Positions 1 through 64,000 of a stretch of DNA of 64,000 bases are shown in pieces. A model generated the notes under the pieces. The model saw nothing but the letters and a program-made list of their open reading frames with translations, did no database searches and was not told the origin of the DNA. The stretch comes from Trueperaceae bacterium. GTDB taxonomy: Bacteria > Deinococcota > Deinococci > Deinococcales > Trueperaceae. Positions within the stretch are counted from its first letter, which is position 1; every line of letters begins with the position of its first letter. A program made the position numbers and the translations under genes. The DNA lies in contig CBDCDZ010000004.1 in NCBI GenBank assembly GCA_965215565.1, forward strand, positions 3,072,001 to 3,136,000. Direction: 5' to 3'.

Positions 1-182
1 TTGGCGTGACCCACACTCGCCACCGCGATGCCCGCCATGCAGTCGAGATACTCCTTGCCCTCCGCGTCCCAGAGCTTGACACCCTCGCCGCGCACGAAGA
101 CGATGTCGGGCTGCCACAGACCTGAATAGTGCTGCGCTTCGCGTTCTAAAATCTCTTGGGTACGGCTTCTCACCTGCGTCAT
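1..182 (-). CDS. lysJ: [LysW]-aminoadipate semialdehyde transaminase (class III aminotransferase), 5' part; runs off the window start
   Basis: Manual translation [60 protein letters not shown] has the class III aminotransferase N-terminal motif. GAGGAG RBS upstream. Lies directly downstream of lysZ. Confidence 0.8.
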
Positions 183-233
183 CTTGGCTCCTCGTTTAAC
201 GTAACCTCATGCGCTTGAACCTAAAAATATACA

Positions 234-1046
234 CTACGATACTACCGTACCCGCGCCCTCTAGCGCCCGCCGCACCGAACCTTCACCTCTCGCATCACCA
301 AACACCACACGCTTTACGCCCCCTTGCACCGCTTCGGCTGCGCCTAAAACTTTCTTCTTCATGCGGTCTTGGGCATACTCAAGATAGTCCTCCACCTCCC
401 CCGCTGGAATCTCACGAATCAAACTCGCCTCGTCGGGAAAGTCACGCAGCAGGCCGGGTACGTTGGAAAGGAGTAGAAGCGCGTCCGCTTGTAAAGAGGT
501 GGCGACAGCGGCGGCGGCGCGGTCGCCGTCTACGTTCACGGCGACGCCATCAAAGCTCGAGCCTGGCGGCGTTAAGACAGGCAAGTAGCCATTCTCGAGC
601 AAGAGGTTCAATAAATTCGTATTGACCCGCTCTACCGTCCCCGTATGGTCCCCGCGCAGCACTTTCGTCTTACCGTTCTCGACGCTCCGCACCTTATCTT
701 TGTGTTTCCCCTCAAAGATGCGCCCGTCCAGACCCGACAAGCCCACCGCGTTCACGTCCAACTTCTGCAACCGCTCCACGACGCCCTTATTCACCTTACC
801 GCAGTAGACCATCTCGAAAATCTCCAAGGTCTCGCGGTCAGTGAAGCGGCTGGTGTAGCCGCTCGGTGAGGTGACGAACTTGGGCGGATGACCCAACGCT
901 TCTGCGATACGGTTCGTTTCAGCGCTGCCGCCGTGCACCAAAATAAGTTTTTGCCCCTCTTTCCAGAGCGCGGCGACGTCTTCACATAAAGCGTCATAGT
1001 CGATACCTAAAGAGCCGCCGACTTTAACGACAATCATGGGAGTCAT
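234..1046 (-). CDS. lysZ: [LysW]-aminoadipate/glutamate kinase
   Basis: VVKVGGS, VHGGS and NVDGDRAAA motifs of the amino-acid kinase family; lysine pathway context. Confidence 0.92.
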   Translation of the reverse strand: MTPMIVVKVGGSLGIDYDALCEDVAALWKEGQKLILVHGGSAETNRIAEALGHPPKFVTSPSGYTSRFTDRETLEIFEMVYCGKVNKGVVERLQKLDVNAVGLSGLDGRIFEGKHKDKVRSVENGKTKVLRGDHTGTVERVNTNLLNLLLENGYLPVLTPPGSSFDGVAVNVDGDRAAAAVATSLQADALLLLSNVPGLLRDFPDEASLIREIPAGEVEDYLEYAQDRMKKKVLGAAEAVQGGVKRVVFGDARGEGSVRRALEGAGTVVS

Positions 1047-1450
1047 GGGAGGAGTTCCAGATAGCCGAGCGTCGGCGCTTGGACGAAGCTGAAGTGTTTG
1101 CGGTCTAGGGTCAAGACTCTTCTTATCTTGTGACGCTCAGCGAGCGCTACGATACTCGCATCTACAAAACCGATATCGGCGTCGGCGTAGCGCTCCATCA
1201 ACGCATAAGTAAGCTGAACATCTTGCAAGTCAGCGTTGAGAAACGGTATCTTTTCTTCCGCAACACCCGCTAAAAACCTCTTAGCAATCCGTGAACCGAA
1301 CCGTATGCTCGCCAGATAATCCACTTCGCAGAGGATGGCACTAGGAACAAGTAAGTCGGGCAAGTAGCGCTTCGTCTCCTCGTGGAGCACGTGGCGCGTG
1401 TCTAAAAGTGCCATAACACCACTTGTATCAGCGAGAATCAGCGGAATCAT
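1043..1450 (-). CDS. vapC: PIN-domain toxin (VapC family)
   Basis: LADTS...EVDY...GFVDASIVALAER...TLDRKHF acidic PIN motifs; overlaps the upstream antitoxin. Confidence 0.9.
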   Translation of the reverse strand: MIPLILADTSGVMALLDTRHVLHEETKRYLPDLLVPSAILCEVDYLASIRFGSRIAKRFLAGVAEEKIPFLNADLQDVQLTYALMERYADADIGFVDASIVALAERHKIRRVLTLDRKHFSFVQAPTLGYLELLP

Positions 1451-1724
1451 CCTGTTCGTGAGCGTTCCACTCCTTCATAACCCGCTCGTAGTCTTCCTCG
1501 ATGAGCCTCCCCAACAAAGCCTCATCCTCTTCTGCTGTGTAGGCACCCTCGCTACTCGCTATACCTACCCAATCGGGCACTTCGAAAGGCTTTTTCTCAG
1601 CCTCTTCGACATGCTCACCAAGAACCTCACGGATGAGTTCAGCTTTCGAGCGCCCCTGCTGCTTTGCTAGGCGCGTAAGTTTTAAGTCTGTCGGCTCTTC
1701 TAAATACACCGTCGTTCGTTTCAT
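1428..1724 (-). CDS. CopG/ribbon-helix-helix antitoxin (VapB-like)
   Basis: MKRTTVYL...LAKQQGRSKAELIRE RHH signature; start moved to the ATG at 1724. Confidence 0.85.
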   Translation of the reverse strand: MKRTTVYLEEPTDLKLTRLAKQQGRSKAELIREVLGEHVEEAEKKPFEVPDWVGIASSEGAYTAEEDEALLGRLIEEDYERVMKEWNAHEQDDSADSR

Positions 1725-1743
1725 GCCATATATGTTAGCACAC

Positions 1744-2172
1744 TTAAAGCGGCTCCCTCGCAACAGAAACCCGCTTCATCACCCGGTCACTCGTCGGTTT
1801 CTCAAAGCCAAACTGCGCATAGAGCGCGTGCGCGTCCTTCGTGCCGAGTTCCCAGCGACATGTGGAGAGGTCGGGGTGAGCGAGCACTGTTTTGACGAGC
1901 CACTTGCCAAGACCTCTTCCCTGATAGGACTCTAAGACAAATACATCCGCTAAGTATGCAAACGTCGCGTAGTCGGTAATGACCCTGGCAAAACCGATTT
2001 GCTTCTCTCCGTCATAGAGTCCAAAACATTCGGAATGCTGCAAAGAGGTTTCGATGACCTTTTTGGAGCGTCCCTTCGCCCAATAAGAACGCTCGAGATA
2101 ATCAGCAATGACGGCGGGCTTGAGCCTCTCCTTATCCGTGCTGACAGTGAACTGACCTTGCTGGACAAACAC
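1744..2172 (-). CDS. GNAT family N-acetyltransferase
   Basis: GFARVITDYATFAYLADVFV..YQGRGLGK acetyl-CoA binding motif. Confidence 0.9.
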   Translation of the reverse strand: MFVQQGQFTVSTDKERLKPAVIADYLERSYWAKGRSKKVIETSLQHSECFGLYDGEKQIGFARVITDYATFAYLADVFVLESYQGRGLGKWLVKTVLAHPDLSTCRWELGTKDAHALYAQFGFEKPTSDRVMKRVSVAREPL

Positions 2173-2729
2173 TAAAAACGGATGTCCTCGTAAATCTCTT
2201 CAACGCTGAGGGTCATGTCGGGGCACTCGAGCACAATCTGCTCTCCTTCAGAGACCTGCGCGTGTTGCCAGCGCCCTTCAGCGTCTAGCCAGTGGCGCTC
2301 GACGAGTTTTCTCTCCTGATGAATCAAGAGGTACGTTTGCAGGCTTTTCACGTGTTGATACGCAACGAGCTTCTCTCGCTTGTCGATATGCGCGGTGCTG
2401 TCCGATAAAACCTCAATGAGTAAGCAGGGCGCTGTTTCAAAAAGCGGGTCGCCTTCCTCTTCGTGACACGCCACCATGACATCGGGGTAGTAGAAGAGGT
2501 TATCAGCGGGTCGCATCTTGACATCTTCGGCGTAAACGCGGCAGGGCGTTCCTCTCGCGGCAAGCCACAAATATCCGCTTACATTTCTTACGATGAGGTT
2601 GTGCCTTTTCGTTGCACCCGCAAGCGTGTAGAGCGTTCCGGCAATATAATCGTGGCGCACCGAGGCTTTCTGTTCGAACTCGAGATACTCCTCCACGCTC
2701 AAGAAGTGGTCAGGCAGTGCGTAAGCCAT
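2172..2729 (-). CDS. Uma2 family (DUF820) endonuclease, copy 1
   Basis: SVEEYLEFE, YPDVMV, IEVLS.ST...DK.EK motifs; start MAYALP inferred by alignment with copy 2. Confidence 0.9.
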   Translation of the reverse strand: MAYALPDHFLSVEEYLEFEQKASVRHDYIAGTLYTLAGATKRHNLIVRNVSGYLWLAARGTPCRVYAEDVKMRPADNLFYYPDVMVACHEEEGDPLFETAPCLLIEVLSDSTAHIDKREKLVAYQHVKSLQTYLLIHQERKLVERHWLDAEGRWQHAQVSEGEQIVLECPDMTLSVEEIYEDIRF

Positions 2730-2819
2730 AACGCCAGTATAGATTATTCTTTGGCTCCCCGGCGCTAAGCTCGAGCCTCCTGTCCGTGCTGACAGTGAAC
2801 TGACCTCTTTCAACGAGTA

Positions 2820-3389
2820 CTAAAAGGTAAGACCCTCGTAGACCTCTTCAACGCTGAGCGTTACTTTAGGGCAATCTAAGGGAATTTGTCCACCCTCGGA
2901 AACCTGTGCATGTTGCCAACGCCCTTTGTCGTCAGTCCAATACCGCTCAACGAGCCTATTATCCTGATGCACGATGACATACGCTTTTAAGGTTTTGATC
3001 TGCTTGTAGGCTGCAAACTTTTCGCGTTTATCAATATGCGACGTGCTCTTCGACAACACTTCGATAAGCAAGCAAGGCTCCGTTTCATAGGTCGCTGTAA
3101 GGAGTGGGTCATCCCCCTCACCGTGGCACGTCACCATCACGTCGGGATAGTAGAAGAGGTCGTGGGTGGGGCGCACTTTGACCTCTTCGGAGTAGACGCG
3201 GCAAGGACCACCTCTCGAGGCTGCCATAAGCGCAAACATCAGATTGTTGATGATGAGGTTGTGACGCTTCGTCCCACCAGCAAGGGCGTAGAGCGTTCCA
3301 GCGACATATTCATGGCGCATAGACGCTTCTTCTTCAAACTCGAGGTACTCCTCTACACTCAAGAGGTAATTCAGCGGTGCGTAAGCCAT
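2820..3389 (-). CDS. Uma2 family (DUF820) endonuclease, copy 2
   Basis: Same motifs; close paralog of 2172-2729. Confidence 0.9.
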   Translation of the reverse strand: MAYAPLNYLLSVEEYLEFEEEASMRHEYVAGTLYALAGGTKRHNLIINNLMFALMAASRGGPCRVYSEEVKVRPTHDLFYYPDVMVTCHGEGDDPLLTATYETEPCLLIEVLSKSTSHIDKREKFAAYKQIKTLKAYVIVHQDNRLVERYWTDDKGRWQHAQVSEGGQIPLDCPKVTLSVEEVYEGLTF

Positions 3390-3403
3390 AGCACCAGTAT
3401 AGA

Positions 3404-4591
3404 TTATCCTTTTGCTCCAGCTTGCCACGCCGCTCTGGTCGCCTTATCTAAACCTCTCGGCAACTTGACCTTGTCCGCACCTAAATACCGCTTAAACCTC
3501 TTTACAGCGTCATCTAAAGAGGTCAATATCTCTGCATCAAGCTCTACACCCTCTTCCCACCACCAGCGGTAGAGATGCCAAGTGTCGTCCGTCAGCCTCG
3601 AGTCAAACCGCGCCACGAACCTGTCCCCGTAGAAGACGGGTAAGACGTAATACCCCCACTTCCGCTCCCGTTCAGGCTTGTAGACTTCCCAGACATAGTC
3701 GAAGTCGAAGAGGTGCGCCACCGCTTTTCGGTCCCATAGCAAACTGTCGAGCGGGGCGAGAAAGGTCATGCGGGGCTCGCCCCCAGGGTACTCGAGTGAA
3801 TTCAGAACGTGAGGCAAAGCGTGATAGGTTTGGGTGTCTATCTCGAGTCTAACCAACTCACCCTCTTGAACCAGAGTGTCAACAAGAGGTTTACGCGCCG
3901 TACTTCTAATCGGCGTCCACAGCGCCGCGTCTGCGTTGGGTCGCAATAGTCCGGTATTCTGATGGCGGCGCAAAACGATGTGACGGAGGCTTTCGTCTGC
4001 GCTGACCTCTCGCGCTAAATACCTCTCGGGGATGACCGCTTCAGGCAAACTGTAGACGTGCCGCCCTTTGTCGCGGTGATGGGTGACGATCTGCCCGGTG
4101 TACCAGAGCGCCCGCAAGATATTCTTGACGAGCTTAGGACCGTGCCACGAGCCGCGCCAATCCTTGATATGCGCTTGGTCGGTGAACTCTAAGGATGAAA
4201 GGGGACCTCTCTCTTCCAATTCGGTAAGCGTCACCTTCACTGCTTCTCGGTGCGGCTCTAACACCCGCTCAGACCAACGCGGTAAAAAGTGTGCGTGATA
4301 GAGCCTCCGGTACGCCCAATCTGACACGGGCACCAAACAGGCTTGCTTGTCCCAGGCGTCGTAAATCGAGCGCTCTCCAACCCGGTAAGCCACCTCTTCC
4401 CAAGCGCCCACTTCATAGTCTGGCACTCTCGCCTGCAAGACTAAATCGTGGTTTCGCCCAACCGGATTTAGGGGATCGTATTGAACACTGCCTAAACGTT
4501 CAAAAACACCTTTAATATCCGTTCGTGTGAAGTGATAGTTCGCCGTGAGGCGGCGGGCATCCGCTTTGGAGAGCGTTAAGACGTTCGGCAC
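3404..4591 (-). CDS. Winged-helix DNA glycosylase, AlkZ/YcaQ-like (crosslink repair)
   Basis: VQYDPLN (QxD), LAPLDSLLWDR, FDYVWEVYKP..RKWGYYVLP motifs. Confidence 0.85.
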   Translation of the reverse strand: MPNVLTLSKADARRLTANYHFTRTDIKGVFERLGSVQYDPLNPVGRNHDLVLQARVPDYEVGAWEEVAYRVGERSIYDAWDKQACLVPVSDWAYRRLYHAHFLPRWSERVLEPHREAVKVTLTELEERGPLSSLEFTDQAHIKDWRGSWHGPKLVKNILRALWYTGQIVTHHRDKGRHVYSLPEAVIPERYLAREVSADESLRHIVLRRHQNTGLLRPNADAALWTPIRSTARKPLVDTLVQEGELVRLEIDTQTYHALPHVLNSLEYPGGEPRMTFLAPLDSLLWDRKAVAHLFDFDYVWEVYKPERERKWGYYVLPVFYGDRFVARFDSRLTDDTWHLYRWWWEEGVELDAEILTSLDDAVKRFKRYLGADKVKLPRGLDKATRAAWQAGAKG

Positions 4592-4621
4592 GCCTCTATT
4601 TTACGTGCTTTTCCAAAGAGG

Positions 4622-5623
4622 TCAGGCTCTTGCGTCGGCGTACATGCGTCTATCAGCTTCGTGAAGAACGTGGTCTAAGGTCGTGTCAGCGTTGGCTTGC
4701 AGGGTGCCGATGCGGGCATCTACCCTGAGGGGGCCGATGCTCGAGACCACCAGCTCACAAAAGACCTCTCGCAAGCGCCTATCCAGATGACCCGAATCGC
4801 TCGCCACGATGAACTCGTCGCCGCCGTAGCGAAAGATGACGTCGCGGCTCCGCACCGTTCGTTTTAAGCGCTCAGCGATCACCGCGAGCACCTCATCCCC
4901 TACGCTGTGACCGTGACTATCGTTAATCTGCTTGAAACCGCGCAGGTCGATAAAGGCTACACTGCACCCTGAGCAACGCGCCATAAACGCATAGAGTTCA
5001 CGCACCCCGGCGCGGCGGGCGAGCACCCCTGTGAGTTCGTCGGTGCGGTGTTGGCGCTGTTCCCGCACCAGACCAAAGGCGATTACGCTCGCTAAGCTGA
5101 TGCTCAAGGTCTGCGTGAAGAGGTAGGTCAGCGGCATCGTCGTACTGGGTGCGTGAGAAACGAGGACGAGCCACGCGCCTACACTGTGGACGAGAAGTAA
5201 GAGCGGCGTCTCTTTGCGCAAATTCATCACCATGACCCCAATGAGCCACGCCGGGATGAGCGCCTCGAAACCGAGTTCGTGCGAAGGAAGATGCACCACC
5301 GCGACGAGCGCAGGTAAGTCACCGAGCGTAAGGAGCAGATCAGCGGCGTCATGATTGCGGCGGTAAAGAACGACTGCCAGCGTATAGATAAACGCGCTAC
5401 TCGCCACAGCAGCGAGCGCGTACGCCATGAAGTTCTTAGACAAGAAGAGGACGATAGTCGAGACGATAATCAGACGTAGACCGAGCCGGAGCGCAAAGGT
5501 GCGCGTTCGGCGCTTTTGCAACCCGAGGCTGATGTTCGGCAAATCGCTCATCGTGTCTAAGTTTACCCCGAAGTATTGAAATACTTCATACAATGTTACA
5601 TTTATCACTTCTGCCATACGCAT
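4622..5623 (-). CDS. Membrane-bound diguanylate cyclase (GGDEF); start uncertain
   Basis: Several N-terminal TM segments; DELTG, FKQINDSHGHSVGDEVL and RYGGDEF motifs. Confidence 0.88.
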   Translation of the reverse strand: MRMAEVINVTLYEVFQYFGVNLDTMSDLPNISLGLQKRRTRTFALRLGLRLIIVSTIVLFLSKNFMAYALAAVASSAFIYTLAVVLYRRNHDAADLLLTLGDLPALVAVVHLPSHELGFEALIPAWLIGVMVMNLRKETPLLLLVHSVGAWLVLVSHAPSTTMPLTYLFTQTLSISLASVIAFGLVREQRQHRTDELTGVLARRAGVRELYAFMARCSGCSVAFIDLRGFKQINDSHGHSVGDEVLAVIAERLKRTVRSRDVIFRYGGDEFIVASDSGHLDRRLREVFCELVVSSIGPLRVDARIGTLQANADTTLDHVLHEADRRMYADARA

Positions 5624-5681
5624 TTGTCACTTCAGCCTCAAAAGGTTGACATAATGGCTAAATCTTTGCTGAGCCCTGAGG

Positions 5682-6737
<1,056 letters not shown>

Positions 6738-6812
6738 CTAGTGTATCGGAGGCTCGAGTCAACGTTTGCAGCATGTCAAGGTTCTTTTGAGTTTCTATTC
6801 GCTATAGCGTGA

Positions 6813-7160
6813 CTAAGCTCGGTAGTTATCGTATTCCCAGTGCAACCACTTGTTAAGTTCTCTCGCGATTTGCTCCCACGATACGCCGCTCATATCGGCG
6901 CATAGCTCTTCAACAATCTCTTCAACTTGAGACCAAGAGAAATACTCGAGAAGGAGCCAGCCGCGTCCCCACTGATAGCCCGTGTAGTTCAGTAAAGCTT
7001 TCGGCGTAGTGACGATGAAAGAGAATACATCCGCGCCCTCTCCACCTTTTACACCGATGTCAACTTCGACGCGTAAGGAGCAGTTGTCGGGCTCGTCAGG
7101 CTCGCGCCCGTACTCGAGGTCTGGACTGAAAAAACCTTTGACTTCAAGAGTGAGTAGCAT
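6813..7160 (-). CDS. Immunity protein 8 (Imm8)-like
   Basis: IG..G.EGAD.F.F.V.TP....GRG.LL...W..IA.EL..WLHWEY pattern typical of Imm8; start moved to the ATG at 7160. Confidence 0.7.
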   Translation of the reverse strand: MLLTLEVKGFFSPDLEYGREPDEPDNCSLRVEVDIGVKGGEGADVFSFIVTTPKALLNYTGYQWGRGWLLLEYFSWSQVEEIVEELCADMSGVSWEQIARELNKWLHWEYDNYRA

Positions 7161-7173
7161 AACGAAAGCGCTT

Positions 7174-8172
7174 CTACGAATTTGACAGCGCGTCAATCAC
7201 CGCGTCCGTAAACTCTTCTGTATTCGCCTTGCCTCCCAAATCAGCCGTGAGCGGACCTTCTGCTAAAACCGTATCCACCGCCTTATCGAGCTTCTGCGCC
7301 GTCTCTTGTTCACCCAGATGCTCCAACATCAGCGCCGCCGTTAGGATCGTTGCGGCGGGGTTGGCAATCCCACGACCCATGATGTCGGGGGCGCTGCCGT
7401 GGACGGGTTCGAAGATGGCGTTCTCGAGCCCGATATTTGCGCTCGGCGCGAGTCCTAAACCGCCCACGAGCCCCGCCATCAAATCCGAGAGAATATCCCC
7501 AAAGAGGTTCGTCGTCACGAGCACGTCGAAGTTCTGCGGCTCGCGCACGAGCTTCATAGCGGCGGCGTCTACAATCACGTCGTAGGTTTCCACGTCGATA
7601 TAGTCTTTCGCCACGTTGACTGCCGACTCCAAAAAGAGCCCCGTCGTCAGCGGCAAGACGTTCGCCTTGTGGATGACCGCGAGCTTCTTGCGGCGTCTAC
7701 GCGCCTCTTCTAAGGCGACTTTCGCGATGCGCTCCGAGGCGCTTTTGGTAATCACCGTATCCGCAATCGCCACGTCTTCGTAGCGCCGCTCCTGCTCTAC
7801 ATAGAGCCCCTGCGTGTTCTCGCGCACCATGAGCATGTCCACGCCCTGAAGCGAGTCGGGGATCGGGCGCGACTTGGCGGGGCGCAAGTTGGCGAAGAGG
7901 TCCAAGTTACGCCGCATGTAGCGAATTGCGCCCTGAAAGCCGGGGACTTTCTTGCTCGGGCTGGTGAAGGCTCCGGCTAGGGTAGCGTCGGTGGCTTTAA
8001 TCTTCTCCAACGTGATGTCAGGAACGCTGTTGCCTGTTTTCTGGAAAGTGTCCCAACCCGCTTCGGCGTGACCGAACTCCAAGTCCAACCCCGTCGCCTC
8101 CAAGACCCGCTGCGTCGCCGGAACGACCTCTAAGCCGATGCCGTCGCCTGGAATAAGTAGAATTTTGTGCAT
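7174..8172 (-). CDS. Homoisocitrate dehydrogenase (isocitrate/isopropylmalate DH family)
   Basis: [20 protein letters not shown] and [11 protein letters not shown] motifs; lysine pathway context. Confidence 0.85.
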
Positions 8173-8182
8173 AAGTCACCTC

Positions 8183-8295
8183 AAAAAATGAGGGGATAAC
8201 GTGTCCCCGTCTAAATAGTTTAGTCCGCGCCCTAAGCGCAGACCTTTTCTTCTTACGCTACCACGCTAGGAGAATGCGAATGTGCGCTTTTTCAT
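8183..8295 (-). promoter_or_regulatory. Candidate Lys-responsive attenuator: leader peptide MKKRTFAFS (8295-8266), hairpins and a U-tract terminator
   Basis: ATG AAA AAG CGC ACA TTC GCA TTC TCC TAG; downstream hairpin GTCTGCGC-TTAGG-GCGCGGAC; then GGGGA-CACGTTA-TCCCC followed by TCATTTTTT just before the dehydrogenase RBS. Confidence 0.45.
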
Positions 8296-8357
8296 GGTGA
8301 GGGGTCTCGAGTCTTGCTCTATACGGTTAAAAAAGATCGCGAGAACGTGTTCGTTAT

Positions 8358-9041
8358 TCAGGACGAGAGGGGAACTAACGCTAACTGCAGTAGATAAGGA
8401 CGACGCGACGGTGCTTTCTCGAACTTACTGTCCAGCCGCAACCTATAGAGGTGGCTGAGTAACGCTTTCGCTTCTTCGTCAGTGAGGTGCAGCGTGTCGG
8501 AGAAAAGCTCGGTGGGCGCACCTTCGGCAACGTCACCACTATAGGGTAGCTGAGGCAGGAGGTCATAGTTGAGCGTGTGGGTGTCACTCTTAGCAGTATG
8601 TGCGCTCACTTCGCCGTCTTTGCCGCGAAAGATGCGCCGCCCGCGTCGGTTCAGCGCGTGTACGAAACGTGCCAACTCCCTAGCAATCACGTCTTCATGC
8701 GCGCGGAGCGTACTCCGCGCCTCCTCTTCAAAATCGGCGAAAGGCGTAGCGCTGAAAGGAATGAAGTAGGTGTCGTGCACGGAGCGGTAATACTTGACGG
8801 ACCTGCCCGCGCGCTTCTCGGCGCGAACGACGTGGAGCAGCCCGGCTTTCAAAAAGGTTCTGACGCGGTAGAACATCGTGTCTACCTTGCAACCAACCTC
8901 TTTGGCGGCGCAGCTCACCGTGCAGTCTCGCGCCAGAAAGGGTGCGAAGTACCGAAAGCTGGCGTGCTCGCTGAGGAGTTTCGCTTGTTTCTCATCGTGC
9001 ACCGTATAGGCTGGCTCACCGCTGTAATTGACCTCTTCCAT
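8358..9041 (-). CDS. HTH (ArsR-like) transcriptional regulator, paralog A
   Basis: TVSCAAKEVGC...YRVRTFLKAGLL HTH; leaderless TACGCT-7nt-ATG start. Confidence 0.75.
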   Translation of the reverse strand: MEEVNYSGEPAYTVHDEKQAKLLSEHASFRYFAPFLARDCTVSCAAKEVGCKVDTMFYRVRTFLKAGLLHVVRAEKRAGRSVKYYRSVHDTYFIPFSATPFADFEEEARSTLRAHEDVIARELARFVHALNRRGRRIFRGKDGEVSAHTAKSDTHTLNYDLLPQLPYSGDVAEGAPTELFSDTLHLTDEEAKALLSHLYRLRLDSKFEKAPSRRPYLLQLALVPLSS

Positions 9042-9072
9042 TTCAAGTAGCGTAGCATTCAGGCTGAGGGGT

Positions 9073-10332
9073 GTGAACGCTCCTCTCACACTCACACAAC
9101 TTAGACGGCGCTATTTCATCATCACGTCACTGTTTTGGTTCGCCACCGTGCTGCCTACCGCCATTCTCGTGCTCTTCGCGCAAGCGAGAGGGTTGGACCT
9201 CTTGCAAGTGGGGTTCGTTTTCGGGGCGTATACGCTGACGATTGTGCTGCTCGAGGTCCCCACGGGTGGCTTGGCTGATACGGTCGGGCGCAGGCGTGTG
9301 ACGCTCATCGCCATCGGCGTCACCGTCGCAGCGCAACTCGTGCTCGTTAGCGCGTTTTCATTCCCGCAGTTTCTAGCGTTCGCCGTTCTCGGCGGCGCGG
9401 GGCGGGCGCTCATCTCAGGTGCGCCCGAGGCGTGGTTTGTCGACGGGCTCAAAGCTGTGGATGACGACATCGATATCCAGCCACATTTAGCTCAAGCTGA
9501 AGTCTTCTCGACGGTATCATTAGCTTTAGCGACGCTTTTAGGCGGCTTTCTGCCCGACTGGTTCGCGTTTTTGCCCCCCGCCGAAACCACGCTTCTGCCG
9601 CCCCTCGGCGTGCCTATCTTAGCCTCAGCACTGTATTTCTGCGTACTCGGCGGCGTTGTAATAGCGTTGATGCGTGAGGTGCGCTCCAAAGGCGACTCGA
9701 ATAGCGCGGGTGCAACGGGCTTATTTAACCTCCTGCAAGAAGCGTTCGCGCTCAGCGTGAAGTCCCGGACGATTCTGCTGATTCTGCTCGCCAGCGTCTT
9801 CGGCGGTTTCGTCACGAGCGGGCTCGAGACCTTTTGGCAGCCCTTTTTCAAATCGCTCTTAGGCGAACGCGAGGGCAGCACGTACCTCTTCGGCGTCATC
9901 CTGGCAGGTAGCTTCGCCTTGGCGTCGCTCGGGAGTCTCGCGTCTATTTGGCTGAGCCGTGTGTTTAAGCAGCGCTACGCTCTAGTCGCTGCGGTTGCAG
10001 AGGTCGGACAACTCGGCTTTGTGCTCCTACTCGCTGTGCAGACCAACGCGCTGGTTGCTGCGCCTCTCTTTTGGCTGGTTTACTTTAGTCGCGGCGCTTT
10101 AGCGTCGCCGCAAGCGACGCTACTCAACAATGAAGTCAGTGACGAGAAACGCTCCTCGATCCTCTCCATTCGGTCACTCGTTTTTTCCTTGGGTTTTTTC
10201 TTGGGCAGCGTGAGCTTGGGATATTTGGCGGACACCTTTTCTATCCGCGTGGCTTGGTCTGTTGCCGGAGCTTCTCTTCTCATCGCGGTCGGTTGCTACT
10301 GCGCTATTTTCGTACAGAATAAAGAAGATTAG
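9073..10332 (+). CDS. MFS transporter, paralog A
   Basis: ~12 TM segments; EVPTGGLADTVGRR (MFS motif A); GTG start at 9073 inferred. Confidence 0.88.
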   Translation: MNAPLTLTQLRRRYFIITSLFWFATVLPTAILVLFAQARGLDLLQVGFVFGAYTLTIVLLEVPTGGLADTVGRRRVTLIAIGVTVAAQLVLVSAFSFPQFLAFAVLGGAGRALISGAPEAWFVDGLKAVDDDIDIQPHLAQAEVFSTVSLALATLLGGFLPDWFAFLPPAETTLLPPLGVPILASALYFCVLGGVVIALMREVRSKGDSNSAGATGLFNLLQEAFALSVKSRTILLILLASVFGGFVTSGLETFWQPFFKSLLGEREGSTYLFGVILAGSFALASLGSLASIWLSRVFKQRYALVAAVAEVGQLGFVLLLAVQTNALVAAPLFWLVYFSRGALASPQATLLNNEVSDEKRSSILSIRSLVFSLGFFLGSVSLGYLADTFSIRVAWSVAGASLLIAVGCYCAIFVQNKED

Positions 10333-11630
10333 AGTGTTTTCTCTCGAGCCTCATCTCCCAGGGACCGAGCACGGCGTCTATCCACCAAGAGGTAGAGCGG
10401 CAGCGAAAGGGCGAGCAGCCCAGCCGCGATCATCCAAGCGGTGCTGATGGAGAAGCCCTCCGAGACATAGCCGAGCGCAATGCTCCCCAAGCCGCCGCCG
10501 ACGTAGTTCGCCAGCGACTGCACCGAGAGCATGGACGAGCGTTTAGCAGCGGGAACCTCACTGTTGAAGAGTGTTGCGTGGGGTGAATTCATGGTGCCCC
10601 TCGAGAAATACACGAGCCAGAAGAACGCTGTCGCGAGACCCGCCGTAGACTGCAACGCGAGCAGGAGGAGCATCCCGCCCTGAATCCCGCCGAAAAGCGC
10701 CGCGACTAGTGCGTAACGTTTTTTGAAGAGCTTACTGAGCGGCGTCGAGAGGAGGTTGCCCACCATGCCGAGACCGAAGCTGCCCGCTAAGAGAAAGCCG
10801 AACAAAACGCTGTTGCCTTCGCTGCCGCCGAGTAAATTGGCGAAATAGGGTTGCCAGAAGGTTTCCACGCCGCTGAGCGCAAAGCCGCCTACGGACGCCG
10901 CGCCTAAAAGCAAGAGAATCGTAGGGTTGCGCCGACTCAAACCGACCGCTTCTCGAATGAGGTTCGGGATGGTGCCGAAGCCGCTCACTTCGGCGTCTCC
11001 CAGCCTCGAGCGGTCCTCTTTCACCAACAGCACTACCGCTAGAAAAGTCACAACGAACATGGCTATGGAGAAGACGATCGTCATAGAGAAGGGCGTGAAA
11101 ATTGCAGTCCCTTCTTCGGGCAGACCGCCGAAAAACGTCGGGATGACGCCGCTCAGGAGCGTGCCAACGCCGAGCGCGAAGAGTTCGAACGTCCCTGCAA
11201 CCGCGAGCGCGGGTTGAAGCTCCGCGTCGGGGTCAACCTCTTGCAAACTGTCGATAAACCACGCCTCCAACGCGCCCGACGACAGCGCCCGCCCCGCCCC
11301 GGAGAGGATGGCGAAGGCGAGCAGCGTGACGAACGAGAAGGCGACGAGGAGGACGGCGAGAGAAGCCAAGATAAAGCCGAGCGCTAGAAGCGTTACCCGC
11401 TTACGCCCGATGGCGTCGGCTAAGCCGCCCGTGGGTAGCTCGAGCAACACAACCGCAAATCCGTAGATACCCAGCACAACGCCGATTTGCGAGAGGTCAA
11501 AACCCCTAGCTTGGATGAGGAGAACTTGCACAGCGGCAGGTAGAACGGTGGCAAACCAGAAGAGGGTGACATAGAGGTAGTAGGTGAGTTTGACGCGGCG
11601 GAGCGACTGTGAAGGTGCGTTTGGAAACAT
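10329..11630 (-). CDS. MFS transporter, paralog B
   Basis: ELPTGGLADAIGRK motif; colinear paralog of 9073-10332. Confidence 0.9.
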   Translation of the reverse strand: MFPNAPSQSLRRVKLTYYLYVTLFWFATVLPAAVQVLLIQARGFDLSQIGVVLGIYGFAVVLLELPTGGLADAIGRKRVTLLALGFILASLAVLLVAFSFVTLLAFAILSGAGRALSSGALEAWFIDSLQEVDPDAELQPALAVAGTFELFALGVGTLLSGVIPTFFGGLPEEGTAIFTPFSMTIVFSIAMFVVTFLAVVLLVKEDRSRLGDAEVSGFGTIPNLIREAVGLSRRNPTILLLLGAASVGGFALSGVETFWQPYFANLLGGSEGNSVLFGFLLAGSFGLGMVGNLLSTPLSKLFKKRYALVAALFGGIQGGMLLLLALQSTAGLATAFFWLVYFSRGTMNSPHATLFNSEVPAAKRSSMLSVQSLANYVGGGLGSIALGYVSEGFSISTAWMIAAGLLALSLPLYLLVDRRRARSLGDEAREKTL

Positions 11631-11660
11631 GCGTCTATGCTGCGTGCTACGCTACGTAAA

Positions 11661-12329
11661 ATGGAAGATGCATATTTACGTAGAGGGTTGCCCGAGACGT
11701 TTTTCACCGTGCAGGATGCTGAGCAGGCTCGCCTGCTAAGCGACGTGAAAACCAGAGCGTACTTCGAACCCTTTCTGGCGCGAGAGATGAGCGTATCAGC
11801 GGCGGCTCGAGAGGTCGGCTGTTCGCTCCACGCGATGCTCTACCGCGTGCGCGTCTTTGTGGGGGCTGGTTTGCTGCGCGTCACGAGAGAAGAGGCGCGG
11901 GCAGGGCGCTCTATCAAGCATTACCGCTCCGCGCACGATGCTTACTACATCCCCCTAGAGATAACGCCTTACGCTGAGCTAGAGGAGCGGCTGAGGGCTC
12001 AATTTATGCCTAGCGCCGAGTTGCTCATCCGAGCCTGGTCACACCTCTTGCGGGAGGTAGGGCAGCGCGGACGGCGGCTCTACCGCGACTCGGCGGGCTT
12101 TATCTGCTCGAATTCCGGTGACGAGAAACAGCACTTCCTCGACTACGCCAACCCTGACTTTCCCGCTGTTTTCGACTTTTTCTTAGAGCTGCATCTACCC
12201 CAAGACGAGGCGAAGCAGTTGCAGCTCGAGCTTTTGGCGCTTTACCAGCGTTATCTGCCGTACCAGGAAAAGAGCGGTAACAAGGCGTACCTCTTCCAAG
12301 CCGCGCTCGTCCCAAAAGCGCCCGACTAG
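11661..12329 (+). CDS. HTH (ArsR-like) transcriptional regulator, paralog B
   Basis: MSVSAAAREVGCS..YRVRVFVGAGLL; same TGCTACGCTACnTnAAATGGAAGA start context as paralog A. Confidence 0.75.
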   Translation: MEDAYLRRGLPETFFTVQDAEQARLLSDVKTRAYFEPFLAREMSVSAAAREVGCSLHAMLYRVRVFVGAGLLRVTREEARAGRSIKHYRSAHDAYYIPLEITPYAELEERLRAQFMPSAELLIRAWSHLLREVGQRGRRLYRDSAGFICSNSGDEKQHFLDYANPDFPAVFDFFLELHLPQDEAKQLQLELLALYQRYLPYQEKSGNKAYLFQAALVPKAPD

Positions 12330-13351
12330 CGCTGAGGTTTGGTGAGAAAGTGCGTCAGCAGCTCAATCGCCGCGTTCACATCCGACTTGGCGACCATCTC
12401 GGTGACGGTGTGCACGTAGCGCGAGGGCGTCGAGACCGTGAGCGTCGCCACGCCCGAACGACTCTTCTGGATCGCGCCCGCGTCGGTGCCGCCTAGCGGA
12501 AGGATTTCGAACTGGTAAGGAACGCTGTTGTGCTCGGCTATCTCCACAAACTCGTCTAAAAGCCAGCGGGTGCTTATGGAGGCGGAGTCCATCACTTTAA
12601 GCGCCGTGCCCGCGCCCAGCTTCGTCACGCGCTGGTCGTCGCTCGTGCCGGGCGTATCCACCGCAAGCGTCGTGTCTAAAGCGACGCCGATGTCCGGCTC
12701 CACGCCGAACGCACCCGTCGTCGCGCCGCGCAAGCCCACCTCTTCTTGGACGCTGAAGACGGCGTAGATGTCGTAAGAAGGGCGCTCCAACCTCTTGAGC
12801 ACTTCGACGAGAATCCAGCAGCTCACCCTGTCGTCGAGCGCTTTGCCCGTAACTACTTCGCCTAGGTCGCGAAATTCCTGGATGAGCGTGACCGGATCGC
12901 CGACGCGCACTCGTTCTTTGACCGCGTCCGCGTCCATCCCCAAGTCAACCGCGAACTCGTTCATCTGCGGAATTTTCTTACGCTCTTCGGCGGTGGAAAT
13001 GTGGATAGGCTTCGTCGCGGGGTTCATGACGCCCACCAAGTCGCCGCTCCGGGTCTGCACCGTGACGGGGCGCGCGAAGAGGTTGCGCGTATCGAAGCCG
13101 CCGACGTTTTGTACGCGCACAAAGCCTTTGTCGTCCACGAATTTGACGTAGAAGCCGATTTCGTCCATGTGAGCCGAAAGCATCACGCGCTTGCCCTCGC
13201 CCTTTTTGTGCGCGATAAGGTTGCCCATTGCGTCCGTTTGGAGAGAGTCCACTACGCCCTCTAATTCGCTCTTGAGCAGCTCGCGGACGCGCTCCTCGCG
13301 TCCCGGCACGCCGCCGACTTCGGAGAGTTTCTTGAGGAGTTCCATGCCCAT
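12326..13351 (-). CDS. M42 family metallopeptidase
   Basis: AHMDEIG, KALDDR, QEEVGLRGA, GGTDAG and RYVHT motifs. Confidence 0.92.
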   Translation of the reverse strand: MGMELLKKLSEVGGVPGREERVRELLKSELEGVVDSLQTDAMGNLIAHKKGEGKRVMLSAHMDEIGFYVKFVDDKGFVRVQNVGGFDTRNLFARPVTVQTRSGDLVGVMNPATKPIHISTAEERKKIPQMNEFAVDLGMDADAVKERVRVGDPVTLIQEFRDLGEVVTGKALDDRVSCWILVEVLKRLERPSYDIYAVFSVQEEVGLRGATTGAFGVEPDIGVALDTTLAVDTPGTSDDQRVTKLGAGTALKVMDSASISTRWLLDEFVEIAEHNSVPYQFEILPLGGTDAGAIQKSRSGVATLTVSTPSRYVHTVTEMVAKSDVNAAIELLTHFLTKPQR

Positions 13352-13424
13352 AATTTAACACCTCTTCAAGACGCTGCTAAGCTGTATCTATGACACTTTC
13401 CGCTCGAGTAGTAACAACCTCGTA

Positions 13425-14453
13425 TTACTCGAGCCTCGCTACCTCTTGCCCTTCTTGCCCCAACTCGGTCTGACTAAGCCAACTCGACACCGCCTCCACA
13501 AACGCCTCTGGACACTCCTCTTGCGGCAGGTGCCCACAGTTTTCTAAAGATACAAACTCGGCGTCCGGCAGCGTCTCGGCGAGTTGCTCGCTCTGCTCGG
13601 GTAGAACGAGCGCGTCCTCTTGTCCGGTCATCACGAGCGTGGGCATCTGAACGCGGCTCAGTTGCGACGTTAGGTCCGCGGTGCGGCTCGCCTTGATAAC
13701 TTCCCACAAGGCCGCGTCCCAGTTGTCAGCGCGGAGCCAGCGCTGATGACCTGCTAAGTCCGCTTCGGTGAGCTTGTTAGGGTCAGCGTAAGAGGTGCGC
13801 AAAAAGTCAAGACCGGGCTCGCCGCTGAATTGCCGCGCAATCAAGGGGCCCAAGCGGTTCACTTGGGGCGTGCTGAGAAGGGGTCTAATCCAGTTGGGTG
13901 CGCCGCCGCCTTCGTAAACGGCGGCGTCTGCTAAGACGAGACCGGAGACGCGCTCAGGATAGGTTGCGGCGACTCTAAGTGCTAAAGTGCCGCCCGCCGA
14001 GTTGCCGACGAGAACCGCCTGGTCGATGCCTAGTTCATTTAACAGCGCCACCACGAGATCAACTTGCGCCGCCGGGCTATACGGATTACCACCTTGCCAC
14101 GCGCCGCGCAAAGGGCGCTCGGTCAAGCCGAAGCCAGGGCGGTCAAAGGCGACGGCGCTGCCCGGCAATTCACCCAGAACCTCGCGCCAACTAAAGGTGC
14201 TGCCGCCGAAACCGTGCAAAAGGATGAGGTGCGGCTCGCCTGCGCCCGCCCGCGCGTAGTGCACGCTGAGGTTGCTTACGCCGGTTGCGTCGACCTCTAC
14301 GAATTGACTGTCCGGCTCGGCGAGGCTAGAGGCGGGCACGGTCTCCAAAGCGGGCACGGGTACGAGAAAGGGACCGACGAGCGCGAGCAGCGCGACCAGA
14401 GCGAGGACGATGAGAGTGGCTTTGAGGCGGATAGGCATCCCTGATTTAATCAT
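13425..14453 (-). CDS. Alpha/beta hydrolase with N-terminal membrane anchor
   Basis: LHGFGG oxyanion motif, GNSAGG nucleophile, CGHLPQEE His. Confidence 0.9.
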   Translation of the reverse strand: MIKSGMPIRLKATLIVLALVALLALVGPFLVPVPALETVPASSLAEPDSQFVEVDATGVSNLSVHYARAGAGEPHLILLHGFGGSTFSWREVLGELPGSAVAFDRPGFGLTERPLRGAWQGGNPYSPAAQVDLVVALLNELGIDQAVLVGNSAGGTLALRVAATYPERVSGLVLADAAVYEGGGAPNWIRPLLSTPQVNRLGPLIARQFSGEPGLDFLRTSYADPNKLTEADLAGHQRWLRADNWDAALWEVIKASRTADLTSQLSRVQMPTLVMTGQEDALVLPEQSEQLAETLPDAEFVSLENCGHLPQEECPEAFVEAVSSWLSQTELGQEGQEVARLE

Positions 14454-14814
14454 CCTAACGACCGCTTAGGCTACGCTTTGGCTGACAGCGGACCCCTGGG
14501 CAGGTCTGCCGCCAGTACACGGCGCACCGGGTGTTGAACGCCCGAGCAGCGTTCAAGCCGCTCGCGAGACGCGCCTAAAGTGTGCAGCAGCGCATCTGGA
14601 TGAAGGTTCGTTAAGGTCGCGATGAATTGACAGTGGTAGGATAGGCGCGTTACCTTTGTGCTGGGTATATAACGCACGCGAGTGAACGCTGAGTCGGAGC
14701 TTTCTCTAGACGTTCAAGCGCGTCGTTGACTCTAAATTCGCCTTATCTCTTGCGTTGAAATGCACTGTAGTCAATGCACTGTAGGTGGTGGCTGGGAAGG
14801 ATACCGACGTGCCG

Positions 14815-16005
14815 ATGATAGCCCGATGTTTGCTATTTTTGTTCGCCCTCTTTGGCACGCCGAGCTACGCGGGCGACCTCGTCGTCATCGGCGGTGAACT
14901 CAGGGTGCTCAACGAGGCGATCTACGGTGCCATCGTCGAGCGTTTAGACAACCGTTCGATATGTGTCTTCGCGACGGCGAGCGCGAACCCGGAATTGGCG
15001 GCGCGGCCCTACACGGGCGCGTTTGCGCGCTACGGCGTGGAGTCTATACTCGTTGATATTTCGGTGGATAATGCGGCGCAGAGCACGTCAGACGGGGCCG
15101 TCTTAGATCAGATCGCCGCTTGCGGCGGCTACTTCTTTACAGGGGGCGATCAAAGGCGCATCACGGATGCGTTCTTGGTGGAAGGAGCGGACACCCCGGC
15201 GCTCACCACCTTGCGTGCTCGCTTTGAGGCGGGCGCGGTCATCGCGGGCACAAGTGCGGGCGCGGCGGTGTTGAGCGAAACGATGATAGGGGGAGGCTCG
15301 AGCGTCGACACGCTGCTCGTCGGTGAAAACGCGGTGAGTTTGGAGCCGGGGCTCGGGTTTGTTGGCGGCGTCATTTTTGACCAACACTTCATCGAGCGCG
15401 GGCGTTTAGGGCGGCTGCTCGGCGCGTTGGTCGAAACGAACTTGCCGCTCGGCGCGGGCATAGGTGAAAACACCGCGCTCGTCTTGCCCGAAGAGGGACC
15501 CTGGCAAGTCTTGGGCGGCGGGCACGTGGCGCTCATCGAAATGCCTGCGAACGCGACGTTGGCGGCGCTCGAGGGCGTCCTTATCAGCCTCCTTGCGGGC
15601 GGCGACAGCTTCGATCTCATGACGGATACCTTCTCGGTGCGGCTCGAGCGCATCAACACGCAAGAAGTAGGCTACTACTACGAAGCCGGCGACATCTTCG
15701 CCGTGGACGCCTTTGGTCCGGGCGTCCTGACCGACCTCTTAACCCGGCTTGTCGACAGCCCCGAAAGCGGCGCGAGCGGGCTCGGCTTCGTCGGCAACTC
15801 GGCGGCGAGTTTCAGCGCCGACGGCGTACGGGTGACGCTCAGAAAAACGCCTCAGAGCATGGGCTACTGGGGGCGTATCAGCGACGCCGACAACTACAGC
15901 GTCATCCGCGTCGGGCTGAGCATCAAGCCCGTGACCGTGAGTGTCGGACCTAAAGATGGCAGCGCCGAAGATGGCGGCGTCGCCGAGGGCGAGCGTTCGC
16001 CCTAA
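14815..16005 (+). CDS. Secreted cyanophycinase-like peptidase (S51 family)
   Basis: Signal peptide; FFTGGDQ, GTSAGAA and DQHF motifs. Confidence 0.8.
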   Translation: MIARCLLFLFALFGTPSYAGDLVVIGGELRVLNEAIYGAIVERLDNRSICVFATASANPELAARPYTGAFARYGVESILVDISVDNAAQSTSDGAVLDQIAACGGYFFTGGDQRRITDAFLVEGADTPALTTLRARFEAGAVIAGTSAGAAVLSETMIGGGSSVDTLLVGENAVSLEPGLGFVGGVIFDQHFIERGRLGRLLGALVETNLPLGAGIGENTALVLPEEGPWQVLGGGHVALIEMPANATLAALEGVLISLLAGGDSFDLMTDTFSVRLERINTQEVGYYYEAGDIFAVDAFGPGVLTDLLTRLVDSPESGASGLGFVGNSAASFSADGVRVTLRKTPQSMGYWGRISDADNYSVIRVGLSIKPVTVSVGPKDGSAEDGGVAEGERSP

Positions 16006-16054
16006 CTGCCGGCCGCTGCTACCGTCCGCAGGCCGCTCATGCTAGGCTCAGGGT

Positions 16055-16936
16055 ATGACGCACTCCCCCTCCAACCTTGTCGCCACCTTTTCCGTCGTCG
16101 GCAGAGACCCCGCTACAGGCGACTTAGGCGTCGCCACCGCCTCTAAATTTCTGGCGGTGGGCGCAGTTGTTCCTTACGCCGAAGCGGGGCGCGGCGCGGT
16201 AGCGACGCAGTCGTACGCCAACACCACCTTTGGGCCGCGCACCATGATGGCGATTCGCGGCGGCATCTCCTTAGACCTCATCCACCAAGCTTTCGCAGAA
16301 TCCGACACGCAGCACGCGCAGCGGCAGTATGGTCTGGTAGATGCAAACGGCAACAGCCTCACCTTTACGGGCGACGAGTGTCACCCCTGGGCGGGCGGCA
16401 AGCACGGTGAGAACTACGCGGTGCAGGGTAACTTGTTGGCGGGTCCCGAAGTGGTGGAGGGACTCGAGCAGACCTTTTTAGAAACAGAGGGCGCACTTCC
16501 CGAACGCCTCTTAGCTGCGCTAGCTGCAGGCGACGCCGCTGGTGGTGATAAACGCGGGAGGCAGTCCGCCGCCCTTTTGGTCGTGCGCGAAGCGGGCGGC
16601 TACGGCGGCTTCAACGACCGCTACATCGATCTGCGCGTGGACGACCATCCGCAGCCCGTCAGCGAGTTGGCGCGCCTTCTAAACTTGCAGCGCCTCTTTT
16701 TCGAGCGTCCGCAAGAGGATGAAATTTTAGAAATCGACACCGAACTAGCGGAACGGTTACAAGAGGTGCTCGTTCAGTCGGGTCACCTCACCGACGTGCG
16801 CGGAAGCTGGGACGACGCCTCGGAAAACGCGCTCCGTGACCTCATCGGCACGGAGAATTTAGAGGAGCGCACCGTAGACGCAGGCTACGTGGACCAAGCC
16901 GTCGTGCGCTACTTAGAAGAGAAATACACGCCTTAG
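16055..16936 (+). CDS. DUF1028 (Ntn-hydrolase-like) protein with C-terminal peptidoglycan-binding-like domain
   Basis: TFSVVGRD...GVATASKFLAVGAVVP, GGDKRGRQSAAL and DLRVDDH motifs. Confidence 0.85.
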   Translation: MTHSPSNLVATFSVVGRDPATGDLGVATASKFLAVGAVVPYAEAGRGAVATQSYANTTFGPRTMMAIRGGISLDLIHQAFAESDTQHAQRQYGLVDANGNSLTFTGDECHPWAGGKHGENYAVQGNLLAGPEVVEGLEQTFLETEGALPERLLAALAAGDAAGGDKRGRQSAALLVVREAGGYGGFNDRYIDLRVDDHPQPVSELARLLNLQRLFFERPQEDEILEIDTELAERLQEVLVQSGHLTDVRGSWDDASENALRDLIGTENLEERTVDAGYVDQAVVRYLEEKYTP

Positions 16937-17036
16937 CTTACTTTCAAGTTCAGGTCTTTTGTGCCACTCTTGACGTAATTCGCGAGCGGCGCTATCTGGC
17001 GTTGCTGAATGGTTCACATGAATTCAAGGAGGTACG

Positions 17037-17378
17037 ATGAGCGACACAACCGTCAAAAAAGTCAACGCAAAAACCTCACCAAAAGGTGATATGGGGCAGA
17101 CCTATCTCGTTTCGGGGACTAGCATGGCGATGCGCATGTGGGACGCCGAGGGGTCAGGCGAGCCCAAACCCGAACAGAAGCGCGACTACGAAACCGTCGG
17201 TTACGTCATTAGCGGCAAAGCGGAGCTTCACCTAGAGGGGCAAAAGGTCTTGCTAGAAGAGGGCGACTCGTGGCTTGTGCCGCAAGGTGCGTCGCATACG
17301 TATAATATTTTAGAGGCGTTTACGGCGGTTGAGGCGACGCATCCGCCAGCGCGGGTGGATGATAGGGACGAGCCGTAA
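17037..17378 (+). CDS. Cupin domain protein
   Basis: YETVGYVISG.AEL...GDSWLVP.GA.H; AGGAGG RBS. Confidence 0.85.
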   Translation: MSDTTVKKVNAKTSPKGDMGQTYLVSGTSMAMRMWDAEGSGEPKPEQKRDYETVGYVISGKAELHLEGQKVLLEEGDSWLVPQGASHTYNILEAFTAVEATHPPARVDDRDEP

Positions 17379-17399
17379 GAGGTTGAATTCGGTTAGATG

Positions 17400-17431
17400 A
17401 AGGAGGCTCGAGATTCTCGAGCCTCCTTTTT
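17400..17431 (+). terminator. Intrinsic (probably bidirectional) terminator
   Basis: AAGGAGGCTCGAGA-T-TCTCGAGCCTCCTTTTT between convergent genes. Confidence 0.8.
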
Positions 17432-17433
17432 GC

Positions 17434-17896
17434 TTACTTCTGTGACAAACTCGGCTGAAAAGAAACGTCTCTCGCTACAACGGTTTCCGGTGTGAAGTGG
17501 ATAAGGAGCGTGTCGAAACTTTCCAAAGCGTATCTAAACCGCTCGTCCCATACCTCTTCGTCCTTTCCTACAATAGCGACGAAGCAGTCTGCGAGCGCGG
17601 TCTATGTCGAAGGGAGCAATTGCCGCACGTCCGCGCATTCCTACATGTTCTACTCGTCCAGTGAGAACGTCGAAATCGACAATACCCACTGCACAGCGCG
17701 GCTCGACTTGGATGCGTTTCGGAAAAGTATCGGTTTGCTTGTCCCCAATGATCCACAGCGCCTCGTCTTCCCACAAAAACCATACAGGGGAATCCCTCGG
17801 TCCATCTTCAACCGCTGTTGCTAAGTGCGCAAAAAGAGGTCTAGTGAGAAACGCACCGAGGTCTACGGTGCGTTTTTTGTCGCGAATGACTTTCAT
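17434..17896 (-). pseudogene. Pyridoxamine 5'-phosphate oxidase-like (FMN split barrel) gene with a single frameshift near 17571
   Basis: AHLAT...PRDSPVWFLWE. Removing one base after RRY continues as GKDEEVWDERF...TPETVVARDVSF...QK* to 17434. Could be a sequencing error. Confidence 0.7.
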
Positions 17897-17900
17897 CTTG

Positions 17901-18086
17901 TCATTCTATGGGGTTTTTAACCCCAATGCTTTCGTAGGACGCGGAAGCTGCCTCCTCGTCTTCAACCAAAACATCGTTGGTGAAATCGTGCGTCTGCCAA
18001 AACTCATCCTCTTCTTCCCAAGTCATCTGGGAGAAATCGGGTAGCTGCTCCGGGCACGTTAGAAGATCACGTTCATTAGTTGCCAA
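17901..18086 (-). CDS. Short acidic protein resembling the N-terminus of CopG/BrnA-like antitoxins (possibly truncated)
   Basis: PDFSQMTWEEEDEFWQTHDFT motif; no DNA-binding C-terminus and no adjacent toxin. Confidence 0.4.
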   Translation of the reverse strand: MATNERDLLTCPEQLPDFSQMTWEEEDEFWQTHDFTNDVLVEDEEAASASYESIGVKNPIE

Positions 18087-18089
18087 GTG

Positions 18090-18905
18090 TTATTTCCCCT
18101 TAAACTCCGCCGCCCGCTTTTCCAAAAAGGCCGTTGTCCCTTCGGTTGCGTCCTCGGTGGAAACCGCCATGCCGAAGAGGTCCGCTTCAATTTCCAAAGC
18201 CTGATTGAGCGTCACGTCTTGGCCTCTCACGATAGCTTCTTTCGCTAAGCCTAAAGAGATGGGCGCGTTTTTAATGGTGAGGGCGGCAAGCTCCAAGGCC
18301 CCCTCGAGCGCGTCCTCCACCACCCGGTTCACGAGCCCGAGCTGCAACGCCTCCTCCGCTTGAACGTGCCGCCCTGTAAAGATAAGGTCCATTGCTCTAC
18401 CTTGTCCGATAAGACGCGGTAAACGCTGCGTACCGCCGTAGCCCGGCAAGATGCCCAAGCCCACTTCGGGCAGCCCTAAGCGAGCCTTCGTACCTGCCAC
18501 GCGCATGTCGCAAGCGAGCGCGAGTTCGAGTCCGCCGCCGAGCGCGAAGCCGTTCACAGCGGCGATGGTCGGGATGGGCAGCGCCGCGAGCGTGTTCATC
18601 ACGTCTTGTCCCGCTAAAGAGGTCTCGCGTCCGCTAAAGGGGTCGGAGAGTTTTTGCAAGCTGGGGATATCCGCGCCCGCAACGAAGGCGCGACCTTTAC
18701 CCGTGATGACTAAAGCGCGAACCTCTAAGTCCGCCTCGGCAAGTTCAAACGCGACGCCGAGTTCGAAAAGCAAATCCGCGTTGAGCGCGTTGAGCGCCTC
18801 TTCGCGCTCGATGGTGACGATTGCGACGTTATCCCTGACCTCATACGAGAGGTTCTTTAAGTCAGAGGTGATTTCGCTGATGTCGATTTGGGGTTGGTCG
18901 GACAT
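18090..18905 (-). CDS. Enoyl-CoA hydratase (crotonase)
   Basis: AFVAGADI, GFALGGGLELALACD and GLPEVGLGILPGYGGTQRL motifs. Confidence 0.92.
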   Translation of the reverse strand: MSDQPQIDISEITSDLKNLSYEVRDNVAIVTIEREEALNALNADLLFELGVAFELAEADLEVRALVITGKGRAFVAGADIPSLQKLSDPFSGRETSLAGQDVMNTLAALPIPTIAAVNGFALGGGLELALACDMRVAGTKARLGLPEVGLGILPGYGGTQRLPRLIGQGRAMDLIFTGRHVQAEEALQLGLVNRVVEDALEGALELAALTIKNAPISLGLAKEAIVRGQDVTLNQALEIEADLFGMAVSTEDATEGTTAFLEKRAAEFKGK

Positions 18906-18954
18906 GGTAGCTCCTTATTGAATATGGGTTAGTCTCGAGGTTAGTAATTAAGAT

Positions 18955-19033
18955 AGCAATGAGCAATGAGCAATGAGTTGAAAGTGAAAGTCAAAAGCCT
19001 TTACTCATTGCTCATTGCTTTCAACTCATTGCT
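18955..19033. repeat. Heptamer (GCAATGA)n inverted-repeat element, family A copy 1
   Basis: AGCAATG x3 ... CATTGCT repeats form a hairpin; near-identical to the reverse complement of 60501-60560. Confidence 0.8.
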
Positions 19034-19057
19034 TCTTTTCTCTTCACTACCTGGCCC

Positions 19058-19903
19058 TCACTGGTCATACTTATAGAATCCCTCCCCCGTCTTCCGCCCC
19101 AACTTCCCCGCCCGCACCATCTGGCGCATGAGGGGGTGGATGCGGAACTTGGGGTCTTGGAACTCGGTGTAGAGCGATTCGGCGGCGGCTAAAGCGACGT
19201 CTAAACCGACGAGGTCAATGAGCGCAAGCGGTCCAATCGGCATGTTCGCGCCGAGTTTCATCGCGGCGTCGATATCTTCGGCGCTCGCAACGCCCTCATT
19301 CAGCGCGTGAACGGCGTCGTTGAGGTAAGGAATCAACAGGCGGTTGACGATAAAGCCGGGTTTGTCCTCGCATAAAATCGGCGTTTTGCCGATGCCCTCC
19401 GTGAAACTCTTGGCGCGTTGCATGGTTTCGTCACTCGTTTGCAGCGCGTTGACGACTTCGACGAGTGGGAGCACGGCGACGGGGTTGAAGAAGTGCATTC
19501 CGCAGAAGCGTTCGGGCTTGTCCACAAACGAGGCAATTTCGGTAATCGAGAGGCTCGAGGTGTTCGTTGCTAAGAGCGCGTCATCGTTCGCAACTTCGCT
19601 CAAGTTCGTCCAGACCTCTTGCTTGACCTTGATGTTCTCAAAAACTGCCTCGACGATGACTTCGGCACTCTTCAGCTTGTCAACCTCGCCGACTAGGGTG
19701 ATGCGCTCTAGTGTATCCGCCTTGTCCTGCTCGGAGAGCTTCTCTTTTTTGACTAAACGCGAGAGGCTCTTGTCAATCGACTTGAGCCCGCGCTCGCGCG
19801 CCGATTCGTTCAAATCTTGCAGCGAAACGTCGTGACCTGCGCCCGCGCACGCTTGCGCGATGCCTGCGCCCATCGTTCCTGCTCCGACTATGGCTACCTT
19901 CAT
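19058..19903 (-). CDS. hbd: 3-hydroxybutyryl-CoA dehydrogenase
   Basis: GAGTMGAGIA, NTSSLS, GMHFFNP and PGFIVNR motifs. Confidence 0.92.
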   Translation of the reverse strand: MKVAIVGAGTMGAGIAQACAGAGHDVSLQDLNESARERGLKSIDKSLSRLVKKEKLSEQDKADTLERITLVGEVDKLKSAEVIVEAVFENIKVKQEVWTNLSEVANDDALLATNTSSLSITEIASFVDKPERFCGMHFFNPVAVLPLVEVVNALQTSDETMQRAKSFTEGIGKTPILCEDKPGFIVNRLLIPYLNDAVHALNEGVASAEDIDAAMKLGANMPIGPLALIDLVGLDVALAAAESLYTEFQDPKFRIHPLMRQMVRAGKLGRKTGEGFYKYDQ

Positions 19904-20072
19904 AAAACTCCTTTATTTGAGTGAATGTATTTGAGCGATTTTCTTGAAATCACCGTGCCGAGATGTTCTGCTAAGTTTTAGGCTGAGAAAACGCTTTCTT
20001 CTCTCCTGAATTCTGTATTCTGCCTTCTGAACTCTCAAAACACCTCACTGCAACTGATCTTAGTCTCGAGGC

Positions 20073-20798
20073 TCAACTTCCATAGAGCGTGAGACCCGCC
20101 TCCAGCGCCACTTCCACCATCTCGCTCACGCTACGTTTTAACACGTCCGGCTCGACGAACTGCGGGTCGCCGATGTAGTTTGAGGCGACTAAGGCGCAGC
20201 CCGTTTCGACTTTGCGCAGTTTGCCGAGCAAGAAGAGCGCCGACGCTTCCATCTCCACGCCCAAGATGCCCCGCGCCGCCAACCTCTCGACATCATCCGG
20301 CGTCGTGCCGTAAAAAGCGTCCTCGGTTTGAATCAGCCCGACATGGAGGTTTCTGTCCGCGAGGTTTTTACCCTCTCCAGCTTGGGCTAAAGCCCGCGTT
20401 ACGCTGAAAGACGCAGCGGGCGCGTAGGGGTCGCCACCTAAGTACATCCGTGTCGTGCCGTCTTGCGGCACGGACGCGGTTGCGACGATGAGGTCGCCGG
20501 GCTCGACCTCTTGGCTAATGATGCCCGAGGTGCCCACCCGTACGAGCGTTTTCGCCCCGAGCCTGACCAACTCTTCAACGACGATAGCTAGGCTCGGACA
20601 GCCCATCCCTGTTGTCTGTACGGAGACGGGCATCCCTTTATACGTACCCGTGTAACCCAGAAGCTGGCGGTAGTCGTTGTAGCGTTTAGGCGCATCAAAG
20701 AACGTTTCGGCGATGAAAGTCGCTCGGTCAGGGTCGCCCGGTAAGAGGACGAAGGGGGCGACGTCGCCGGGCTCGGCTTGAATGTGAAGCTGACTCAT
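20073..20798 (-). CDS. Purine/uridine nucleoside phosphorylase (PNP_UDP_1)
   Basis: LPGDPDRA, GMGCPS, RVGT and VEMEASALF motifs; leaderless TATGCT start. Confidence 0.88.
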   Translation of the reverse strand: MSQLHIQAEPGDVAPFVLLPGDPDRATFIAETFFDAPKRYNDYRQLLGYTGTYKGMPVSVQTTGMGCPSLAIVVEELVRLGAKTLVRVGTSGIISQEVEPGDLIVATASVPQDGTTRMYLGGDPYAPAASFSVTRALAQAGEGKNLADRNLHVGLIQTEDAFYGTTPDDVERLAARGILGVEMEASALFLLGKLRKVETGCALVASNYIGDPQFVEPDVLKRSVSEMVEVALEAGLTLYGS

Positions 20799-20875
20799 CG
20801 GGGGAGAGCATAACACCTGACAGTCATCCGAACGTGCGCTGCCAAACTGAGTTTGCCGTTTTCTATAACCTGATA

Positions 20876-20999
20876 AAGGAGAGGTTGAGATGTGTTAGGT
20901 GGGAACAAGTAGTCAGATATCAGAATTCAGTAGGTTTTCATGCTGACTACTGTCTACTGACTACTCGTTCCCTCAAGCAGCGAACCTAACATCCTCCTT
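20876..20999. repeat. Long imperfect hairpin containing heptamer element family B (20908-20965)
   Basis: Nested pairs AAGGAG/CTCCTT, TGTTAGGT/ACCTAACA, GGGAAC/GTTCCC and AGTAGTCAG/CTGACTACT; the inner part matches the reverse complement of 49521-49578. Confidence 0.65.
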
Positions 21000-21164
21000 C
21001 CGAAAGGACCTTTCAAGACATGCTGCGACACTGCAGGCATCATCTTGTAACGTGCGTGCCAAACTCTTCACTTCATCCACTACGGGCGTCCGTTGCTAGA
21101 TGATACCTACCGCAAAGATGAATAATCCACGTCCACGCCGAAACCCCTCTGTTACACTTTCTGA

Positions 21165-21527
21165 GTGCAAGACCTCGACCAAATCCTCGCTTACCTCGTC
21201 AACCACGTAGACGGTGCACTCTCGGCTGCCGTCGGCGGGATGGATGGTCTCATCATCGAGCAGTACGCCGCCGATGAACGTGACCTTACCGCTGTCGCCG
21301 CCGAGCAAACGAGCCTGCTCTCGTTTAGCCAGAGCGCGTATTCAAAGGCGTTGGAGGGGGGCAGTCTCAGAGAGGTCATCGTTTCGGCGGACGAAGTCGT
21401 GGGCTACACGCGCCTCTTGGGAGATGACCTTTTCTGTTTGGTCGTGCTGAGCGCCTCGGGCAACTTAGGCAAGGCGCGGCTCTACAGCGAGCAAGTGAGC
21501 GGCGCGATTCGTGAGGTGCTCTTATGA
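21165..21527 (+). CDS. Roadblock/LC7 (MglB-like) protein 1
   Basis: VDGALSAAVGGMDGLII...GNLGKARL. Confidence 0.8.
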   Translation: MQDLDQILAYLVNHVDGALSAAVGGMDGLIIEQYAADERDLTAVAAEQTSLLSFSQSAYSKALEGGSLREVIVSADEVVGYTRLLGDDLFCLVVLSASGNLGKARLYSEQVSGAIREVLL

Positions 21528-21883
21528 CCCTGAAAGAAGCGCTCAACCCGCTTTTAATGTTAGACGGTCTCGTCACGCTGGCAGTGCTGGCGGACGACGG
21601 GCTGCCCGTCGAGGTCATCGGTTACGACAACTCGGACGCTTTTGCTGCCGAGCTTGCGACGGTGGCGAAGGTAGCGCGGCAGGGGTTTAAGTCGCTCGAG
21701 CTAGGTTCCGCCAGCCGCGTGTGTGTGTCCCTTGAAGACTTAGAAGCGTTCGTTGTGCCGCTAGAAAGCCACGTGCTTGTGGCAGTCTTTGAGCAGAAGG
21801 ACAGCGCGGCGGCGGCGCAGCTTATCGGCAAGACCAAAGCGCAGCTAGAGAGCGCTTTAGGAGCAACCTATGAACTTAGCTGA
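21524..21883 (+). CDS. Roadblock/LC7 protein 2
   Basis: LAVLADDGLPV motif; ATGA overlap with the previous gene. Confidence 0.72.
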   Translation: MTLKEALNPLLMLDGLVTLAVLADDGLPVEVIGYDNSDAFAAELATVAKVARQGFKSLELGSASRVCVSLEDLEAFVVPLESHVLVAVFEQKDSAAAAQLIGKTKAQLESALGATYELS

Positions 21884-22238
21884 GCTACTCAATGAAGCGC
21901 TCACCATCAAGGGTGTAACGAGCGCGGCCGTCGTCGCGCAGGACGGCAAACTCGTTGAGGGAGCCTCCAACAGCGGGCAAGACCTGAGCTTTGTAGGCGG
22001 GCTCATCACGAGCGGGATGGCGTCCAGCCGCGTCTTAGCCGAACTCTTGGGCGAAGGTGAAATCACCCAGACGATGATCGAATTTGACGAAGGACCAGTG
22101 CTCATTACACCTCTAGGTAATTCAGCGGGCGAAGGCTACGTTGCAGTCGTTACGATGGGCTCGGCGAGCGATATGGGGCGGGCGCGTTTTGGCTTGCGCA
22201 AGCTGTTGCCGCAGTTGGCGGAGGCAGTGGCGGCTTAG
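21870..22238 (+). CDS. Roadblock/LC7 protein 3
   Basis: GVTSAAVVAQDGKLVE...QTMIEFDEG...MGRAR. Confidence 0.8.
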   Translation: MNLAELLNEALTIKGVTSAAVVAQDGKLVEGASNSGQDLSFVGGLITSGMASSRVLAELLGEGEITQTMIEFDEGPVLITPLGNSAGEGYVAVVTMGSASDMGRARFGLRKLLPQLAEAVAA

Positions 22239-22260
22239 GTACGCGGCTTTTGAAGTTTGA

Positions 22261-22291
22261 GAGGTGAGGACACATCCTCACCTCGTTTTTT
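22261..22291 (+). terminator. Intrinsic terminator
   Basis: GAGGTGAGGA-CACA-TCCTCACCTC followed by a T-tract. Confidence 0.85.
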
Positions 22292-22447
22292 GTTTGGGGT
22301 CGTACCACATTTTGCCTGTGAAATTACGCAGAGCCCATAATAAAGACGATTGACTCTTCACGACTACGCCAAACGGGACACTTTATATAGCTCAATCTCT
22401 TTTTTGAACGTCGCACCATCATCTCTTCTAGTGAGTGAGCGTACGGC

Positions 22448-22476
22448 GTAGGAGTGGGGTTCAAACCCACCCCTAC
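22448..22476. repeat. GTAG-type REP-like palindrome
   Basis: GTAGGAGTGGGGTTCAAACCCACCCCTAC: GTAG head and imperfect hairpin. Confidence 0.55.
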
Positions 22477-22581
22477 AACATTTGCCTCTGTGCGTGACTT
22501 TTCTGGCGTGATCTATCAATTTCCTTTGATGATTTTGTAGTGGTTAAGGGATTCTCGAGCCGCTCGAGCCCCATTTCTAAT

Positions 22582-23958
22582 CTAATCCGCCCCCGCTGAC
22601 GCCTCCATCAAGTTGTCACTAAGAGCTTTGCCCGTCGGATTCTGATTCATGAGGAGCGCCGCGACGCCCGCCACCGCCAAACTCACCGCGTATACGCTGA
22701 GCGCGAGAGGTAATGAGAGCGTGAGCAGATAGCCGCCTAAAGGCGCGGCGAAGATACCCGCCGCTCGAGCCATCGCTCCAGCCCAACCCATACCCGTCGC
22801 CCGGACTTCGGTTGGATAGGTTTCGGGCGTATAGGCGTAGAGTGCGCCCCACGCGCCGAGCAGCGAAAAGCTCAAGAGCATACTGCCGCCCACGATGAGC
22901 ACCGAAGAGGTGGCGAGCGCGAACATCATACTGGCGGCGGCGCTGCCGAAGAGGAAGACGGCTAAAGTATTGCGCCTACCGATGCGCTCCAAGAGGTAGG
23001 CCGAAAGCGCGTAACCTGGTAGCTGCGCGAGCGCTAAGAGGACGAGATAGCCGTAACCTCTGACGAACTCAAAACCTTCTTCCACGAAGATGCGCGGCAA
23101 CCAAGTAAAAATACCGTAGTAGCCGAGCGAAAGCCCAAACCACATGATTGAAAAGAGCAGCGTGCGCCGCCGCAAGACGCCGCTAAAAAGCGCGGCTGTC
23201 GTTGAGGTGACGGTGCGCTTTTGGACGTGCAAGTCCCCTATCTCGACCTCGACGCGGTTGATATCAGCGACCTTTTGCAGGACCTCTTTCGCCTCTTCCT
23301 TGCGCCCCGTCAGCAAGAGGTAGCGCGGCGACTCGGGGACCCAGAGTCGCAAGAAGAAGCCGAGCAAGCCCGGTAACGCCGAAATCGCAAAGAGCCAACG
23401 CCACCCCGTGTCGGGCAGCGCAGGCACAATGCCCCACGCGATGAGCGCAATCAGGAGCGTGCCGAGCGCCCAGAACGCCTCCAAATACACCAAAAACCGC
23501 CCCCGCACCTTGCTCGGCAGATACTCCGCCATCACCGCGTAATCTACGGGCAGCGTGCCACCTACGGCTGCGCCTGTAAGGAAGCGGAACACGAGCAAGA
23601 ACAAGAGGTTGGGCGAGAACGCCGAGAGTAGCCCGAACACCGCGTCGAGCAAAACGGTCAGCAGAAAGATGCGTCTGCGCCCGAACCTATCTGCTAACAC
23701 ACCAAAGCCCCACGCTCCGACGAGCATCCCGCCGAAGAATGCCGAGCCGACAAAGCCCGCTTGCGTCCCTGAAATGCCTAGTCCTACAATCAGCGAAGGA
23801 ATCGCGAAGCCCAGAATCAAGACTTCCATCGCGTCCGTCGCCCAGACCAGACCGTTGATGCCTAAAAGCCGCCACTGAAAGCGCCCTAAGCCGATGCGCT
23901 CGATGGCGTCGTCTACAGTTGTAGCAGGTCTAGCGGGAGCGGGACCACGCGACTTCAT
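22582..23958 (-). CDS. MFS transporter (SV2/NiaP-like, aromatic acid/sugar porter group)
   Basis: IGLGRFQW, DAMEV, LADRFGRR, PESPRYL and PETYPTEVRATG motifs. Confidence 0.9.
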   Translation of the reverse strand: MKSRGPAPARPATTVDDAIERIGLGRFQWRLLGINGLVWATDAMEVLILGFAIPSLIVGLGISGTQAGFVGSAFFGGMLVGAWGFGVLADRFGRRRIFLLTVLLDAVFGLLSAFSPNLLFLLVFRFLTGAAVGGTLPVDYAVMAEYLPSKVRGRFLVYLEAFWALGTLLIALIAWGIVPALPDTGWRWLFAISALPGLLGFFLRLWVPESPRYLLLTGRKEEAKEVLQKVADINRVEVEIGDLHVQKRTVTSTTAALFSGVLRRRTLLFSIMWFGLSLGYYGIFTWLPRIFVEEGFEFVRGYGYLVLLALAQLPGYALSAYLLERIGRRNTLAVFLFGSAAASMMFALATSSVLIVGGSMLLSFSLLGAWGALYAYTPETYPTEVRATGMGWAGAMARAAGIFAAPLGGYLLTLSLPLALSVYAVSLAVAGVAALLMNQNPTGKALSDNLMEASAGAD

Positions 23959-24069
23959 CTGGTCAAAGCCAATCTCACGTTAGAAAACAGTACCGAGCAC
24001 TCACTTTCAGTGATGATACCTGCGTGGCTCGAGCTTACTTGAGTTAAAAAACCTTGTAGCGCTTTTGTT

Positions 24070-24196
24070 GTCATCTTTTTCCCTCATAGGAGAATGTGCC
24101 GCCTACCCAAACATTCCAAAGAATGTCAGACGGCGGGGTGAAGGTCTCAAAAAAGCAATTAGAGACCAAGAGGTAAGCCTACCTGGAAAAGATGAC
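24070..24196 (-). ncRNA. Candidate structured RNA / 5' leader (multi-branch) upstream of the MFS gene
   Basis: Closing helix GTCATCTTTT(T)CC/GGAAAAGATGAC encloses at least three hairpins; mismatches on + become G-U pairs on -. Confidence 0.45.
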
Positions 24197-24418
24197 CGCT
24201 AAGTTTTCGTGAACATGTTGGGCTCCCATTGTTTTGACATTCCACTGCTGGTGGCCGATTGGGTAACGCCTTTGGACTTGCGTTCAAGTCCTTGCTCAGC
24301 AGAGGGCGCGGTGAAGCGCAAAATCATTATACGTTGTTTGAAGAGGTGGGGGTGTCGCTCGAGCTTAGAAGTTCATTTTCTCTAAACCTCGAGCCAAAAC
24401 CATGTCACAATACGCTCT

Positions 24419-24877
24419 ACGAAACTCGCCGAAGCTCTCATCCTCCGCGCCGACTATCAAAAACGTGCTGAGCAACTCAGGGGCAGAATTGTTAGCAATG
24501 CGAAGGTACAAGAAGGTGATACGCCCTCGGAAGACCCGAATAGGCTCTTGCAGGAGCTTGATGACCTCTCGAGCGGTCTTACTGACCTTATTCAGCGCAT
24601 CAACAAGACGAACTCTGAAACGAGCTACGAGGGGGGTAAAACGCTGACGGACGCGCTAGCTGAACGCGACGTGTTATCTCTCAAGCGTAAAATCTACAGC
24701 GAACTTGCGAAAGCGGCGTCGGTCACGCAAACACGCTACAGCAAATCAGAGGTCAAATTCAGAAGTACGGTGGAGGTCTCGAGTATCCAAAAGCAAGTGG
24801 ATGACATGTCGAAGGCGTACCGCGAGATGGACGCACAGATTCAGGCGCTCAACTGGGCGACTGACTTGTTAGAATAA
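24419..24877 (+). CDS. DIP1984-family coiled-coil protein; start codon reads ACG
   Basis: In-frame (M)KLAEALILRADYQKRAEQLRGRIVSNAKVQEGDTPSEDP...RINKTN...LAERD...RYSKSE.K...IQALNW..L, the family signature (152 aa). Confidence 0.85.
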   Translation, partial: TKLAEALILRADYQKRAEQLRGRIVSNAKVQEGDTPSEDPNRLLQELDDLSSGLTDLIQRINKTNSETSYEGGKTLTDALAERDVLSLKRKIYSELAKAASVTQTRYSKSEVKFRSTVEVSSIQKQVDDMSKAYREMDAQIQALNWATDLLE

Positions 24878-24878
24878 C

Positions 24879-25098
24879 GAAAAGCGCGTTGGTAACGAGC
24901 CAAGTTAAAGCGAGCACAGACCCGCCAACTGGGTAAGTTGGACTCCTGGGTTAGCGCAAGAGGCTGCGCTAGCAGGTTCAAATCCTGCTCCTTATAGTTT
25001 TGCCTAGCAAAGTCACAAGGGCACAGGGCAACGTAACTGTGACAACCGTGTGCTGATTAACTCGAGCTGGTGAGGGTGGGTAAGGGGATGCGTTTTTC
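24879..25098 (+). ncRNA. Candidate ~220-nt structured RNA with a tRNA-like T-arm
   Basis: 12-bp end-to-end helix, several nested helices, and GCAGG-TTCAAAT-CCTGC T-arm at 24972-24988. Confidence 0.65.
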
Positions 25099-25128
25099 CG
25101 TTCGATAGTTTATCTAGCTTATTCTAAT

Positions 25129-25884
25129 TTAACTCGCCGTCCACCCCAAATCCATCGTCTGCGCCGTCCCCGTAATCCCCCACGCCCCTTCTGAGCAGAG
25201 GTACGAGACGTACCCACCGACGTCTTCGGGCTCTAAGAGCTTTTTAATCGCGGTGTGCTCCAAAAGCACCTTCTCCTCGACCTCTTCGGGTCTGATACCT
25301 CTTGTCTTCGCTTGGTCTTCAATCTGCTTTTCAACCAAAGGCGTTCGCACGTAGGCGGGACAGACCGTATTACACGTCACGCCGTGCTCGCCGCCCTCTA
25401 AAGCCGCCACCTTCGTAAAGCCCATCAGCCCGTGCTTCGCCGTGATATAGGCAACCTTATAAGGGCTCGCCACCAGCGAATGCGCACTGCCGATATTGAC
25501 GATGCGCCCGTGCCCCGACTTGATGAGGTACTCCCAAGCGTATTTGCTGAGCAAGAAGGGCGCGGTAAGCATGAGCGACAGCATGTCGTCCCAAGTGTCT
25601 TCAGGAAAGTCGGGGATGGGGTCAATATTTTGAAAGCCCGCGTTGTTGACCAAGATGTCGAGACCCTCATAATGTTCAACGGTTTTGTCCACCGCCTCTT
25701 TGCACCCCTCGCGGCTCGTGAGGTCTGAACTGATGAAAATGCCGTCGAGTTCATTCGCGACCTCTTGCCCTTTTTCTTCGTCGATGTCGGCGATAGCTAT
25801 CTTGATGCCGTCTTTACTAAGCGCTTCGGCGCAGGCTTTACCGATGCCGCTCGAGCCCCCCGTAATCAGTGCAATGCGTGTCAT
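25129..25884 (-). CDS. bdhA: 3-hydroxybutyrate dehydrogenase (SDR)
   Basis: [28 protein letters not shown] and [10 protein letters not shown] motifs; GGAGG RBS. Confidence 0.85.
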
Positions 25885-26090
25885 TTTGCCTCCCAAGTAG
25901 AGTAACGAACGTCACTAGGTTTTACCATGAGGAGCCAGTCAGCTTGTCAGCACTTCAGCTAGTTTCGTTCCGAAAACTTTGTAACAGGAAAACCTTTGAA
26001 CCTGAAATGCTGAGACGCTTCTCTCCGTGTTCCAAATTCCAGCCCCATTACGTTCGCCGCGCTATTCTACCTCTTTGGGAGTTGAGCGCC

Positions 26091-27167
26091 TTGACCATCA
26101 CCGATGACGAAACAACCGAATTCCCTGCTTTGCAAGGTTTCGCCATGCCCGCTGAGTGGACCTCTCACGCGGCGACTTGGACGAGTTGGCCCTTTGACGA
26201 TGACTTGTGGGAAGGGCATTTAGAGGGCGTGCGCGAGGAGTTCGCGCAACTTGTAGCGACGATGGCGCGGTTTGAGAGCGTTGTGCTCAACGTGCGAGAC
26301 GAAGAGGTTGAAAGGGATGCGCGTCGGCGTTTGGAACAGACTGAAAACAGTTTACATAACATCACCTTTCACCGCGTCCCCCTCAACGACGTGTGGTTTC
26401 GCGATAACGGGCCGTTATTCGTCAAAAACGCTGAGGGTAAAGTGGCGCTAACCGATTGGACCTTCAACGCTTGGGGCGAGAAGTATGCGCCTTGGGATGA
26501 CGATAACCGTGCGCCGCAAAAAGTAGCTGAGACGCTCGAGATGAAGAGGTTCGTGTTACCGCAAGTGATGGAAGGGGGCGCGTTAGAACTCAATGCTCAA
26601 GGCGTCTGCCTCACCACGCGCTCGTGCTTACTTTCGCAACACCGCAACCCGAATATGACGCAGAGCGAGATTGAGCGGGTGCTACGTGACGCGCTCGGTA
26701 TTTCGCATCTGATTTGGTTAGAAGCAGGCTTAGAAGGCGACCACACCGACGGTCACATCGACACGATCGTGCGCTTTACCAACGACCGAATGATTATCTG
26801 CTCCGTGGAAGAGGACGAAGACGACCCAAATTTTATGACAATGCAGCACAACCTCTCGCTGCTGCAAACATTACGAGATAGTGCAGGAGATTCTTATAAA
26901 ATTGTTCAACTACCTCTTCCCAAAAAGCGCATGGAGCTTAACGGCGTGCGCTTGCCTCTAACGTACGCCAACTTCTATATCGGCAACGGCTTCGTGGTTG
27001 TCCCCGTTTACGACGACGCGAACGACGAGGGAGCACTCGACATTTTGCGACCTCTCTTCCCCGACCGAGAGGTCATCGGCCTAAAGGCGACGAGCCTCAT
27101 CACGGGCGGCGGCGCGTTTCACTGCGTGACGCAGCAGCAGCCGGAGGGAGAAATTTGTGGCGGCTAA
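26091..27167 (+). CDS. aguA: Agmatine deiminase
   Basis: MPAEW..H, DVWFRDNGP, EGG, DHTDGHID and GGGAFHCVTQQQP motifs; TTG start after GGGAG inferred. Confidence 0.92.
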   Translation: MTITDDETTEFPALQGFAMPAEWTSHAATWTSWPFDDDLWEGHLEGVREEFAQLVATMARFESVVLNVRDEEVERDARRRLEQTENSLHNITFHRVPLNDVWFRDNGPLFVKNAEGKVALTDWTFNAWGEKYAPWDDDNRAPQKVAETLEMKRFVLPQVMEGGALELNAQGVCLTTRSCLLSQHRNPNMTQSEIERVLRDALGISHLIWLEAGLEGDHTDGHIDTIVRFTNDRMIICSVEEDEDDPNFMTMQHNLSLLQTLRDSAGDSYKIVQLPLPKKRMELNGVRLPLTYANFYIGNGFVVVPVYDDANDEGALDILRPLFPDREVIGLKATSLITGGGAFHCVTQQQPEGEICGG

Positions 27168-28044
27168 TAAAAGCGTGAGGTTGGCCGTCGTTCAGATGGC
27201 GTGCTCGGATGACTTGGCGGCGAACCTCTCGAAAGCTGAAGGCATGGTGCGCGAGGCGGCGGGTAACGGCGCGAACATCGTTTTGCTGCAAGAACTCTTC
27301 GAGAGTTTGTACTTTCCGCAGTTGGAGCGCGAAGACCTCTTCGCCTTAGCGCATCCGGTTGAAGGACATCCTTTCTTAGAGAGATTTGGCACACTCGCGG
27401 GTGAGTTGGGCGTCGTTCTCCCCGTCTCCTTTTTCGAGAAAGCCAATCAGACTTATTTCAACTCGCTGATGATGTTCGACGCGGACGGGTCGAACCTGGG
27501 CGTCTACCGCAAGAGCCACATCCCCGACGGTCCTGGCTACGAGGAGAAGTACTACTTCAACGTGGGTGACACGGGCTTCAAGGCGTGGCGCACCTGGTTT
27601 GGGACGATTGGCGTGGCGATCTGTTGGGACCAGTGGTTTCCCGAGGCGGCGCGCGCGATGGCGCTGCAAGGGGCGGACCTCTTGCTCTACCCGACGGCGA
27701 TAGGCTCGGAGCCGCAAGAAGCAGGGGGGCTAGAAACGCCGCCCCTCGAGACCAAGGCGATGTGGCAGCGGGCGATGGTGGGGCACGCCGTGTCGAACTC
27801 GTGCTACGTCGCGGCGGCGAACCGGGTGGGAACAGAAGGGGACGCGACTTTTTACGGCGGCTCGTTCGTGAGCGATTACATGGGTGAAATGCTCGCCGAA
27901 GCGGACGAGGCGTCTGAGACGATCATCTACGCTGACCTCAATTTTGCCAAGGCGCAGACCTTTCGGGCGGGCTTCGGGTTTTTTAGAGACCGGAGACCGG
28001 AGCTTTATCGGCGCTTGCTGAGCTTAGACGGCGAACTCAAATAG
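27157..28044 (+). CDS. aguB: N-carbamoylputrescine amidase
   Basis: LQELF, YRKSHIPDGPGYEEKYYF, ICWDQWFPE and YPTAIGSEP motifs. Confidence 0.93.
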   Translation: MAANKSVRLAVVQMACSDDLAANLSKAEGMVREAAGNGANIVLLQELFESLYFPQLEREDLFALAHPVEGHPFLERFGTLAGELGVVLPVSFFEKANQTYFNSLMMFDADGSNLGVYRKSHIPDGPGYEEKYYFNVGDTGFKAWRTWFGTIGVAICWDQWFPEAARAMALQGADLLLYPTAIGSEPQEAGGLETPPLETKAMWQRAMVGHAVSNSCYVAAANRVGTEGDATFYGGSFVSDYMGEMLAEADEASETIIYADLNFAKAQTFRAGFGFFRDRRPELYRRLLSLDGELK

Positions 28045-28178
28045 TTCCGTAAGCCCCCAGCCTGAAGCGACGCTCGAGCACTCGCAACACAGTTGTCTAT
28101 AAAATTTTCGTCTTTTCTAGGTGAGAAAAAAATGTAGGAAACTTCACTTCTCATCATTTATTTGTTACACTGCTCACG

Positions 28179-29273
28179 ATGTTAGCGTTTCGTCTTGCCC
28201 CTACACTCGGACTCATTCTATTTTTTCTCGTCTCTCACGCACAAGAAGTCATTGTCCAGCAAGGCGATACCTTAACCGGTCTCGCGCAACGTTACGGGAC
28301 GACACCCGAAGCTATCTTAGAAACGAACGGTCTGACAGGGACCGATCTGATGTCTGGCGCACGCTTAAAGATGCCCAGCCTAGAGACAACCTACGTCGTT
28401 CAGCCCGGCGACACGCTGAGCGCTATCGCCACCTCAGCGGGGACGACGGTGAACGCGCTCGTTGCGCTCAACGCGCTGCAGAGCACCGACCTTGCCGTCG
28501 GGCAGAGGCTCAAGCTGAGCGGGACGGCTGAGCCTCTAGTCATTACGGTCGAGCCGGGCGAGTCGCTCTGGGTCATCGCGGGGCGTTTCGGCGTGGACGT
28601 GGGGGCGCTGAGCGCCGCCAATGGGCTCTCTGACCAAGCCTCCCTGAACGCTGGCGACACGCTCACTATTCCCGGTCACTACGCCAACGAAGCGGACCAG
28701 GGGGGCGGCGCTGCGCCTACTGTGATGGTAGCGGCGGGCGAGTCGCTCGCGGCGATTGCGGCGCGTAACGGCACGACTGTGGAGGCGCTTATGCGCGAGA
28801 ATGACCTCCCCAGCGACGTTCTCAACCCCGGTCAGCGGCTCTCCATCCCTACAGATACAGCGACCACCTTTCCCGGTGCGACGTCGGGCATGGTCTGGCC
28901 CATCGTCGGACCGATCACCTCGCGCTTCGGTCCGCGCTACCTCTTCGGACAGACGTATCACTACGGGCTGGATGTGGACGGTAAAACGGGCGATCCTATC
29001 GTCGCGGCGATGCCGGGTACCGTCACCTATAGCGGCTGGCGCACGGGCTACGGCTACACTGTCATCGTCACATCGGGCAGCGTCGAGTACTACTACGCGC
29101 ACGCTTCAGAGCTGCTCGTGAGCGTCGGCACACCCGTTCGCGCAGGTCAGCTCATCGCTAAAATCGGCGCGACAGGAACGGCGACGGGCTCGCACCTGCA
29201 CTTCGAGGTGCGTATCGACGGCAAAGCTGTGGACCCCTTGCCTTTTCTGGAGCGCACCGCGCAACTTCCCTAG
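28179..29273 (+). CDS. LysM (x4) / M23 peptidase, secreted
   Basis: Signal peptide; four V..GDTL..IA repeats; HYGLD and HLHFE motifs. Confidence 0.92.
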   Translation: MLAFRLAPTLGLILFFLVSHAQEVIVQQGDTLTGLAQRYGTTPEAILETNGLTGTDLMSGARLKMPSLETTYVVQPGDTLSAIATSAGTTVNALVALNALQSTDLAVGQRLKLSGTAEPLVITVEPGESLWVIAGRFGVDVGALSAANGLSDQASLNAGDTLTIPGHYANEADQGGGAAPTVMVAAGESLAAIAARNGTTVEALMRENDLPSDVLNPGQRLSIPTDTATTFPGATSGMVWPIVGPITSRFGPRYLFGQTYHYGLDVDGKTGDPIVAAMPGTVTYSGWRTGYGYTVIVTSGSVEYYYAHASELLVSVGTPVRAGQLIAKIGATGTATGSHLHFEVRIDGKAVDPLPFLERTAQLP

Positions 29274-29339
29274 ACTCACCAAACCCAGATGCGTACGCCG
29301 CCACACCTCGCTGCTTAACGCGCTGCTACACTGACGCTG

Positions 29340-31043
29340 ATGAACGATGCTCTAGAGACGGCTGAGGCACTTTTGCGCCGCTATTTTGGGTTTTCCTCCT
29401 TTCGCCCTGGTCAGGAAGAGGTCATAGCCGCCGCTCTGACCGGGCGCGACGTTCTCGCGGTGATGCCTACGGGCGCAGGCAAGTCGCTGACGTATCAGCT
29501 CCCCGCGCTCGCCGCGCCCGGCTTGACGCTCGTCGTGAGCCCGCTCATCGCACTCATGAAAGACCAAGTGGACGCGCTCCGCGCGAGAGGGATTGCGGCA
29601 GCGGCGCTCAACAGCGCGCTCTCCGCGAGCGAGCAGCGCGCCGTGCTGCGTAACTTGAGTGAGCTTTCACTGCTCTACCTCGCGCCAGAGCGACTGGCAA
29701 ATCCTGACTTTGTAGGGACGCTAAAATGTTTGAACGTCGTTCGGCTCGTCGTGGACGAAGCGCACTGCATCTCGGAGTGGGGGCACGACTTCCGCCCGGA
29801 CTACCGTGAGTTGGGCGCGCTCCGCGAGGCGCTAGACTGCCCGAGCGTGACCGCGCTGACGGCGACCGCGACGGCAAGGGTGCAAGAGGACATCGCCGAC
29901 GTTCTTGGCTTGCGGCAGCCGGTGCGTATCGCCACGGGCTTCGACCGTCCCAACCTCACCTACCGGGTGTGGGTTGCGCCCTGTCAAGCGGCGAAGCGGG
30001 CGCTGCTGAGCGCCTTTTTGGAGCGCCGAGAGGGTCCGGGCATCATCTACGCGGGTACGCGCAAAGAGACCGAAGCGCTGAGCCAAGAGGTGACGCGGTG
30101 GGGCTGGCAGAGCGCGAGCTATCACGGTGGGCATGACGCGCGCCTCAGGGCTGACACGCAAGACGCCTTTTTAGGCGGGAAACTGGACCTTATGGTGGCG
30201 ACGAACGCTTTCGGCATGGGCGTAGACAAATCGGACGTGCGCTTCGTGCTGCACTACCAGATGCCGGGAACCTTAGAGTCTTACTACCAAGAAGCCGGGC
30301 GCGCCGGGCGAGACGGCGCGGCGGCGGCGTGCACGCTCCTCTACACGCCCCAAGACGCCGCGCTGCAGATGAGTCTTATCGAGTCGGGCAGCGTGAGCGC
30401 CTTGGACCTCAAGCGGATGTATCTGTATCTGCGCAACCACGCTCATGTATCGGCGCAGACGGCGGTGGCGGCGACCCGGCTACCCAGAGGCAAGTTCACG
30501 ACCGGCTTAAAAATGCTTGCCGAGCAAAGGATAGTGCACTTGGAGCGTCGCCGCGAAGGGCTAGGCGTCACGCTTGCGCCACCCTTTGACGCGCAACTCC
30601 CCGACTTTAGCGTTCTGGGCGCGCTTCTCGGAGCGCGTTTACGCGCCCGCTACGCACTCCTTAGGGAGATGACGCACTACGCTGAGCGTGCAGCGTGCCG
30701 CCGCCGCGCGGTTCTTGCTTATTTCGGTGACGCTTCGGTGCCTGCTGCGTGCGCCTGTGACCGCTGCGATCCTTCGACAAGTGCGCCGCTCACGGCGGAC
30801 GCCCACACAGTCTTCGGCGTCGTTTCGTCGGGTATCTCACAACGTAAGCTCATGACCACGCTGGCGCGTCACCCTCAATTCGCACGCTGGGAAGCCGAAG
30901 AGGTGCACATGTTCTGCGCGTGGCTTGTGGAAGAGGGCTGGCTACGGGTACGCTGGGGCACTGTGCGTCTCACCCAACCCACCCACCAGATGCTGCGCCG
31001 CGCACGTCAACCTCACCACCAGGCAGGGAAGTTATGCACCTAG
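29340..31043 (+). CDS. recQ: RecQ family ATP-dependent DNA helicase
   Basis: [23 protein letters not shown] and [10 protein letters not shown] motifs; Zn-binding CRR...CDRC. Confidence 0.92.
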
Positions 31044-31807
31044 TCGTCATCGGAGACATCCACACGCAAGCCGCCAAGCTCTGGAACATGCTGCAACGCG
31101 CGGGACTCGCCGACGCCGAGCGCCGCCCCACCGAGAGAATGCGCGACCCGGACGTTACGCTCGTCTTGCTGGGCGACCTCGTCCACGCCAAGAGTCGCGA
31201 GCAGTATAGCGCCCTGGCGGGCGTGCGCACCTACGACGAGCACAACCCGCAGCACCTCGCCAAGGCTGAAAAGGCGCAGGTGGATTTTTTGCGCGAGGTC
31301 AAGGCGTTTCAGGACGCGGTAGGCGAGCGGATGGTCATCCTCATGGGCAACCACGACTTCAACGCGGTGAGTGACGAGCAGGGTCCACTGCGCACGGACG
31401 ACGTTTCGCACTTTGAATGGACTAGGGGTTACGGGAGCGAACTTGGGGGCGAACTGCGCACCTGGATCGCCAACTGGCCCTTCCAGACCGTCATCGACGA
31501 CATCCACTTCGCCCACGTCGGTCCGCGCCCCGAGCACAACCGCTACGACAGCGGCTTCTACCTGGAGAACCGCCGCCGCTGGATTTACGAGAACCGCGAC
31601 TTTTTAGCCGAGACGCCCTACCGCTTAGGCGTGTACGGTCATACCCCCGTGCGCGGCGGCGTGAACGTCGCGTCGCAAGGGCGCGCCATCTTGCTCGACA
31701 CGAACGGGCACGGGGAGGAGTTTTGCTACCTCACCATCGACACCTCTTCGCAGAACTACCGGCTGCGGATGCGCGGGCTCTTCTTCGATGAGATGATGAA
31801 GCGGTGA
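31034..31807 (+). CDS. Calcineurin-like metallophosphoesterase
   Basis: GDIH, GDLVH, GNHD and GHTP motifs. Confidence 0.88.
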
Positions 31808-32481
31808 CCGAACTCTGCAGCTACCGCCTCAACCTCTACGGCAAGGTGGTAGGCACGCACACGCTCCGCACGCAGCAGGGAAAGAGGGGCGTGGTGCTCG
31901 AGGCGAGGATGGCGCTGCAAGGCGCGCTAGGTCAGAAGACCATCACCCAGACGAGCCAGCTCAACCCCGCTCTGGAAAGTCTTCGCTTCACCGAAGAGAC
32001 CCAAGAGCGTTCAGAAACGCGCCTCTTCGAAGTGACGTTCGACAGAGAGCGCGGCGTGGTGCGGCTCACGCAGAGCAAGGGTAACAGCAAAGACACCGCT
32101 GAAGAGCCCTACATGTTGCCCTACCGCGACCCGCTCGGGCTCCTGCACGCACTCCGCGAACGCCCTGAGCGCTTGCGCGTGCCGCTGCTCGGCAAAGAGG
32201 TTCTCGCGGAACGTTTGGCGGAGGTGCCCTTAGAGACCGCCTTGGGCGAGCGGCGAGCGCATCCTTATGTGCTGCAACCGGGTCCCTGCTACGTCTATAT
32301 CGACGCCGCCCCGCCGCACCTCATCTTGCGCCTGACGCAGCGCTTCGAAGGCGGACTACTCGACGCTTTTTTGGTCAAAGTCGCCCAGGAAGACACTTCG
32401 GTTCAAGAGGAGCCGCGCCCACCTAAACGCAGCCGCCGCCGTCGCCGCCGCAGAGGGCGACGCGGCGGCGATAAGAACTGA
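31804..32481 (+). CDS. Hypothetical beta-rich protein with Arg-rich C-terminal tail
   Basis: Coupled ORF (GTGA overlap) with typical codon usage. Confidence 0.7.
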   Translation: MTELCSYRLNLYGKVVGTHTLRTQQGKRGVVLEARMALQGALGQKTITQTSQLNPALESLRFTEETQERSETRLFEVTFDRERGVVRLTQSKGNSKDTAEEPYMLPYRDPLGLLHALRERPERLRVPLLGKEVLAERLAEVPLETALGERRAHPYVLQPGPCYVYIDAAPPHLILRLTQRFEGGLLDAFLVKVAQEDTSVQEEPRPPKRSRRRRRRRGRRGGDKN

Positions 32482-32491
32482 GCCGGAGCGC

Positions 32492-33802
32492 TTAAACCAA
32501 ATAGTCCTGCGCCAGCATCGCGAAGCCTAAAAATGACGCGAAGCCCACGATGTCCGTGACCGTCGTCAGGATGATGTTGGAAGACTGCGCTGGGTCTTGC
32601 CCGAAACGCTCCATCATAAGAGGAATGCCCGCCCCTGCGACACCCGCAATCACTAGATTAACCGTCATCGCTACGGCGATCACAACGCCAAGCGCAATGT
32701 TCTGTGTCACAATCGCGGCAAAAAGACCCGCTACGATGCCGGTGGTAAGCCCGTTGACCAAGCCTACCGTCGCCTCTTTGAGGAGCACCTTGCGCGAGCG
32801 CCCGATATCGACCTCTTCTAATGCGAGCGAGCGGAGCATGACCGCCAACGCCTGCGCCCCCGCGTTGCCGCCTTGCCCCGCGACGACGGGTAAAAACGCC
32901 GCCAAAATCGTGATCTGCGCGATGATGCCGTCGAACGCGCCTACCACCGCCGCTGCCAAAAACGCCGTGCCGAGGTTGACTTGCAACCAGGGAAGGCGCT
33001 TGCGGATGCTGAAAAGAGGTGCTGAGTTCGCCTGCTCGTCCGCCCCGGCTCCGAACATCTTCTGCGCGTCCTCGAAGCCCTCCTCTTGCAACTCGCTCAC
33101 GAGTTGGTTGGAGGAGACGACCCCTTTAAGTCTGTCGGCGTCGTCCACGACGGGTACGGCGTGCAGGTTGCGCTCGCGCAAGAGGTCCGCGACGTCGTCG
33201 ATGTGGTTGGTGTCGTAGACCTTGACGAGGTTGCGAATCATGACGTTTTCTAGCGGGGTGAGCGGCAGATTGAGGACGAGGTCACGCAGCATCAGCACGC
33301 CGACGAGTACGTCGTTTTCGCCCGTCACATAGACGTAGTTGACGTGCCGCCCTACGAGCGCCAAGCGCCTGAGCCGCGTCAAGGCGTCACCCACCGTCGC
33401 CTTGCGGCGCAGCGCGACGAATTCGGGCGACATGATGCTTCCGGCGGTGTCCTCGGGGTACTCGCCTAAAGACTCAATTTCGCGGGCGTGCAGGGCGGGT
33501 AGCGCTGCCAAAATCGCCGCCTCGACCTCGTCGGGCACGTACTCTAAAATATCCACCGTCACCTCAGAAGGCAACTCGCGCACCAGGCTAAAGGTGTCTT
33601 GCATACTTGCCTCGAGCAGAAGCCGCGCCGCGAACTGCGGCGAAAACCCCTCCATCACGGGCGGGCGAAACTCCTCGTCCAATTTGCTCAGTTCCGCCCA
33701 CGCCTCGCGCGGCTCGAGCCGCTCCAAGACGCGGGCGCTGTCCATCGGGTGGTGCTGAATGAGGAAGCGAGCGAAATCTTCGCTGTAAGCCAGAGTCTCC
33801 AT
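32492..33802 (-). CDS. mgtE: Magnesium transporter MgtE
   Basis: YPEDTAGSIM, CBS pair, RLPWL, GGNAG.Q and DPA...TTVTD motifs. Confidence 0.92.
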   Translation of the reverse strand: METLAYSEDFARFLIQHHPMDSARVLERLEPREAWAELSKLDEEFRPPVMEGFSPQFAARLLLEASMQDTFSLVRELPSEVTVDILEYVPDEVEAAILAALPALHAREIESLGEYPEDTAGSIMSPEFVALRRKATVGDALTRLRRLALVGRHVNYVYVTGENDVLVGVLMLRDLVLNLPLTPLENVMIRNLVKVYDTNHIDDVADLLRERNLHAVPVVDDADRLKGVVSSNQLVSELQEEGFEDAQKMFGAGADEQANSAPLFSIRKRLPWLQVNLGTAFLAAAVVGAFDGIIAQITILAAFLPVVAGQGGNAGAQALAVMLRSLALEEVDIGRSRKVLLKEATVGLVNGLTTGIVAGLFAAIVTQNIALGVVIAVAMTVNLVIAGVAGAGIPLMMERFGQDPAQSSNIILTTVTDIVGFASFLGFAMLAQDYLV

Positions 33803-33989
33803 AGGGTCTATTGTGACCTATTTCTGCGAAAGAGGTGTAGGGGATGTGAAAAGAATGCGTGGGGTAGGGAAACACTCGAGTTGGTCTGGGGTTGACCCGA
33901 GCTAAAGACCTCTTCTAAAGTCGGTGACGAAGACAAACGTAACAGCGTCAAGGTGAGCGAGTTTCTATAGCAGGTATCCGTATATTAAG

Positions 33990-34130
33990 AGAAGCGAGGT
34001 GATGCCCAGCAAGTATCAGCTTTAGGGCTAACAGATGAACTGCACACCTCGCTCACTAAGCTACACGGAGCTTGCCTGATACTAAGACGCTTAGTAGCCT
34101 CATAGACGGATAAGCAGCTACCGTGAGCAG
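33990..34130 (+). ncRNA. Candidate IS110 bridge RNA (target- and donor-binding loops)
   Basis: Two stems, AGCGAGGTG/CACCTCGCT and CACGG/CCGTG, each with an internal loop whose strands match target or donor DNA. Confidence 0.7.
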
Positions 34131-34147
34131 CAACCTAAGGAGGTTGT

Positions 34148-35086
34148 ATGGTCATTATAGGGGTTGATCCACATCCGCAGAGCCATACCGCAGCAGCGTT
34201 AGATAAACAGGGCAAGGTATTAGGTCACTGCACCGTTACGAATACGGCTGAGGGCTTGGCAACTTTGGAGCACTGGATAAAGCGCTATGACGTTCAGCGG
34301 TGCGCTATTGAAGGGGCGAATAACCCCTTTGCTCGGAGGTTGAGTCAAGCGTTGCTCGGGCAGGACCATAAGGTTGTGGACATTAGTCCGAGTCTGACGA
34401 GTCAGTACCGCAGCAAAAGAGGACGCAAGAAGAGTGATGAGGTAGACGCTGAAAACGTAGCTCGGGCTGCTTTGGCTAATCCTGAGCTGACTACGTTTGC
34501 ACCTCGGCAAGCGGTTGAAGACCTCAAACATCTGACCCGCACCCGAGAAGCGCTAGCTAAACAGCTTACAGCGCACAAGCTGAGCTTAGCGAGCCTTGAG
34601 CTAGAGGTGGCTCGCCAAGCCGTCGAAGCCGTTATTGCAGTGCTTAAAGAACAACTCAAGACGCTCGAGCAGGCGATGAAAGCCCTCGTTGACGAACTGA
34701 TGCCTGAACTCTTAGAGGTCTTTGGCGTCGGCGTCGTTCACGCCGCCACGCTACTTGCTGAAGCAGGTGACATCCGACGCTTTCGTTCACAACACGCCTT
34801 TGCCATGTATTCAGGTTGTGCGCCTGTCGAGCGCTCTTCTGGTGGTCAGAAGAGAAGGCAACTCAACATCGGCGGCAACCGTCGGCTCAACCGCACCTTT
34901 CACATGATTGCCCAAGTCAGACTGCGCCACAGCGAACCGACAAGAGCCTATCTCGACAAGAAACAGCAGCAAGGCAAGACCCGCCGGGCTGCTCTAAGAA
35001 GTCTCAAAACCTATCTCGCAAGAGAACTCTTTCGTTTCATGCTGCAAGTCACTCAGCAGCACCCACAGAGGTGGAAAGGGGCTTGA
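34148..35086 (+). CDS. IS110 family recombinase/transposase
   Basis: DEDD RuvC motifs IGVDPH, AIEG, KSDEVDA; C-terminal GCAPVERSSG catalytic Ser and GGNRRLN; AAGGAGG RBS. Confidence 0.95.
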   Translation: MVIIGVDPHPQSHTAAALDKQGKVLGHCTVTNTAEGLATLEHWIKRYDVQRCAIEGANNPFARRLSQALLGQDHKVVDISPSLTSQYRSKRGRKKSDEVDAENVARAALANPELTTFAPRQAVEDLKHLTRTREALAKQLTAHKLSLASLELEVARQAVEAVIAVLKEQLKTLEQAMKALVDELMPELLEVFGVGVVHAATLLAEAGDIRRFRSQHAFAMYSGCAPVERSSGGQKRRQLNIGGNRRLNRTFHMIAQVRLRHSEPTRAYLDKKQQQGKTRRAALRSLKTYLARELFRFMLQVTQQHPQRWKGA

Positions 35087-35099
35087 CAACTCTATACTA

Positions 35100-35204
35100 A
35101 GTTCATCTGGTTTGAGCCAGTCTCACTATGCAAAGCGGTGTCTAGCACGCACGTTCTGAGACGATATCTGCGCTCACCCGTCTCAGTATGTTTTGGAACT
35201 GCTA
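35100..35204. repeat. Dispersed small non-coding repeat (MITE/SNR-like modules)
   Basis: 35102-35126 matches 23954-23978 and the reverse complement of 54757-54781; 35143-35204 matches the reverse complement of 54784-54870. Confidence 0.8.
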
Positions 35205-35274
35205 CTACATGCGTAGTCCTAGCTTTGGACCTCTGCAAACAGCCAGCGCGCGCAGCGTTCGTTAAGATAGCCCT

Positions 35275-35946
35275 ATGATAGATTTACAGACCCAAGCCAC
35301 GGACTACGCCGACCTCTTAAACACCTTTCTCGCCGACCTACCCGAGCTTGCGCTGGCGGAACTGGAGCCTGACCAGACCGCCCTCGCTAGCGTAGACGTC
35401 ATCGAAGGCTTTCACCGCAAAGGCGCACTCGCGAGCCCGCGCGTCGAGGCGATCATCCCCAGCGTGGTGGAGTTAGTAAGGCGCTTGAGCAATCACAGTG
35501 TTCCGCACGGCAATGTCGCGTTTATCCAGGACGCGCATCCGCAAGACGCGCAGGAATTTAGCGCCTACCCCGAGCACTGCGTCAAGGGCACCGAAGAAGC
35601 CGAAGCGGTAGCCGAGCTTAAAGAACTCCCGCACTGGGGCGACTACCAGCACTTCGAGAAGAACAGCATCGCGAGCCACACGAGCGAGGGGTTCGACACC
35701 TGGTTGGGTTCGTTGCAAGTCGAGAACATCATCGCGGTAGGCGACGTGACTGACCTCTGTTTGTACACGCTCGCGCTGCACATGCAGGTGCGCAACTTAG
35801 CAAACGGGCTAAAGCAGCGCATCATTGTCCCGGAAAGTTGCGTGCAGACCTGGGACGCGCCCGACCACCCCGGCGACCTCTACCACGCGCTGTTTCTGCA
35901 TCAGTTGGCGCGAAACGGGGTAGAAGTCGTTAAGGTCATCGCCTGA
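35275..35946 (+). CDS. Isochorismatase/nicotinamidase-like cysteine hydrolase
   Basis: VDVIEGF, DAH, PEHCVKGT.E and GDVTDLC motifs. Confidence 0.85.
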   Translation: MIDLQTQATDYADLLNTFLADLPELALAELEPDQTALASVDVIEGFHRKGALASPRVEAIIPSVVELVRRLSNHSVPHGNVAFIQDAHPQDAQEFSAYPEHCVKGTEEAEAVAELKELPHWGDYQHFEKNSIASHTSEGFDTWLGSLQVENIIAVGDVTDLCLYTLALHMQVRNLANGLKQRIIVPESCVQTWDAPDHPGDLYHALFLHQLARNGVEVVKVIA

Positions 35947-36054
35947 ACTTCTCTGTTGAAGAGCGAAGCGTATGAACCCGTACATTGTTCGGGTGAAGCG
36001 GGTGGCTATCTTATGGGAAGCTTAGGACTAGTTTAAGACCAGGGGGCTCGAACA

Positions 36055-36996
36055 GTGCAAAAAATCAGGCAAGCTAACTATCTATCACCGCGTCAGAGCG
36101 AGGACAAGCGCCCACTACAACACGTCACCTCGGACATCACCTACTTACGCACGCTCATCGTGAACGTCTACTTCGTCGGCACGGCGGACAGTTGGGTGCT
36201 CGTGGACACGGGCTTGCCGAACACGGCGAAGCGCATTTTAGACGCCGCCAGAGCGCGCTTTGGCGGTGCGTTCCCTAAAGCCATCATCCTTACGCACGCG
36301 CACTTCGACCATGTCGGCGCAGCGGCTGCGCTCGCCGAGCACTGGGGCGTGCCTATCTACGTCCATCCTTTGGAGATGCCCTACGTGACGGGCTCCGACT
36401 ACCCGCCGCCCGATCCGACGGTGGGAGGCGGTCTCATGGCGCTGTCCGCGCCGCTCTTTCCGCACTCGGGTACGCATCTGGAAAAGTACGTGCGCCCCTT
36501 GGCTGATGACGGGAGCGTCCCCTTTCTGCCGGAGTGGAGGATGATTCATACGCCGGGTCACACGGCGGGTCACGTGTCGCTCTTCCGCGAGCGAGACCGC
36601 GTGCTTATCGCAGGCGACGCCTTCGTCACGACGAAGCAGGAGTCTCTACGCGCTGTGCTGCAGCAGCGCAAAGAGGTCTGCAACCCGCCCGCATACTTCA
36701 CCCCCGACTGGCAGCGCGCAAAGGACTCGGTGCGGCGGCTCGCGGCGTTAGAGCCGTCGGTGGCGCTGACCGGGCACGGTTTGCCGATGCGCGGCGAGGA
36801 ACTGTCCTTGGGCTTAAACGCGCTCGCCCAAAACTTCGATGAGGTCATACGCGGACGCTACGCCGGGCGCGCTGCCGTGATGGACGAGCGCGGCGTGGTG
36901 GACGTGCCGCCGTCCCTCACGCCCTATCTTCTCGCTGGGCTGGGTTTGGCTGCGGCTGTCGGCGTGGGTGTCACCCTCTTTAGAAGTAGACGCTGA
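36055..36996 (+). CDS. MBL-fold metallo-hydrolase with C-terminal membrane anchor
   Basis: THAHFDH, HTPGHTAGH, AGDA and GHG motifs. Confidence 0.9.
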   Translation: MQKIRQANYLSPRQSEDKRPLQHVTSDITYLRTLIVNVYFVGTADSWVLVDTGLPNTAKRILDAARARFGGAFPKAIILTHAHFDHVGAAAALAEHWGVPIYVHPLEMPYVTGSDYPPPDPTVGGGLMALSAPLFPHSGTHLEKYVRPLADDGSVPFLPEWRMIHTPGHTAGHVSLFRERDRVLIAGDAFVTTKQESLRAVLQQRKEVCNPPAYFTPDWQRAKDSVRRLAALEPSVALTGHGLPMRGEELSLGLNALAQNFDEVIRGRYAGRAAVMDERGVVDVPPSLTPYLLAGLGLAAAVGVGVTLFRSRR

Positions 36997-37465
36997 CCAC
37001 ACCGTTCGTCAAGCTGATGCGTTCTTCCAAGCTCAGCGTCGCACCACCCGCTAGAGCTGCGCCCAGCCAATAGGTGTCCTGGCGGATGAGGTTGGCGAGT
37101 TCGCCGCCGTATGTCGGGCCGCCAATTTCAATGGACTTCGTGTCGTTCGGGCTGAGCGCCAGCGGCTCGGAGAGCGCTACGTCCACGCCCGACGCGGCGA
37201 CGCAGGTGCTCGCAGGCTCACTCTCCCGCCCGTACACCCGAATCTCCACGTCGCCCCCGCCGAGCGGCGCGTTGGAGGTGTAAGTGGCGTCGGCGCTGTA
37301 GGTGGCGTTGCTGAAACTCACCCTCGAGCCCTCCGTGACCCTTACATAGCAGATTTGCCCCTGGCTGCTGTTGCCGGGCAGGGCGATGTCTTGGACGCCG
37401 ATGCGAATAGGCGCAAAGGAGCAGCTTGCTAACGCGGTGACGAAAAGGATTGCGTATCTAGTCAT
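36980..37465 (-). CDS. Hypothetical lipoprotein
   Basis: Signal peptide with LASC lipobox; GAGG RBS. Confidence 0.7.
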   Translation of the reverse strand: MTRYAILFVTALASCSFAPIRIGVQDIALPGNSSQGQICYVRVTEGSRVSFSNATYSADATYTSNAPLGGGDVEIRVYGRESEPASTCVAASGVDVALSEPLALSPNDTKSIEIGGPTYGGELANLIRQDTYWLGAALAGGATLSLEERISLTNGVVSVYF

Positions 37466-37661
37466 AAAAACCTCTCAGTCTGGTATACCTGGAGGCCTCG
37501 AAGAAGGGTGTGAAAAGGCTTAAATGTGAGGCTACCCCTTCATCTGAAGCAGCTTTGGCAACGGAGGACAACCTCTTGTTGGTACGAACTGAAAAGAGGT
37601 CTAGATAGTGGTTCTAAGTCGAATGCCGCCGCGTGCTTCTTCTACTGTCTCCACGCGATAA

Positions 37662-37683
37662 GCAAGGGGTTGAAACCCCTTGC
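37662..37683. repeat. REP-like palindrome
   Basis: GCAAGGGGTT-GA-AACCCCTTGC. Confidence 0.45.
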
Positions 37684-37753
37684 CTTGACATCATTACCAT
37701 TCCAGATAGAGCCACTACCAAGTGTGCAATTCCGTATCGCGTCCCAACCATAG

Positions 37754-37784
37754 AGAAAGAGGTTCCACAAAGGAACCTCTTTCT
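37754..37784 (-). terminator. Terminator downstream of lon
   Basis: AGAAAGAGGTTCC-ACAAA-GGAACCTCTTTCT 13-bp stem. Confidence 0.8.
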
Positions 37785-37801
37785 ACTTGACAGCTTTTAA
37801 C

Positions 37802-40192
37802 TTAAACTTGCGCCGAAGGCGACGTTCCCGTCTCGTCCGCCACAGGCGGCACGAAGTCCGCCTCTTTCTCTAAGAGCATGATGTCTAAGACCTGCTCGAA
37901 GTCACGCACGGTGGTGACTTGAAGTTCGTCCAAAATCGCGTCGGGCACGTCCTCTAAGTTCGCCTCGTTCGCCTCGGGGATGATGACGTGCGAGATGCCC
38001 GCCTGGTGCGCCGCTAAGAGCTTCTCCTTGACGCCGCCGATGGGCAGCACGCGCCCACGCAGGGTGATTTCGCCCGTCATGGCGATGTCGCCGCGTGCAG
38101 GGCGTCCAGTAAGCGCACTCACCACGGCCGTCGCCATCGCGATGCCCGCTGAGGGTCCGTCTTTGGGCGTCGCGCCTTCTAAGACGTGGACGTGTAAGTC
38201 ACGGTTCTCGTAGAAGTCTTCGGAGATGCTGAAGTCTTGCGAGCGGCGGCGCAAGTAGGCAATCGCGGCTTGCGCCGACTCCTTCATCACGTCGCCGAGT
38301 TGCCCCGTGAGCGTGACTTTGCCCTTGCCAGGGACGCTGACCGCTTCGATGTCCAAGGTGACGCCGCCGACGGAGGTCCAGGCGAGACCGTGCGAAAGAC
38401 CGACTTGCGGCTCCTTCTCCGCTTTGTCGTCGCGGAAAGGGGGCACGCCTAAGAGGGTGCGGACGCCGTCTTCGTCTAAAGTGCGGACGCCTTCCCAGGC
38501 GTTGTCCAGGTATTCCTTCGCCGACTTGCGGGCGAGCTTGGCGAGGTTGCGGTCCAGGTTGCGAACGCCCGCCTCGCGGGTGTACTCGGTGATGACGCGG
38601 CGAATCGCGGCGTCGGTCAGCTCGAGCTTGTCACTGAGCCCGTGGTCTTTGAGCTGGCGCGGTACGCGGTAGCGCTTGGCGATCTCCAACTTTTCGTCCA
38701 GCGTGTAGCCCGCAATCTGGATGACCTCCATGCGGTCTAAAAGCGGACGAGGAATCGTCGAGAGCGTGTTCGCAGTGGTGATAAACATGACTTTCGAGAG
38801 GTCGTAAGGAATCTCCAAGTAGTGGTCCGCGAAGGTGTTGTTCTGCTCGGGGTCCAAGACTTCTAAGAGTGCAGAGGAGGGATCGCCGCGAAAGTCGGCG
38901 GTCATCTTGTCGATCTCGTCTAAGAGAAACACCGGGTTGATCTTGCCCGCCGTTTTCATTCCCTGGATGATGCGCCCCGGCAAGCTCCCGATGTAGGTGC
39001 GGCGGTGACCGCGAATCTCGGCTTCGTCGCGCACGCCGCCTAAGCTCATCCGCACGAACTCGCGGTTTAAGCTACGCGCGATGGACTTGCCTAAGCTCGT
39101 TTTGCCGACGCCGGGCGGACCGACGAGGCATAAAATTGGCGCTTTGTAGTCCGCGTTTTCGATGTCTTTGGTGAGTTGACGCACCGCCAGGAACTCCAGA
39201 ATGCGATCTTTGGGCTCCTCTAAAGCGTAGTGGTCTTCATTAAGGATGTCTTCGGTATGGGAGATATCCAAGTGCTCATCGTCCATGTCCGCTTCGGACC
39301 AGGGAAGGTCCAAGAAAACATCCAAGTAGGTGCGCACGACGGTGGCTTCGGGGGAGCCACCAGGCATCTTCTCGAGCCTATCCAACTCCTTGAAGGCCCG
39401 CTTCTCCGCCTCTTCGGGCATCCCCTTTTCAGAGATGCGCGTGCGCAGCTCTTCGGTTTCGCTGACCGCGTCGTCGCCGCCGCCGAGTTCCTTTTGGATG
39501 GCCTTCATCTGCTCGCGCAAGTAGTACTCGCGCTGGTTCGAGTCCATCTGCTGCTTGACCCGCGCCGAGACCTGCTTCTCGGTGTCGAAGCGCTCTAAGT
39601 CGCGGGATAAAAAGCCATAAACGAGTTCTAAACGCTTGCTCGCGTCGGTCTCCTCCAAGACGGCTTGCTTGTCCGCGACGTCCCAAGTGCTGTACTTGGT
39701 GACCACGTCGGCGAGTGCACCCGCGTCTTTGAGGCTGCGCAGGTTCTCCAAGTGAAAGCCGTCCAAACGCAGGTTTTTATTCTGCTGCGAGTAGCCTTCA
39801 AAGGCGGACTTGACTTCGGGGATCAAGGCTTGCGCTCTCGACTGATCGCCGCTCGTCTCAGAGAGGGTGTTCACGCGGGCGCGGAGCGAGACGCCGGGCA
39901 AGTAGCCCTCGACGCGGGCGCGTTCTTTGCCCTCGACTAAAACCTGTAGGGTGTCGTCGGGTAAGCGGATGACCTGTTTGATGATACCTAAGGTGCCAAT
40001 ATCGTAGAGGTCTTCACCTGTCGGGTCGTCCACGCGGGGTTCGCGCTGGGTGAGTAGGAGCACGCGGTTGTCGGCGGCTTGCGCCTCTTCGAGTGCACGT
40101 TTCGACTTGGGGCGTCCCACGTCTACGTTTTCAAGCGTGCGTGGCAACACCGACTGCGTACGTAAAGCGATTACTGGTAGTTCCCATTCCAT
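37802..40192 (-). CDS. lon: ATP-dependent protease La
   Basis: GPPGVGKTS, LLDEIDK, PKDGPSAG (Ser) and IGGVKEK (Lys) motifs. Confidence 0.97.
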   Translation of the reverse strand: MEWELPVIALRTQSVLPRTLENVDVGRPKSKRALEEAQAADNRVLLLTQREPRVDDPTGEDLYDIGTLGIIKQVIRLPDDTLQVLVEGKERARVEGYLPGVSLRARVNTLSETSGDQSRAQALIPEVKSAFEGYSQQNKNLRLDGFHLENLRSLKDAGALADVVTKYSTWDVADKQAVLEETDASKRLELVYGFLSRDLERFDTEKQVSARVKQQMDSNQREYYLREQMKAIQKELGGGDDAVSETEELRTRISEKGMPEEAEKRAFKELDRLEKMPGGSPEATVVRTYLDVFLDLPWSEADMDDEHLDISHTEDILNEDHYALEEPKDRILEFLAVRQLTKDIENADYKAPILCLVGPPGVGKTSLGKSIARSLNREFVRMSLGGVRDEAEIRGHRRTYIGSLPGRIIQGMKTAGKINPVFLLDEIDKMTADFRGDPSSALLEVLDPEQNNTFADHYLEIPYDLSKVMFITTANTLSTIPRPLLDRMEVIQIAGYTLDEKLEIAKRYRVPRQLKDHGLSDKLELTDAAIRRVITEYTREAGVRNLDRNLAKLARKSAKEYLDNAWEGVRTLDEDGVRTLLGVPPFRDDKAEKEPQVGLSHGLAWTSVGGVTLDIEAVSVPGKGKVTLTGQLGDVMKESAQAAIAYLRRRSQDFSISEDFYENRDLHVHVLEGATPKDGPSAGIAMATAVVSALTGRPARGDIAMTGEITLRGRVLPIGGVKEKLLAAHQAGISHVIIPEANEANLEDVPDAILDELQVTTVRDFEQVLDIMLLEKEADFVPPVADETGTSPSAQV

Positions 40193-40258
40193 GAAAGTAT
40201 TAGACCGCGCGCAAAGCGTTTTTACCGTAAGGTGGCTAACGCCGAGGTGAGGGGAAAT

Positions 40259-40360
40259 TTAACAGTGAAGTGTGAGGAGCCTGCCGAGGGTCTCCGCCTC
40301 GCGCCACCCTTCCGAGTCACGTAGGGTGCTCGAGCTGCCAAACACGCTGATGACCTTCAC
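40259..40360 (-). pseudogene. Truncated LOG-family (Rossmann-fold nucleotide-binding) N-terminal fragment
   Basis: VKVISVFGSSSTLRDSEGWREAETLGRLL then a stop; GTG start overlaps the TPR gene stop. Confidence 0.55.
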
Positions 40361-41280
40361 GCCTCGAGCCTCTGTAAGCCCTGCAACCGTTTGACCTCTT
40401 CGCGCATTCCTACGCCCCCAACCTCTCGGATGACCTCTCTGACCTCTTCTAAATTCGGAACGAGTTCTAAGCGCGCCACCTTTGCCCTCAGTTCTAAAGG
40501 ACGGTGCGGCGCGTTTTTCGCTTCGCGCTCGCTCTGCTGGAGCAATGTCACCTCTTCCTTTGCCAGTCCTAAAGAGAGCAGCGCCCGCGCCTTGCCCACC
40601 AAGTCGTCCGCTGCTACCGCCCGCCTGAGCGCCTTCTCGCCTACTTCGGCTGCCTTTTTCGGATAGTCCCACGTGGCGTGCGCTTGCGCGAGCCCAGCTA
40701 AGGGGGCAATAGAAAGAGGCTCAAAGCTCGAGAGTTCGGTGAGCCCTAGCCCCTTGCCAAAAAGCTCGATGGCTGCTTGCGCTTCGCCCTCGTCCAGCGC
40801 GAGTTCGCCTTGGGCGCAGAGTGCGGCAATCGCCAGCGCCCCGTCGCGCGCCGACTTCGCCTTGTGAAACGCCCGCGTGAAGTGCCCCGCCGCCTCTTCG
40901 AATTCGCCCTGGTAGCGCAGCGCGTTGCCGAGTTGTAGCGCGGTGTAACCGTTGTCAGCAAGCTCTAAAGCGTCATAGAGAATGTTGACTGCTTTTTGCA
41001 GATTCCCCAGACGGATGTGCGCCGCGCCTATGCGGGTGAGGAGCATAGGGATTTTATCTGCGCTGGAGGACTCGAGCCTCGCTACCGCACCCTCTAAGAG
41101 GTTAATTGCCTCCTGCAACCAGCCGACTCGCCATAGACGCAACGCGACCTCGGGCGCGCGCTCAACCTCTTCTCTGGCGAGAGTTAGGGCACCCTCGAGC
41201 TTCGCGTTCGCCTCGTCCGGGCGGTCCTGTGCGCGCAACGTCTCAGCGTCCGTGAGGAGGGTTTTGAGCGCGTCGTTCAC
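40357..41280 (-). CDS. Tetratricopeptide repeat protein
   Basis: Repeated helical LGNAL...G.FEEA...F.RA patterns. Confidence 0.8.
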   Translation of the reverse strand: MNDALKTLLTDAETLRAQDRPDEANAKLEGALTLAREEVERAPEVALRLWRVGWLQEAINLLEGAVARLESSSADKIPMLLTRIGAAHIRLGNLQKAVNILYDALELADNGYTALQLGNALRYQGEFEEAAGHFTRAFHKAKSARDGALAIAALCAQGELALDEGEAQAAIELFGKGLGLTELSSFEPLSIAPLAGLAQAHATWDYPKKAAEVGEKALRRAVAADDLVGKARALLSLGLAKEEVTLLQQSEREAKNAPHRPLELRAKVARLELVPNLEEVREVIREVGGVGMREEVKRLQGLQRLEA

Positions 41281-41381
41281 GCTGTGAATTATACCGCAAG
41301 TGTGGCGTGCACCGAGCTGCCCTCTGGTAACTTGAACGCATCTATAAAACGCTCGAGCCCCGAGGTGCGCTAGACTGACCT

Positions 41382-41999
41382 ATGGCAATTTTAGGGCGCA
41401 AAACAGTGCAGACGTCCGACGAGTCAGGGCTGCGAAAATTCACCTACCGCGACCTCTTGGAGATGGAGAAAAGGGGCATCATCGGTGAGGATGAACATAT
41501 TGAATTGCTCGGAGGGCATATCTTCAAGATGACCGTTAATCCGCCCCACGCTTTTGTGACTACTGAACTTGTGGAAGCATTCTTCTCGGCATTTGTGGAG
41601 AACGCGAAGATAGCGTCTCAAACGCCGTTGAGACTTTCGGACGACCTCGATTCCACCGAGTTACCTGAACCTGACGTGATGTTGCTCGAGCGTCAATACT
41701 ACCTGGAACATCCGAAGCCGGAGCACGTTTTTTTGCTCGTCGAGGTCTCAGACACCACCCTACACAAAGATAAAACGCTCAAACTACCTCTTTACGCCCG
41801 TTCAGACATCTCCGAAGTGTGGCTCGTCAACCTCATCCAACGCCGCATCGAGGTCTATACCGAGCCCAAAGACGGCGAGTACGCCCGCCGCGTAAACGTC
41901 GACTTGACGGCAACTTTAGCGCCCACCGCCTTTCCCGATACGGCGCAGCAGTGGTTACCGGCTGAGGTGTTGGAGCTTTTAGATAAGCACGACCTCTAA
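41382..41999 (+). CDS. Uma2 family endonuclease
   Basis: IELLGG, PEPDV, LVEVSDTT...DK..KL.LYA and EVWLVNL motifs. Confidence 0.9.
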   Translation: MAILGRKTVQTSDESGLRKFTYRDLLEMEKRGIIGEDEHIELLGGHIFKMTVNPPHAFVTTELVEAFFSAFVENAKIASQTPLRLSDDLDSTELPEPDVMLLERQYYLEHPKPEHVFLLVEVSDTTLHKDKTLKLPLYARSDISEVWLVNLIQRRIEVYTEPKDGEYARRVNVDLTATLAPTAFPDTAQQWLPAEVLELLDKHDL

Positions 42000-42061
42000 T
42001 TATGTGTGTGAACTTCTTTAGATAGCCCTTTGCCACGATTCTTTAAGCTTTCAGGGGACAA

Positions 42062-42559
42062 ATGCAGTCCATCAACCTCATACACGACAATTTAGAGAAG
42101 AGTGCGAGCCGCGTTCTAGCTCGAGTCGAAGAGATGCGGGCACACTGCACCGTATCCCCGACACCGAAAGGTGGTTGTCACACGTTGTGGGTACTCGGAC
42201 ACTTAGCCTACATCGAAGCGCTCGTCGTTCGAGGCTTCATGCTCACTGAGCCAAACCCGTTAGGCGAATGGAAAGAGCTTTTTGACGGAGACGAAATAGA
42301 GGATGACCCCAGCCGCTACCCTCCATTCGAGCAGGTTCTCTCTACCTGCCGCGAGATACGGCGGGCGACGATAGAACTGCTCGGTTCGCTCAGCGAAGAT
42401 GACCTTGATAAGCTGAGTCCGAACGCGCCCAAAGGTCATGAAGACACCTTCGGTAGCTACCGCCTCTGTCTACAATTCGTTTCCGACCACTGGTACATGC
42501 ACCGCGGCCAGCTAGCTGACGCACGCCGCGCTGCGGGGTTAGCGCGAATGGGACTGTGA
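42062..42559 (+). CDS. DinB family protein
   Basis: WVLGHLA...HWYMHRGQL His triad. Confidence 0.85.
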   Translation: MQSINLIHDNLEKSASRVLARVEEMRAHCTVSPTPKGGCHTLWVLGHLAYIEALVVRGFMLTEPNPLGEWKELFDGDEIEDDPSRYPPFEQVLSTCREIRRATIELLGSLSEDDLDKLSPNAPKGHEDTFGSYRLCLQFVSDHWYMHRGQLADARRAAGLARMGL

Positions 42560-42639
42560 ATTGGGCGCGCATCCGTGTGACGTCCACGAAAATCACGCGG
42601 TTCAAACTACTGGGCGGTGAGTTGGTATAACGAGTACCG

Positions 42640-44586
42640 ATGCAAAACGCCCTCCACTTCACACCCGACGCGAAAAGACACTTCGACGACCTTCTTCCGA
42701 AGTTAGACGGCGCACTTCAGGGTCTTTCTGAACGTGACCAGCAGATTTTCAAGCTGAGGCTCGAGCGCTACTTCCAAAACCTCTTCGACGGCTTGGAGCC
42801 GCTCTACGCTAGGCGCGGCGACTTCACCGAGGTGGTGGAGCGCTTGGTGCTGCACCTGGCGAAACACTACGCCCTTCGCCCTGAAGACTTGAAGGTGTTA
42901 GACCTGGAGCGTGACCTCACTCCCGACTGGTTTCAGCGTGAAGGGGTGGTGGGCTACGTCTTCTATGTGGAGCGCTTTGCAGGAACGCTAGGAGGGGTGG
43001 GGGAGCACCTGGACTACCTAGAGGACGTCGGGGCGAACTACCTCCACCTGATGAAGGTCATCAAGGCGCGCTCGGGCGAAAACGACGGCGGCTACGCCGT
43101 AGAAGACTACCGCAAAGTCGAGCCAGAACTCGGCACGGTGGACGATTTGGAGAACCTGTGCCGGACCTTGCGTGGTAGAGGCATGAGCGTCTGCTTGGAT
43201 TTGGTCTTGAACCACTGCGCCAAAGAGCACGAGTGGGCGCAGCGGGCCCGCGCAGGCGAGCAGAAGTACCGAGACTACTTCTATATCTATAGTGACCGCA
43301 CCATGCCCGACGAGTATGAGAAGACGCTGCCCGAAGTTTTCCCGGACTTCGCGCCCGGCAACTTCTCGTTTTATCCCAAGGTGGGTTGGGTCTGGACGAC
43401 GTTCAACGAGTATCAGTGGGACCTGAACTGGAGCAACCCCGACGTGTTCGTTGAAATCGTAGATATCCTCCTTTTCTGGGCGAACAAAGGGGTTGAAATT
43501 TTTCGCCTGGACGCCGTCGCCTTTATGTGGAAGCGGCTCGGCACGAACGCTCAGAATCAGAGCGAGGTGCACGACATCTTGCAGGCTTTAAGGGCGTGCT
43601 CACGCATCGCCGCGCCCGCTGTAGCCCACAAAGCTGAAGCTATCGTCTCGCCGGACGACCTTATTCACTACTTCGGCACGGGCAAGCGCTACGGCAAGGT
43701 GTCGAACATCGCCTACCACAACTCGCTCATGGTGCAGTTTTGGTCCGCGCTAGCGAGCCGCGATACGCGCCTGATGACGCACACCTTGGGGCGCTTTCCG
43801 CGCCCGTCCGCCAGGGTTGCTTGGGGAACTTACGTCAGGTGCCACGACGACATCGGCTGGGCGGTGACCGAAGAGGACGCGGCGGCGGTAGGCTTAGACG
43901 GCGCGCTGCACCGCTCCTTTTTGTCCGACTACTATGCGGGGCACTTCGGGGGCTCGCACGCGAGGGGCGAAGTCTTTCAGTTCAACCCTGAGACGAACGA
44001 CCGGCGCATCTCGGGTACTTTTGCGAGCCTGGCGGGTTTGGAGCTTGCTTTAGAACAGCGCGACGAGCACCTCATCGCCCTCTCTACCGAGCGCATCTTA
44101 CTGGGTCACGCGCTCATCGCGGGATTTGGCGGCATCCCCCTCCTCTACATGGGCGACGAACTTGGGCTGCTCAACGACTACGACTACGTGAGGGAGCACC
44201 CGGAGGACAACCGCTGGCTGCACCGCCCTTACATGGACTGGGCGCAAGCGGCGCGGCGTCATGAGCCTGGGAGCGTGGAAGCCCGAATCTTCAGCGGCAC
44301 TCAAAAAATCATCCGCACTAGAAAGCGCTCGCCGCATTTTCACGCCTCGTACGCCGCCGATATTTTGGACAGCGGCAATCCGCACCTCTTGACTTACAGT
44401 CGTTCACATCCTTTAGGTCCCTTGGTGGCGGTCTACAACTTCTCGGAGCAGCGGCAGCACCTGCCCAGAGGGTGGCTCGCCGAGCGAGGCTTAGACGGAG
44501 CGTTCGACCTTTTAGAGCAGGCGTTCGTGATTTTTTCGGGCGACGTGCTAGATGTCGCGCCCTACGCGCGGCTCTGGCTGATTTGA
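42640..44586 (+). CDS. Amylosucrase (GH13)
   Basis: DGGYAV, DLVLNH, FRLDAVAFMWK, AEAIV, RCHDDIGW and RISGTFASLAG motifs. Confidence 0.9.
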   Translation: MQNALHFTPDAKRHFDDLLPKLDGALQGLSERDQQIFKLRLERYFQNLFDGLEPLYARRGDFTEVVERLVLHLAKHYALRPEDLKVLDLERDLTPDWFQREGVVGYVFYVERFAGTLGGVGEHLDYLEDVGANYLHLMKVIKARSGENDGGYAVEDYRKVEPELGTVDDLENLCRTLRGRGMSVCLDLVLNHCAKEHEWAQRARAGEQKYRDYFYIYSDRTMPDEYEKTLPEVFPDFAPGNFSFYPKVGWVWTTFNEYQWDLNWSNPDVFVEIVDILLFWANKGVEIFRLDAVAFMWKRLGTNAQNQSEVHDILQALRACSRIAAPAVAHKAEAIVSPDDLIHYFGTGKRYGKVSNIAYHNSLMVQFWSALASRDTRLMTHTLGRFPRPSARVAWGTYVRCHDDIGWAVTEEDAAAVGLDGALHRSFLSDYYAGHFGGSHARGEVFQFNPETNDRRISGTFASLAGLELALEQRDEHLIALSTERILLGHALIAGFGGIPLLYMGDELGLLNDYDYVREHPEDNRWLHRPYMDWAQAARRHEPGSVEARIFSGTQKIIRTRKRSPHFHASYAADILDSGNPHLLTYSRSHPLGPLVAVYNFSEQRQHLPRGWLAERGLDGAFDLLEQAFVIFSGDVLDVAPYARLWLI

Positions 44587-44608
44587 GGCTGGCGGCGAAC
44601 CTGCTATA

Positions 44609-45403
44609 GTGACCGCTATGGCGGAGCGCGATATCGAGGCGTTGGAGAGCTATCAACTTATTCCCAAACTCCTTCACGACGTGGTGAACGTGGACGCCTC
44701 ATGTCAACTGCTAGGACACACCTATGACGCGCCTATCGTGCCCCTCTTGGAGCGTGCGCTAGGACGCGCCCCCACCGACATCCGCACGCTCAGCCTCGTC
44801 GATGCCGAGCTTCTTTTAGAGCACCCCGAGGTTCATTTTAACCTCAGCTTGCCACTCCTAAAGCCCGACAAGATGGGCGACTTGATGCCCAAGGTGCGTA
44901 AGCTCGCTGCGGCGGGCGTGCCCGCCTTTGCGCTCGACCTCTCCGTGTTAGCGGACACGCCCCCTTACGGCTCACACGCCTGGCGTCCGCGCACCCGCGA
45001 AGACCTAGCCGAACTCCGCGCCGCGGCGGGCGTCCCGCTCTGGCTCTACGGCGTATGCAGCGTCTCGGACGCGGACGTCGCCACCGAAGCGGGCTTAGAA
45101 GGTATCGTCGTCACCTCGGGTGCCGGGCACTTCATCAGCGGTCCCGCCGCCGCTGAAATCTTCCCCGACATCTTCGACGCGGTGGCCGGCACGATTTCGG
45201 TCTACGCAGGGGGACCGGTGCGCAGCGGCGTCGACGTGTTTCGCTACCTCGCTATCGGCGCGGAGGCGGTGGTCGTAGACAGCGATAGGTCACTCGAGAA
45301 CTTAACGGCAGAACTCCACTACGCCATGCGCGTAACGGGCTGCCGGACGCTCGCCGACATCGGTTATGAGGCGATCTTTGCACCGCTTTTTGGGGAGGTT
45401 TAG
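44609..45403 (+). CDS. Degenerate FMN-dependent alpha-hydroxy-acid dehydrogenase-like TIM barrel
   Basis: LIPKLL.DV, GGPVRSGVDVFRYLAIGAEAV and EL..AMRVTGC motifs; short, and lacks SNHGGR. Confidence 0.7.
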   Translation: MTAMAERDIEALESYQLIPKLLHDVVNVDASCQLLGHTYDAPIVPLLERALGRAPTDIRTLSLVDAELLLEHPEVHFNLSLPLLKPDKMGDLMPKVRKLAAAGVPAFALDLSVLADTPPYGSHAWRPRTREDLAELRAAAGVPLWLYGVCSVSDADVATEAGLEGIVVTSGAGHFISGPAAAEIFPDIFDAVAGTISVYAGGPVRSGVDVFRYLAIGAEAVVVDSDRSLENLTAELHYAMRVTGCRTLADIGYEAIFAPLFGEV

Positions 45404-45523
45404 GTGGAGGAGGAAGTCTCGCTAAGGATGTCTGGGTCTCGGTTGATGATGGGGCGTGTCATCGCAATGTCCTCCATCTGGATTTTACGGCTCGAGGCTG
45501 TACCACATTCAGCACACGACGTT

Positions 45524-45629
45524 GCTTAACGAATTAAGCTTAGGGATGTGGGCTTGAGAGCTTGACCTCAACAAAGCTTACTCCAAGTTGCGCAAGCATA
45601 GGTAGTATCCCCGCAACGCTTAGTTATGC
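45524..45629 (-). mobile_element. attC-like integron recombination site
   Basis: Minus strand GCATAAC...GTTAAGC with inner pairing TAAGC/GCTTA and GGGAT/ATCCC; 106 bp, just 3' of an AT-rich gene. Confidence 0.6.
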
Positions 45630-45659
45630 GTACGAACTAAAATATGAGCGAGAACAAGG

Positions 45660-46327
45660 TTAGAATTCCTCTTCAGTTTGCAAGTCCATGAGTTGGATAA
45701 AATCCTGTGGCGCTTCTGTCATTCGTAGTGTGGAATACGCCCCTTTGGGCATTATATTTTCCAAATAGGGTAAAGCGATATCCAAATCATTCGTACGCTG
45801 ACCAATTTTTGGATTGGTGATGAATTGAAAGCCAAAATCTGTATAAAGCTTGATAGCACGAAAACTAGCAGGGTGGGTGTGGAGATAAATCGGAAAATCA
45901 TTTGAAGAAAGCTCACCCATGATGTTTGATAAAAGCGCACGACCGATACCTTTGCCTTCAACACTCTTTATCACTTTGAACCAGTGAATTGAGTTGAAGG
46001 AATTGTAAGCCTTCCAAATAAAAGCAGTACCAACAGGTACATCAATCTGATTACAAACAAATGAACATTTTTCGAAAAATAAGTTATCTTTTGGAGCATA
46101 AACCCTTGAAAAATACTCTGTTATAAAATCAAAATGTCGATTAGCATCATCTGGATCATCGAAATGAATTTTTTCCAGATATCCAACTCATCCTTACGAC
46201 AGTTTCTAAATTTGTACTCAAGTGGTAACGCACTCAGAGCGGACTGATTTAATTTGAAGCACACCATGAAGAGGTCTTTATTTTCTATGGCTTGAAAATT
46301 CTCGAGGGAGACATTCTGATTACTCAT
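45660..46327 (-). pseudogene. AT-rich GNAT acetyltransferase, frameshifted in an A6 run (46169-46174)
   Basis: Adding one A joins ...DIWKK to IHFDD...IHWFKVIKSVEGKGIGRALL...YLHTHP (222 aa) with no other stop. Confidence 0.8.
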
Positions 46328-46341
46328 AAGTTAAAACAATT

Positions 46342-46398
46342 ATGTAACTACGATTGTCGGACATTTGTCTGGTGAGGCTCCTGTGAGGGGTGTTATGC
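46342..46398 (-). mobile_element. Degenerate attC-like site at the cassette 5' boundary
   Basis: Minus strand GCATAAC...GTTACAT 14 nt before the ATG; inner pairing is weak. Confidence 0.35.
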
Positions 46399-46429
46399 GA
46401 CACTGAGGATTTTACTACATGCCGAAACT

Positions 46430-47326
46430 TCACCCCCGCACCACTTCCCCATCCCCATACTCCACCAGCGTCAACCCCGCCCGCTTCGAAGAGGTCAGCT
46501 TACCCATATAGGGCGCAGAAAACGAGCCGGACGTAGGCGCAACGTCGCGGTAGTCGCGTCCGACGGCGACGGTGATGTAGCTCATGTTCGGGCGGCGGCG
46601 GTTGGTGGGGTCGAAGGCGTACGCTCGCAACTGGTCGCCTTCGGGAATCAAGACCTCTACCCAGGCGTGTGAGCCGCCCTCACCCAGCATGTGACCTGAG
46701 ACGTAGCGAGCCGCCACGCCCGCCTCGCGGCACAGCGCGATCATGATGTGGGCGTAGTCTTGGCACAACCCTTTGCCGATGGTGAGCGCTTCGGCGGCGG
46801 CGGTGCTCGTGTCGGTCGCGCCGAAGCCGTAGGTCATGGCTTTGCTGACCCAGTCGCTGGCGGCGTGAGCGAAGGCGAGGTCGTTTTGAGCGGTCACTTC
46901 TAAGACGTGCGCGATGCCCGAGAGGTGCTCGTCGGCGAAGGTCAGGCGGGTAGGGGAGAGGAAGTGGTCGGCTTCGTCTTCGGAAACGTAGACGGGCACG
47001 TCCTCCGCGGTGCGCGTGACGGCGCTGCTCATCTCGAAGACTAAGGGGGACTCGAGCCTCCGCGCTTTCACACTTAAAACCTCGTTGCCGAAGAGGTCAA
47101 CCTTGCGCTTGACGTTAAGGTCAGGTGTGACGTCTAAACGAAAGTCACAGCGCCGCTGATCGCCGTACTCGGTGCGCGGCGCGATCATCAGGCGGTGCGT
47201 GAGGTCTTCAATGGGACCGGGGTAGGCGTAGTGAAACCGCTGGACGAGGCTGTGTTGCACGCGCTTCACGTCAGCCCAGCGCACTTCGGAACGGTCGATG
47301 AAAGGGTTTAGGGAAGGGGAAGTCAC
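46430..47326 (-). CDS. Transglutaminase-like protein
   Basis: GLCQDYAH, RYVSG, SHAWVE and FDPTN motifs. Confidence 0.9.
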   Translation of the reverse strand: MTSPSLNPFIDRSEVRWADVKRVQHSLVQRFHYAYPGPIEDLTHRLMIAPRTEYGDQRRCDFRLDVTPDLNVKRKVDLFGNEVLSVKARRLESPLVFEMSSAVTRTAEDVPVYVSEDEADHFLSPTRLTFADEHLSGIAHVLEVTAQNDLAFAHAASDWVSKAMTYGFGATDTSTAAAEALTIGKGLCQDYAHIMIALCREAGVAARYVSGHMLGEGGSHAWVEVLIPEGDQLRAYAFDPTNRRRPNMSYITVAVGRDYRDVAPTSGSFSAPYMGKLTSSKRAGLTLVEYGDGEVVRG

Positions 47327-47398
47327 AGAGGTCTCCAGGAGAGGCGATGCGCTTCCCCATCAGTCTTTTTTATCTAACCATCAAGAGCTAGGAGAAAT

Positions 47399-48292
47399 TT
47401 AACTTGCCACCACGTTTGAGGGCTCGGGCAGGGTGAAATCTTCGCCCACCTCGTCCGCCCATACTTTCATGGTGGTGAGCCTGAGGTTGCCGTAAGAGGT
47501 CGAAAACGCGGTGTCCACGGCGTCGCGTCCGTAGGCGAGGAGCACATGCCCGGTGCGCGGGATGTTGTGCCGCGCGTCGAAGGTGCGCCACGCGCCGTCG
47601 ATGTACGCCTCGAACCAGGCGTGAAAGTCCATCGGGTTGGGGTCGGGCGGCACGTTGATGTCGGGCAAGAAGCCGGAGACGTAGCGCGCAGGGATGTTCA
47701 GCGAGCGGCAGAAGACGATGCCCAAGTGCGCGAAGTCGCGGCAGACGCCGACGCGCTCCTGGTAAGCCTCATAGCTCGAGGTTGCAGGCGTGCTCCCGGC
47801 GGTGTAGGTGACGTTCTCGTGAAGCCAGTCGCAGACCGCTTGCACCTGGGCTGAGCCTCCTTGTATATGTCCGAACATGTCCCAAGCGTCCGAAATAAAG
47901 TGCTCGATTTGGCAGTAGCGGCTCGGCAGCGTGTAGACCATGACCTCGTCGGGTAACTCCGCTACAGGCGTTTTCGGTAGGTCGTCCGGGACGGTGTTGG
48001 GGTGGGGTGGCACCTCGGCGATGGCGTCGTGAAACAGCGTGAGCTTGCCGCTGGGCGCGTCGATGCGCCACACGTGGTTGCCGAAACCGTCTCTATAGTC
48101 GTGCATGACGCCTTGCGGCTCGATGTGCTTCTGCGAGTTGACGAGGGTGTGGTACCGGCTCTCGCCGCGCGGCTCAACCGTTGCCATCATGTGTGCGCCC
48201 TGCGGCGATTCGTAGACGAGTTCGCAGCCGACTCTTACGCGAACCCCCCGTGTTTCATTGGTATTGCGGTTGTCTGCTGGCTGATGGGTCAT
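47399..48292 (-). CDS. Transglutaminase-like protein
   Basis: PSRYC, GVCRDFAH, DFHAWFE and GRDAVD motifs. Confidence 0.9.
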   Translation of the reverse strand: MTHQPADNRNTNETRGVRVRVGCELVYESPQGAHMMATVEPRGESRYHTLVNSQKHIEPQGVMHDYRDGFGNHVWRIDAPSGKLTLFHDAIAEVPPHPNTVPDDLPKTPVAELPDEVMVYTLPSRYCQIEHFISDAWDMFGHIQGGSAQVQAVCDWLHENVTYTAGSTPATSSYEAYQERVGVCRDFAHLGIVFCRSLNIPARYVSGFLPDINVPPDPNPMDFHAWFEAYIDGAWRTFDARHNIPRTGHVLLAYGRDAVDTAFSTSYGNLRLTTMKVWADEVGEDFTLPEPSNVVAS

Positions 48293-49468
48293 TCAGATGT
48301 CCCCCCTTGAAAAGAGCTGTTCTTGCCGTTTGTCTTGCTCGTCTTGTTCTCGTTTGTCTTGTTTCTGTCCCTCTTGCGACTGGCTCTGGCTTTGACTGCC
48401 GTTTCCGCTCTGAGATTGGTTCTGGCTCTGCGAACCGTTCCCGCTCTGGCTCTGCGATTGGCTCTGATTCTGACTACCCTGAGACTGGCTCTGCGCTTGC
48501 TGCTGCGCGCTGGCGTAGTCGAAGTAGGCGCTCGAGACCGCATCCGAAAGCGCGGCTAGACCTCTTAACAGCGACTCTAAACTCGGGTCTTCCTCTTCGG
48601 TGACCTTGTTGGCGCTGGGCATGTACTCGAGCTGCGCTGCGAGCCAGCCCGCTTGACGGCTCGGCTCGGCGGAAACGTCGGGGTTGCGCGCCTCAATCTC
48701 TTTAAGCACGTCGTAAACAACGTTCGCGCTAAAGCGCACGCTGCGCGGAAAGAAGGGGTCAAGCAGTAAAAACTCGGCGATGTGGCTCGAGTCTAGGGCG
48801 CTGTGGTAGCGCTTGCGAAAGGCTTCAAAGGCGCTGATGGACTTTAGCAGCGCTATGCCTCTATGCGTCTCGACGCCGCGCGCTACCACCTCTTGCCCCT
48901 TGTACTGCCTATAGCGCACCATGAGGATGCGCAGCACGTTGTCGGTGCGCTCCAGATATTGCCCCGCTTTGAGGAAGTACCAGCCCAAGTCACGGGGCAG
49001 CGTCGCGTCGGCGGTGCCGAAAAAGAGGTAGCTCGACTCGCGCGCGGTGGCGCAGTAGTCGTGCAGGGTTTCCTGGGCGATGTCCTCGCGCGTGCCGTCG
49101 CACAGTTCTAAGTAGGCGCGGTTCAAGGTTTCCCACATCTCGGTGGAGATGCGGTCGCGCAGGGTGCGCGCGTTCTCGCGGGCGTGGGTGAGGCTCATTC
49201 TGATACTGCTCGGGTTGTCGGCGCTGACCGCTAACCACTCGGGAACCGTACTTCTATCCGCCCGTTCGAAGTGCTCGCGAAAACGCGCTTCGTCGTCTAG
49301 GATGTGGAGCAGAGGAGCCCACTGCTCGGTTACGATTCCCTTCGTACCGGGTTGCAGCGGCACCTCCACGATGGCGTGGTAGTTCACGTCCAAAAGCCGC
49401 GCGGTGTTCTCGGCGCGTTCGACGTAGCGTCCCATCCAGTAGAGGTTTTCGGCGATGCGGCTCAGCAT
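48293..49468 (-). CDS. Alpha-E (DUF403) domain protein with Ser/Gln-rich tail
   Basis: MLSRIAENLYWMGRYVERAENTAR, ARENAR..R..ISTEMWE and FPRS motifs. Confidence 0.92.
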   Translation of the reverse strand: MLSRIAENLYWMGRYVERAENTARLLDVNYHAIVEVPLQPGTKGIVTEQWAPLLHILDDEARFREHFERADRSTVPEWLAVSADNPSSIRMSLTHARENARTLRDRISTEMWETLNRAYLELCDGTREDIAQETLHDYCATARESSYLFFGTADATLPRDLGWYFLKAGQYLERTDNVLRILMVRYRQYKGQEVVARGVETHRGIALLKSISAFEAFRKRYHSALDSSHIAEFLLLDPFFPRSVRFSANVVYDVLKEIEARNPDVSAEPSRQAGWLAAQLEYMPSANKVTEEEDPSLESLLRGLAALSDAVSSAYFDYASAQQQAQSQSQGSQNQSQSQSQSGNGSQSQNQSQSGNGSQSQSQSQEGQKQDKREQDEQDKRQEQLFSRGDI

Positions 49469-49520
49469 AGGCGTTCCGTTCGAGGTGAGTGCGGTTGTAG
49501 AGACGGCGCCGCGGTGGTCG

Positions 49521-49578
49521 GTAGTCCGTAACTAGTGGTCAGCATAAAAACCCCTCTGACTACTGATTTCTGACTACT
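49521..49578. repeat. Heptamer inverted-repeat element family B, copy 2
   Basis: GTAGTC..GTGGTCAGCATAAAAACC..CTGACTACTGATTTCTGACTACT, similar to the reverse complement of 20908-20965. Confidence 0.65.
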
Positions 49579-49601
49579 GACACCTTTTATGGCCGCTGTT
49601 C

Positions 49602-51056
49602 TCATCCTTCTGACCCACCTTCATCCGCCAGCACCCAGGTGTCCTTCGAGCCGCCGCCCTGTGACGAGTTGACGACTAGGGAGCCGCGCTTGAGGGCGAC
49701 GCGGGTCAACCCTCCCGGCACGACGGTGATCTCTTCGCCTACCAGAATATAAGGACGCAAGTCCACATGGCAGGGCTCGAAGGCGTGGTTGTCGGCGTAG
49801 TAGGTGGGGTGGCGCGAGAGCTTCAGGACGGGCTGCGCGATGTAGTTACTCGGCGTTTCGCGCACGCGCCTGACGAACTTCTCGCAGGTCTCCTCGTCCG
49901 CCTCGGGACCGATGAGCATCCCGTAGCCCCCCGCGCCGCCCACCTCTTTGATGACGAGGTCTTGGGCGTTGTTGCAGATGTACTCGAGCTTCTCGGGGTC
50001 ACTCCCCAAATAGGTCTCGACGTTGGGCAAAATCGGTTCCTCGTTCAGGTAGTAGTCGATAATCTTAGGCACATAAGCGTACATCGCTTTGTCGTCCGCA
50101 ATGCCCGTGCCAATGGCGTTGGCGAGCGCCACGCGCCCTGCGCGGTATACGTCCACGAGCCCCGGCACGCCCAGCATCGACTCCTTGCGAAAGGCTACAG
50201 GGTCCAAAAAGTCATCGTCGATGCGGCGGTAGATGACGTCTACTTGCTCCTTGCCCCGCGTCGTGCGCATCCAGACGCGCCCGTCTTCGGCGAAGAGGTC
50301 GCGCCCCTCCACAAGCTCGACGCCCATCTGCTGCGCTAAAAAGGCGTGCTCGTAGTAGGCGCTGTTGTATTGCCCTGGCGTCAACACGACGATAGTCGGC
50401 GTCGCCACGTCCCTCGGCGAGAGGCTGCTCAGGCACTCGAAGAGCGCTGAGGTGTAGTGCGAAATCGGGCGCACGCCCCGCCCCGCCATCAGTTTGGGGA
50501 AGGAACGCGCCATCACGTTGCGGTTGACGAGCATGTACGAGACGCCGCTCGGGTTGCGCAGGTTGTCCTCTAAAACGCGGTAGGTCCCCTCCTCGTCGCG
50601 GATGAGGTCGCAACCGACGATGTGGGTGTAGGCGCGGTGCGGTACGTCGATGCCCTGCGCTTGTGGGCGGAAGTTGTTGTTGCCCAAAACGAGGTGACGT
50701 GGGATAACTTCGTCTTTGAGGATTTCTTGATTGTGATAGACGTCATCTAAAAAGAGGTTGAGCGCGCGGACGCGCTGAATAAGACCTCTTTCTAGGTGCG
50801 CCCACTCGCCTGCAGGAATCACGCGCGGAAAGGGGTCGAAGGGAAAGGTGCGTTCGGTCCCCGCCTCATCGCCGTAGACCGTAAAGGTGATGCCCTGGTT
50901 GCGGAGCGTGAGGTCGATGAGCGCGCGCCGCCGCCCGAACTCGCCTGCGCCGTAAGCGCCAAAACCCGAGACAATGTTGCTGTAGTGCTCCCTTGGGTCG
51001 TCACTCGTGCGGAACGCCTCGTCGAAGAAGCCGCCAGGTCTGTAGTCGTCAAACAT
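49602..51056 (-). CDS. Circularly permuted type 2 ATP-grasp protein
   Basis: QGITFTVY, LEDNLRNPSGVSY, YRRIDDDFLDP and VVNSSQGGGSKDTW motifs. Confidence 0.93.
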   Translation of the reverse strand: MFDDYRPGGFFDEAFRTSDDPREHYSNIVSGFGAYGAGEFGRRRALIDLTLRNQGITFTVYGDEAGTERTFPFDPFPRVIPAGEWAHLERGLIQRVRALNLFLDDVYHNQEILKDEVIPRHLVLGNNNFRPQAQGIDVPHRAYTHIVGCDLIRDEEGTYRVLEDNLRNPSGVSYMLVNRNVMARSFPKLMAGRGVRPISHYTSALFECLSSLSPRDVATPTIVVLTPGQYNSAYYEHAFLAQQMGVELVEGRDLFAEDGRVWMRTTRGKEQVDVIYRRIDDDFLDPVAFRKESMLGVPGLVDVYRAGRVALANAIGTGIADDKAMYAYVPKIIDYYLNEEPILPNVETYLGSDPEKLEYICNNAQDLVIKEVGGAGGYGMLIGPEADEETCEKFVRRVRETPSNYIAQPVLKLSRHPTYYADNHAFEPCHVDLRPYILVGEEITVVPGGLTRVALKRGSLVVNSSQGGGSKDTWVLADEGGSEG

Positions 51057-51523
51057 GCGGGTGAACTGAGTTGAGAGGTGAAAGAGCCTGAACAAGCATT
51101 TGCAAAGAATATCATACCACTATGCGTGAAGAGCAAGGCGTCGGCGTTCCGGGCAACGTCCTAAGTAACACCGCAACCTCTTTCCTCAAGTTCCCCCGAG
51201 GATTTAGCGAATTGAACATAGCAGCCTAAGCAGATGTATGCTTTATCAAAAAAGTCAATAAATTCACGTAAAGGGCCCGTTGATTGCGTTATCTTTCCCG
51301 CAGCTTTGGGCACGAAGAGGAGGTTTCGACTAGGGCCGACGCTACCTCGAGGCAAAACGTTGTAACATGGATATGAGTTGTCTCTGGGTGCGCAACGTGC
51401 GAACGCGCTGAGGGGCAGCGAATGAGAGGCGAATCTAAATCAACATACTAAGCTAAGGTAGCGCTAGCCCGCTCAAAGCTAAAGGGGGGCTGAGAGGGTG
51501 GCGGCTACCCCACGAGGAGTAGA

Positions 51524-52021
51524 ATGCAACATCCCAAAGGCGTGCTTATCGAGCACTGCAAGCAGTCCGGGCTCGCCAAGCCCAAATTCGACACTAAAAA
51601 TACTGGACCCGAACACGAGCCTACCTTCGTGAGCGACGTGCTTATCCAAGGCGAGGTCTACGGCAAGGGTGAGGGCAACAACAAGCGCGAAGCTGAGCGA
51701 AAAGCGAGCGAAGCGGCACTCTCGAAGCTGAGAGGGTCTATCAGCGCGAACGGGTCTGCGCCTAATCGCGCTGCGCCCGAGCGAGAGCAGCCCGCGCAGA
51801 CCACGGACGGCAGCCCGAGCCCACAACTCGCAGACGGACCTTTCGAGGGACCGTGGCCCATCTTTCCCGAGGTGTTAGCTTCGAGCCTTGCGGTTGCTAA
51901 CAGCCGCGTAGACAGCGCCCTGCGTAACGACGAAGCGATCAGCGCAGTGCAAGACTTGGCGCTGCACCTCTACAAATCCAGTTTAGAAAACTTGGGCGAA
52001 ATCATCGAAGTCGAGGAGTAG
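51524..52021 (+). CDS. Stand-alone double-stranded RNA-binding domain protein
   Basis: HPKG.L.E..Q....P.F....GPEHEPTF...V...G.GEG.NKREAERKA dsRBD; GAGGAG RBS. Confidence 0.85.
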   Translation: MQHPKGVLIEHCKQSGLAKPKFDTKNTGPEHEPTFVSDVLIQGEVYGKGEGNNKREAERKASEAALSKLRGSISANGSAPNRAAPEREQPAQTTDGSPSPQLADGPFEGPWPIFPEVLASSLAVANSRVDSALRNDEAISAVQDLALHLYKSSLENLGEIIEVEE

Positions 52022-52022
52022 C

Positions 52023-52319
52023 TCAGGCGTTCGCCTTCGCCCACCTCTCGATGCGGGCGAGGTCTTCGGTGGCTTTCTCCTCTTTCATCATCGCCAAAAG
52101 CTTGGGGCTCGCGTCTACATTGGGCGTGCCGACACCCTCGATGATATCCACCATCTTCGCGCTAAAGGCGCGGAGCGGCACCTCCACGCTGATGTCTTGC
52201 GTGTTGTCCGGTGTGGGCTTATGAAAGAGGAGCAAATCTTTCTCTAGGGCGTTGTTGCACGTGGGGTTGACCTCCACGAGCACGTCGCCGTGATCAGTTT
52301 TGACGAGATAGGCGTTCAC
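52023..52319 (-). CDS. Hypothetical protein
   Basis: 98-aa ORF with typical codon usage; leaderless TAAGCT upstream. Confidence 0.6.
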   Translation of the reverse strand: MNAYLVKTDHGDVLVEVNPTCNNALEKDLLLFHKPTPDNTQDISVEVPLRAFSAKMVDIIEGVGTPNVDASPKLLAMMKEEKATEDLARIERWAKANA

Positions 52320-52706
52320 ACGTTAGCTTAGCACGCACGTGGCGGGTTCACTAACAAATGACGCGCCTCGCATTTACCTTTGAACCGACATCTCACGAGG
52401 AGAAATCACGTATAGTTAGCGGGTAGTGGCGACACAAAACCTCGCTCGCCAGGCGCGCGGTCCTCGGTCTCGAGTCCGCCTCAAAGGGTACTCGGAGGGC
52501 TGTTTCCGGCAACACGCTGACCTCTTCGCGCACGCTATTTGATTACGACTTGAGGAGCGGCCAGCGCCTCCAAACACACCACTTCCGTGAGAGGAAATCA
52601 TGAAAAAAGCGACACAGGTATCTTTGTCGTGCCTGACCCGGTGTCCGGCTCGATATTCGGCTCAGTCTTTATCTTCTGATGCCGCCCTTTTAGTGAGACC
52701 ACCTAC

Positions 52707-54542
52707 ATGCACGAGATATTTCATCTAAACCCCGGCTTCTTCATCGCGCTGACCATCGCTTTGGGCGCGGTGGCGCAGTGGCTCGCGTGGCGCGTGAATC
52801 TGCCCGCGATTCTGCCGCTCTTAATCATCGGCTTTCTGATCGGTCCGGTCTTCGGCGTCGTCGCGCCCTCGGAGTTTATCGGGGAGGACCTGCTCTTTCC
52901 CGCTATCGGTTTGGCGGTAGGGCTCATCCTCTTCGAAGGCGGGCTGACGCTGCGCCTGCCCGAAGTGCGCGAAGTGCGGCGCGTGGTGCTCAACCTGGTC
53001 ATCGTTGGCTCGCTCATCACCTGGCTCGGCGCGACGGCGGCGGCGTATTACATCGTCGGGCTCAACCTCTCGCTCGCGTCGCTCTTCGGAGCGCTCGTCA
53101 TCGTCACCGGACCTACCGTCATCGGCCCGCTCATACGCAACGTCAGACCGACGGCGCGCATCGCCAACGTGCTCAAGTGGGAGGGCATTCTCATTGACCC
53201 CGTTGGAGCGCTCGTGGCGGTGCTGGTTTTCGAGTACATCTTGCTCGGCAACCGCAGCGAGGCGCTCGGGCAAACGATTTTGCTCTTTTTGCGCTTTCTC
53301 ACCGTGGGCACAGTCGTTGGGGTGATCGGCGGGCTCTCCTTAGCCTTTTTGTTGCGCCGCCGCTTCATCCCGGATTACCTCATCAACTTCGTGTCGCTGG
53401 CGCTCGTCTTTACCGTGTTCGCCCTTTCGAACGGCTTCGCCGAGGAGTCGGGGCTTTTGGCGACGACGGTCATGGGCATCATTATGGCGAACCGGCACGT
53501 GCCGAATATCGAGGGGATTTTGAGCTTCAAGGAGGACTTGACCATCCTCTTCATCTCGCTTCTTTTCCTCGTGTTGGCGGCGAATATCGAGTTGACATCC
53601 TTTATGGAGGCGCTCTCCTGGCAAAGCTTAGCGCTCGTCGCCGTGATCATGCTCGTGATACGCCCCTTGAACGTCTTCGCGAGCACCGTGCGCTCCCCTC
53701 TCTCGCTGCGCGAGAAGCTCTTCTTATCGTGGATCGCGCCGCGCGGCATCGTCGCGGCGGCGGTGACCTCGCTCTTTACGGCGCGGCTCGTCGCGGCTGG
53801 GTTCGAAGGGGCGGGTATCCTCACCTCCTTAGTCTTTATCGTCATCGTCGGTACGGTAGCGCTGAACAGCCTCACCGCGAAGCCGATCGCGCAGTTTTTG
53901 GGCGTGGCGGAACCTGACCCGCAAGGGCTTTTCATCATGGGCGCGCACAGCGTGGCGCGGCGCATCGCGGCGTTCTTGAAGGGCGAGGGCTTTAGCGTCG
54001 TCGTGTCGGACACGAACTGGTCGAACGTGGCAACGGCGCGCATCGAAGGACTCGAGGCGTACTACGGTAGTCCGCTCTCTGAGCGCAGCGACGACGACTT
54101 GCGGCTCTCGGGCATCGGCAACCTCTTGGCGCTCACCTCGAACGACGAGGCGAACGCATTGGCGGCGCTTAAATTTGCCCGCGAGTTCGGCTCGGGTCAC
54201 GTCTTCCAGTTGGAACCGGGGCGCAGCAGCCGCGCCCGCGAGAACCTGAGCCAAGAGCAGCGCGGGCGGCTCGTCTTCTATGGCGGCACCACCTACGCGC
54301 AGCTCAACAACCTCTTCAACCGGGGCGGTGAACTGAAGAAAACATCCATCACCGCCGAGTTCAACCTTGCGGACTTCGAAGCGGTTCATGGCACCGATTA
54401 CCTGCCGATGTTCGTTATCCGGGGTAAAAGGATTACCGTGGTGACGGACGAAAGCCTCGAGCTGGAGCCGGGCGCGGTGCTCGTGTCGCTTATATTGACG
54501 CCAAAAGATACTGCCCAGCGCACGCTCACAAGCGCATCTTGA
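52707..54542 (+). CDS. NhaP-type (CPA1) cation:proton antiporter with NAD-binding C-terminal domain
   Basis: ILFEGGL, VTGPTVI, WEGILIDP and WIAPRGIVAA motifs. Confidence 0.9.
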   Translation: MHEIFHLNPGFFIALTIALGAVAQWLAWRVNLPAILPLLIIGFLIGPVFGVVAPSEFIGEDLLFPAIGLAVGLILFEGGLTLRLPEVREVRRVVLNLVIVGSLITWLGATAAAYYIVGLNLSLASLFGALVIVTGPTVIGPLIRNVRPTARIANVLKWEGILIDPVGALVAVLVFEYILLGNRSEALGQTILLFLRFLTVGTVVGVIGGLSLAFLLRRRFIPDYLINFVSLALVFTVFALSNGFAEESGLLATTVMGIIMANRHVPNIEGILSFKEDLTILFISLLFLVLAANIELTSFMEALSWQSLALVAVIMLVIRPLNVFASTVRSPLSLREKLFLSWIAPRGIVAAAVTSLFTARLVAAGFEGAGILTSLVFIVIVGTVALNSLTAKPIAQFLGVAEPDPQGLFIMGAHSVARRIAAFLKGEGFSVVVSDTNWSNVATARIEGLEAYYGSPLSERSDDDLRLSGIGNLLALTSNDEANALAALKFAREFGSGHVFQLEPGRSSRARENLSQEQRGRLVFYGGTTYAQLNNLFNRGGELKKTSITAEFNLADFEAVHGTDYLPMFVIRGKRITVVTDESLELEPGAVLVSLILTPKDTAQRTLTSAS

Positions 54543-54870
54543 TACTGTTTCCGGTTAGTTCCCTTTGGAATTAATTGGAAACAGTACTAAAGCAGTTCAC
54601 AGAAGTACTGCATTGGAAGAGCGCTTACGAAGTTTTGCCCCCGGCAAAAGCCTCAGTTCGAAGAACCATCCCGCTCTCAGGCAAAGCCTAGCGGGACGGC
54701 TTCGCCTGAGAGCGGGATTTCATTTAAGAATGTGCGTGTTCACCCAAGTTCTCTAACGTGAGACTGGCTCAAACCAAATGATATAGCAGTTCCAAAACAT
54801 ACTGAGACGGATGAGCACAGATCTCTGTCCGCAAGGACTAGCGGGATTTCATCTCAGAATGTGCGTGCTA
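54543..54870. repeat. Cluster of Deinococcus-type small repeats/MITE fragments
   Basis: Hairpins at 54543-54586 and 54668-54718; GCGGGATTTCAT...AGAATGTGCGTG occurs twice; modules shared with 35100-35204 and 23954-23983. Confidence 0.75.
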
Positions 54871-55075
54871 AGTAGGTGCGTGGAAATAACCTAAACTAAA
54901 GAGGTTGACGAAACGCATCTTACAGGGAGAAATCTTTCCAAAATAGTTTAGATTATTTAGGCTGGAGTACTTAAATGGTGTTCTTTACAGTAAGAGTGTT
55001 TCAAACCAGCTCCGAGCTTTGCGAGACAGACTTTGATACCTGCTATTTATTCCTCCTTCTTGATTCTATTCCTTG

Positions 55076-56053
55076 TCAGGCGCTTAGTACCCCTACCGCG
55101 ATGTAGCCGATATAAACCGCGTAGATCACCAGAACGATCAATCCCTCAACCCGCGTGAACTTCAGGCGTAGCGTCAGGAAAACAGCCACGATCACGCTGA
55201 CGCCGATCATCGTCCAGAAGTCCGGGCTGTAGAATTCGGGCGGCACGTTGAGGGGTACTATCATCGACGTGATCCCAATAATCGAGAGGACGTTAAAGAT
55301 ATTCGAACCCACCAAGTTGCCGAGAATAATATCGCCCTCTTTTTTGAGCGCCGCCGCGACGCTCGCCGCGAGTTCGGGCAGGCTCGTACCCACTGCAACG
55401 AGCGTAATGCCGATAACACGTTCGGGAACACCTGCCGCTTCAGCTAGGCTCACCGCCCCCGCCACCAAAAGCTGTGCGCCCGCAACGAGTAGCGCCGCGC
55501 CGACGGCTGTGAAGATGAGCGGTTTGGTAATACCTTCGTCTTCAACCTCTTCAAGCTCACTCGCCATCTCTTCGATTTCGCTCTGCTCGTCGCTGCGCAA
55601 GAGGACGACGACGTAGCCAACCAGCAAACCGAACAAGAGGAGACCCTCGAGCCGGTTGATCCGCGCCAGCCCATCCTCGCCTGCGCCAAAGGTCAACACG
55701 AGTAGTAGCAAACTCGTCCCAATCATAAAAGGAACTTCGCGCCGCACGAAGCTCTTCGTCGTCGCCAGCGGATAGATAAGCGCCGCCACGCCCATCACGA
55801 GCGCAAGGTTGGCAATATTTGAGCCGATGATGTTGCCCATCACCAGGTCGTCCGCGCCCTGAAAGGCAGCGGTCAGGGCGGCGGCGAGTTCGGGCGCACT
55901 CGTGCCGAACGCCACCACAGTTAGCCCGATAAAGAGCGTGCTGACGCCGAAGTGCCGCGCCAGCTTCGCCGCATTGTCGATGAGGTAGTCACCGCCGAAA
56001 TATAAACAGACGATGCCCGCAATAATCAGTGCGAAGTCGATTAAAATATCCAC
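55076..56053 (-). CDS. Calcium/sodium antiporter (YrbG/CaCA)
   Basis: Twin GTSAPE/GTSLPE and GNIIGSN/GNLVGSN alpha repeats. Confidence 0.93.
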   Translation of the reverse strand: MDILIDFALIIAGIVCLYFGGDYLIDNAAKLARHFGVSTLFIGLTVVAFGTSAPELAAALTAAFQGADDLVMGNIIGSNIANLALVMGVAALIYPLATTKSFVRREVPFMIGTSLLLLVLTFGAGEDGLARINRLEGLLLFGLLVGYVVVLLRSDEQSEIEEMASELEEVEDEGITKPLIFTAVGAALLVAGAQLLVAGAVSLAEAAGVPERVIGITLVAVGTSLPELAASVAAALKKEGDIILGNLVGSNIFNVLSIIGITSMIVPLNVPPEFYSPDFWTMIGVSVIVAVFLTLRLKFTRVEGLIVLVIYAVYIGYIAVGVLSA

Positions 56054-56199
56054 GTAAGGTCCTTTGTCGAAAAGAGTTTTTTCATGATGATTTAGATTGA
56101 TACGGACAACTTCGCATTGGAAGATGAAGCTGCGCCTAACTATACTGTGAAAAGGTCTCGCAGATGTTTAGCCGCGCTGCTCATTCACTTGACAGAGAA

Positions 56200-56349
56200 A
56201 ACAAGGGGTCATACGGATTCCGATTGATTACTACATAAACTCTTGCAGAGTTTCTTCCGCTATCATCGGAATCCGTATTCTTTTCAACTCGTTACACTCG
56301 GGGTAATTCCTATGGGAATTAACCGGAAACGGTATCACAACCCCTTGTT
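56200..56349. repeat. Nested MITE-like repeats inside a hairpin
   Basis: ATACGGATTCCGAT...ATCGGAATCCGTAT (56211-56278) and ...AACCGGAAACGGTATCA, flanked by AACAAGGGG/CCCCTTGTT. Confidence 0.7.
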
Positions 56350-56394
56350 CGTGTGAGTCAGGCTCGAGTCTACCTCTAATGCACAGAAGCTCAA

Positions 56395-56973
56395 CTAAAG
56401 ATGCGGTGTAATCGACGGCATCAAATTATCGAATGTCCGCCCCGAGGCGTTCTGCCCGATGGCTTGGAACTGCCAGCCGCTCCCCTCGCGGTAGACTTTC
56501 GTCATGATCTGCGCGGTGTGGTTGCCTTGCGCCGAGAGGTCGAAGCGGGCGATTTCGTCGCCCGTGCTCTTATCCACCAAACGGCAAAACGCATTCTCAA
56601 TCTGCGAGAAGTTCTCGCCCGTGAAGCTGTTGACGACAAAAACAATCGTCGAGACCTCGCCCGGCACGCCGCTCAAGTCCACGATAATTTGCTCGTCATC
56701 GCCTTCGCCCGCGCCCGTGCGGTTGTCGCCCGTATGAATGATGCTCCCGTCACGGCTGCGAAGTTGGCGAAACCAGACCTCATCCACCTTCTGCTTCTGC
56801 GCGTTGAATAAGACCGCGCTCGCGTCCAAGTCGATGTCTTGCTCCCTCGAGCCGAAGCCGAAAAAGCCACCCGACTTCTTCGCGTCCCAGCCGAGCCCCA
56901 TCACGACCTCTTTCAGACCGCTGCCGCCTTTTTCCAAACTGATTTTTTGACCTTTACTTAAACTTACGCTCAT
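56395..56973 (-). CDS. terZ: TerZ/TerD family stress protein
   Basis: SLSKGQKISL, GLGWD..GGFFG, IDLDAS and [15 protein letters not shown] motifs. Confidence 0.85.
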   Translation of the reverse strand: MSVSLSKGQKISLEKGGSGLKEVVMGLGWDAKKSGGFFGFGSREQDIDLDASAVLFNAQKQKVDEVWFRQLRSRDGSIIHTGDNRTGAGEGDDEQIIVDLSGVPGEVSTIVFVVNSFTGENFSQIENAFCRLVDKSTGDEIARFDLSAQGNHTAQIMTKVYREGSGWQFQAIGQNASGRTFDNLMPSITPHL

Positions 56974-57036
56974 AGAGTTCCTTTCGCTGGTTATAGTGAG
57001 GGTTCATCTGTTGAGTAGATAAACCGCTTAGATAAA

Positions 57037-57096
57037 AGAGAAAAGGACTGAGGGAAAAGAGGTTTTACTCAGTCCTTTAACCTTTCCTCTTTTCTC
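57037..57096. repeat. Intergenic purine/pyrimidine inverted repeat
   Basis: GAGAAAAGGACTGAG...CTCAGTCCTT...CTTTTCTC. Confidence 0.5.
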
Positions 57097-58257
57097 TTAC
57101 TTCCTTCCTGCTCTCCAATTAAACCCAAACCCGTAATGCTCATCCGCCTCGCGGTGTCCCGCAAAGTAACGCTCCTCTTTGGTGATGAGCACGTCGCCCT
57201 GTCTGTTCTCAATCGTGCAGATGGCGCAGAAGGTACGCTTGGGGTCGGGGTTGTCCAGATTGATGACGATTTCGCGCCCGTTCGGGTCGGTGAGGCTGAG
57301 GCGCGCGTTGACCTCGCCGAAGCCGCGTGCCCCCTCGTAGATAAAGGTGAAGACCATGACCTTGTCGATGAGGTCAGGGCGAAATATCGTCAAGTTCTCG
57401 CCGTCTTGCGCCGCGCCGCTGCGGTCGTCTTTGTCTAGGAGGATGTAGGGCGACTCGCCCCGTGCGCCGAAGTAGCCGCCGACGGGCTGAATCACGTGCG
57501 AGTCGCCGTCTTGCATCATGAACATGCAGCCCAGGTCGAGGTCGGGCGCTTTTTGGGCAAACCTGCGCTTTTCTGGACTCTGCCAGTTGAGGTTGACGTG
57601 CACCTGGTTCGCGCCGCGCTTGCTGAGGTTGACGCGCTGCTGGTCGCCGCGTTTCTCTAGGGTGACTTTACTTAGATTGACAGTAGGAGGAGGTGGCGGC
57701 GCGGGCTCTGGTTCAGGCGTTGCAGATTGAATCTCTTCCCCGCCGAAGTGCGCGAGAAGGGCACTTAGACCGCCGTTAAAGCCTTGTCCAACCGCTGAAA
57801 CGCGCCACTCCCCTTTACAGTAAATCTCTGCGAGGATAATGGCTTTTTCGCTCGAGAAATCCGTCCCCGAAAACTCAAAGCGCATCACCTCTTGGTCCGA
57901 CGCGCTGAGGCGAACGTAGCCGCTGTTCAAACCATTCATACTGCCTGTACCGTCAAGCGACACGGTGAGAACGAGCCGTTCAATCGTGTTGGGGAGCTTA
58001 TCTAAGTCAATGCGGAACTGCTCGCGCTCGAGCATGTTCCCGCCCAACGACTCCAGCGCCCCCTCGGGGCTGCGCTTCTGGTTGTAGAAGATGAAGTAGC
58101 GGTCATCAGAGAGTTTACCGTTGGCGTCCACTCCGAAGAGGCTCACGTCCATATCGCCAGGGACTTGGCTGGATAAACCGACGCCTAGCTCGAGCCTCTT
58201 CTGTGGGGTCAACGCACTTAACTTGCTCTTCTGACCGCGAACGAAAGTTTGAGACAC
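57097..58257 (-). CDS. TerD-domain + TerA-like C-terminal domain protein
   Basis: [27 protein letters not shown], Pro linker, DLDLGC and LDKDDRSG motifs. Confidence 0.85.
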   Translation of the reverse strand: MSQTFVRGQKSKLSALTPQKRLELGVGLSSQVPGDMDVSLFGVDANGKLSDDRYFIFYNQKRSPEGALESLGGNMLEREQFRIDLDKLPNTIERLVLTVSLDGTGSMNGLNSGYVRLSASDQEVMRFEFSGTDFSSEKAIILAEIYCKGEWRVSAVGQGFNGGLSALLAHFGGEEIQSATPEPEPAPPPPPTVNLSKVTLEKRGDQQRVNLSKRGANQVHVNLNWQSPEKRRFAQKAPDLDLGCMFMMQDGDSHVIQPVGGYFGARGESPYILLDKDDRSGAAQDGENLTIFRPDLIDKVMVFTFIYEGARGFGEVNARLSLTDPNGREIVINLDNPDPKRTFCAICTIENRQGDVLITKEERYFAGHREADEHYGFGFNWRAGRK

Positions 58258-58260
58258 CCC

Positions 58261-59826
58261 TTACCTACCCCCGCTGATGATGTCGCCTAAGAGCCCCGAT
58301 CCACCTGCGCCGCGCTGCTCGCCCGTTTGCCGCCGGAGTGCAGACTTGAGCCGGTCAGCGAGTCTCGAGAGGGGTAAGCTCTGCAAGTAGATACGCCCCG
58401 GACCCTTCAGGGTTGCCATGAAAAGACCCTCGCCGCCGAAGAGCGCGTTCTTGAAGCCGCCGATGAATTCGATGTTGTAGTCCACCGTGGGAGCCATGCC
58501 GACTAAGCAGCCCGTGTCCACGCGCAAGGTCTCCCCTGATTTAAGGTCGCGCTGAACGATGGCACCGCCCGCGTGAATAAAGGCGCGTCCGTCCCCTTTG
58601 AGCCGCTGGAGGATGAAGCCCTCACCGCCGAAAAAGCCCGCGCCGATGCGCTTGGTAAAGGCGACGCTGATGTCCACACCCTTCGCCGCGCACAAAAAAG
58701 CGTCCTTCTGACAGAAGAACTCGTTGCCGAACTCACTGAGGTCTAAAGGCACGATGCGCCCCGGATAGGGCGCGGCAAAGGCGACGTGCCCTTTGCCCTG
58801 ACCTTGAAACACGAACGAGGTGATGAAGAAGCTCTCGCCACTGATGGCTCTTCGCAGCCCGCCCAAGAGCCCCTGCATGATGCCGCCACCGTCGCCGCCC
58901 ATGCCCGTATTCATTTTGATACCGTCGCCCATGTACATCATCGCGCCGACTTCGGCTTGGACGGATTCGCCGTGGTCGAGTTCGACTTCGACGAGCTGCA
59001 TGTCGTCACCGAAGATGTGATAGTCGATGACGTCCGCGCTACCGCCCTGATTCATGGTCTGTCCACTGCTCCTCCGAATGCTCTCCGCCCCCTGCATCCC
59101 TGAGCCCGACATGGCGGCTCTTTGCTGCTGCGTGGATTGTTGTTGAAAGCTTGAGCTTCCCGACGAGGAGACGTTGCTCGCACCCGGCGGCATATTCGGC
59201 TTCGAGGTCTGCACGCTCGGCATGGGCGGCGTGGTCTGTCCGGTAAACTGCCCGTACTGCGTGTTGGTCTGAGGGGGCGGCTGGTAATTGGGGTGCGCTT
59301 GCGGCGGCTGAGGTGGAGGAGGTGAGGCGGACTGACCGCCGAAGTGCTCCAATAAAGCCTCCAACCCTCCCTGAAATCCTTGCCCCACCGCCGCGAGCCG
59401 CCACTCATCTTTAAGGTAAAGCTCCGCGAGAATGAGCGCTTTTTCGCCGCTGAGTTCAGCGGCGGCGGTGCTATACGTCGCGTAGCCGCCATCTGAACCC
59501 GTCAGCGTGAACTGCGTGTTGCCCGGCCCAGCTTGCTCACCCGTCACTGTAAAGACAAGCCGCTGGACCTGCGGCGGTAGCTTAGCAAGGTCAACGTTGA
59601 CGTTGACCCTACCGTTACTCGCCGGACTCGCGACGATGGCTCCTTCGGGTGAGCTTAGCTGGTTGTAAAAGATGAAGTAACGCTCATCCGTGAGCTTGCC
59701 GCTCGAGTCCACCCCGAACACACTGATATCGGCGTCGCTACGGTCGCTGCTCATCGCTACCTGAAGGTTTGTGCTGCGCGTAATCTCCCCCAGCTTCGTC
59801 TTCTGTCCGCGAACGAGGGTGCTCAT
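58261..59826 (-). CDS. TerD-domain fused to AIM24/TIGR00266 domain
   Basis: N-terminal TerD motifs, P/Q/S linker, then IFGDDMQLVEVELD...FAAPYPG...CQKDAFLCAA...FGGEG...QSLP.SRLA. Confidence 0.88.
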   Translation of the reverse strand: MSTLVRGQKTKLGEITRSTNLQVAMSSDRSDADISVFGVDSSGKLTDERYFIFYNQLSSPEGAIVASPASNGRVNVNVDLAKLPPQVQRLVFTVTGEQAGPGNTQFTLTGSDGGYATYSTAAAELSGEKALILAELYLKDEWRLAAVGQGFQGGLEALLEHFGGQSASPPPPQPPQAHPNYQPPPQTNTQYGQFTGQTTPPMPSVQTSKPNMPPGASNVSSSGSSSFQQQSTQQQRAAMSGSGMQGAESIRRSSGQTMNQGGSADVIDYHIFGDDMQLVEVELDHGESVQAEVGAMMYMGDGIKMNTGMGGDGGGIMQGLLGGLRRAISGESFFITSFVFQGQGKGHVAFAAPYPGRIVPLDLSEFGNEFFCQKDAFLCAAKGVDISVAFTKRIGAGFFGGEGFILQRLKGDGRAFIHAGGAIVQRDLKSGETLRVDTGCLVGMAPTVDYNIEFIGGFKNALFGGEGLFMATLKGPGRIYLQSLPLSRLADRLKSALRRQTGEQRGAGGSGLLGDIISGGR

Positions 59827-59829
59827 CCG

Positions 59830-60408
59830 CTACCCGACGTTCACGCCGAAGTTTTTCGCTAGCGGTCCGAGACCACCGTTATAACCCTGCCCGACGGCTC
59901 TAAACTTCCACTCGTTGTTGTGACGGTAGAGTTCGCCAAAAATCATCGCCGTCTCGGTGCTCGCGTCCTCCGAGAGGTCGTAACGGGTGATTTCGTTGTT
60001 ACTTTCAGCGTTGACGACACGGATAAAGGCGTTTTGGACCATGCCGAAGTTCTGCTTGCGCGAGTCGGCATCGTGAATGGTGACTGCTACGACGAGCTTC
60101 TGCACGTCATTGGGCACGCTTGGGAGCTGCACCTTAATGGCTTCGTCGTCCCCTTCGCCCTCGCCCGTGCGGTTATCACCCGTGTGCTCGACGGAGCCGT
60201 CCGAGCTTTTGAGGTTGTTATAGAAGATGAAATCCTGATCGCTGCGAATCTTGCCCGATTCGTTTAGCAAAAAGACGCTCGCGTCTAAGTCGAAGTCCGA
60301 GCCGTCCGTACTGCGCACGTCCCAACCCAAGCCAACCATCGCGTTCTTTAAGTTCGGGTCTTCCTTGCTGAGACTGACGTTGCCACCTTTTTGTAGACTG
60401 ACTGCCAT
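59830..60408 (-). CDS. terD: TerD family protein
   Basis: [30 protein letters not shown] and WKFRAVGQG motifs. Confidence 0.93.
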
Positions 60409-60500
60409 GTTGTGCTCCTCTCGAGTTCTATAGATTTTAATAACTTCATTATGCCAAATGTAGGTTAAGAATGCGTCAAGCTAAAACAGTAACGAGTTCC

Positions 60501-60560
60501 GAGCAATGAGTGAAAAGCCTTTAGCTTTAACTTTCAACTCATTGCTCGTTGCTCATTGCT
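60501..60560. repeat. Heptamer (GCAATGA) inverted-repeat element, family A copy 2
   Basis: Reverse complement aligns with 18955-19013 with few differences. Confidence 0.8.
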
Positions 60561-60568
60561 CTCTACGC

Positions 60569-61145
60569 CTAGGTATTCACCCCATAAGACGACGCCAGCG
60601 GTCCCAACCCACCATTAAACCCTTGGCCGACAGCGCGAAACTTCCACTCATCGTTATGGCGGTAAACCTCTCCAAACACCATCGCCGCTTCGGTGCTCGC
60701 GTCTTCCGAGAGGTCATAGCGGGCGATTTCGTTATTGTTTTCAGCGTTCACCACGCGGATAAACGCGCTCTGCACCATGCCGAAGTTCTGGCGGCGGCTC
60801 TCGGCGTCGTGAATGGTCACGGCGACGACGACTTTTTGCACGTCACTCAGGAACGCCCTCTAAATTTACAGAGACAACCTCATCATCGCCTTCGCCTTCG
60901 CCCGTACGGTTGTCGCCCAAGTGCTCCACCGCGCCGTCGCTGCTTTTGGCGTTGTTGTAGAAGATGAAATCTTGGTCGCCGCGCACCTTGCCCGACTCGT
61001 TGAGTAAAAACGCGCTCGCGTCGAGGTCGAAGTCTGCGCCGTCCGTCGCCCGCAAATCCCAGCCTAAGCCCACGTTGATTTTCTTGAGCCCCGGCTCGGA
61101 TTTGGTCAGCGAGACGTTGCCACCTTTTTGCAAGTTGACTGCCAT
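60569..61145 (-). pseudogene. terD: TerD/TerE family gene with a 1-nt insertion near 60848
   Basis: ORFs 60843-61145 and 60569-60841 join into a 191-aa paralog of 59830-60408 if one base is removed. Confidence 0.85.
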
Positions 61146-61257
61146 ATGTGCCTCCTTTGCTGCTTCTATTTACGTTAGCATCAGTTTAGTATAGTTACGC
61201 CGTTGAAAATGTTACAAACATTGGTCGCTAAAGCTCAGCACGCTTCCTGCTGTTCAT

Positions 61258-61353
61258 TTAAGGCGCACTTTGCGGCGGCTCAGGGACGAAATGACCGATG
61301 AGCCTATCCCACACGCCAGCGAGACCTGTTCTGAATTCAGGAATGATTTGCAT
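61258..61353 (-). CDS. Small ORF MQIIPEFRTGLAGVWDRLIGHFVPEPPQSAP (peptide or gene remnant)
   Basis: Strong GAGGAGG RBS 3 nt before the ATG. Confidence 0.35.
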   Translation of the reverse strand: MQIIPEFRTGLAGVWDRLIGHFVPEPPQSAP

Positions 61354-61438
61354 TTTCCTCCTCGAGCTGCCCCGGTAACGTTTTAACTCGCACTCCTAAA
61401 TCTAGGTCCTTCCTCAAACCGCATTCACCGGAATGAAC

Positions 61439-62371
61439 TCACGGTGCGGCTCCTCTGTACCTAAGTGGCGTTACGCTCAAACCGTAATGCGCCGCCCTTT
61501 GCACAATCTGTTCCGCCCACCGTCTGTGCGTACTCGGCTCGCAGAGTCGCCCATTGCGCAAGAAAACGGCGGGCGCGTCCGCTTCTAAAATGGCTTGCGC
61601 GCTCTCCCACTCCTGCGGGCTAACTTTATAGCACGCTTCGATAACGGGGATTTGCTGAGGGTGAATCGCTGTTTTACCGAAAAGTCCGTGTTGCAAGTCG
61701 AGGTGGACCTCTCGGGTCAACGTTGCGGGGTCATTCACCGCGTCGTAAACAGGGGCGCTCAGGTTGAAACCGAAGGGTTTGAAGAGGGTGACGAGGCGAT
61801 TTATGACGTGTGAAAGCGGTGTGTCGTAGAGGAGCACGCCGCGCTCGCGGCGCAAGGAAAGCAGGTTCAAGAGGTCGTTGCCGCCGATGCGCAGGGATAA
61901 GATACGGCTTTTGATACGAGGCTCGAGCAACCTATCCCGCAGCCGTGTCATCAAGAGGTCGCTGAATACCTCTTGCGTTTCCAAGGTGAGCATCAGGGAA
62001 AGGTGACTCTGGGGCGGCAAGAGGTCGAGATAGTCCTCTAGGTTCTCCGCTGCGACTTTAGGTAAAACTAAACCGTGCAAGGAAGCGGTATTCATCGCGA
62101 GCACGTGGCGTAATACCTCCACATTTCGGACGCGCACGAAGCGCATAGGCGCGGCGGCGTCATCCAAGCTGAGGGTGTTTAGAGCCGTTGCCAAATTATG
62201 CAGCGCATAAGGCAGTTCGGACAGCCCCACCGCATCCTCCGTGCAGTAAATCAGCGAGCGGAGCGGGAACTTCTGACCTCTTCCAATCGCGACAAGGTCG
62301 GGATGCGTCGCCGGAACGTATAGACTCGCGCCGAGGGCGAGGGCGTCGTTGACATCCATAGTCGAGGTCAT
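61439..62371 (-). CDS. Ter-cluster HpcH/HpaI aldolase/citrate lyase family protein
   Basis: LGASLYVPA, CTEDAV, RIGGNDL and GKTAIHPQQI motifs. Confidence 0.9.
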   Translation of the reverse strand: MTSTMDVNDALALGASLYVPATHPDLVAIGRGQKFPLRSLIYCTEDAVGLSELPYALHNLATALNTLSLDDAAAPMRFVRVRNVEVLRHVLAMNTASLHGLVLPKVAAENLEDYLDLLPPQSHLSLMLTLETQEVFSDLLMTRLRDRLLEPRIKSRILSLRIGGNDLLNLLSLRRERGVLLYDTPLSHVINRLVTLFKPFGFNLSAPVYDAVNDPATLTREVHLDLQHGLFGKTAIHPQQIPVIEACYKVSPQEWESAQAILEADAPAVFLRNGRLCEPSTHRRWAEQIVQRAAHYGLSVTPLRYRGAAP

Positions 62372-63474
62372 ACGAGCCGCCGAATTAAGGAGACGGCCTC
62401 AAAGGGCATGGTGCTATCCTCTTCTACGGGAACACCTTTTTCCTCTGCTAAAACACGCAGGTGTTCAGTATCGGGGTCGTTCGCGTCGTGCAGGATGACC
62501 AGTGCAGGCGTGCGCCGCAAAAGCACGCGGGTCGCCTCACCGATGCCAGGTTTAACAAGGTTTTCGTCCTCTACGCCGTGCTCGCTTTTGAGGTCGTCTA
62601 AATATTGACGGCGGCGTTTGAAGAGGTCGGGGGTGGGCTCGAGCTTCCTTACACTTGGTGCGAGTGTGCTCGAGACCTCTTCAATCTGCTCAATGAACCA
62701 GCGGCTCCGGTCGAAGGGCGAGAGGTCATCTAAGAGCACGCAGCCGTGAAAGTCATCCGCCCCGATCTGCTCGTTCAAAATCGAACGGCTGACGAGCCCA
62801 CTCACCACGCCGCCCAAAATTGCACTCGGGATGAGGTAGTCTTGGGGCGTCGCGCTGTGCGCCGCGCTGCCGCAGAGGTCACTCACGGCGAGGAGTTGGG
62901 TGGGCAGGTCCGCGCTATGCTCAACGTTGAAATCCGTGACGCTTTTCTGCAACTCCCTAGCGATGACGCCTTTACCCGTCCAGCCGTCCAAGAAGTGAAT
63001 GTGCGCTTCCGAATGCTGACTGAGAACATATCTGAGCGCGTTTTCATCAATTCCCCGGTCACGGATGATGCTTACCGAGTAGTGATGAACCTCTCGGTTA
63101 AAACGGCTGCGCAAGAGGCGCGTCAAGGCGACGCCGACAGGTGTGCCCGCTCTTGCTAGCGAAACCAGGACGATTTTACCGCTCGGGGTGACTTCGTTCA
63201 GATAAGCCGCTAAGTCTAAGAGGTGCTGAGCAAACCGTGTTAAGTTCCGCGCCATTGCCTCGTCAAAGACGCGCCAGTACGGCGCGCTCGGGGCGCTCTC
63301 GCGGCTGATCATCTCGCTGTAGTGCTTAGTGCCGCTCTGGATGTAGCGCTCTTTTTCGGCTACGGGCGTGGGCTCGAGCCTCAACACTTTCAGCAAAAAC
63401 GTCACGTCATTCGGCGCGTAAGACCCGCTCAGTCCCCTCTTTGTGCCACTAAAGCCATCAATCACCTGAGACAT
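62368..63474 (-). CDS. Ter-cluster StiP-like PRTase-fold protein with C-terminal PELOTA-type RNA-binding domain
   Basis: GSY..DV.FLL, HYSEM, SLARAGTPVG, DGWTGKG and KPGIGEATRVLLRR motifs. Confidence 0.88.
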   Translation of the reverse strand: MSQVIDGFSGTKRGLSGSYAPNDVTFLLKVLRLEPTPVAEKERYIQSGTKHYSEMISRESAPSAPYWRVFDEAMARNLTRFAQHLLDLAAYLNEVTPSGKIVLVSLARAGTPVGVALTRLLRSRFNREVHHYSVSIIRDRGIDENALRYVLSQHSEAHIHFLDGWTGKGVIARELQKSVTDFNVEHSADLPTQLLAVSDLCGSAAHSATPQDYLIPSAILGGVVSGLVSRSILNEQIGADDFHGCVLLDDLSPFDRSRWFIEQIEEVSSTLAPSVRKLEPTPDLFKRRRQYLDDLKSEHGVEDENLVKPGIGEATRVLLRRTPALVILHDANDPDTEHLRVLAEEKGVPVEEDSTMPFEAVSLIRRLV

Positions 63475-64000
63475 AAAGCTCTAACCCCTCCTCTCTAATT
63501 TGCGAGCGGCTGGGCAGAACCGCGTAATCGCACCCTAGCATATAGCCCAAATCGCTCAAACTGTCGCCTAAACCCAGCGTCATGACCTCTTCACGCTGCC
63601 CGAAGCGTTCCTTTACGTAGGTGACGGCGTTCGCCTTGCTTATTGCACGAGGTAGCACAGCGACGTTGTTCCCGTTCGCGATGACTCGTAACTCGGGCTC
63701 ATTCTCGAGCAACTCCTGACAGAGACGGTGCGCCTTCGCCACCGCTTCCAAATCCGCCTGAGGATGCTTAATAACCAGATAGACCTCTTGCCCGAAGTCC
63801 CCGATGAGCCGAACGCGCAAGCCCAGTGACTCAGTTTGGTTGAGGTGCTCGAGTTCTCTCACTACACCTCTCAAGACTTGCGTCTGTGCCAAAACCTCTC
63901 CGACATGTGCCAGCCAACCCTCATCAGGTGTGCCGTCAGCCTGCAAAATCGTGCCGCCGTGGTTGACGATCGCGCCGTGGGCGAAGCGGCACCCTGAAGG
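63458..64000 (-). CDS. Ter-cluster HAD-like hydrolase, 3' part (runs off the window end)
   Basis: Open from the window edge: HGAIVNHGGTIL...NGNNVAVLP..SK..AV...GLGDSLSD..YM. Confidence 0.8.
   Translation of the reverse strand, partial: PSGCRFAHGAIVNHGGTILQADGTPDEGWLAHVGEVLAQTQVLRGVVRELEHLNQTESLGLRVRLIGDFGQEVYLVIKHPQADLEAVAKAHRLCQELLENEPELRVIANGNNVAVLPRAISKANAVTYVKERFGQREEVMTLGLGDSLSDLGYMLGCDYAVLPSRSQIREEGLELYVSGD

Follow-up and report, generated by a model that had tools for sequence, protein, structure and literature searches.

In type III toxin–antitoxin systems, tandem pseudoknot repeats lie upstream of the toxin gene and the toxin is a MazF-like or HEPN RNase that is toxic when its RNA is missing. 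Bacterial Y RNAs, including YrlA, bind Ro60 and carry pseudouridine 55. They are 80–130 nt long, and passages of one paper place a protein gene beside the RNA in an RNA-repair neighbourhood (PMC4201824). GOLLD and ROOL are described, in part of another, near phage tRNA islands, and OLE as having a partner protein (PMC12286853). Translation stress induces an Anabaena trn operon that contains HNH and rtcB, and the passages of that paper concerning the operon mention no RNA or protein of the kind reported here (PMC8421152).

We analysed a 64,000-nucleotide stretch of a Trueperaceae genome (the window), in which a DIP1984-family gene is followed on the same strand by a structured RNA. The identity of the gene, proposed in the original prediction, was confirmed by scores above the curated cut-offs of NF038048 (202 bits, cut-off 70) and PF20935 (196 bits, cut-off 27). 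The features of the locus are as follows.

24406–24411, + strand: candidate −10 hexamer CACAAT, 7 nt before the start codon, with no Shine–Dalgarno sequence
24419–24877, + strand: DIP1984/DUF6847 gene, 152 aa, four helices, start codon ACG
24879–25098, + strand: structured RNA, about 220 nt including its closing stem P1; conserved core 24891–25087
24879–24889/25088–25098, + strand: closing stem P1, variable in sequence, assessed with a duplex test
24891–24895, + strand: GGUA(G/A) strand in the P1–P2 internal loop, GGTAG in 67 and GGTAA in 12 of 85 protein-selected RNAs
24896–24917, + strand: 5′ strands of P2a, P2b and P3, the universal core helix
24925–24941, + strand: D-like arm with a GG-containing loop, double changes in 5 of 5 pairs
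24953–24970, + strand: long arm, its loop (24961–24964) in a pseudoknot with 25002–25005 according to a complement test
24972–24988, + strand: T arm with a UUCRANY loop and covarying stem, an optional module
24992–25047, + strand: YA(C) motif track in the 3′ half of the RNA, motifs 6–8 nt apart, interrupted by the pseudoknot strand
25072–25087, + strand: G-tract GA-GGG-Y-GGG-NNN-GGGG, an optional module

Genomic coupling of the gene and the RNA

In the window the RNA begins 1 nt past the DIP1984 stop codon, and across homologs its core is 174–260 nt long (median 196). When loci were selected by the protein (the best 80 of 280 homolog loci in species-representative genomes, from Acidobacteria, Chloroflexi, Bacillota, Cyanobacteria and Armatimonadota, plus one archaeon), the 3′ motif of the RNA was found in 79 of 80, at 167–273 nt after the stop, and the remaining locus was at a contig edge. 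In the reverse test, metagenomes were scanned with a DNA pattern containing no protein information, which gave at least 120 matches. Among the 120 matches listed, found by the RNA motif alone, a DIP1984 gene lay upstream in 107, 11 were too short and 2 were without the gene, one with an intact RNA (L127) and one with a truncated RNA (L163). Thus the coupling that had been predicted between an undescribed structured RNA and the DIP1984 gene holds in both directions, and the regions downstream of homologs contain a conserved, covarying structure. No other gene family recurred in more than 8 of 85 loci.

The module is widespread and patchily distributed. The DIP1984 family comprises 1873 clusters at 50% identity (E up to 1e-10) and is found in 59 of 251 genomes of the phylum, in 7 of 69 genomes of the taxonomic family to which the window belongs and in D. 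radiodurans; 372 plasmids carry the module, 343 of them from Acinetobacter. Among nine viral homolog loci the RNA was recognized, by eye or by profile, in six, and none was detected behind the gene of the divergent viral homologs L240, L241 and L242. The RNA pattern had 0 matches in viral contigs, where divergent copies are nevertheless present. The RNA is retained with a broken or absent gene in the window, G212, G221 and L127, where the break in G212 could be a sequencing error. In a separate observation, genome G029 has a second, divergent DIP1984 copy (L085), behind which lie a shortened RNA that has lost its arms and kept its G-rich end and then a further weakly similar ORF. On an Acinetobacter plasmid, a gene annotated 'septicolysin' (L243:1498-2240) is, by eye, a DIP1984 gene with an RNA variant that has no G-tract, and the cytolysin label looks like a misannotation.

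The RNA is on the same strand as the gene and in nearly all cases separated from the stop codon by no more than about 100 nt, as would be expected if it were a cis-acting 3′ element that controls the stability or autoregulation of the DIP1984 mRNA instead of a free RNA. Against this, in L137, L236 and L237 the RNA is separated from the gene by 300–600 nt or by another ORF, it is found within tRNA arrays, and in one family of loci (f2) a −10-like hexamer follows the stop directly in 19 of 23 loci, with a terminator behind the RNA as judged by eye. We therefore regard a cis-acting element as quite unlikely.

Fold and modules of the RNA

All complementary segments named in the original prediction were found in place: the 12-bp stem 24879–24890/25087–25098 with three G–U pairs, AGTTAA/TTAACT, AGCACA/TGTGCT, CCAACT/AGTTGG, TAGCGCA/TGCGCTA, the T arm at 24972–24988, TTTGC/GCAAA, GTCACA/TGTGAC and ACCCGCC/GGTGGGT. 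By itself the window RNA folds like chance (z −1.15; 26 of 200 shuffles were as good), so the case for the RNA is made entirely from its homologs. In an 80-row alignment (A1), 91.8% of cells were paired under a 37-pair model, with double changes in 36 pairs; none of 500 shuffles reached this level and slid controls gave 32–39%. Over a set of 190 unique RNAs, equivalent to about 85 effective sequences, the maximum of a tree-based null was exceeded by 11 pairs, all of them in P2, P3, the D-like arm and the T arm and 9 in the P2–P3 core helix. Covarying elements overall were P2, P3, the D-like arm, the long arm and the T arm.

The core helix consists of P2a (24896–24900/25066–25070), P2b (24903–24908/25057–25062) and P3 (24913–24917/25050–25054), with 92–96% of cells paired, and has a conserved internal loop between P2b and P3 in which C24911 pairs with G25055 and G24912 is unpaired. 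The window RNA departs from conserved places at T24995 and at G24897, which stands opposite G25069 as a mismatch at a 98% paired position. The closing stem P1 is real despite its sequence variation: over 190 sequences the duplex of a molecule's own strands had −13.2 kcal/mol, versus −5.5 kcal/mol for cross pairs, and it was below the 5th percentile of cross pairs in 107 of 190 RNAs (29 of 85 in the protein-selected subset). No covarying partner was found for the GGUA(G/A) strand at 24891–24895.

The pseudoknot supported by sequence comparison is 24961–24964/25002–25005 and not the one first proposed. Among RNAs with a variant 3′ tetramer, 31 of 50 had the exact complement in the long-arm loop, against 0–4 of 140 for control loops, and the window itself has a compensatory AGGC/GCCU; the pairing fails a conservative global null and rests on this targeted test. 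For the ACCCGCC/GGTGGGT pseudoknot of the original prediction, we found no covariation support. At most four of its seven pairs are free because C24925–C24926 belong to the D-like arm, and these four were 92% compatible with one-sided changes only. Similarly, TTTGC/GCAAA and GTCACA/TGTGAC had no covariation support, the own-versus-cross duplex test of the GTNAC hairpin was flat, and the set of pairs found only in that prediction (including the unaligned P1) was paired as well by 454 of 500 shuffles.

Several further pairings were tried and rejected. GGU/ACC and GCCC/GGGY were 98% compatible and showed no double changes, and ACC persists where GGUAG is lost; for the C-run and the GG that precedes the long arm, own and cross strands paired equally well. 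A weak extra helix, 24996–25002/25018–25025 (115 versus 61 of 190), is unproven. The comparative fold has −42.7 kcal/mol with the pseudoknot left out, compared with −76.6 kcal/mol for the minimum free energy fold; either tertiary contacts or a protein must therefore stabilize it, or the model lacks some pairs. One variant RNA (L061) has a T-like hairpin before, instead of after, the pseudoknot arm.

The universal parts of the RNA are P2, the conserved internal loop, P3, the pseudoknot arm and the YA(C) track, which ends in NCC. Near-invariant A residues of the track are at 24994, 25009, 25015, 25023, 25042 and 25045. In 168 tracks, YA spacings of 6, 7, 8, 13, 14 and 21 nt were about 3-fold above shuffles, and 19 f2-type tracks had an exact 7-nt period (spacing 7: 65 versus 10). 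The stability of the track was no greater than that of shuffles and it is probably single-stranded; we propose the track as a candidate protein-binding site.

A tRNA-like elbow had also been predicted. The D- and T-like loops are both present in 136 of 190 RNAs, and the elbow proved to be an optional module, with a strict T-loop in 146 of 190. RNAs with GG in the loop of the D-like arm tend to have the T-loop as well (odds ratio 4.5, not corrected for kinship), and a contact between the two loops would form the elbow.

The G-tract is invariant at ten G and one A in all 80 rows of the protein-selected alignment A1; among the metagenome RNAs such invariance would be a circular result and was left uncounted. 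Its loops are 1 and 3 nt long in 84 of 85 RNAs and free in sequence, a phage locus (L235) has a hairpin inserted into the 1-nt loop, and the tract has no covarying partner. We hypothesize that it forms a G-quadruplex-like junction. A quadruplex stacks four G-tracts with potassium; three are invariant here, the fourth could only be supplied by GG 24891–24892 or a second molecule, and local prediction gave a quadruplex in only 4 of 85 RNAs. The G-tract is absent in 23 f2 loci and in the Acinetobacter plasmid copy L243, and largely absent in an Enterococcus copy (L244), where the readings of L243 and L244 were made by eye and L243 was undetected by profile. P1, GGUAG and the G-tract are missing there together, as one module, in L244 for the most part.

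The eleven invariant unpaired purines, together with the pseudoknot and the conserved internal loops, could indicate a catalytic or ligand-binding RNA, a ribozyme or sensor with the G-rich junction as its active site and the protein as chaperone. The loss of the G-tract module from whole lineages in which core and track persist argues against such an RNA, as do the lack of a consistent downstream gene and of any Rfam ribozyme or riboswitch match, and we consider it improbable.

The protein and its locus

The DIP1984 protein was predicted as an all-helical structure (pLDDT 92.8) that matches 3KDQ with a TM score of 0.93 at 46% identity. Beyond 3KDQ, which alone was above background, fold searches returned generic helical hairpins only (Z up to 8.8) and no nuclease match, a result that holds for the listed families. 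An atlas search returned only DUF6847 and unnamed clusters, and none of ten longer homologs had a second Pfam domain. A four-copy complex was predicted with a score of 0.79 versus 0.00 for the best control, with two symmetric interfaces, agreement of at least 81% of contacts between runs and pLDDT of at least 86. The score mark used is passed by 20 of 30 solved pairs, against 1 of 23 single chains; that it was passed here may reflect the predictor's memory of 3KDQ. Alignment of 127 sequences revealed conserved basic residues R10, R23, R83, R106, K113 and R135, and no conserved histidine was found in the family. The protein is net neutral, with a mean charge of −1.1.

The start codon in the window is ACG (24419–24421), on which the original prediction was silent. 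No in-frame ATG, GTG or TTG is found between the upstream stop and this codon, and 174 of 177 other loci have one of these at the start position. ACG was also read in contigs of two sequencing runs (X1 and X2) of one sample, possibly the source, and X1 contains a minor variant or relative with ATG there. Two other loci have non-standard codons at this position: L035 has ACG and an ATG 27 codons before it, and L043 has CTG and a GTG 3 codons before it. Given its ACG start, the protein is probably poorly translated and barely made in this strain, and for this reason the module may be starting to decay here. The codons differ from those of a relative (G199) by 58 synonymous and 17 non-synonymous changes; the gene was thus under purifying selection. 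The mRNA is probably leaderless, as inferred from the candidate −10 hexamer: CACAAT also precedes the ATG in G199, and a TANNNT hexamer lies 4–8 nt before the start in 23 of 23 loci of family f2. A sigma-70 scan did not flag CACAAT at 24406–24411.

The module was originally described as inserted between unrelated genes. It does lie between the genes of an MFS transporter and a 3-hydroxybutyrate dehydrogenase; the same arrangement is found in G199, and in three relatives (G001, G002 and G005) a mazE–mazF pair with a palindromic operator-like site fills the slot (L253:2337-2942, L254:2329-2897 and L256:2240-2816). G005 retains a 13-nt match to the G-tract end (E 0.098), a weak sign of a remnant. 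Three other observations were made nearby. The intergenic segment 24190–24330, upstream of the MFS transporter gene, is 72–95% conserved in G001, G002, G005 and G199; it has no Rfam match, folds modestly on both strands and may be a leader or promoter element. A short repeat at 23920–24030 is present dozens of times in G001 and G002 and seems to be an extragenic repeat specific to the genus. At 21165–22238, three short ORFs stand in tandem; the last encodes a Roadblock/LC7 domain, and the other two look similar by eye.

The mazEF pair in the same slot raises the possibility that the module is itself a toxin–antitoxin system, in which the RNA would hold a toxic DIP1984 oligomer inactive until cleavage of the YAC track by a stress or phage RNase released it. 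The RNA retained where the gene is broken or absent, the 372 plasmids, the adjoining toxin–antitoxin genes on L245 and L006, and the cutting of UACA by D. radiodurans MazF reported in part of one paper (PMC5635168) would all fit. However, the all-helical fold has neither a conserved histidine nor a nuclease match, the RNA is single and downstream, and the module is freely lost, as its presence in 59 of 251 phylum genomes indicates. Furthermore, the gene break in G212 may be no true break and the slot may merely be a hotspot for small cassettes, and we find the toxin–antitoxin explanation rather unlikely.

Function and relation to known systems

A setting in RNA repair or stress had been suggested, and it agrees with the neighbours of the module. 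Of the 80 genome loci, 20 had a gene for RtcB, Ro60, RNA ligase or KptA no more than 3 kb away; for the 80 metagenome loci, where the limit was 1.5 kb, the number was 19. These counts are lower bounds, since one or two queries were used per repair family, and they overstate independence because loci with repair genes cluster by lineage (Pyrinomonadaceae, some cyanobacteria). Three or more tRNAs were found in 17 of the 80 genome and 19 of the 80 metagenome loci, compared with 6 of 703 windows of the Trueperaceae genome studied here, and tRNAs were present in 7 of 9 viral loci. The tRNA arrays that hold the module also contain HNH, RtcB and other RNA-processing genes, and in two relatives the module adjoins dnaK–grpE–dnaJ or htpG. 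No repair gene was found within 3 kb in 60 of 80 loci, and the locus in the window has neither repair nor tRNA neighbours; in its genome an rsr–rtcB operon lies 1.7 Mb away. This separate RNA-repair operon (L246:3722-7749; G000:C4 ~1.413-1.417 Mb) comprises tRNAs, a YrlA-like RNA, rsr and rtcB. Taken together, the neighbouring genes suggest translation stress.

The explanation that we favour, and to which we give about an even chance, is that a DIP1984 oligomer and the adjacent RNA form a dispensable accessory ribonucleoprotein for translation or RNA-damage stress, with the oligomer seated on the motif track. Observed directly are the mutual genomic coupling, the covarying fold, the periodic track and the overrepresentation of RNA-repair genes and tRNA arrays nearby. 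The RNA would be transcribed together with the gene and cut to size at P1; an f2-type RNA would instead have a promoter and a terminator of its own. Each subunit might bind one YA(C) motif, so that the track is wrapped around the oligomer, with P3 and the pseudoknot closing it into a loop. The G-tract and the T/D elbow, both optional, would then point outward and serve tRNA-binding nucleases or repair enzymes as an adaptor or decoy, and the module would work like Ro60–Y RNA without being one. Against this model, the elbow and the G-tract are both dispensable, the protein is net neutral, and no RNA was detected behind L240, L241 and L242.

A more specific version would define a new class of RNA-damage-sensing ribonucleoprotein, in which the YA(C) motifs bound by the oligomer double as sites for MazF-type RNases, the RNA combines a tRNA-elbow decoy with a duplex-embedded G-quadruplex, and cleavage releases or activates the protein. 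We hold this version to be unlikely; if it is true, the module would be functionally interchangeable with the mazEF pair in the slot of its relatives.

The RNA is undescribed, having matched neither Rfam 15 nor the literature searched. No Rfam 15 family covers it in the window, none reached the gathering threshold on the RNA in 20 loci, and a literature search by concept found no description, though it may figure in such tables as an unnamed entry. In the literature searched, DIP1984 is named only in Acinetobacter surveillance, with no function or RNA partner, DUF6847, PF20935, NF038048 and 3KDQ did not occur, and papers on septicolysin, judged by title, include none on RNA. The portions seen of 2026 preprints on intergenic discovery held no matching passage, and the searched supplementary files of PMC8040213 and PMC10690425 gave 0 matches. 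If the coupling reflects a functional pair, a widespread protein family whose structure was solved in 2009, and which is often mislabelled as a cytolysin, would gain an obligatory RNA partner, and a new class of bacterial RNA would be added, in which the protein-binding track is periodic and a junction may be a natural G-quadruplex. The system is directly testable because it is small (152 aa and about 200 nt), has a crystal structure and occurs in D. radiodurans.

The protein in the window is a full member of DIP1984/DUF6847 (PF20935, NF038048, PDB 3KDQ, often labelled 'septicolysin') that has lost its start codon, and its fold shows no resemblance to cholesterol-dependent cytolysins as they are generally described. 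The RNA is not a tRNA, as originally stated: ARAGORN found no tRNA or tmRNA in the whole window, the best Rfam tRNA match was tRNA-Sec (18.8 bits versus 47, E 5), and an acceptor stem is absent; the tmRNA model RF00023 likewise did not assign it. GOLLD, ROOL, OLE and raiA are comparable as long, multi-helix, pseudoknotted RNAs without known function. Their covariance models had no match in the window up to E 10, and the present RNA differs from them in having no Rfam match in 20 loci and one soluble protein family strictly tied to it, and it is smaller than GOLLD. As in the Anabaena trn operon, the module occurs in arrays with HNH and RtcB, whereas most loci, including the window, are outside arrays. 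Type III toxin–antitoxin and AbiF–ncRNA pairs likewise combine one protein gene with one pseudoknotted RNA, and the slot is held by mazEF in relatives; in contrast to type III systems, the RNA of DIP1984 is neither repeated nor upstream, and no MazF or HEPN nuclease signature was recognized in the protein among the listed families.

There is a further likeness to Ro60 (Rsr)–Y RNA/YrlA (RF02553), which also pairs a protein gene with a structured RNA carrying D- and T-like loops in a repair neighbourhood. The RNA could accordingly be a divergent Y RNA serving Ro60, whose gene lies within 3 kb in 8 of 80 loci. Those loci, however, retain their own Y RNA: L050 has a separate YrlA just upstream of the module, and in the genome of the window a YrlA-like RNA precedes rsr (37 bits, E 1.8e-5, below gathering). 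In addition, the RNA is too long for a Y RNA, its 5′ motif is GGUAG and not GGUCCGA-like, and YrlA does not match it, which makes a divergent Y RNA highly improbable. Judged from these comparisons, the setting resembles that of Ro60–Y RNA, yet membership among the Y RNAs fails: the RNA of about 200 nt has the arm order D, long arm, T and carries a pseudoknot, a repeat track and a G-tract, and DIP1984 is a helical protein unrelated to Ro60.
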